Shown piece after piece: positions 1 through 64,000 of a DNA stretch of 64,000 nucleotides; position 1 is the first letter of the stretch; the number at the start of each line of letters is the position of its first letter. A program made the position numbers and the translations under genes. Origin of the DNA: the human T2T-CHM13v2.0 reference genome, Homo sapiens; the NCBI RefSeq assembly GCF_009914755.1, contig NC_060943.1; one strand, 5' to 3'. The notes under the pieces were generated by a model that searched no databases, had not been told where the DNA came from, and saw nothing but the letters and a program-made list of their open reading frames with translations.

Positions 1-79
1 GGGGGCTGGGATGGAGCAAACTCAGGGGAAGGGTCAGGTCTTGGGGTTGTCTGATGATGTCACTTGTAAAAGCCACTGT

Positions 80-357
80 ATTTTTTTTTAAGTGACAGGG
101 TCTCTCTCTCTCACCCAGGCTGGAGCACAGCTGGTATAATCATGGCTCACTGCAGCCTCGATCTCCTGGGTTCAAGTGATCCTCCCACCTCAGCCTCCTG
201 AGGAGCTGGGACCACAGGCGAGCACCACTATGCCTTTATTTTTTGTAGAGACGGGGTCTCGCTATGTTGCCCAGGCTGGTCTCAAACTCCTGGCCTCAAG
301 CGATCCTCCCACCTTGGCCTCCTAAAGTGTTGGGATTATAAGCATGAGCCACTGCAG
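80..357 (-). mobile_element. Alu (AluJ-like), antisense, ~200 nt upstream of exon 2
   Basis: Poly-T followed by the reverse complement of a dimeric Alu (ctgcagcctcgatctcctgggttcaagtgatcctcccacctcagcc). Confidence 0.9.
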
Positions 358-589
358 GAGCCTGAGGTCACATTGAAGGACAGACAGACCCTCACGGGAT
401 GTCGTGACTGGTTGCCTCTGGCTTTTTGGGCGAGCCTAGTCGGGTGGGGAACTCCAGCATCGGGTCAGGTGCTATCTGCCCAGGAGTGGGACTCCACATG
501 CCCCTTAAACTTCCTCCCACCATTCTGACCATGCCTGGCTCTGACCTCCCTTCTAGCTCCAGGACACGCGCGCCCCGAGCCTGGGAGGC

Positions 590-1060
590 ATGCTGAAGCC
601 AGGCGGCCGGCAGGATGAGTGTGAAAGAGGCAGGCAGCTCGGGCCGCCGGGAGCAGGCGGCCTACCACCTGCACATCTACCCCCAGCTGTCCACCACCGA
701 GAGCCAGGCCTCGTGCCGCGTGACTGCCACCAAGGACAGCACCACCTCGGACGTCATCAAGGACGCCATTGCCAGCCTGCGGCTGGACGGCACCAAATGT
801 TATGTGCTGGTGGAGGTCAAAGAGTCGGGAGGCGAGGAATGGGTGCTGGACGCCAACGACTCGCCTGTGCACCGGGTGCTGCTATGGCCCCGGCGGGCAC
901 AGGACGAGCACCCTCAGGAGGATGGCTACTACTTCCTGCTGCAGGAGCGCAACGCAGATGGAACCATCAAGTACGTGCATATGCAGCTGGTGGCGCAGGC
1001 CACAGCCACCCGGCGCCTAGTGGAGCGTGGCCTCCTGCCACGGCAGCAGGCGGACTTTGA
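590..1060 (+). other. Overlapping out-of-frame upstream ORF (156 aa) in exon 2
   Basis: ATG at 590 lies inside exon 2, 25 nt before the main ATG, in context ggcATGc (G at -3). It is open to TGA at 1058-1060. Translation is not demonstrated. Confidence 0.5.
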
Positions 1061-1454
1061 TGACCTGTGTAACCTCCCTGAGCTAACCGAGGGCAACCTC
1101 CTGAAGAACCTCAAGCACCGCTTCCTGCAACAAAAGATCTACACGTACGCGGGGAGCATCCTGGTGGCCATCAACCCCTTTAAGTTCCTGCCCATCTACA
1201 ACCCCAAGTACGTGAAGATGTATGAGAACCAGCAGCTGGGCAAGCTGGAGCCACACGTCTTCGCGCTGGCCGACGTGGCCTACTACACCATGCTCAGGAA
1301 GCGCGTGAACCAGTGCATCGTGATCTCGGGTGAGAGCGGCTCCGGCAAGACCCAGAGCACCAACTTCCTCATCCACTGCCTCACCGCCCTCAGCCAGAAG
1401 GGCTACGCCAGCGGCGTCGAGAGGACCATCCTGGGTGCTGGCCCTGTGCTGGAG
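615..1454 (+). CDS. MYO9B: MYO9B first coding exon (exon 2; exon spans 557-1454, 898 nt), aa 1-280: RA domain, start of motor domain, P-loop
   Basis: Translation [25 protein letters not shown]... is the myosin-IXb N-terminus. Myosin motifs [24 protein letters not shown] and GESGSGKT (1329-1352) are present. Acceptor ttctag|ctcc at 556/557; donor GAG|gtgagc at 1454/1455 (phase 0). Confidence 0.98.
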
Positions 1455-1516
1455 GTGAGCGGGGAAGCTGGTCGGTCTGTGGGAGGGGGCATTTGTTTGG
1501 AAAATGCGGGTTTCAG

Positions 1517-2115
1517 GCCAAGCTCGGTGGCCCACATCTATAATCCCAATGCTTTGGAAGGCTGAGGGAGGAGGATTGCTTGAGCCCAGGAGTTCAAGAT
1601 CAGCCTGGGCAACATAGCAAGACCTTTTCTCTACAAAAAAAAAATAATAATTAGCCAGGCAGGCATAGTAGTGCTCACCTGTAGTCCCAGCTGCTCAGGA
1701 GGCTGAGGCAGGAGGATCACTTGAGCCCAGGAGTTCGAGGCTTCAGTGAGCTATGATCATGCCACTGCACTCCAGCCTGGATGACAGAGAGAGACTCCAT
1801 CTCAAAAAAAAAAAAGAAAGAAATTTCAGGCTGGGTGTGGTGGCTCATGTCTATAACCCCAGTGGTTTTTGAGAGGCTGAGGCAAGAGGATCGCTTGAGC
1901 CCAGGAATTCAACATCAGCCTGGTCAACACAGCAAGGCCCCCTCTCTACAAAAAAAAAAAAAAAAGATTACCGAAGTGCGGTGGCACACATTTGTTGTCC
2001 CAGCTATTGGAGAGGCTAAGGCGGGAGGATCGCTTGAGCCCACGAGTTGGAGCTATGATTGCACTACTGCACTCCAGCCTGGGCAACAGAGACAGACCCT
2101 GCCTCTAAAGAGAGA
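1517..2115 (+). mobile_element. Two tandem sense Alus (AluJ-like) starting ~60 nt downstream of exon 2
   Basis: ggccaagctcggtggcccacatctataatccc... with A-tail near 1815; second copy from ~1828 to ~2115. Confidence 0.9.
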
Positions 2116-2124
2116 AAAAGTGGA

Positions 2125-3066
<942 letters not shown>

Positions 3067-3503
3067 TCACAACGGGACATTTCTAGGGGGACCAGCAGGG
3101 TGGAAGGAAGCCAGCAAGGCGTACGGCAGGCCTGGGGGTTAAGGGGATGGCGAAGCATTGTCGGGGAGGGGGCTGCCTAGTTTCACTGTAGAGGCAGCAG
3201 AGAAGGGACCAACCCAGGCTCTTATGCCTCATGCCCTCTGCCCACTGTTCATTGCCCTGATCAGCCAAACCCCACAGGAGCCCTCGATGTGCCACTGTGG
3301 GTGAGTCTTGTGGCCACAGGGCTACAGAGGTGACCACACAGCACCCATCATTGCAGGGATTGTAGGACAAGGTGCATCCACATGTCTCAGAACAACGCAA
3401 CCATCGCCACCTGGTGAGGGCCAGGGGCAGCGTGTGGCCTCAGGGGTCTGCACCTCTGGGTGTGAGATCTGCCTTTTTTTCATTTTTATTTTATTTTTTG
3501 TAG

Positions 3504-4544
<1,041 letters not shown>

Positions 4545-5668
4545 TCAGACCCCACCCTTCCTGGAGCCTTGACCTCTCGCCTCTTGTTAGTCCCCACAAG
4601 CTGAGGGCTGCCATGCAAATTCACTGAAATCACATCTAAGCAGTGCCTAGGAATACATTTCAGTTCCTCTTCCTCTCTGAGGTCATCAGTAAGACATTAA
4701 TTGGGGTCGTACAACTTAGCCCTGGTCCGACATATGTAGCCTATTCCTGTTTTCTCCTGTGCAAGTAACACAGAGATTCATTGTCATTGTTTACATCAGC
4801 TTTTAATAAAACTGCTGAGCAATTTCACCATAGAATGTCCATTTTCTTTCCTTTCCCATCCCCTCCCCTCCCCTCCTCTCCCCTCCCCTCTCCTCGCCTC
4901 TCCTCTATTCCTTTCTTGTCAGGGTCTCTCTCCGTTACCTAGAATGGAGTGCAGTGGCACAATCATAACTCACCGCAGCCTCGAGAACTTCTGGGCTCAA
5001 GCGATCCTCCCACCCAAGTAGCTGGAATTCCAGGTGTGCACCACCATGCCCGGCTAATTTTTAAATTTTCTGTAGAGACACAGTCTTACTATGTTCTCCA
5101 GGCTGGTCTCGAACTCCTGGCTTCCAGTGATCCTCCCACCTCAGCTGTTTTTAATATGGCTTGTCTTGTGTGCATTACATTATATACCCAGACCGCCCGT
5201 TCATTGCTGTGTGAGCATTTGCTGTGTGGCAGGCTATGATATAGGTGCTGGGCTATGTGGTGGCCAAAGTCAACACAAAATTCTCCCCAGGCAGAACTCG
5301 GGGAAGACTCTGGGTGACACAGGAGCTATAGAGGTTCTGAGCAGAGGTAGATGCAACCCAGCTCTGGTCTCCCGAGGCCGCCCTGGCGTCATCCCAGCTC
5401 TGAGACTCAGCCACAGTGAAACTGCCAGTGGCCCCAGTGTCCTCCCAGCAGGTGGCCAGGGGGCTCAACGGCTCTCCAGGCCAAAACATCAGTGCCTGGC
5501 ATCCACACCCGAGATAAAACAGTGATCTTGAAAATTCAGCATGTGTGGCACACACCTGTAATCCCAGAGTCAGGAGGCTGAGTCCTGAGTCAGGAGGATT
5601 GCGTGAGCCTAGGAATTCCAGACCAGCCTGGGTAACATTGCAAGACCCCATCTCTACCAAAAAGTTTA

Positions 5669-6014
<346 letters not shown>

Positions 6015-6389
6015 TCAGCTCTCAGGAGCTTGAAGTGGGAGGATTGCTTGAGCCCAGAAGTTCAAGACTGCAGTGAGCTGTGATCACACACTGCACTCCA
6101 GCCTGGGTGACAGAGCAAGACCCTGTCTCAAAAAAATAACAAAAAAAATTTAGTAGGTGAATGAATGAGAGGGTAGATCCAACATTTACCATGTCAGACA
6201 TTTTGCCAAATGGGACTAGGCAGGTGGGTAAATGCCTGAGCCCCGCAGAAATGACACGCCCAGCCCCAGGGTCTCAAAGTGGCACGGCCAGGAGGCAGGA
6301 TTGCCACCTAGGTCTCAGTTCAGGGTCCATGTCCTCCCCACCACGTTGCTGCCTCCACAGCGCCATCTCACTAGGACCCTCCAGGGCGT

Positions 6390-6830
6390 GGACAAGTTTC
6401 CTGTTGCTAAGTGTTAGGGGCAAGGGAGTCTCCAACAACAGGGATTAAGGCTCTCATGGTCCTGGAGGCCAGAAGTCTGAAATCAAGGTGTCCACGGGGC
6501 CGCACTCCCTCCCGGCTCTGGGGGAGGATGCTTCAGGCCTCTTCAGCTTCTCTGGTGGCTGCAGATGTGCCCTGGCCTGTGGCCACGTCACATCAGTCTC
6601 TGCCTCTGTCGTCAGGGGCGTTCTTCCTGTGTGTCCGTGTCTTCACGTGGCTTTCTTATAACAAGGACACCACTCATGGGATGTAGGGCCCATCCTACCC
6701 CGGCATGACCTCATCCTACCTAATTGCATTTGCAAAGACCCTATTTCCAAATAAGGTCACATACACAGTTTCTGGGGGTGAGGATGTGGATATAATTTTG
6801 GGGGCGGGGGGCTCAAGTCAGCCCACAGCA
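6390..6830 (-). mobile_element. MLT1 (MaLR) solo LTR
   Basis: ctggaggccagaagtctgaaatcaaggtg...gcaaagaccctatttccaaataaggtcaca. Confidence 0.8.
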
Positions 6831-7254
6831 TCCCCCATACAGCCCCACCTGGTCTGCTTCAAGTCCTACCTGGCCCCTGGCAAGTCCCACTTGGTGACAT
6901 CTTGTGCCTGGGTCCTTGAGGGCTGCCCCAGATCCGCGATTGTCCTGGGGACCGGTAGTTCCTCCCCGGATGCCAGCAAAGCTCCCTCCAGCCTCCACGC
7001 CTGCACAGTCTCCAGTATGCCTTCAACAGCCATTAGTCACCCTCTGTGAGTCAGAACCCCGGTCCTGCCAGGCCAACCTGCTTGGGGCCTCAGCAGCGGG
7101 GGCTGGCGAGGCCAGTTTTCTCCAGCGGTTCTAAGCCGCTCGAGGGTGGTGCCCACGCCGGCTTCCAAAACAGGCTTGAGCCAAATCCACGTCATGGCAA
7201 TAAACGTGCTTCCTGGGGCGACTGTTTGCAAAGGGATGTGATTGTCTTCACTGA

Positions 7255-7925
<671 letters not shown>

Positions 7926-8389
7926 TAATTTTATTTATTTATTTATTTATTTATTTATTTTGAAACAGAGTTTCTCTCTGTCTCCGGGCTGGAGTGCAGT
8001 GGCGCGATCTCGGCTCACTGCAAGTTCTGCCTCCCGGGTTCGTGCCATTCTCCTGCCTCAGCCTCCTGAGTAGCTGGGACTACAGGTGCTCACCACCACA
8101 CCCAGCTAATTTTTTGTATTTTTAGTAGAGATGGGGTTTCACCGTGTTAGCCAGAATGGTCTCGATCTCCTGACCTCGTGGTCCGCCCACCTCAGCCTCC
8201 CAAAGTGCTGGGATTACAAGCATGAGCCACTGCGCCCGGCCATCATTTTCTAATAAGAGGAATAAGACCTCAGGCCCACTGGGTATCAGGGTTTGGGCTT
8301 CGTGATTTTCCTCCATCATCTCTAATCCCTCACGGCAGCTCTGCCCATTTTAAAGATGAGGAAACTGAGCCCCAGAGAGACACGTGGAT

Positions 8390-8822
8390 GTGTGAGTTTC
8401 CTGAGGTATCTATAACAAAGTATTACGGGCTGGGAGCCCTCAAACAGCAGGGGTTGATTCTCTCACAGTTCTGGAGGCCAGAAGTTGAAAATCAAGGTGT
8501 GGGCAGGGCTGGGTCCCTCTGGAGGCTCTGAGGGAGAATCTGTCCCAGGCCTCTCTCCCGGGTTCTGGTGGCTTCAGCCATCCTTGGAGCTCTGGGCTTG
8601 TGGCCGCATCACTCTGCCCTCTCCCTCCGTCGTCACCTGGTCTTCTCCCCTGTGTGTGTCCAATCTCCCTTGCCTTTCTCTCATGGGATCACCTCATCTC
8701 AAAATACTTACCTTCATGACATCTGCCAAGACCCCGTTTCCAGATAAAGCCACAGTCACAGGTTCTGGGGGTAAGGACTTAGACATATCTTTTTTGGGAA
8801 GCCACAAGTCAACCCACTGCAG
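8390..8822 (-). mobile_element. MLT1 (MaLR) solo LTR
   Basis: tctcacagttctggaggccagaagttgaaaatcaaggtg...tctgccaagaccccgtttccagataaag. Confidence 0.8.
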
Positions 8823-8879
8823 GTAGATTCCCCAGGCCACACCGCAGAGAGCCAAAGCCTAACCCGGGGTTTGAACCCG

Positions 8880-9200
8880 GCCTGAGCCCCAGCCCCCCGT
8901 TCAGGCTGCCTCTCTGCTCTCCCCTCTCTCGCCCGGGCTGCAGAAAGCCGGAGATCAGCACAACTCGCTGCATCGATTGGGGATTTTTTCTCAGCTCCCC
9001 GAAAGGAGAAGTTGAGCTGTTTTGAGGTTTGAGTGTCGCTGGATGCACCCCCTGACCCCCGCCCCCCGCGAGGGTTGCAGCCTCGCTGTGTAATGCTGAC
9101 CAAAAAACAGGAAGGGAGCACTGTGGAAAGCCGGTTCCAATCAGCTGATCTGCCCGCCACTGCAGTTAACTGTTGCCATCACCTTTCACCAAGTCTAGGG
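8880..9200. promoter_or_regulatory. Candidate intronic enhancer
   Basis: CpG-rich unique DNA with a kB-like GGGGATTTTT, GC box, ETS CAGGAAG, CCAAT, and palindromes ATCAGCTGAT and CAGTTAACTG. Confidence 0.4.
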
Positions 9201-12200
9201 GCTGCAGAAGCCATGAGTCTCCCCATCTTCCACATGGCCTCTAGCCTCCCAGTGCAGGCGCCCGTCGACAGCCCAGGGGCTGTGGATAGAGCACCTTACA
9301 GCATCGGCCATGGGGTCTCGCCGCAAAGCACACCCAGAACACGCTCCTCTCCCTTTGCCCACAGCCTCAGATCCACCAGGCACTCGCCTCGGTGCCCTTC
9401 TGAGAGCAGGCTGAGTCCAGGGGGCCAAAGGCTGGGGTTCCCTTCATCTGTCCTGAACTGTAGCAAGTGCAGCTGGCAGCTGGCAGCGTGCATGGGGTTT
9501 TCATTCTGAAAGCAGAAATAAAATAAGGATCCTTGCTTGTCAGGCTGTTGTCCCAAGGGTCCCTGGACTCCATGGAGCCCCTGTGGCCCGGCCCACAGTG
9601 GGACACGGTGACAGTGATGGGCTGCAGGGCGCAGAGGGACGCCCCCAGCTGGTGGAGCCAAGCTCACCCGAAGTTGTGCCGATGCCCAGGACATTCCAGT
9701 GAGGGACTGAGGAAGGGTCCTGAACGTGCCACTGCCCCAGACCCCCCTCTTGGGGCAAAGGAACCTAGGACTCGTACCCACCTGGACCGGGTCCTGAGCT
9801 CCTCCTTAGGGGCCCTACAAACCCAGTCTCATGTTTCCCCCAACTCCCCCAGCCCCTCTGCCATCAGCCAGGCCACTAGCTCTGTTCCCCCACCCACAGT
9901 CAGCACTGGGGTAGGTCACCTAGACCACAGTGCCATTATCCACTTCGACCTCTGCCCTCAAGGACACCTGCCTGGGCCACGTCCTTTCCCCCTGAGTCTG
10001 TCGGGCAAGACACAGTTGGATGCCAGCCTCCACCCAGCATTGGGGGCGTCATCTCATACGTCCTCACCACATCCTGATGTGGGCAGACTGACCACCCCCA
10101 CCTGACATGTGAGGAAACTGAGGCACACGAGCTGCTCAGCAAGGGTGGCAGAGATAGAAGTTTCTGGAACCAGGTGTGTGTCAACTCTCATGCCTCTGAA
10201 GTTGAGGTTCCTGTTTAAGAGCTTATGGAGATATAATTTACCTATTTACTTATTTATAAATAGATACCTTATATTTATATCTACAGTTTATAAATATATA
10301 GATTAAATTGTATCTGCATTTTATAAATGTATAAATTATATCTGCAGTTTATAAATCTGTAAATTAAATTATATCTGCAGCCTCAAATTCCTGGCCTCAA
10401 GTGATCCTCCCACCTCAGCCTCTCAAGCAGCTGGGAATACAGGTGCACACCACCACCCCTGGCTAATTTTTTTATTTTTTGTAGAGACAGGGTTTTGTTA
10501 TGTCACCAAGGCTGGTCTCCAACTCCTGGCCTCAGGCAAAAGTGTGCAATTCAGTGGCATTTAGTACACTCGCAGTGGTATGCAACCGTCGCCTCTATGC
10601 AGTTCCAGAACATTTCCATCCCCCTGAAAGGAGACCCCGTCCCCATCAGCGTTCACTCCCCACTTCCCTCTCCCAGGCCCTGGCAGCCACTAACCTGCTT
10701 CCTGTCTCTATGGATCTGCCTGTTCTGGACATTTCAGATCAATGGAATCTCTCACACTCTGTGGCCTTTTGTGTCTGGCTTCTCTCACTTGGTATCATGT
10801 TCTTGAGATTCATACACGTTGTAGCATGGATCAGTGCTTCCTTCCTTTTCATGGCTGCATCATATTCCACGGTATGGATGGAGGATGGACCATAATTTGT
10901 TTCTCTGCCCACCAGTTGTATCAGCATTTCATTCCTTTGTATGGCTGGTATGTGGTTGGGGTTTTCCTGGACCCCTGCCCCAGCCAGGCCAACCTCCCCC
11001 ATCAGTGTCCCCCACAAGAACAATGTTGGGGAGTGGGGGGATTGACACTCACACAGAGGATCCCCTGGAGACTGTCATGAGCCCTGGGAAGGAGGAGAGC
11101 AGTCCTCTCCAGCAGGCTGCTTCGGGCGTGCTAATGGCTGGAGCCACCGAGGGACACCAGGTGGGACCAGGAGCCGGGGTGGGAGGAAGCAAGAAGGGGG
11201 CAGGCGTGCCCAGGTATAGCAGGGACGTCCAGGTACAGCAGGGACATCCATCTGCACGTTCTTCCCAGCCTGCTGAGAAGCCAGTGGCCAGAGGGAGGCT
11301 GGCTTCAGGGAGCAGGGCGGACGGGCTGGCTGGCGGGGGCCCTGGACTCGGGCAGGAGCGTTTGCACGTGGCTTCCCAAGTGCGACAGAGAGGGAGTCCT
11401 GGGAGCAACCCCAGCCGCGGGGATGTGCCAGATCTGAGGCTGATAGCTGAGGACGGACAGGTCCCAAGGGAGGAGGAGAGGGGGTCAGAGATGGCTGCAG
11501 GGGAACTGCCCGGAGGCCAGTCCTGGTGAATTTGGTTTGGGGTGCTTCGTTCAAGCAGCTGATGGGGCATCCAAGGGAGAATTGTGCACCAGCCACACAA
11601 AGAATCCCGCAGCCCCAGGGCTCATCAGGCCTCAGAGGCCATCCTGTCGCATGACCCAGTCAGAGAGGGGTCAGGGACAGACAGCAAGCTGGGGCACCTC
11701 CCAGCCAGGCACTCACCCAGCCCTTGGCTGTTGGCCATACAGGGAGGTGAGTTTGTCAGGAGAGGTAAGTGTTGAGAGGGGGCGTGTGGCTCCCCTCTCA
11801 TTGGGGGGCATTTCAGGGATGAGATTCAGGGCATAGGCCACAGACCGGAGGAGGCTCAGGGTCAGGACGGGGCCAAGGCCTCAGAAGGCAGAAGTCACCC
11901 ATGTCACGAGGAGCAAAGGGAAGCCAGCATTTGTTTGAGGAAGAGCAATACCTGCAGTCAGCACCCGTCTGTCTGTCAAAGGGTCCAGGAGCCCCCACTG
12001 GCTTGAGTTGTGTCTATGTTACATGAATGCAGAGGTATTTGAGGCTGAGGGTCTCTGAGACCACTTGTCACTTTGCTGGGCTGAGGGAGAAGGAAGGTGG
12101 GGCGTCAGTGGGCAGCAGGGTGGGCAGCAAGCTTGGGCTCAGGAGGGTCCGGGGCAGCAGCCTGGTGCACTTCAAAGGGAGATTGGAAGGCCAGCGTGTC

Positions 12201-14051
12201 CAGGGCCGGGTTGGGGAAGCAGGGCCAGGGTCATTGGGTGCCCGTCCTCCTCTCGGGTAGGCGCACTGCTGTGGTGGGGAAAGAGGAGGCAGAATTAGGG
12301 CTCTCAGGAGTTTCCCCCCTGCTCGCCCTGCGAGCGGTCAAGACTCAGGCTAGCCCAGGCCATCCGAAAGGCTAAACAGCGGGATGGTTATCCACACAAA
12401 CATCTAGGTCACCCATCCACACAGGCAGGCGTGTGTGGAAGACAGGGTGGTGCAAGGACAGAAGGAGGAGGTACAATGTGGCCCTGACCGCAAGCTACTG
12501 AAGGTCCCTGAGGGGGGTGAGCTGGGCACCCCGGGCACCACAGGAAGCGAAGATAGAATCAATCTCTGGCTGCCTCTCCTGTGTGGCCTCCCCGGGATGT
12601 TTGCACAAAGGTAGGGGGAAGCAGTTTTTGGGGGCCCTGGGTCTGCAGAGCAGCCCAGAGGAGGAGATAGGAGCTGGGGCCCGAATGCAGGGCAGGCAGG
12701 AGACGGGGCAGGGCAAACCCCAGAGGCGACGAGAAAGCGGAATAAGCCATCATATAGGGTCAGTTTTAGACCTCACAGTCAGAAACCCTTGGGGACAGAG
12801 GCCAGGCTTCCTGGTCCAACCCAAGTTCCCAACCCCTGCCCTGTTGATATGTGGGCTGGATCATTCCGTTATGGCCAGGCCATCCTGTGCATCATGGGGG
12901 ACTGAGCAGCATCCTGATCCCTGCCCACTAGTTGCCCATAGCACCCCCGCCCCTAGTCCCAACAACCAGAAACGTCTCCAGATGTTGACAGGTGTTCCCT
13001 GAGGAGCAGAACCACCCCCCAGTTGAGAACTGCTGTTTTAGGCCAACTGTATGACAAGATAGATTTCATTGTAACAGATGGTCTCTGCCTAAATATTTGT
13101 AGATTCTTTTTTTCTTGGTAACATTGTGCCATTGGAGTTACACATCAACCCGACCAAATTCGGCACGATTGTGGAGTGGCTGTTGGGCGTGGCGGGAAGC
13201 AGTTTCAGTCCGGCGTTCTCCCTCGTCCCTTGGGGGAGGTGACTGGTGTGCCTCCTCACCTCTCACTCATTGCCCACCCAGAGCCCAGGGGACGGTCACT
13301 GCTCACCCACGATCAGGCATGTCCTCGTGTCACCGATGATGAAGCGGCCCTAGGTGCGTGAGGATCTGGCTTTCCAAGAGCCTGCTCTTCCAGGTGCACT
13401 GAGTGACGTCTTACAATGTTGTTTGTAAGACTTGCTCCCCATGCCAAAAACCGCAGTCCCTGATTTTAGGACTTCCGCCTGCACTGAGAAGTAACATGCT
13501 CCCTGCTGGGGTTTTTTGCAAAGGAATGTAATCAAAGAGGTTTGCCGGTTTTCTGATCCAGGAGAGTGCTGGTTTGTGCGCCCTGGATTCTGTGGTCCTC
13601 CCTGTCCTCCTGGGGTGACTTCTTGAAACCTATGCCAGGTGCTGGCTGTGGCTCAGGTCTCGCTCCTTTAAGCATCTCCCCAGCAGGAAACAAGTCAAGA
13701 ACCACTGCCGGGAAACAGGATCAGCGGCCAGAGATTCCCCACTTTGGCAGAACCATGACACGTTTCATTATCTCTTTTGGTTCCCCCAGTTGCTTTTCCC
13801 CTTTTTTTTTTTTTTTAATAAAACACTTCGTCTTTTTAGTGTCTTTTCATTTTTCTTAACTTTAAAAAAAATTTTTTTTAGAGACAGGGTCTAGCCCTGT
13901 CGCCCAAGCTGAGGTGCAGTGGTCCAGTCATAGTTCACTGCAGCCTCAACCTCCTAGGCTCAAGTGAGCCTCCTGCCTCAGCCTCCAAATTAGCTGGGAC
14001 TACAGCCACGTGCCACCACGCCAGCAAGGTTTCATTTCCTTTGGTATCTAC

Positions 14052-14689
<638 letters not shown>

Positions 14690-17340
14690 TAATGAAAGCA
14701 GCTTTCCATCCTAGATCCAGACAGCCCAGATCACCAGCTGGAATCTCTGCATTTGTATCCGTGCCATAGACATACATACGTATTCATAAACATCCATTTC
14801 CCCACACAGAGTCATAAAGCAGTTTGGGGAGTCAGGAAAGGAGGACACAGATAGAGATGTCCCACAGGGTTCGGCGGAGCTAACTCACTCTGTCTCTCTG
14901 CCCCACAGACAGCTGGGAGTGGTAGTACAGCCCATGCATTTGGGACCTGGCTAGGCTGGCAGGAGCTGTGCGGGGTTCCCTCCTTGCCTTGAACCCCCTC
15001 ACAGGGCTGAACATCAGCAGGCCCCATCTCTCGAAGGGTTTCCAGCTGCCTCCTGGGCTCTGAGATCGCGTGCATCCTGCCTGCAGGGCGCACAGTCTGC
15101 CAGGGACTCAGTGGGAAGAGGATCATGGAACCTGTGGGCCCAGAGTCACCGAGCAGGACCCTGTCATCCTCCTGGTCTCTCACACCAGCCCCCTTCCTCA
15201 CTGTAGCTGACAGGGCCTGACCAGAGGTGCATGCCCAAGGCCGCAAACCCCCTAGGAGGAAGCTGGCATCTGGGGTGTCAGAAGTGTGACTAGGAGCTCA
15301 GAGGGTGTACTGGAGCTTGCAGTTGGGGGATAATTAAGCCAGAGGGCCACCTCTTTTAAGGGAGAGTGAATTATGGCACGAGGACAGGCATCCCGGAGTC
15401 AGGCGGCTGGGAACAAGGCAGTGGTCATTGTGACCCGGCAGCATTCCCAGCCCTGGTGCCTTTTCCCCAGCTCTGGAGACAAACCAGCAGGCCTGGGTGT
15501 TCCCCCCACAGAGCACAGAGAGCAGCAGGCGCTGTGAGGGGCAGCCTGGGTGGGAAAGAGGGAATGGAGGGAGGGGTGCAGACCGCAGAGAGGCCGCTCC
15601 AAGCTGAAAAATGGGGCACATCAGCCAAAGTTGTCTTTGGTGGGTATGGAGAGGATGGGGGTGCCCTACAGCTGAGTGCTGAGGCTGGAGGCTGCATTGA
15701 CCCCCAGGTAGAAGGGGCACCCCACCGCCACCCCCAAATCCCCAGGTACTCCCTCGGCTTCATTTCTGTGCCCTGCCACATAAAACAACACAGCCCTGAC
15801 GTTTGGAATGATCTAAGGCTATTTTAGACAAAAGGGGAAGTTATATTTTGGGGAATGCTGCATCTAAGAGAAGAGTGAAATTATGGGGTATATTTTAAGC
15901 ACCATAAAAAGGTCTCCTTGGAATTTGGAGAAAGTTGATTAAAAGCTGAAGTGTAAGGTCTGGGACACCCCTGCCACAGCCCTGCCCTCCCCAAATGTTC
16001 TGGGGGTTTTACTGCTCCAGGGTTATGGAGACAGGGGACCCATCTGTCTATCGGCGATGTCAGCCTCAATGTTTGGGGCGGGAGTGTGGGCAGGCATCAA
16101 TCAGCCACAGGGCCTGGCTGCCAATTTGTTTCCTAGTGATTATCCAGGATAGATCCGATTTCTGCAGGCCTCGCCCTGGGCAGCTCAGTCCCCAATGTCA
16201 CAGTGCAGTTGCCACCTAAGGTTTCCTTCTGTGTGACTTGGCCACAGCAAGCCAGAACCAGCTCCTGAAACCAGTCCCCTCGAGAACCCCATTCCCGGGA
16301 GTGCCCAGAGGCAGCTTGGCATCTTCTGCCCAGCTGCTGACTGGCCCTGTGACCCCGACACGTGGTTCCTCCTGGTAAAAGAAAGAAAGGGATGACTTAG
16401 CAGTGGTCAGGCACCAGCACCCAACACCTTCCCTAGAGGGGGTTCTCTGTAAATCCCGGACAGTATCATCACCTCTTTAAGGGAGAGTGAATTACGGCCA
16501 CCTCTGTCTTTGTCAGTGTCATTACAGTATTCTCAGCCCGATGCGGTGGCTCACGCCTGTAAGCCCAGCACTTTTAGAGGCCGAGGCAGGCTGATCACTT
16601 GAGGTCAGGAGTTGGAGACCAGCCTGGCCAACATGGTGAAACCCCATCTCTACTAAAAATACAAAAATTAGCCAAGCGTGGTGGCAGGCGCCTGTAATCC
16701 CCGCTACTGAGGAAGCTGAGGCAGGAGAATGGCTTGAACCCGGGAGTCAGAAGTTGCAGTGAGCCAAGATCATGCCACTGCACTCCAGCCTGGGTGACAA
16801 AGCGACACTCTTCCTCAAAAAAAAAAAAAAAAAAAAGAAAAGACATATACAGGATTCTAGTTAGCGGGTATGTGAACTGAGGTTCTTGCCTGGAGCTGAT
16901 TCTGCCATCGGTTGATGTTTGGCAACTGCTGGAGACATTTTTGGTTATCATAGCTGGGGAGGGAGAGATGCTACTGGCTTCTGGTGGGTAGAGGCCAAGA
17001 TGCTGCTAAACACCCCACAGTGTACAGGACGGCCCCCCTCTTTAAAGAATGACCCGGCTGCAAATGTCAGTAGTGCTGAGGCAGAGAGACCTGCTTTAGT
17101 TTAGAGGCCTTTAGAGAGTACAATTGAAAATCTGGTCTGGCGCTCTGGACAGAATCTGCAGGGAGCAGTGGTAATTCAGAAGCCACCACCTAGATGGAGG
17201 CCGGGAGCCATGGCTCACGCCTGTAATCCCGGCACTTTGGCAGGCTGAGGCAGGAGGATAGCTTGAGCATAGGAGTTCGAGACCAGCATGACAACATAGC
17301 GAGAGCCTGTCTCTATATTTTTTAAAATTTTTTAAAATGA

Positions 17341-17371
<31 letters not shown>

Positions 17372-18458
17372 TTTTTTTGAGACAGAGTTTCACTCTGTCA
17401 CCCAGGCTGGAGTGTAGTGGTGCGATCTTGGCTCACTAAAACCTCCGCCTCCCAGGTTCAAGTGATTCTCCTGCCTCAGCCTCCCAAATAGCTGGGACTA
17501 CAGGCGTACGCCATCACGCCCACCTGATTTTTGTATTTTTTGGTAGAGACATGGTTTCGCCATGTTGGCCAGGCTGGTCTTAAACTCCTGACCTCAGGTG
17601 ATCCGCCCACCTTGGCCTCCTGTGATCACGCCTGGGATCACAGGCGTGAGCCACCATGCCGGGCCTGTTTTTTTAATTTAAATTTTCTTTTAAATGAAGC
17701 CACCACCTGTGTGGAGGGAGCTGTTTGTGGAAGGTGTAATTGTTAATAAGATTGTCCTCCAAGGAGGATGAGAAGACGACAAGGGCAGGCAGCCCCTGGA
17801 GAGGCCCTCAGTGCAGGCCGGCCTGAGGGGACATCTCCAGTCCTGCCAAAGTGCCTGGACCCGTTCTCGGCACCTCTCACCTCTCCCCTACAAACCAGAA
17901 TTTACCAGCTCCAGGAGTTCAGAGGAATGGCCAGGAAGCAAGATGTGGGGGTTTGAGTGCAGGCTTGGCTGCCTGCATGCTGTGTGACCTGCAGCAAGTC
18001 ACTTGACCTCTCTGTTCTGCCTCCTGATCTCTCACGCCCCAGGGCCTTTGCATGTGCTGTGCCCTCAATCTGGAATACTCTTGCCACCATCATCCTTTTA
18101 AGTCCCACCCAAAGGCCTCCATGTCCCTTCAGTGCCAGCGCACAGCACCACTGGGAGATTCAGAGCACAGATCCAGGATGACGGGCAAGCATGGGGTGTG
18201 GCTCCCACTGCCTTGCACCCTGAGGCTCTGAGCAGGCTCTCTTCAGCGACCCTGTGTTTCTTACAGCCGGCTTCTGGTGTTGGCTGAGGAAGAGCCAGGA
18301 ATGAGCGAGTGCTGAGATGGAGTCACAGGACACTGAGGCAGCAGGGAGGCCGAGGCGGGGAGCCTGGGCGGTCCTCCTATGCCTGAGTGCGCTCCCATCC
18401 TTACTCTGGAACTGCCACGTAAAGAAAAGCAGAGATGCCCAGTGGTTCATACCTGTAA

Positions 18459-18701
<243 letters not shown>

Positions 18702-19736
18702 TAATTTTAGTAGAGATGGGGTTTCACCATGTTAGTCAGGATGGTCTCGATCTCCTAACCTCATGATCCACCTGCCTCGGCCTCCCAAAGTGCAGGGATT
18801 ACAGCTATAAGCCATTGCGCCCGGCCAAGCTCGGGAGTTTGAGGTCATCCTGGACAACGTGGCAAAACCCCGTTGCTACGAAAAATACAAAAATTAGCCA
18901 GGCGTGCTGGCGCATGCCTGTAGTCCCAGCTACTCAGGAGGCTGAGGTGGGAGGATTGCAGGCCCATGATATGTCAAAGGCAGGATGTGTAAACCAAGAT
19001 GGAGGTGATGAGGAGCAGCTTGTGCCCAACTGTCAGGAGCAGCAAGGGTCTTTGTATCATATGATCCCTCTGGGCTCAGGGCAGTGCCTGCTGTGGCTTC
19101 CCCAGACCCAAGGAGGATGCCACACAGTATACCATTCAGCGTTGGAGTGAGCGCCCAAGACAGGCTGGGCAGCCACCGCTACTGCCCCTTTTCAGAGCAG
19201 ATTGGATTCAAAGGAGATTATTTAGCCATAAAAAGGAATGAAGGGCCATTCAGGCTCACATCTGTAATCCCAGTGCTTTGGGAAGCCAAGGCGGGAAGAT
19301 TGCTTGAGGCCAGGAGTTTGAAACCACCCTGGGCAACATAGTGAGACCCCATCTCTACAAAAAATAAAAATATTAGCCAGGCATGTGCCTGTAACCCCAG
19401 CTACTCAGGAGGCTGAGGCAGGAGGATCGTTTGAGCCTAGGAGGCAGAGGTTATAGTTGGTGAGCCATGATCATGCCATTGCATTCCAGCCTCGGCAACA
19501 GAGCAAGACTCTGTCTCAAAAAAAAAAAAAAAAAAAAAAAGATAGATAGATAGATATCTAAATGTATATCTCCTTTATGCTAATTGGTAACAGTCCTCAT
19601 GGTGAGTATTGAATAAACTGGCTGGAGTGGGTTTGTGGCGGCAGCTCTTGGAGTATATGTTCTGGAGAGAGAGAGAGAGATATATAACAGCAGATATAGA
19701 GCAGTTTAGTCCTGACATGGTGGCACATGCCTGTAG

Positions 19737-20190
<454 letters not shown>

Positions 20191-20559
20191 TGAAGGGACA
20201 CAGCAGTGGTCCCACACTGGGGTTCGGGAGATGAGGGCAAACTGAAATCTTGGTGATTCAGACTTTCTTTCCCCACTACCATAAGTGAGGGAACCCACAC
20301 TTACAGCAGATATGTATTCCAAATATATATATATATATATATCCAAGAGCTGCCGCCACAGGATGACGGGTTGCTGACCACAGCTCTGGAGAGTGGGTCC
20401 AAGGGGAGCCTGGGGGCCCCAAAAGGCATCCCCCACCCCAAGTTTACAGAGAGAGGCAGTGGCACCTGCAGGGAGGGCAGAGAGGTGCTGTGGTAGCTAC
20501 AGACCCTCCTTCCAGCCCTCCCTAAGGAGATTACCTTTCTTTACATGTGCAAATGTTCA

Positions 20560-20862
<303 letters not shown>

Positions 20863-21989
20863 TCAAAAAAAAAAAAAAGTACTGGAAGTCTTTGCTGTTC
20901 AAGTCCCTGTGGTTTGGAGATTGTGTGGGGAAGCAAACGTCATCTCAAGATGAAACCTTTCCAAATGAGCTGAACACTTGCAGAATGAGCCTCCACTCAG
21001 ACTCCCCTCTCAGCTTAGCCTAAGGCTGGCTCCTCCCATGATGCAAATACGGTGCAAGCTGGTTGCAAAGTGAGGTTGAGAATCTTTCTTGCAAAAGATG
21101 CATTATTTCAGGAAGCCATCAAAAGTTGCCTGGAGGCTAGGCGCAGTGGCTCAGGCCTGTAATCCCAGCACTTTGGGAGTAAGAGGGGGGCAGATCACCT
21201 GAGGTCAGGAGTTCGAGACCAGCCTGGTTAACATGGTGAAACCTCGTCTCTACTAAAAATACAAAAATTAGCTGGGTGTGGTGGCATGCACCTGTAATCC
21301 CAGCTACTCAGGAGGCTGAGGCAGGAGAATTGCTTGAACCCGGGAGATTGCACCTCTGCACTCCAGCCTGGGCAACAGAGTGAGACTCTGCCTCAAAAAA
21401 ACAGGTGATCTGGAGAATCACTCCCCTCATACCTCCTTAAGTCTACATGGAACAGTCTCAAAAATCATTCCTACATCACAGCCAGGTGTGGTGGCACATG
21501 CTTGTAATCCAAGATGCTCAGGAGGCTGAGACGGGACGATCACTTGAGCCCAGGAGTTTGGGACATAGACACAGACAGCCAATGACAGGCAGGTATCAGT
21601 TAGCAGGCAGGAAAGAGGTTCAACCATGGTGGACAGAGCCTTAGGAGCTAATGAGGCCATGATGCTGGTAACTTTAAATGACATCATTCAGGGCCAGTTG
21701 CAGTGGCTCATGCCTGTAATCCCAACACTTTGGGAGGCCAAGGCAGGAAGCTCACTTGAAGCCAGGAGTTCAAGACCAGCCTATACAACAAAGCAAAACC
21801 CTGTCTCTACAATAATTAAAAAATTAAACAGGCGTGGTGGTGCAAGGTGGTGCTACTCAAGAGGTTGAGGTGGGAGGGCCGCAGGACCCAGGAATTGGAG
21901 GCTGAAGTGAGCTACGATCACACCACTGCTCTCCAGCCTGGGGGACAGAGCAAGATCCTGTCTCAGTAAATAAATAATAAATAAGTAAA

Positions 21990-24231
<2,242 letters not shown>

Positions 24232-25309
24232 TCAGATGTTTTCACAGCCTTGAGAACCAAACAGGACCTTCCCCCATCAAAGCCTGGTTTGTTCTGTATT
24301 CTTTCTGTGACCTAGTACGTGGTTTCGTGATAACCTAAACCCAAATTTAGTGACATATGTAAGATTTCAGTAACTTGTTTCACACTTAGGTTTTTGTTGT
24401 TATTTAAGGCTTCCCCTACCCCACCCCTGTAGGGTTTGCTGTGAGACTTTAGCTCATGGTAGGAGTCTGTCCTTAAAGGGCCACGTCCTAGCCCTGGGAG
24501 TCCTTGCTGCGTTTCAGTGTTTGCTGTAATGCCATCTGCGTCTGTGGCTGACAGTTGGTGTCTCTTGTGAACTGGGACATACGGCGTTGGGAGCACTCAG
24601 CTCTCTGTACATCCCTGCCGTCCGTCCATCTGACCAGCAACCAGCTATCGAGAGCCTGCCGGGGTGCCCCAAACCCCTTGAGCAACCAGAAAAGAACAGA
24701 ACCCGGCAGCAGCTAGGCTAGGGGCCCTGGAGAGCCTCCACTTCCTCCTCTGCGAATAGGGGAGCCATGAGGTTGGGGTGACTCTTCCACTTCCTGCCCC
24801 CACATCCGCAGGCCAACTGAGCCTGCAGCTGCCTCCTGTGCAGGCTTGGGCTTGGGGGTGTGGGGAGTCCTGTCTTGCACCACATAGCTGCCTCCTCACC
24901 TCCATGACACCCACCCCCTTCGCAGGGTCTTCCTTGTGCCTGGCTGGCATCATCCCCGACATGGCCCCCACTAACCTCCTCATTCCCTCGGCCCCGCCTT
25001 CACCACAGCTCTGAGCTCTGTTGAAAGCATCAGCTAAACTTCTCATTTCCTCGCCTCCAGCCCTGCCTGCTGGCCTCCGCCCCCTCTGCTCCCAGCTCCC
25101 AGGGAGTCTCTTCTCACCCAGCCCTCCTTGGGCACGTGACCCTGTGGACCCATTTTGTCCTGGGTGCTTCCCAGGCCTGCTCCTCCACGTCCCCACCATG
25201 GCCTCGGGAGACCAGTCACCCAGGGTGACACTCACCTCCTGCCGACCCATCCTGCTGGAACCATGTCGGGGATCCCCGGAAAACCCCATTTAACAGAGGA
25301 TCCAGAACA

Positions 25310-26592
<1,283 letters not shown>

Positions 26593-27084
26593 GTAGAGAT
26601 CACTGGTACCAGGAGGGTGTCCTCCATGTGGCCACACCCATGCCCCTACCTGTTTGTCTGTGACCGCTTTCCTGCCACATTGGCAGAGCTGAGCGGTGAC
26701 AGCAGATGGAGCCAAAAATATTCACCACCTGCCCCTTCGCAGAACAAGTTTACTGGCCCCTGATTCACACAGAAAATCCCGCTTAATCCTCCATCTGCTA
26801 AGGCAGAGATTTTTCCAAAACCTTACCTTACAGGAGAGAAATCTGAAATCCAAGAGCCGTGAACTAATTTGCCCAAATTGCCCAGCAGTAGCCTTGAACC
26901 TCCAACCCTCCCCCTGGCCACCAGGATCCACTGAATCTTGCAAAGTGTCTCAGCAGAAGTAGCCTGCAACCTGGCTAGTCATGGTGGCTCAAGCCTGTAA
27001 TCCCAGCTTTTTGGGAGGCCGAGGCAGGAGAATCACTTGAGCCCAGGAGTTCAAGGCCACCCTGGGCAACATAGCAAGACCCTA

Positions 27085-27409
<325 letters not shown>

Positions 27410-28116
27410 TCAGGCGTCCTGGGACAGGGCACTGCCCATAGGGCTCCTGTGTCCATGAGGGCCTGGCACAGCCTTGGGATGTGGCCTCCGCCTACCGGCT
27501 TGAGCCACCGGCGCTCAGGGTCACAGCTCTCGTCTGGGTCTGACTGCTGTCAGTGTCCCCAGGTGGGCGTCACCTACTCCGTGGCCTCGGGACGAGTGCT
27601 GTTTCAGGTAGAAAGTTCTGCTAGGAACTTGGAGAATACAGGAAAGAAATAACAGGAGGTCCAAGCTGGCTGCCAGGCCCTGGCCAGTGTCATGTGGTGG
27701 TCTCCACCTTACCCAGCTAGAAGGAGAGAGGACTTTTGCAAACCAAAAAGCAAGGGGACAATCTCCCTCTTTCAGCCCCTTTCTTTAGGCTCTGTGGTGG
27801 CTCGATATTTGCAGATGTTCTTTCTCCAGCCGCAGCCTCTCTTGGCCATACCGGTCACTCCTTCATCTCAGTGCCTGCATGGCCTTGACGGGACAGGGGA
27901 GATCAGAAGTTCTGCGTGGCTCATGGCCTGAGCAGGGGGGTGGAGGCTTCACCCAGAGGTGGTGTTGCAGAGGGAGGAAGAAACAGCATCAAGGGACCGG
28001 GCATGGTGGCTCACACCTGCGATCCCAGCACTTTTGGGAGGCTGAGGCAGGTGGATTGCCTGAGCTCAGGAGTTCGAGACCAGCCTGGCCAACGAGGTGA
28101 AACCCTGTCTCTACTA

Positions 28117-28275
<159 letters not shown>

Positions 28276-29212
28276 TCAACAACAACAACAACAACAACAA
28301 AAAGAAACAGCATCAAGGCTCCGGGAAGTGAGCAGCCCACTCTGTCCAGGCAGGTCCAGGGAGGCTCCCAGAGGCCAAGACACCTGAGCTGTGGCTAAAC
28401 GTAACCAAACGTGTCAGGGCAGGTGGGCAGGGCATGGGCCAGGAGGGGAGCCACGGACGCGTCAGCCTCCTGCTCTTGGACTTGAGGGAGGGCGGCAGAC
28501 CTTTCAGCACTTCTGTTTCCTCGTCTGAAATGGGGATGGCAGGTCTGCTTCTTAAAGGAATGCGAGTTGAAGAGGGAGTCTCGAATCCCACAGTATATGC
28601 CCCTAGTGGGCCACTCCTCACCACAGGTCATGATATGTCATAGTCTCTGTTCTCCCTAAAATGTTTTAGGGAGAATGGTTTTTTTGGTTTTTTGGTTTGT
28701 TTGTTTGTTTTTAGATGGGTTCTAACTCTGTTGCCCAGGCTGGAGTGCAGTGGTGCAATCATAGCTCACTGTAGCCTCGACCTCCTGGACTCAAGCAATC
28801 CCTCTCCCTCAGCCTCCTAAGTAGCTGGGACTACAAGTGTGTACCACCAGACCTGGTGAACTTTTCAGTTATTTTTCTTTAAGAGACAGAGTCTTGCTAT
28901 GTTGCCCAGCTGGTCCTGAATCCATGGCCTCAAGCGATCCTCCTGCCTTGGCCTCCCAAAGTGCTTGGATCATAGATGTGAGCCACCTGCCTGGCCTCCC
29001 TAAAATGTTACCAGGCATTCCAACCAAGAGGAGAGCCATCCTTTAGATAGAAGATATAGAATTTTTGACCAGGCACAGTGGCTCACACCTGTAATCCCAG
29101 CACTTTGGGAGGCTGAGGCGGGTGAATCACTTGAGGACTGGAGTTCGAGACCAGCCTGGCCAACATAGCAAGACCCCATCTCTACTACCAGTACAGAAAT
29201 TAGCCGGGCATT

Positions 29213-29667
<455 letters not shown>

Positions 29668-29714
29668 CTAGAATTTTTGCCTACATAGGACGTTCAACCC
29701 TGGATGTCTCTTTT

Positions 29715-30470
<756 letters not shown>

Positions 30471-30967
30471 TTCTCAATTCAAGAAACCTTTTTAAATTGC
30501 CCAGAAGAAAAATCTCAAAGGCAGGGGCGTTTGGAAGGCGGCCAGACTTCTTCCAGCCCTCAATGTCCCTGGTGGGCACATGGCATCCCCACTGGGCCCA
30601 CACCTAGGCCAGCCCTGTCAGAGGAAGAGGCAAGACTGCCTCTACGTTAGTTTTACCTAGAAACCGTGACTGGGGGGAAGCTGAATTATGACCAATAGCT
30701 TTATGGATTTCTTTCTTCTGTGCTTTTCACGAGGTTTTTAAAATTTTTCTTTAATTTTTTTGGGGGGTGGGGCGGGGAACAGGGTCTCACTCTGTCGTCT
30801 AGGCTAGAGTGTAATGGCACAATCATGGCTCACTGCAGCCTCAACCTCCTGGGCTCAAGTGATCCTCCCATTTCAGCCCCCTGAGTAGCTGGGACTAGAG
30901 GCATGCATCACCACGCCTGGCTATTTTTTTCTTTTTTGTAGACACAGGATCTCACGGCTGCTCTTGA

Positions 30968-31283
<316 letters not shown>

Positions 31284-31347
31284 TGAACCCCTGACCTCAA
31301 GTGATCCATCCACCTTGGCTTCCAAAGTGGTGGAATTACAGGTGTGA

Positions 31348-31569
<222 letters not shown>

Positions 31570-31645
31570 TAATTTTTGTATTTTTAGTAGAGATGGGGTT
31601 TTACCATGTTGGCCAGGCTGGTCTTGAACTCCTGACCTCAAGTGA

Positions 31646-31888
<243 letters not shown>

Positions 31889-32029
31889 TAATTTTTTGTA
31901 TTTTTGGTAGAGACAGGGTTTCACCATGATAGCCAGGATGGTCTCGATGTCCTGACCTTGTGATCCGCCTGTCTCAGCCTCCCAAAGTGCTGGCATTACA
32001 GGCGTGAGCCACTGCGCCCGGCCTATTTT

Positions 32030-34080
<2,051 letters not shown>

Positions 34081-34149
34081 AGATAATAATTTTTTTCCAA
34101 AGTTTACAACTTATATTAGAAACATGTTTTTTATATTATAAAAGAAAAA

Positions 34150-34700
34150 AAAATGTGTTTCTGTTAAAGGAGAGGCGTTTTTTGGTTTTGAGTGAGTCCA
34201 GCGCTGTGGGTTTTATAGCCTGGGGGGACCATGGCATCCGCCTTCCCGGTGCGTGTGCCAGATTATATCGCATAGTTGTTGACACCGGGGTCCCACTTCC
34301 TCCCTTCTGTCCACCCTGGACCCCACATGATACTCCAGGCACACCAGCCACCCTTGTGCTTTGAGACCGTGCGAGCCCCCGGCCAGCCCAGCCAAGCAGC
34401 AACACAATAGCACCCCTCGCTGCGAGCGCTGGGCCGCACTTCCCCCTCGGATGTATAATAGCACCAACCGGATATTTTTAGATGGGCTTTGAAAAGTCGC
34501 AGTGTGCTGAGACCGCATACCAGACGCGTGAGGTCACCGGGCCTGGGAGCAGCCTCTATGCATGGATAATTGGTGCACGGGGTAATCGGGTAATCGCAGA
34601 ACCAGAAAGCCAGCCCTTGGGCAGCCATGGTGGTGGGAGGGGCCCCTCATATCCCAAGGCGTTCCCTGTGTTACGTTCCCAAGACACCAGGCCTGGCTGT
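34150..34700. promoter_or_regulatory. Candidate intronic enhancer or alternative promoter (CpG-retaining unique sequence)
   Basis: More than 20 CpGs in ~400 bp of non-repeat DNA, with TATA-like, MEF2-like, ETS and tandem GGTAATCG motifs. Confidence 0.45.
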
Positions 34701-35942
34701 GATATTAGAAGTCACTGCAGAGACTTGTCCCCTGGGTTTAAAGTGAGCACTGTGGCTCTTTAAGGTACAAATGTACATTTCTGGGGCACCTCTGCCACAG
34801 ACCAGGCTTTACACCAAGGTACTACGGGGACCCTGACTCAGAGAGAGACCCGTTTCCTGCTGCAGACACCCCAGGGCCACCAACAGGACTGTCCCCCCCA
34901 CCCCACCCCTGAGGACAGGCATCCCTTTGCCATCTGCTCATAGTTAAGCAGGGAAGCTTTCTGAGCCCCTTCCTGGGACGTTATTTTAGGGTTTCCCTGA
35001 CAGATCTCTTTGAATTGAGGGTGACTGGGGAGGAGAGTCTGGTCGTGGGACCACATAGGTGAGGCTGGGCTTCGTGCTGTCAGGCAGGGAGCAAGGAGGA
35101 GGGCCTAGGCCCAGGCACCGGGCCCCAGGCTGAAGCTGATTTCCTGCGTGAGCTCCAGACTATGGCCCTGCAGGGTCCCGTGAGCATCCAAGGAGACGAG
35201 TCAGTGCCTCGAGACTGGGGGTTTCACTCCAAATAACAACAAAAAACAGTTCTCCAGCTACCCTCTGGAGAGCTGGAAATGAAACCTAGAAAGACCGCAG
35301 GGACCCCTCAGCACCTAGAATGCAGCACATATGGGAACCTATGGAAGGGACAAAGGGACCAGTGAGCCCCGACTACCCAGCCCTGCAACCCCTTTTATTT
35401 CTGTCTGTGTACATCAATGCTCCGCAGCCGGGGTGATTTGCCGATCTCTGGGGACATTCTTTGGTTATCCCAGATGGCATCGGGTAGGTGGAGGCCAGGG
35501 ACGCTGTTCAACACCGTGTAGTGCACAGGACGCCCCCATCACACAGGATGGTTCACCCTCAAAAAGTCCCATAGGCACCCAGGAAAGTCAACTTCACCAG
35601 CAGAGCCCTTGGTGGTTCCCGCCCACCGACCAGCCCCCTGGGTTTCATCAGACCCTCCAGAGACTGTTTCAAAGTTCAACAGGTCAGACCGGGCCCAGTG
35701 GCTCACACCTGTAATCTCAGCACTTTGGGAGGCTGAGATGGAAGGATTGCTTGAGTCCAGGAGCCCCAGACCAACCTGGGTAACACAGTAAGATTCGTGT
35801 CGACAAAAATAATTTTTAAAATTAGGCCAGGCACAGAGGCTCACGCCTGTAATCCCAGCACTTTGGGAAGCCGAGGCGGGCAGATCACCTGAGGTCAGAA
35901 GTTCAAGACCAGCCTGACCAACATGGAGAAACCCCGTCTCTA

Positions 35943-36149
<207 letters not shown>

Positions 36150-36780
36150 TCAGCTCCTTAAGAGACAGAAATGGGAGGATCGCCTGAGCCTGGGGGTTGA
36201 GGTTGAGGCTGCAGTGAGCTATGGTCGCACCACTTAAACTCCAGTCTGGGCGACAGAGTGAGACCCTGTCTCCCTGTCTCAAACAACAACAACAACAACA
36301 AGAGGTGAGCAAGGCTCATGTGGTGACCCAGTCCGCCCCCACCAAAAGCACCCGGCTACTTCCCAGACCCCCTTCTCTGTAGAGGACCAGGTCATCTCTC
36401 TCTGGGGCCCCCTCCTTATCACCTTCCTGCTTGGCTCCGTGCCCCATGATCTTGAGCTCCTCCCTGTTTCCTTGTCCCATGACCCAAACAGCCAGCTCCT
36501 TGAGTAGTGTGACCCGCACATGGGTCCAGCCACAGCAACTGTCCGGGCTTCAAGCTCTGCCCGAGGCTTTGCAGCTGAATGGAGCCTTCTCCAAGGGAGT
36601 ATCTGGGCCTCCCATGGTCAGATCCTTTTTTTTTATTTGAAACAGAGTCTCGCTCTGTCGCCGAGGCTGGAGTGCAGGGGCGCAAATGCAGCTGCAGCCT
36701 CAACCTCCTGGGCTGAAGCAATCCTCCCACCTCAGCCTCCAAAGTAACTGGAACTACAGGCACCCACCACCATACCTGGC

Positions 36781-37308
36781 TTTTTTTTTTTTTAATACTT
36801 TAAGTTCTGGGATACATGTGCAGAACGTGCAGTTTCGTTACATAGGTATACACATGCCATGGTGGTTTGCTGCACCCATCAACCCGTCACCTACATTAGG
36901 TATTTCTCCTAATGTTATCCCTCTCCTAGCCCCCTACCCCCTACAGGCCCTGGTGTGTGATGTTCCCCTCCCTGTGTCCATGTGTTCTCATTGTTCAACT
37001 CCCATTTATGAGTGAGAACATGTGGTGTTTGGTTTTCTGATCTTGTGATAGTTTGGTGAGAATGATGGTTTCCAGCTTCATCCATGTCCCTGCAAAGGAC
37101 ATGAACTCATCCTTTTTTATGGCTGCATAGTATTCCATAGTGTATATGTGCCACATTTTCTTAATCCAGTCTATCACTGATGGACATTTGGGTTGGTTCT
37201 GAGTCTTTGCTATTGTGAATAGTGCCGCAGTAAACATACGTGTGCATGTATCTCTATCGCAGAATGATTTATAATCCTTTGGGTATATGCCCAGTAAAGG
37301 GATTGCTG
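36781..37308 (-). mobile_element. 5'-truncated primate L1PA 3' end inserted inside an Alu
   Basis: Poly-T then actttaagttctgggatacatgtgcagaacgtgcag.... The minus-strand ORF ends in the L1 ORF2 C-terminus (KKMWHIYTMEYYAAIKKDEFMSFAGTWMKLE). TSD catacctggct at 36771 and 37309. Confidence 0.92.
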
Positions 37309-37526
37309 CATACCTGGCTAATTTTTTAAATTTTTTCTAGATTTGGGGTTTCGCCATGTTGCCCAGGCTGGTCTTGAACTCCTGGCCTCAAGCCATCCTC
37401 CTGCCTTGGCCTCCCAAAATGCTGAGATTACAGGCGTGACCACTGCGCCCAGCCACTCAGTTGCATTTTTAATGGGACTTCCCCATTCAGGCTGCCCCAC
37501 AAAAGCCTCCACTCAGTGGTCAGCCA

Positions 37527-39700
<2,174 letters not shown>

Positions 39701-39874
39701 CAGGCATGGTGACTCAAGCCTGTAATCCCAGCACTTTGGGAGGCCGAGGCAAGGAGATCACTTGGGGTCAGGAGTTCGAGACCAGCCTGGCCAACATGGT
39801 AAAACCCCATCTCTACTAAAAATACCAAAAATTAGCCGAGCGCAGTGGCACACACCTGTAATCCCAGCTACTCA

Positions 39875-40063
<189 letters not shown>

Positions 40064-41819
40064 TCAGGAAGATCCTGTCTCTCTGTGTCATTGTGTCTCC
40101 GGTTTCCGCCTCCCTGGTGTGCTTGGCCACCACCTACCCCACCCCCTACAATGGGACCTTGGCAATGGCCTTGCCACTTCCTTCACACTGTGGCCTCGCT
40201 CTCTCCTATCCCCTGGGTGGCCCAGCCTCTCAAATGGGAGCATCACTGCTGCCAAACTTTCCACGTGTGACTGCAGGGCGTGCCCCCTGCCCCTGTGCCC
40301 TCCCCTTGCCATGTTACCTCTTCCCCAAACCTAGCGGTCACAAGGACTGGGACAGTGGAACACCAGGCCCCAGGACCAGCTCTGCTGCCTCTCTCTCATC
40401 TACAAGGCCTTACAGCCCGCATCCTGCTGGCCTCACCCCATCTTCTTTTTCCTAAACGAAAGAGCCCCCACCTTCCGCCAGCCACCACCTCTTCTCAGCT
40501 TCTCTGTCCTGCCCCAGGCACCTTCCCTGCCTCAAGTTCCCCCAGGGCTCCGTCTTAACCACTCTGGAGCAGTAAGTCCCTCATGGGAAGGGGGCACCCC
40601 AGGAATCTGGACAGAGTGTAGGTGTCCCCCATCTTCATCCAGGTGATGGTTACATGGAAGGCCCCAGAGGGGACCCCTGCACACTCCCTGCACTGCACAC
40701 ACTTCCCTGTATGTGTGGACTCCTCAGTACAGAGCAAAAAGATTGTCCTGTGAAAAAGGAATGAAACATTGATTACAGGTGAGCCACCGTGCCTGTCATC
40801 ACAGCCCTTTCGGAGGCCGAGTTGGAAGGATCGCTTGAGGCCGGGAGTTCAAGACCAGCCTGGGCAACTTAGAGAGATGCGGTCTCTACAAAAAATTTTA
40901 AAAATTAGCCAAGCATGGTGGCATGCACCTGTGGTCCCAGCTATTTGGGAGGCTGAGGCAGGAGGATTGCTTGAGGCCACGAGGTCGAGGCTTGCAGTGA
41001 GCTATGATTACACCACTGGGCGACAGCAAGACCCTGCCTTTTAAAAAAAAAAAAAGAAAGAAAAAAGAAGCGGCAACCAGACACAACAGGCCATAAGTGT
41101 ATGACCTCATTGACCTGAGATACCCAGAACAGGCAAATCCATAGAGACAGGAAGCAGATTGGTGGTTGTCAGGGACTAGGGGAGGGAAATGGGGAGGGAC
41201 TGCTGATGGGGACAGTCTCCTTTTCGGGGGATCAGAATGTTCTGGAACCAGGTAAAGGCGATGGCTGCACAACATTGTGAATGTACTGAATGCCACTGAA
41301 TTGTACACTTTAAGAAGGTTAATTGTATGTCATGTTTTACGCCAATTTTTTTTTAATTGCTCTGTGAACCCACTTATCTTCCCACCAAACTTTAGGGCTC
41401 CTCAAGGGACCTTCCACATACCCTGCCTTGTGTCCAGCAGTGAGCCCAGAATCCAGATCAGCCCAAAACTCCTGCCACAAAGAGCCCGATAGGCAATATT
41501 TGCACCTTCGCAGACTAGATGGTAGTCTCTGTTGCAACACAATTGAATGAGCCTGGCATGTACCGATAAAACTTCATTGATGGACGCTGAAATGTGAAGA
41601 GGTTTTTCACGTCAGGGAATATTCTTCTTTGGGTTTTTGTTTGTTTGTTTGTTCCTTGTTTCACCATTTACAAATGTGAAAACCATTCTTGGCTCGCAGG
41701 CGATTAAAAAAACAAGCATCAGACCAGATTTGGCCCACAGGGTGTGGCTTACCCTATCAGATGAATGGTTACAACTGAAAAGAATTCAGGCAATTGCCAT
41801 TTTTAATGTCAGAGACTTA

Positions 41820-42194
<375 letters not shown>

Positions 42195-42344
42195 CTATAC
42201 ACCTCTGTATTTTTCAGGTCTTATCTGGGCTTCTAAGTGACTTATAGCCTACTGTCTTGGGGACAAGTGAGTGTCCTCAAAGCCGAGAAGGAGGGAGGCC
42301 CAGGGCTCCAGGCTGAGGCCTATAGAAGCTCCATCCTCGCTGGA

Positions 42345-42940
<596 letters not shown>

Positions 42941-42949
42941 TTAAGGCTA

Positions 42950-43123
<174 letters not shown>

Positions 43124-43188
43124 TTATTTAGACAACAGATAAAATGATGTTTTTGCAAATTATGTCACAATCTGGAAAATATTAATTA

Positions 43189-43843
<655 letters not shown>

Positions 43844-43992
43844 TCAAAAAAAAAAAAAAAAAAAAAAGAAAAAGAAAAAATAGAGACTGGGCACAGTGAC
43901 TCATGCACTTTGGGAGGCTGAGGCGGGCAGATTGCCTGAACTCAGGAGTTCTACGTCAGCCTGGACAACATGGTGAAACCCCGTCTCTACTA

Positions 43993-44367
<375 letters not shown>

Positions 44368-44781
44368 GTGAGGTGTCCCTGGGGTCCCCACTGGTGGGAG
44401 CTGGCCCCACGCACTGTTGCTTCCTGACACACACATGGGAGTGAGATGTGGAGATCATGGCTGTGTGGATGTTTATGCTTTGTATGGGAGAGCGAGTGTG
44501 ATTTTTAGGTCTTTGAGGTGAAGGTCTGGAACAGTAGGTTGAAGTAGGAAATGTGGGCAGGGGCTGGGGGACGTGGCTAGAGGTAGTGGGCTTTACCGAG
44601 AACAGGCAAGGACAGCCCAGCCCATTTCCTGTCTTGATAAAGTTTCTAATTTGGTAGGTCTTGGGGGTGTCACAGGCAGTGGGGATGCGGACTCTGGCCT
44701 TTGCCAAACATGTGCTCCTTTAGCCAGAAAATGACAGGTACAGAGCTGCAAAGTGAGGTGGTCGTGCATGGAAATACTGAA

Positions 44782-45645
44782 GGGTGGGTGGGTGGATGGA
44801 CTCATGAGGGGATGGATGGATGGATGGATGATGGATGGATGGATGGATGGATGGATGGTTAGAGAGACAGATGGATTCATGGGTGAATGGATTTGCACGT
44901 AGATGGATAGACAGATTTATGGATGGATGGATGGATGAATTCATGCATGGATGGCTGAATGGATGGATAGATGAATTATTGGGTGAATGGATTCATGAGT
45001 GGATGGATGAATAGATTCATGAATGGGTGGGTGGATAGATGGATGGATGGATGGATGGATGGATGGATGGATGGATGGATGGATCGATGGATTGATTCAT
45101 GGGGGAGTAGATTCATGGGTGGATGGATGCATTCATGAGTGGATCTACCCATACACTCATGAATCCATCCATCACAGGTGGATGGGTAGATTCATGGGTA
45201 GGTGAATGAATAAATGGGTAGATTCATATAATGAATGGGTGGATGGATAGATTCATGGATGGATGGATGGATGGATGGGTGGGTGGATGGATTTATGGGT
45301 GAGTGGATTCACAGGTGGCTGGATAGATGGATTCTTGGGTGGATGGATTTACAAGTGAATGGATAGAATCATAGGTAGGTGGACGAATAAATGAGTAGAT
45401 TTGTGGGTGTGTGGATGGGTGGATGGATGGATAGATAGATGGATTCATGGGTGGATGGATTCATGGATGGAGAGATACATGGATTATTCATAGATGGATG
45501 AGTAGATTCATGGGTAGGTGGATGAATAAATGGGTAGATTTTGTGGATGTGTCAATTAGCGAATGGATAGATTCATGGGTAAATTGGATGGAATTGGATG
45601 GGCTTGATCAGTGGATCCATGGATCCATTGATGGGTGGATGAGTA
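44782..45645. repeat. Degenerate (GGAT/TGGA)n tandem tract, ~0.87 kb, ~400 nt after exon 3
   Basis: Repeated ggatggatgg and gattcatgggtggat units read directly. Confidence 0.95.
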
Positions 45646-46098
45646 CTTAGATGGCATCTGAGAGGGTCCAAGGCCTGGATACTCACAGGGATCCCCCACT
45701 AACTATAGATTCTCATGTGAGGGGCTGCTGTGTCAATGGGATTTGTAAAGGTCCCAGGATTTTGTCTGTCTGAACCTGACTGATGATCATTTCAACTGAT
45801 GGTTCATATTCAAGATACAAACAGGCATATTGTTCTCCTGAACCTTCCGCCTCTAGCTTCATTTCTTTTTCCCAGTGCCCAGGCTCCAGTAGGCAGTGGT
45901 GTGGGTGAGTGGCCCTTGACAAATGTCAGGGGCTGCTCTGGCCCCTCGGCCTCAGCCCCCACAAGGCAGTCAGTGGCCCCCCAACTCCTACCACCTGCCC
46001 ACATGGGTGTACCCGGTTCATCAGAAACACCTGGAACAGCCACTTGTCCCACCTGTCTTCCAGGCCCTGACCTCTCCATGAAGACCCCACCTTTTTCA

Positions 46099-46248
<150 letters not shown>

Positions 46249-46309
46249 CTACTAAAAATACAAAAATTAGCTGGGCATGATGGCAGGCGCCTGTAATCCC
46301 AGCTACTCA

Positions 46310-46534
<225 letters not shown>

Positions 46535-46542
46535 CTATGTTT

Positions 46543-46576
<34 letters not shown>

Positions 46577-46577
46577 A

Positions 46578-46733
<156 letters not shown>

Positions 46734-47204
46734 TAGTAGAGATGGGGTTTCTCAATGTTGGTCAGGCTGGTCTCGAACTCCCGACCTCAGGTGATCTGCC
46801 CGCCTTGGTCTCCCGAAGTGTTGGGATTACAGGCGTGAGCCACTGCGCCTGGCCATTTAATTTTTTAAGAAGCCACCATACTGTCTCCCATGGAAGCCAC
46901 ACCATTTTACCTTCCCACCAGCAGTGCACAAAGGTCCCCACCTCTTATCTTTGGTTTTCTTTTTCTTCCCGTGGGTCCATCTTTTGCACGATCCTATCTG
47001 CCACATTGCAGAGATTTTGACCCACAGGAAGCATTCAGGGTACCTTGTTGGGAAGATGACACAGATACTGTTGCTACAGTTCCATGCCTCCCTTGGGGAG
47101 AAGCTAAGCTGCCTCCTTGTCTTGTCTGGGTGTCCAGCTGGCTCTGGACAGACACTGCAGGCTTGACCTCCGCATGGGCACCGCCCCCTTTCCAACATTA
47201 TCTC

Positions 47205-48230
<1,026 letters not shown>

Positions 48231-49081
48231 AGGGCTGGCCTGGCCCAGCCCATAGCTAAATGGTTTAGCCTCCCCGACCTTCCCCAGGCTCCCATCATAT
48301 TCAGGACCAGTGGACCTCCATGGCCAGGTCTCCCAGACCAGCTTTGGAAAGTCGTATCTGTGGCCTTGGATTCAGGAAAGGGAGTCCTGCCTCCACCCAC
48401 AACCTCAGGACTGTGGCCATCCTCGCCCCAGGGAGGGAGGTGCACTTCCTATCCCAAGAATGGCCGCAGCGATCACACAAAGAGCCGGCTCAGACCGGTT
48501 CTGCTTTTGCCCACTTTCAGGCAGGTGACACTTCTCCATGCCATTCCCACCAAGGCCAAGGGTCAGGCACAGTCCAAGCCTCCCCACCCAGTTCTCCAAT
48601 TTATGAGGCTGCAGCTTCCTGTGTGTTCAAGGACTCAGTGCTGGAGGAGCCCTGGGTCCCTATAAGACCCCTTTTTTAGGCCCAGGCCTTGAAAATGATT
48701 GGGGAAGGGAAGGGGCCATCATCTGTCAAGCGACATTTTGATGCCAGACCTGCAGATGCAGCACGGGGAATCGGCCACAGGCTGAGATTGAAACATGAGT
48801 TTCCTCCTAGAAACGGACACAGCCTCCCTCCCCAGGAATGCAGGAAGGTGCTGAAACTGGTTACTAGCCCGGCAAAGGAATAGAAGGAAACATTTTTTTC
48901 TCCTATTTGAAAGAAGAGAGGACCCAGGCTGGGCCATCAGAAGCCACCTGTGCATCGTGTGTGTCCCTGTGTGAGCCTGCAGACAAAAGACTGCTGTCTT
49001 GGGCTGGGCGCGGTGGCTCACGCCTGTAATCCCAGCACTTTGGGGGAGTGATGCGGTGGATCACCTGAGGCCAGGAGTTCA

Positions 49082-49300
<219 letters not shown>

Positions 49301-50041
49301 CTATGCTGGAGAGACAGGCGTTCAGCAGACCCTGAATTGGGAACCTCGTGCTGTCCCCTGGCCCTGCCACTCCTTGGGCACCAGCTGTGTCTCCTGCATA
49401 ACAGGATGGGCTCAGATGAGGGTGATCTGGAGGCCCCAGTGAGCTCACATGTCTGGTGATGGCGGACCCTGTGATAGACCGGCCCCACCAGACTTAGCCA
49501 GCCCCAGCTGGTGCGAAGGGATCCCACCAGGCCACCCTCTTCCCACAGGGGCCCTGGGCAGCACATAGTCTCACCAAGCCTTGGCTCCTTGTCCACTCCT
49601 CAGGAGCCACCGTGCCTGCCCCAGTATGGAAGAGGAGTCCCTGAGAAATACATCAAATGATGCCTAGAACATATTTTTCCTCGAAAAAACATTCACTGCC
49701 ACTACTTTTAGCATTGAGAGATATTTGGGGCTGCAGAGACACCCCAGTCCCTGTGCTGGTACCCTCAGACTCAAGGTCCCACATGATGCCAGGTGCCTCC
49801 TGAGGGACCTCTGAGAACTTAATTTGGAGGAAACACTTTAACTGCTTGGCACAGAGAAAATGATTGGTAAGGCCGGGCGCAGTGGCTCACGCCTCTAATC
49901 CCAGCACTTTGGGAGGCCAAGGTGGGTGGATCACCTGAGGTCAGGAGTTCGAGACCAGCCTTGCCAACATGGTGAAACCTGTCTCTACTAAAAATACAAA
50001 AATTAACTGGGCGTGGTGGTGGGCGCCTGTAATCTCAGCTA

Positions 50042-50149
<108 letters not shown>

Positions 50150-51516
50150 TCAAAAAAAAAAAGAAAGAAAGAAAATGATAAATAAACGGCAGAACACCAG
50201 ACCATATGGATACAACCAAGTATTGCTGGGTATCACAGACCCCTGTGCTTCCAAGGACACTGTGACAAAATTGGAAAGGAATCCCCAGACCCAGAGAAGG
50301 TACCTGCAAATCAGAACCAGCAAAGGACTTGCATCTAGAATATAGAAAGAGCATTTACAGCTCAATAAAAGGACCAACACCCAATAAGAAAACCACAAAA
50401 GACGTCAATGTATACTTCATCAGAGAAGAGCTATGAATGGCCAGCAAGCACATGAGATGTTCAGCATCATTGGTCATCAGGGAAATGCAAATCCAAACCA
50501 CAGTGACAGGCTAGATGCATGGCTCACGCCTGTAATCCCAACACTTCAGGAGGCTGAGACACGTAGATCACTTGAGGCCAGGAGTTACAGACCAGCCTGG
50601 ACAACATCACGAAATCCCATCTCTACAAAAACTACAAAAACTAGCCTGTAGTCCCAGCCACTCGGGAGGTTGAGGTGGGAAGATCACTTGAGCCCAGGAG
50701 AACAAGGCTGCATTGAGCCATTATCGTGCTACTGCATTCCAGCCTGCACAACAGAGCAAGATCCTGCGTCAAAACGAATGCTGGGTGCAGTGGCTCATGC
50801 CTATAATTCCAGCATATTGGGAGGCTGAGGCAGGTAGATCACCTGAGGTCAGGAGTTCGAGACCAGCCTGACCAACATGGAGAAACCCCGTCTCTACTAA
50901 AAATACAAAATTAGCCAGGCATGGTGGCACATGCCTGTAATCCCAGCTACTCAGGAGGCTGAGGCAGGAGAATCGCTTGAACTCAGGAGGTGGAGGTTGC
51001 AGTGAGTAGAAATCACGTCATTGCACTCCAGCCTGGGCAACAGAGTAAGACTCCATCACAAAAAAAAAAAAAAACCCACAAGGACATACCACTGCTCACC
51101 CACTAGGGTGGCTAGAATAAAAAAGACAGTGAATAACAAATATTGGCCAGGGATGGTGGCTCATGCCTGTAATCCCGCACTTTGGGAGGCCAAGGCGTGC
51201 AGATCACTTGACATAGGTCAAGAGTTTGAGATCAGCCTAGCCAACATGGCAAAACCCCGCCTCTACTAAAAATACAAAAATTAGCTGGGTGGGGGTTGGC
51301 ACACCCCTGTAGTTCCAACCAACCACTGTGGGGGCCGAGGCAAGAGAATCGCTTGAACCCAGGAGGCAGAGGTTGCAGTGAGCCGAGATTGTGCCGTTGT
51401 ACTCCAGCCTGAACAACAGAGCGAGACTCCCATCTCAAAAAAAAAAAAAACAACTCAATATTAACACAATACTAAAATGTAATGTTTTATTCTTTCTGTT
51501 TTTCTCTTAATGACAG

Positions 51517-51579
51517 AGCTGTCGTCGAGAAATATCTGCTTGAAAAGTCTCGCCTGGTGTCTCAGGAGAAGGATGAGAG
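51517..51579 (+). CDS. MYO9B: MYO9B exon 4 (63 nt), AVVEKYLLEKSRLVSQEKDER
   Basis: Pyrimidine tract then tgacag|AGCT; donor GAGAG|gtagga. Conserved myosin YLLEKSR motif; phase matches exon 3. Confidence 0.97.
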
Positions 51580-51949
51580 GTAGGAGAATGTTTTCCCAGG
51601 AATCTCTGAATGCCACGCCATGTCTACGTTTCCTCCTACAGAGGAGAGAAGCAAAGCAAACGTCCTGAGGTCGGAGGAATTCTGGGGGAGGCCGTGGAGG
51701 CTCTCACAGGAGCAGGGCCTGCCCATCCATCTTCTCCCCAGACCTGCCCCTGTGGCCTCACACTTTGTCCTCATACCTCCCAAGCCACCTTTGTGTGCCT
51801 CCCTGGAGGTTTTATCCCCAGTATGTGCTCAGATGTCTGCACAAAATATACTTAGATTGGAAACATTTCTCAAGCATGGTAGCACGTGCCTGTAGTCCCA
51901 ACTATTCAGGAGGCCTAGGCGGGAGGATCGCCTGAGCCCGGGAGGTTGA

Positions 51950-52306
<357 letters not shown>

Positions 52307-52843
52307 TAATCCCAGCACTTTGGGAGGCCTAAGAGGCAGGATCACATGAACCCAGGAGTTCGAGACCAGCCTGGGCAACATGGCAAAATCCCATCTCTAC
52401 AAAAAAGACCAAAAAAAAAAAAATTAGCTGGGCATGGTGACACACACCTGTAGTCCCAGCTACTCAGGAGGCCGAGCTGGGAGGATCACTTGAACCCAGG
52501 AGGTCGAGGCTGCAGTGAGCTGTGATTGCACCACTGCACTCCAGCCTGAGTAACAGAGCAAGACCGTATCTCAAAAAAAAAAAAAAAGAAAAGAAAGAAA
52601 CATTTCTGATTGACAAATAAGTGAGATGTACACCCACCCACCTCCAATCCTCCAGAAATCTACTCGCTCACGACACTCATTTGTTTTGTTTTGTTTTTTT
52701 AAGACATAGTAAGAACTGACGTACTGTTTTAAATTTGTACATATTTGAGGTGTGCTCTCCAAAGCCATGTTAGTAGTGGTTCGCAGAGTAGCTATTACTT
52801 GGCCTCCAAAAACAACTATTTTCCTCCCAATTTTGACCTGTAG

Positions 52844-52943
52844 GAACTACCATGTGTTTTATTATTTGTTACTTGGGGTCAGCGAGGAAGAGCGCCAAGA
52901 ATTTCAGCTCAAGCAGCCTGAAGATTATTTCTACCTCAACCAG
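52844..52943 (+). CDS. MYO9B: MYO9B exon 5 (100 nt), [33 protein letters not shown]
   Basis: Acceptor cctgtag|GAAC; donor CAG|gtaaac. Completes the ERNYHVFY myosin motif. Confidence 0.97.
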
Positions 52944-53191
52944 GTAAACAGCCTCAAGCCCGAGCCACAAACGCCACCTCTGTTCCCGGCCTCAAGCTGT
53001 TTATGTATAGCCGGGAAGTCAGAGGCAGCCTGCCCTGGCCCCCGAACCCGCTCCCAGAAGGCAGCATTAAAAGAACCCATTCATTCCCCTGGTCCTGGGG
53101 CCCTGCCCCACCAGCTCCAGCCAAAATCACTCTGGCACGCCACCCTTGCCGGCCCAGGAATGCCCAGAGTACCCATGCCTTTGTTTTCCAG

Positions 53192-53292
53192 CATAACTTG
53201 AAGATTGAAGATGGGGAGGACCTGAAGCATGACTTTGAGAGGCTCAAGCAGGCCATGGAGATGGTGGGCTTCCTCCCCGCCACCAAGAAGCA
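53192..53292 (+). CDS. MYO9B: MYO9B exon 6 (101 nt), [34 protein letters not shown]
   Basis: Acceptor ttttccag|CAT; donor AAGCA|gtaagt. In frame with exons 5 and 7. Confidence 0.96.
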
Positions 53293-54362
53293 GTAAGTGT
53301 GCGGGCTCCCGGGGCCTGTCCCCCAGAGCCTACAGGGGGCACGCATGGCCCTTACCAGTCACTCTGAGGTCTAACCTGCAACCCAGTGAAAACAGGCAGG
53401 CAGTGTCCTGAACAGTGCCGCCATAGGGAGTGTGGCCCAATAGCAGCGATCACATGAGAAGGGGCTCAAGACATTGGTCATTAGGCGATGCCAATTAAAG
53501 GTAACGTGAACATACTTAACACTGCTGAATTGTACCCTTAAAAATGGTTTAGCCAGGCTCCACGTGGCTCACTCACGCCTGTAATCCCAGCACTTTGGGA
53601 GGCCAAGGTGGAGGATTGCATGGGCCCAAGAGTTCAAGACCAGCCTGGGCAGCATAGTGAGACCTCATCTCTACAAAAAATAAATAAAATTAGCCAGGCG
53701 TGGTAGTATGCACCTGTGGTCCCAGCTACTTGTGGGGCTGAGGTGGGAGGATCACTTGGGCCTGGGAGGACAAGGCTGCAGTGAGCCACCATGATCATGC
53801 CACTGAACTAATCACGCCACTCTGGGTGACAGAGCGAGACCCAGTCTCAAAAAAAAAAGAATGCTGGGTACGGTTGTTCACACATGTAATCACAGTGCTT
53901 TGGAAGGCCAAGGCAACAGGACCACTTAAAGCCAGGAGTTCAAGGCTGTAAGTGAGCTAGGATTGTACCGCTTCATTTCAGCTCGGGCAACAGAGTAAGA
54001 TCCTGTCTCTAAAAATCAAAGAAGTTAAGGTAGTGAATTTTATATTATGCTTATGTTACTACAATTTAATTATTTTTTTTTTTAGATGGGGTCTCGCTCT
54101 TTCACCTAAGCTGGAGTGAAGTGGCGAGATCATGGCTCACTGCAGCCTCGACCTCCCCTGGTTCAGGTGATCCTCCCACCTCAGCCTCCCAAGCAGCTGG
54201 GACTACAGGCGCGTGCCACCACACCTGGACAATTTTTTGTAGAGATGGGGTTTCCTCATGTTGCCCAGGCTAATTTTGAATTCTTGGGCTCAAGCCATCC
54301 ACCTGCGTAAGCCTCCCAGCATGCTGGAATTACAAACACAAGCCACCGCGCCCAGCAATTTA

Positions 54363-54500
<138 letters not shown>

Positions 54501-55785
54501 TTATCCAGGCATGGTGGCACACACCTGTAGTCCCAGCTACTTGAGAGGCTGAGGTGGGAGGATCACTTAAGCCCAGGAGTTCACAGCTACAATGAGCTAA
54601 GATGGCACCTCTGGCCCGGGCGCAGTGGCTCACGCCTGTAATCCCAGCACTTTGGGAGGCCAAGGCAGGTGGATTGCCTGAGCTCACGAGTTCAAGGCCA
54701 GGCTGGGCAACATGGCGAAACCCTGTCTCTACTAAAAATATGAAAAATTAGCCATGCATGATGGTGCACGCCTGTAATCCCAGCTACTCAGGAGGCTGAG
54801 GCACGAGAATCACTTAAACACAGAAGGCAGAGGCTGCCGTGAGCCGAGATTGCGCCACTGCACTCCAGCCTGGGTGACAGAGCAAGACTCTGTCTCAAAA
54901 AAAAAAAAAAAAGATGGCACCTCTGAATAGCCAGTGGACTCCATCCTGGACAACATAGCCAGTGACTGGCCAGACACAAGTACCATCCCATCAAGTTCAC
55001 AGACAGCATTAGACGTCAGGACAGTGGTTCCTCTGGTGTTGGGGGGCTCTAGGATCCAGGACTTGGAATGTTCTATTTCTTGGTCTGGGGGCTAGTCAGA
55101 GGGATCCGTACACTTCTTTTTTCTTTTGTGAGACAGTTTCACTAGCCAGGCATGGTGGTACAAACCTGTAGTCCCAGCTACCTGAGAGGCTGAGATAGGA
55201 GGCTCAACTGAGCCCGGGGAGGTTGAGGCTGCAGTGAGCCGTGATCGCACCACTGCACTCCAGCCTGGGTGACAGAGTGAGACCCTGTTTCCAAAAAAAA
55301 GAAAATAGCTGTCTAGCCAGGTGCAGTGGCTCGTGCCAATAATCCCAGCTATTCAGGAGGCCAAGACAGGAGGATCACTTGAGGCCAGGAGTTTGAGACC
55401 AGCCTGGGCAACATAGCAAGACCCCATCCCTTTAAAAATATGTTTTTAAATTAGCCAAATATGGTGGCCTGTAGTACCAGCTACTCAGGAGGCTGAGGCT
55501 GTAGAATCACTTGAGCCCAGGAGTTGGAGGTTACAGTGAGCTATGATTGTGTCACTGCACTCCAACCTAGGCGACAGAGCCAGATCAAATCCAGGAAAAA
55601 GATAACTGTCTGCAAAGTCACATTCCACAGAGGCCATCCTCAACAGAGGCCTTAGACATTTTTCAAATTTCATGCGTTCCGACCAGAATTTGCTGGTTTT
55701 ATGGATTCAGCCCGGTTCCCTGGGAAGTATCTGCTGTCTTAGGAACGTAGAAACTACCCAAATATGAGTGCCTTTTCTTTCCCAG

Positions 55786-55915
55786 GATTTTTGCCGTCCT
55801 CTCGGCCATCCTGTACCTGGGCAACGTCACTTATAAGAAGAGAGCTACAGGCCGAGAGGAAGGGTTGGAGGTCGGGCCACCCGAGGTGCTGGACACCCTG
55901 TCGCAGCTTCTGAAG
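55786..55915 (+). CDS. MYO9B: MYO9B exon 7 (130 nt), [43 protein letters not shown]
   Basis: Acceptor ttttctttcccag|GATT; donor AAG|gtactg. Myosin AILxLGN motif. Read directly from the sequence; it is not in the ORF track. Confidence 0.96.
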
Positions 55916-56245
55916 GTACTGATTGCCACCTCTGTCCCTTCTCAGGCCTGGCTCAGGGCCGCTGGCTATCTCTCAGTACGAGGGACCATACCCAGAACTT
56001 CCTACGTCAGCTGAGGTTTCATCAACCAGGACCTCACGTCTTCCGCTATCATCTCTACAGTGTTCCTTCCTCATTTCTGATGAGCTCTGTGGACAGGGGC
56101 ACCTCCTCCTCCCACCCTCAAGTGAAAGCCTCTTTAAAACTACAGCTCAGGGGCCGGGTGCGGTGTCTCACCTGTAATCCCAGTACTTTGGGAGGCCAAG
56201 GTGGGCGGATGACCTGAGGTCAGGAGTTCGAGATCAGATTGGCTA

Positions 56246-56644
<399 letters not shown>

Positions 56645-57239
56645 CTACCCAGGGGGCCAAGGCAGGAAGATTGCTTGAGCCTAGGAGTTCATTGCCGCCG
56701 TGAGCTGTGATCATGCCACTGAACTCCAGCCTGGGTGAGTGACAGAGTAAGGCCCTGTCTCTTAAAAAACAAAAAATTCTAGTTTGATCAAGTCATTTTC
56801 TCATTGGACCTGCCATCCCCTCCTCCTCCACCGGTTCTCAGCCAGGGGCAGTTCTGCCCCTAGGACACACTGGGCAATGTCTGGAGAACTTTCTGGTTGC
56901 CATACTCTGGGTTGCTCCTGGCATCTGCTAGGTAGAGGCCATGGATGCTGCCCAACACCCCACAGCGCACAGGACAGCCCCCCAATGGCAAAGAATTATC
57001 CAACCCCAAGTGCAAATGGCAGTGAGGCCGAGGAGCCCTACCCCAGTCTTTTGTTTTTTAATCCATTTATGCTTTGCGTTCCATTATTGGTACAGGAGCC
57101 CCAGCTTCTGTTGAGTTCTTGGGGATATGTGAGCATCTGCTGGGATATTTAGAGAAAGCCCCTGCCAGCCAGGCACGGTGGCTCACGCCTGTAATCCCAG
57201 CACTTTGGGAGGCTGAGGCAGGTGGATCGTCTGAGGTCA

Positions 57240-58178
<939 letters not shown>

Positions 58179-58271
58179 TCAGGCTCCGGGCGTTGCCTCA
58201 GTGATACCAGGACATGCCTGATAAGTCCTCCATCTCCCTTTTCCTTCTCCCTCTCCTTGACCTCCAAACAG

Positions 58272-58361
58272 GTGAAGCGAGAAATCTTGGTGGAGGTTCT
58301 GACCAAAAGAAAAACGGTGACCGTCAACGACAAGCTTATCCTTCCCTACAGCCTCAGCGAG
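58272..58361 (+). CDS. MYO9B: MYO9B exon 8 (90 nt), VKREILVEVLTKRKTVTVNDKLILPYSLSE
   Basis: Long pyrimidine tract then aaacag|GTG; donor GAG|gtgagc; phase 0-0. Confidence 0.95.
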
Positions 58362-59371
58362 GTGAGCTCTGCCCAGGCACTCACAGGGTGCCAGATCCCA
58401 AAAACCAAGTGGGAATGGTCTTTGGAAAGAGCCGGCATGGGTGGGCTGTTCTGTCCCTGAATGCTAGAATGGAACCTAGGCAGTGCCTCTGATTGTCATG
58501 CAAGCTCAGGTGTGGCACAAGCCAGCCTGGGAGGCAAACCATGGGCCTCAGGCCAGAACTTGAGCCACATGCATTCAACTCTGTGTTTCCAGATGTTCCG
58601 TGTGCATGCTGGTTCTCACTAGCAATGGTTGGCCAGATCCAGCCCTCCACCTGGTTTTGCTAATAAAGTTTTATTGGCACATGGCCATACCCATTCATTT
58701 ACATACCACTTAAGACTGCTTTGGAGCCATAGCAGCTAAGCAGAGCAGTTGCAACAGAGAACATCAGGCCCCAAAGCCAAAAATAATGACTCCTTCATCC
58801 CTTCCAGAAAAGAATTTGCCCATCCCTAGACTCTGGAACATGACACTGACTACCCTTATGTAACTCCCAGCCTGTGAGTCTCAAGCCTGTGACTCTAAAC
58901 CTTGATCAGGTGCCTCCCTCTGGTCTTTGCCCCAGCCTGGATGTTTTCTCTGTGCTGTATTTCTCTTGCATTTTTACATCTCAAGAGCAGGATCACTTGC
59001 AGCTTGTTTAACAATAGGAAAGTACCTAATCACGGCAGGGATTTTTAGCCCCTCACCCGATGGGAAGCTGCTGTGGCATTTCAAACAGGCACCGGGGACA
59101 TTCTGAGCCCACATGGGTCCAGGGCACCACGTGATATTGCTGCATATCACCCAAGACCCGAGCAGCACTGGTGTCCCCAGAGGCTCCATGCAGAGCCAAA
59201 GGCACCAGGCAGGGGCTGCATTCTGTGTGGCTCCATTTCCTTGACACCCAAGAAATGCAAAACGAGGGGGACACATTCTAGATCTTGTCTGTAGCTGAAT
59301 ACATCTGTCAGAGCTGAGACCTGAATATGTGGGGAAAAAAGCCAATTTATTCCATATAGATTAGACCTTAA

Positions 59372-59512
<141 letters not shown>

Positions 59513-59541
59513 TAGCTGGGATTACAGGTGTGCGCCACTAG

Positions 59542-59948
<407 letters not shown>

Positions 59949-60973
59949 TGACAGGCGTGAGCCACCACGTCCGGCCACAAAAGAGCTTTGATGCACACGG
60001 TGACAGCCACATGGTGCACCCGGAAGAACAAGGGGCCTGAAGTTAGTTAGACCCTCCTTGCTGGTTCTACCACAGTCGCACGCCCCACCCCCTCCCCGAG
60101 CCCAGGTTCCTCACTCAGCAGCAATTTTGGTTGCTCTGAGGAGCGTATGGAAAGGCTTCAGCGGCCGTTCCAGAGGCTACTGGGTCTGTTAACGCCTCAG
60201 TGTGCAGGCACATCCTCCAGGACAGGGTGAAATATGGGTGTTGGATGAGTCGAGTGTTGACAGAGACCACCTTGGCTGGTTGCAGTGGCTCACGCATGTA
60301 ATCCCAACACTTACGGAGGCCAGGGCAGAAGGATTGCTTGAGCCCAGGAGTTAGAGTCCAGCCTTGGCAACATAGTGAGACCCCGTCTCCACAATAAAAT
60401 TAAAAATTAAGGCCAGGCACGGTGGCTCACGCCTGTAATCCCAGCACTTTGGGAGGCCAAGGCAGGCAGATCGCTTGAGGCCATGAGTTCGAGACCAGCC
60501 TGGCCAACATGGCAAAACCCCGTTTCTACTAAAAATACAAAAATTAGCCAGGCATGGTGGTGCGTGCCTGTAATCCCAGCTACTCAGAAGGCTGAGGCTG
60601 GAGAATCGCTTGAACCCAGGAGGGAGAGGTTGCAGTGAGCCAAGACTGTGTCACTGTACTTCAGCCTGGGCGATAGAACAAGACTCCACCTCAAAAATAT
60701 ATGTATATATTAAAAATTAACCAGGTGTGGTGTTGTGCGCCATAGCCCCAGCTACACAGGAGGCTGAGGCAGGAAGATTGCTTGAGCCCAGGAAGTGGAG
60801 TTTGCAGTGAGCCAAGATTGCGCTAGTGCACTTCAGCCTGGATAACAGAGTGAGACCCTGTGTCAAAAAAAAAAAAAAAAAAAGTACAAAGGGCCATCTT
60901 GGCCAGACACAGTGGCTTATGCCTGTAATCCCAGGACTTTGGGAGGTCAAGGCAGGCAGATCACCTGAGGTCA

Positions 60974-61393
<420 letters not shown>

Positions 61394-61864
61394 TCACTAC
61401 CAATATCCTTGGTGGGCGACCTGGAACATCCGGAGCCGAGGCATCTGCAATCAAGAGGCTGTTTCCCCACAAGGACAGGCCCAGGAAACAGGACAGGCTA
61501 CGAAATTCAACAGGCCCAGGGCAGAATGAAAACATAAGGCCCCTTATTCAAAAACGACAGATTCTGGCATGTACCTGTGGTCCCAGCTACTCAGGAGGCT
61601 GAGGCAGAAGGATTGCTTGAGCCCAGGAGGTCAAGGCTGCAGTGAGCTGTGGTGGCGCCACTGCACTCCAACCTGGGCAACAGAGCAAGACCCCATCTCC
61701 AAAAAAAAATTATGGATTCCATGCTGGTAATGGCAAAGTGTTCTGCCGAGCAACAGGGACTGGGGACCTAACAGGTCACAGCCTGTAGAGCCAACCCCTC
61801 TCATGAAGGCTGGCTCCCTCGGGGTGCACCTGCGGGCAGTGACCATTTTCTCTGTCTCTCCCAG

Positions 61865-61999
61865 TGCCTGTCCATTGGGGTCCTGGACATCTTCGGGTTT
61901 GAAGACTTCGAGAGGAACAGCTTTGAGCAGTTCTGCATCAACTACGCCAATGAGCAGCTGCAGTATTACTTCAACCAGCACATCTTCAAGCTGGAGCAG
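61865..61999 (+). CDS. MYO9B: MYO9B exon 10 (135 nt), switch II: [45 protein letters not shown]
   Basis: Acceptor tctctcccag|TGC; donor CAG|gtgcgg. [10 protein letters not shown] and [13 protein letters not shown] motifs. Confidence 0.98.
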
Positions 62000-62024
62000 G
62001 TGCGGAAAGGGCTTTTTTGTCAAT

Positions 62025-62960
62025 TTTTTGAACTTGGTAAATCAGACATCACGTGAAATTTACCATCTTAACCATTTGTAAATATTCAGTTCAGCGGCGG
62101 TAAGTACATTCACATATTCGCATTGTTATGCAAACGCCACCACCATACATCTCCAGAACTCTTTCATTTTGCCAAACTGAGACTCTGTCCCCATGAAACA
62201 CTCACTCCCCATTCCCCCTCTTGCAAGCCCTGAACTCACCCCATTCCACTTTTTTTTTTTTTTTTTTTTTTGAGACAGGGTCTTGCTCTGTCACCCAGCT
62301 AGAGTGGTATAATCATAGCTTACTGCAGCCTCAAACTCCTAGGCTCAAGTGATCCTTCCTCGGCCTCCCGAGTAGCTGGAACCACAGGTGCACACTACCA
62401 TGCCTGGCTAATTTTTGTATTTTTTGTAGAGACAAGGTTTTGCCATGTTGCTCAGGCTAGTCTCGAACTCCTGAGCTCAGGCAATCTGCTCACCTTGGTC
62501 TCCCAAAGTGTTGGGATTACAGGTGTAAGCCACCATGCCTGGCCCATTCTATTTTCTGTCTCTATCATTTTTGACTAAGTGCCTCATATAAGTGAAATTA
62601 GACATTATTTGTCTTTTTGTGACTGGCTTATTTCGCATAGTATAAAGTCCTCATGGTTCATCCACATAGTAGCATGTGTCAGAATTTCCTTCCTTTTCAA
62701 GGCTGAGTAATATTCCATTTTCTGGATGTACCACATTTTGCTTATCCATCCATCCTTCAGTAGACACTTGGGTTGCTTCCAGCTTTTGGCTATTGTGCAT
62801 AATGCTTCTTTGAACATGGGTGTGCAAATATCTCTTCAAGACGCTGCTTTCAATTCTTTCGGGTATATACCCAGAAGTGGACTTGCTGGATCGTATGGTA
62901 ATTCTGTTTTTAACTTTTTTGAAGAACCACCATACTGTTTTCCATAACAGCTGCAGCATT
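62025..62960 (-). mobile_element. L1MB-type 3' fragment with an Alu insertion
   Basis: aaatttaccatcttaaccattt...; minus-strand ORF remnants resemble L1 ORF2 C-terminus ([28 protein letters not shown]). Confidence 0.8.
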
Positions 62961-63198
62961 TTATAAGGAAATATCATGTTGTTGCACACCCAGCCCAAAG
63001 GGAAAATAGCATGAGCTAGAACCGGAATCTCCCTAGAGGCCCAGATCATTGGTGAACTTGCCCCAGAATTTTTCTCAGTCAAAAGGAAAACTTAAGAAAA
63101 CCCACCCAGCCCAGGATGAGGCAAATGTCAGGAATGTTTTGAGCCACAGTTCATGTGGGGGCTTCTGTGTCCAAACAGAAAATCTTTTTGTTAGTTGA

Positions 63199-63582
<384 letters not shown>

Positions 63583-64000
63583 TAGTCAACCATCCTTATT
63601 CATGTCTTCTCCTTCACGTTGATGATTCTGATGGGAAAATGAAACTGACAGGCTTATGTAAATATCCAGCTGATTTTCCTATTAAGCTTTTTGGCAGTGA
63701 AGCATTGGGAGTGTAGCTGGTCAGAATTAAGTTGTGCAGGAAGGGTGTGACATACACACTAAATTGTGAAGACTTAGCACATGAGAAAAAAGAACATACA
63801 CGGTCTCAGTACCTTACTGCAGCCTCAAACGCTGAGGTTTAGGCGATCCTACCACCACAGCCCCCTGAGTAGCTGAGACTGTAGTTGCACACCACCACAC
63901 CCAGCTAGTTTTTTGGTTTTATTTTTTGTAGAGACAGGGTCTTGCTATGTTGCCCAGGCTGGTCCTGAACTCCTGGCCTCAAGTGATCCTCCCACGTTGG

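What the first reader, a model, noticed from the sequence alone, without database searches (positions are those of the whole stretch)
80..2115. Exon 2 has circRNA architecture, and its circle encodes a wrap-around 447-aa chimeric ORF
Seen in sequence: the 898-nt exon 557-1454 sits between an antisense Alu ending ~200 nt upstream and sense Alus starting ~60 nt downstream. Established knowledge: inverted flanking Alus drive back-splicing, and I recall a circMYO9B being described (not verified here). Derived from sequence: joining 1454 to 557 keeps the MYO9B frame open (CTC CAG GAC ACG CGC GCC CCG AGC CTG GGA GGC ATG) and lands exactly in frame with the uORF ATG at 590, because 590-557=33. Translation from the native AUG would therefore give 280 aa MYO9B + LQDTRAPSLGG + 156 aa uORF = 447 aa. 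It would travel about 1.5 times round the circle and stop at TGA 1058-1060. The product would keep the RA domain and P-loop but lack switch I/II, the IQ motifs and RhoGAP, so it is a possible decoy protein (inference).
Basis: partly seen in the sequence, partly recalled or inferred. Interest (0 to 1): 0.8.

Follow-up and report, generated by a model that had tools for sequence, protein, structure and literature searches.

The report
Known MYO9B exon-2 circular RNA
This stretch is the start-codon exon of the myosin IXB gene, which is already known to form a circular RNA, and the long reading frame that runs round the circle is about what chance would give and has no evidence of being made into protein.

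Summary
Exon 557-1454 is 898 nt with AG/GT splice sites. An antisense Alu ends about 200 nt upstream and sense Alus start 61 nt downstream. Reading from AUG 615 round the circle gives 280 + 11 + 156 = 447 codons and stops at TGA 1058-1060.

The circle is already known. It is hsa_circ_0000907 (circMYO9B), listed as 898 nt and exonic, from MYO9B exon 2. Its junction was Sanger-sequenced, and it is RNase R-resistant and mainly cytoplasmic. Papers treat it as a microRNA sponge or protein scaffold.

The wrap-around ORF follows from 898 mod 3 = 1 and from GC3-rich codon usage (T at third positions 7.5%). 167 stop-free codons after the junction occur in 16% of synonymous shuffles. The tail matches no family or named protein and is predicted unfolded.

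The circle belongs to the "AUG circRNA" class, for which a genome-wide study found no translation. One 2026 meeting abstract contains "circMYO9B encodes", but I could not read it.

Verdict: a real, already known circle. The coding and decoy reading is unsupported but not excluded.

The parts
81..356 (-). Antisense Alu in intron 1, ending 200-216 nt upstream of exon 2. It starts with a T-run (the reversed poly-A tail) at 81-89.
   Evidence: arms 81-130, 132-235, 235-352/355; BLAST segment 81-340, minus strand.
557..1454 (+). MYO9B exon 2 (898 nt), the exon that circularises as hsa_circ_0000907 / circMYO9B. Back-splicing joins 1454 to 557.
   Evidence: length, AG and GT sites. RefSeq rows in the brief. 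Literature.
590..1060 (+). Out-of-frame overlapping upstream ORF (156 aa plus stop, 15.9 kDa). It is the only upstream AUG in the 156-nt leader of the linear mRNA, and it shares its frame with the post-junction read of the circle.
615..1454 (+). MYO9B codons 1-280: RA domain aa 18-113 (nt 666-953), start of the myosin head aa 149-280 (nt 1059-1454), P-loop aa 239-246 (nt 1329-1352).
557..1057 (+). The 167 stop-free codons read after the back-splice junction: 11 from the 5' UTR, then the upstream-ORF frame.
   Evidence: No family, no named relative, mean pLDDT 44.9.
1058..1060 (+). TGA that ends the wrap-around ORF. It is the first of four stops in that frame within 24 nt (1058, 1061, 1070, 1079).
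1516..1815 (+). First sense Alu in intron 2, starting 61 nt after the exon. It is the best predicted partner of the upstream antisense Alu.
   Evidence: I1, I3, I10; cofold gain -232.6 kcal/mol.
1829..2119 (+). Second sense Alu in intron 2.
   Evidence: gain -145.4 kcal/mol.
2675..2962 (+).
   Evidence: I2, I4; gain -190.1 kcal/mol.

Best explanation
The stretch is MYO9B exon 2, the exon that carries the start codon, with its flanking Alus. The exon is back-spliced (1454 joined to 557) into the already catalogued 898-nt circular RNA hsa_circ_0000907 (circMYO9B).

Shown: canonical splice sites, very long flanking introns (25.8 and 42.8 kb), and a close inverted Alu pair whose cross-exon pairing is predicted stronger than the competing same-intron pairings. 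Shown in the literature: a Sanger-verified junction, RNase R resistance, mainly cytoplasmic location, and reported action as an RNA (hnRNPU binding, microRNA sponging).

Inferred: back-splicing is helped by Alu pairing across the exon, by the long introns, or by both.

The 447-codon wrap-around ORF is real on paper but is a by-product. The exon length shifts the frame by one, and that frame is open for 167 codons because MYO9B codons rarely end in T. The circle most likely acts, if at all, as a non-coding RNA. The same alternative frame is more plausibly visited by ribosomes on the linear mRNA, where AUG 590 is the first AUG met by scanning.
For: - Anatomy.
- Pairing energies: -232.6 kcal/mol across the exon, against -155 to -205 for four same-intron partners.
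- Identity with the known circle: PMC7755777 Table 3 lists hsa_circ_0000907 as 898 bp, exonic (passages). PMC9325354 lists circMYO9B with hg19 coordinates spanning 898 nt (passage). PMC11671590 reports exon 2 origin, Sanger junction, RNase R and actinomycin D resistance, mainly cytoplasmic location and hnRNPU binding (passages).
- Single copy: exon 2 occurs once in the reference, so the junction is not a genomic duplication.
- ORF at chance level: P = 0.16 by synonymous shuffle, GC3 0.86, T3 0.075.
- Tail: no Pfam match for the one tail protein scanned; none of 29 scored candidates reached E <= 0.001; mean pLDDT 44.9 with 0 of 167 residues at 70 or above; 58% G/A/P/R.
- Class-level evidence against translation of start-codon circles: PMC6487579 (passages).
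Against: - A meeting abstract in Crit Care 2026;30(Suppl 1):327 (PMC13325606) holds the phrases 'circMYO9B encodes' and 'circMYO9B-encoded' (search listing only). Its text lies beyond the part that can be read, so somebody appears to claim a product.
- The circle is reported mainly cytoplasmic and keeps the host AUG with a purine at -3.
- The codon-order shuffle gives a borderline P = 0.05, and the mononucleotide model 0.01.
- I could not test cross-species conservation of the alternative frame, and I saw no ribosome-profiling or proteomic data.
- 520 sample-only candidates were left out of the protein search.
- The structure model was made without an alignment, which often gives low confidence anyway.
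Confidence: 0.77

Rival explanations
1. circMYO9B is translated without a cap from the host AUG 615, across the junction, into a 447-aa (48.4 kDa) chimera. The chimera has the RA domain, a P-loop fragment and a frame-shifted tail, and acts as a decoy for MYO9B partners.
For: - An ORF with an AUG crosses the junction.
- The circle is mainly cytoplasmic.
- AUG 615 has A at -3.
- The phrases 'circMYO9B encodes' and 'circMYO9B-encoded' occur in PMC13325606 (listing only).
Against: - ORF length is within chance.
- There is no DRACH enrichment (13 seen, 15.4 +/- 3.5 expected) and no identified entry element.
- 13 AUGs lie on the circle, 9 of them out of frame with MYO9B, so internal entry would not favour 615.
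- The tail has no relatives and no predicted fold.
- The motor piece is 135 of 679 profile positions and is unlikely to fold alone (inference).
- The RA-like extension of class IX myosins is reported not to bind Ras.
- The class-wide study found no translation of such circles.
- None of the tested spellings of '447 aa' occurs in the abstract's document.
Confidence: 0.08
2. The alternative frame is translated, but from the linear mRNA. Scanning ribosomes start at AUG 590, the first AUG of the transcript. They make or abort a 156-aa, 15.9-kDa out-of-frame product and so lower MYO9B output. The circle plays no part.
For: - AUG 590 is the only upstream AUG in the 156-nt leader.
- It has G at -3, lies 25 nt before AUG 615 and overlaps it.
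- It ends 445 nt downstream of AUG 615, so re-initiation at 615 is impossible (plus the established scanning model).
Against: - I saw no ribosome-profiling data.
- 5 papers hold both 'MYO9B' and 'uORF'. In the one I opened (PMC12859497), MYO9B is named once in a list of tested genes, and nothing there is about this upstream ORF.
- The peptide has no named relatives.
Confidence: 0.4
3. On biogenesis only: the flanking Alus are bystanders, and back-splicing of exon 2 depends on the very long flanking introns, as proposed for most start-codon circles.
For: - The introns are 25,759 and 42,818 nt. Both exceed the 6,500-nt 'long intron' cutoff of PMC6487579.
- That study finds AUG circRNAs mostly independent of inverted Alus and insensitive to DHX9.
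- Inverted Alu pairs within 2,300 nt flank 6 of 9 exons here, so they are not specific.
- Four same-intron sense Alus compete for the upstream arm.
Against: - Exon 2 has the closest inverted pair in the window, at 277 nt total.
- The cross-exon duplex is the strongest predicted.
- By the same paper's criterion (inverted Alus within 2,300 nt), this circle counts as Alu-dependent.
Confidence: 0.4

Closest known systems
hsa_circ_0000907 (circMYO9B)
   Same: Same gene, same exon, same length. It is listed as 898 bp and exonic, has hg19 coordinates spanning 898 nt, and is described as coming from exon 2 of MYO9B by back-splicing.
   Different: Nothing in the RNA itself. One paper states 890 nt against 898 nt in two others. 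The readable papers treat it as non-coding (hnRNPU scaffold, miR-4731-5p sponge). None that I could read describes the 447-codon ORF.
AUG circRNAs (Stagsted et al. 2019, PMC6487579)
   Same: The circle contains the host gene's annotated start codon and part of the true ORF, and it has very long flanking introns. Its junction-to-stop length is at chance level, as that study found for the class.
   Different: This circle also has a very close inverted Alu pair (277 nt), whereas the class is described as mostly without them. MYO9B is not named in that paper's main text, and its tables are supplements that I could not open.
Alu-paired exon circles (inverted Alu elements across a circularising exon)
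   Same: An antisense and a sense Alu flank the exon within 216 and 61 nt, with 81-88% complementary arms.
   Different: Dependence on the pairing is untested. Competing same-intron Alus lie 700 to 2,200 nt upstream.
Reported circRNA-encoded proteins (host AUG, ORF crossing the junction, unique C-terminal tail)
   Same: The layout is the same: host N-terminus plus a junction-specific tail.
   Different: No entry element, footprint, peptide or conservation is shown here. The tail is unusually long (167 aa) because it runs in a shifted frame through coding sequence.
Overlapping upstream ORFs in 5' leaders
   Same: AUG 590 is upstream of the main AUG 615, out of frame with it and overlapping it.
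   Different: At 156 aa it is long for an upstream ORF. Its use by ribosomes is untested.

Membership tests
Exonic circRNA hsa_circ_0000907 / circMYO9B | Single exon bounded by canonical AG acceptor and GT donor | tested here: met
   ttctag|CTCCAG ... CTGGAG|gtgagc.
Exonic circRNA hsa_circ_0000907 / circMYO9B | Length and origin equal to the catalogued entry (898 nt, MYO9B exon 2) | tested here: met
   898 nt here. 898 bp in PMC7755777. An 898-nt hg19 span in PMC9325354. Exon 2 in PMC11671590, which however says 890 nt. I did not lift the hg19 coordinates over.
Exonic circRNA hsa_circ_0000907 / circMYO9B | Back-splice junction reads, RNase R resistance | not testable with these tools
   Reported in PMC11671590 (passage; the data are in a supplementary figure that I could not see). 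PMC7755777 could not amplify it.
Alu-dependent circRNA | Inverted Alu pair in the two flanking introns, total distance under 2,300 nt | tested here: met
   277 nt. The same holds for 6 of 9 exons in the window.
Alu-dependent circRNA | Circle output depends on the pairing (arm deletion, DHX9 or ADAR sensitivity) | not testable with these tools
   Only predicted energies are available: the cross-exon duplex is the strongest of 7 partners tried.
AUG circRNA | Circle holds the annotated start codon of the host gene | tested here: met
   AUG 615 lies inside 557-1454 (RefSeq rows).
AUG circRNA | Long flanking introns (over 6,500 nt) | tested here: met
   25,759 and 42,818 nt.
AUG circRNA | Conservation of the circle in mouse | not tested
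Translated circRNA | AUG-started ORF that crosses the junction | tested here: met
   447 codons from AUG 615. Also 325, 246 and 222 codons from the in-frame AUGs 981, 1218 and 1290.
Translated circRNA | ORF beyond the junction longer than chance, or conserved | tested here: not met
   P = 0.16 by synonymous shuffle. Conservation could not be tested.
Translated circRNA | Cap-independent entry element (IRES or m6A sites) | tested here: inconclusive
   13 DRACH motifs against 15.4 +/- 3.5 in shuffles. No IRES predictor is available.
Translated circRNA | Junction-spanning ribosome footprints or peptides | not testable with these tools
   Reads and proteomes are not available. One unreadable abstract claims coding.
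Overlapping upstream ORF | Upstream AUG, out of frame, ORF overlapping the main start | tested here: met
   AUG 590 is frame +2 relative to 615 and its ORF ends at 1060.
Overlapping upstream ORF | Ribosome initiation at the upstream AUG | not testable with these tools
   No profiling data are available.

The most novel reading that the evidence does not exclude
circMYO9B is one of the rare start-codon circles that really is translated. Ribosomes entering internally use the MYO9B AUG, cross the junction and make a 48-kDa protein. That protein has an RA-like domain fused to a basic (pI 11.6), disordered, frame-shifted tail. It is a primate-specific, Alu-enabled product that modulates MYO9B/RhoA signalling independently of the motor. 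Some phenotypes ascribed to the RNA (angiogenesis, inflammation) would then be protein effects.
Probability: 0.07. Interest if true: 0.55.

Novelty: already known. Interest (0 to 1): 0.15.

Why it matters
As it stands, little. The circle is catalogued and has been studied in at least two dedicated papers. Its paper ORF is the kind that any ORF finder gives for a start-codon circle.

The check is useful in two ways. First, it shows that the long tail is a codon-usage by-product. Second, it shows that the same frame is opened by the first AUG of the linear mRNA. Any antibody, tag or peptide from that frame cannot prove circle translation unless it spans the junction or has the 48-kDa size.

If the product were real, it would be a clear case of an Alu-enabled, primate-specific protein from a gene linked to inflammatory bowel and coeliac disease. 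That disease link is stated in the abstract of PMC13622658, seen in the listing.

Tried and rejected
- **Rolling-circle (endless) ORF: rejected.** 898 mod 3 = 1, and the three frames hold 7, 1 and 9 stops.
- **Genomic duplication of exon 2 as a false source of junction reads: rejected.** There is one copy in the reference. The only other hit is the MYO9A paralogue, 70% identical over 336 nt.
- **Alternative frame as a real overlapping gene: no support.** There is no Pfam family, and none of 29 scored candidates reached E <= 0.001, with 520 sample-only candidates left out unscored. The single-sequence model has low confidence.
- **m6A-site enrichment: none**.
- **Rfam scan of the whole window:** it gave only two Metazoa_SRP matches, both inside Alu-like segments.
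- **Reading the 2026 meeting abstract: failed.** The held text stops at 300,000 of 839,874 characters. Phrase probes found no 447-aa wording and no 'MYO9B-1/2/3...' name.
- **Search for a described MYO9B upstream ORF:** 5 papers hold both words. In the one I opened, nothing is about this upstream ORF.
- **Not done: cross-species test of the alternative frame.** No mammalian genomes are on hand.
- **Not done: uniqueness of the junction peptide in the human proteome.**
- **Not done: search of the genome for the junction sequence.** This would have needed a typed joined sequence.
- **Not done: chromosome-wide empirical null for start-codon exons.** The fetch caps prevent it, and PMC6487579 reports that analysis.
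- **Supplements are closed.** I could not see Supplementary Fig. 3 of PMC11671590 (junction, RNase R) or the circRNA tables of PMC6487579. Either may bear on the identity of the circle and on whether circMYO9B was in that study's set.
Full report
**What is in the sequence**

- Window 557-1454 is MYO9B exon 2. It is 898 nt, with acceptor ttctag|CTCCAG and donor CTGGAG|gtgagc.
- RefSeq places exon 1 (98 nt) 25,759 nt upstream and exon 3 42,818 nt downstream.
- The coding part 615-1454 is exactly 280 codons, so the exon ends on a codon boundary.
- Because 898 mod 3 = 1, joining 1454 to 557 shifts the frame by one. The next codon starts at 557, ATG 590 is the twelfth codon, and the frame stays open to TGA 1058-1060.
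- From AUG 615 this gives 280 + 11 + 156 = 447 codons over 1.497 laps.
- The paper product would weigh 48.4 kDa.
- All three frames of the circle contain stops (7, 1 and 9), so there is no endless ORF.

**The Alus**

- An antisense Alu lies at 81 to about 356. Sense Alus lie at 1516-1815, 1829-2119 and 2675-2962.
- The arms are 81-88% complementary over 104-118 nt (pairs I1 and I3).
- I used one Alu copy of the window as a BLAST probe on chr19:17210501-17300000. It found 28 Alu-like segments in intron 1 (17 sense, 11 antisense) and 57 in intron 2 (32 sense, 25 antisense).
- The upstream antisense Alu therefore has competitors in its own intron. These are sense copies about 700 to 2,200 nt further upstream.
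- Predicted co-folding gains are -232.6 kcal/mol for the cross-exon pair 81-356 with 1516-1815. They are -155 to -205 kcal/mol for four same-intron partners. The cross-exon duplex is favoured but not alone.
- As a local control, 6 of the 9 MYO9B exons in the window have an inverted Alu pair within 2,300 nt total distance. Exon 2 has the closest, at 277 nt. It is also the longest exon and has the longest flanking introns. The last exon's downstream flank is cut by the window end.

**The circle is already known**

- 46 papers in the library hold 'circMYO9B' and 21 hold 'hsa_circ_0000907'.
- PMC7755777, Table 3, lists hsa_circ_0000907 as 898 bp and exonic. The authors could not amplify it (passages).
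- PMC9325354 lists circMYO9B = hsa_circ_0000907 at hg19 coordinates that span 898 nt (passage).
- PMC11671590 states that circMYO9B comes from exon 2 by back-splicing and that the junction was Sanger-sequenced. It reports resistance to RNase R and actinomycin D, a mainly cytoplasmic location and hnRNPU binding. It gives the length as 890 nt (passages; the junction data are in a supplementary figure that I could not see).
- PMC13547819 treats the circle as a sponge for miR-4731-5p (title and abstract).
- Exon 2 is single-copy in the reference, so the junction cannot come from a genomic duplication.

**Is the ORF more than chance?**

- The frame read after the junction takes the third base of one MYO9B codon plus the first two bases of the next. 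A stop in it therefore needs a T-ending codon.
- Only 7.5% of the 280 codons end in T (GC3 = 0.86).
- Shuffling synonymous codons among positions, which keeps the protein and the codon usage, gives at least 167 open codons in 16% of 20,000 trials (median 67).
- Shuffling codon order gives 5%. A mononucleotide model gives 1%.
- The coincidence with ATG 590 is a 1-in-3 event, and that ATG would be read only as an internal methionine.
- The ORF also depends on the exact exon length. A circle 8 nt shorter at its 5' end would run into TGA 616 (frame offset 2).

**What the product would be**

- The first 280 aa hold the RA domain (aa 18-113, E = 1.7e-15) and the first 135 of 679 profile positions of the myosin head (aa 149-280), including the P-loop at 239-246.
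- Solved myosin motors align only over this stretch, for example residues 88-223 of a 762-residue Dictyostelium motor.
- Switch I lies in exon 3.
- That such a fragment would not fold alone is my inference.
- The 167-aa tail is 58% Gly/Ala/Pro/Arg with pI 11.6. It matches no Pfam family.
- The 156-aa upstream-ORF part of the tail, searched on its own, found no named protein. None of 29 scored candidates passed, and 520 sample-only candidates were left out.
- The tail's single-sequence model has mean pLDDT 44.9, pTM 0.14 and no residue at 70 or above.
- For the decoy idea, a study of the class IX head says the N-terminal extension has a Ras-binding-domain-like topology. [quoted passage not shown]

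**Translation**

- The circle fits the 'AUG circRNA' class of PMC6487579.
- That study found junction-to-stop lengths close to chance and no conservation of the stop or of codon positions. It judged junction-spanning footprints not to come from translating ribosomes.
- It also found no circRNA-derived peptide with an FDR below 0.2 among 35 million spectra, and no product from three over-expressed AUG circles (passages).
- MYO9B is not named in its main text, and its tables are closed supplements.
- On this circle there are 13 AUGs, 9 of them out of frame with MYO9B.
- DRACH motifs are not enriched (13 seen, 15.4 +/- 3.5 expected).
- Against my reading: the search index shows the phrases 'circMYO9B encodes' and 'circMYO9B-encoded' once each in a 2026 volume of meeting abstracts (PMC13325606). 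The held text ends before that abstract.
- None of '447aa', '447 aa', '447 amino', '447-aa', '447-amino', 'MYO9B-447' or 'MYO9B-1/2/3' occurs with it.
- So a coding claim for some circMYO9B product seems to be in print at abstract level. I cannot say what it is.

**The linear mRNA**

- AUG 590 is the only upstream AUG in the 156-nt leader.
- It has G at -3, is out of frame with AUG 615 and overlaps it, and ends 445 nt downstream of it.
- Its frame is open to the 5' end of the mRNA.
- By the scanning model, it should capture some ribosomes that then cannot make MYO9B.
- This is the more ordinary way for the alternative frame to be read. It also means that only junction-spanning or size evidence can prove circle translation.
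- 5 papers hold both 'MYO9B' and 'uORF'. In the one I opened, MYO9B is named once in a list of tested genes, with nothing about this upstream ORF.

**Verdict**

- The circle is real and already known.
- Biogenesis by Alu pairing is plausible but untested, and long introns are a live alternative.
- The 447-aa ORF is a correct calculation with no support as a gene product, and the decoy function is speculative.
- Interest is low. The main value is the caution about the shared frame and the pointer to the unreadable 2026 abstract.

Noticed in passing
window 590-1060 (+), with exon 1 at L001:200-297: AUG 590 is the only upstream AUG of the linear MYO9B mRNA leader (156 nt). It is out of frame with the main AUG 615 and overlaps it, has a purine at -3, and gives a 156-aa ORF. 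Its frame has no stop back to the 5' end of the mRNA. It is a classical overlapping upstream ORF that could damp MYO9B translation.
   Followed up: partly
window 555-562: There are two acceptor AGs 6 nt apart, at 555-556 and 561-562. Use of the second would give an 892-nt exon, also 1 mod 3, with two fewer codons after the junction.
   Followed up: no
literature on window 557-1454: One paper gives circMYO9B as 890 nt, while two others give 898 nt. With a circle 8 nt shorter at its 5' end, the post-junction frame would stop at TGA 616.
   Followed up: partly
window 1058-1081: There are four stops within 24 nt in the post-junction frame (1058, 1061, 1070, 1079). They fall where MYO9B uses several T-ending codons in a row, right at the start of the myosin head match.
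   Followed up: no
window 47864-48011 (-) and 57925-58072 (+): The only Rfam matches in the window at gathering score are Metazoa_SRP. Both lie inside Alu-like segments (47854-48140 minus strand, 57789-58081 plus strand), so they reflect Alu-like sequence and are not SRP RNA genes.
   Followed up: yes
chr19:17210501-17300000 (L001, L003, L002 plus window): There are 107 Alu-like segments of 100 nt or more in 89.5 kb, so the locus is very Alu-dense. Inverted pairs flank most MYO9B exons in the window.
   Followed up: partly
G000:C15:69864646-69864981 (-): The only other genomic match to exon 2 is the MYO9A paralogue, 70% identical over the motor-coding 336 nt. I did not check whether its start-codon exon gives a similar wrap-around frame.
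   Followed up: no
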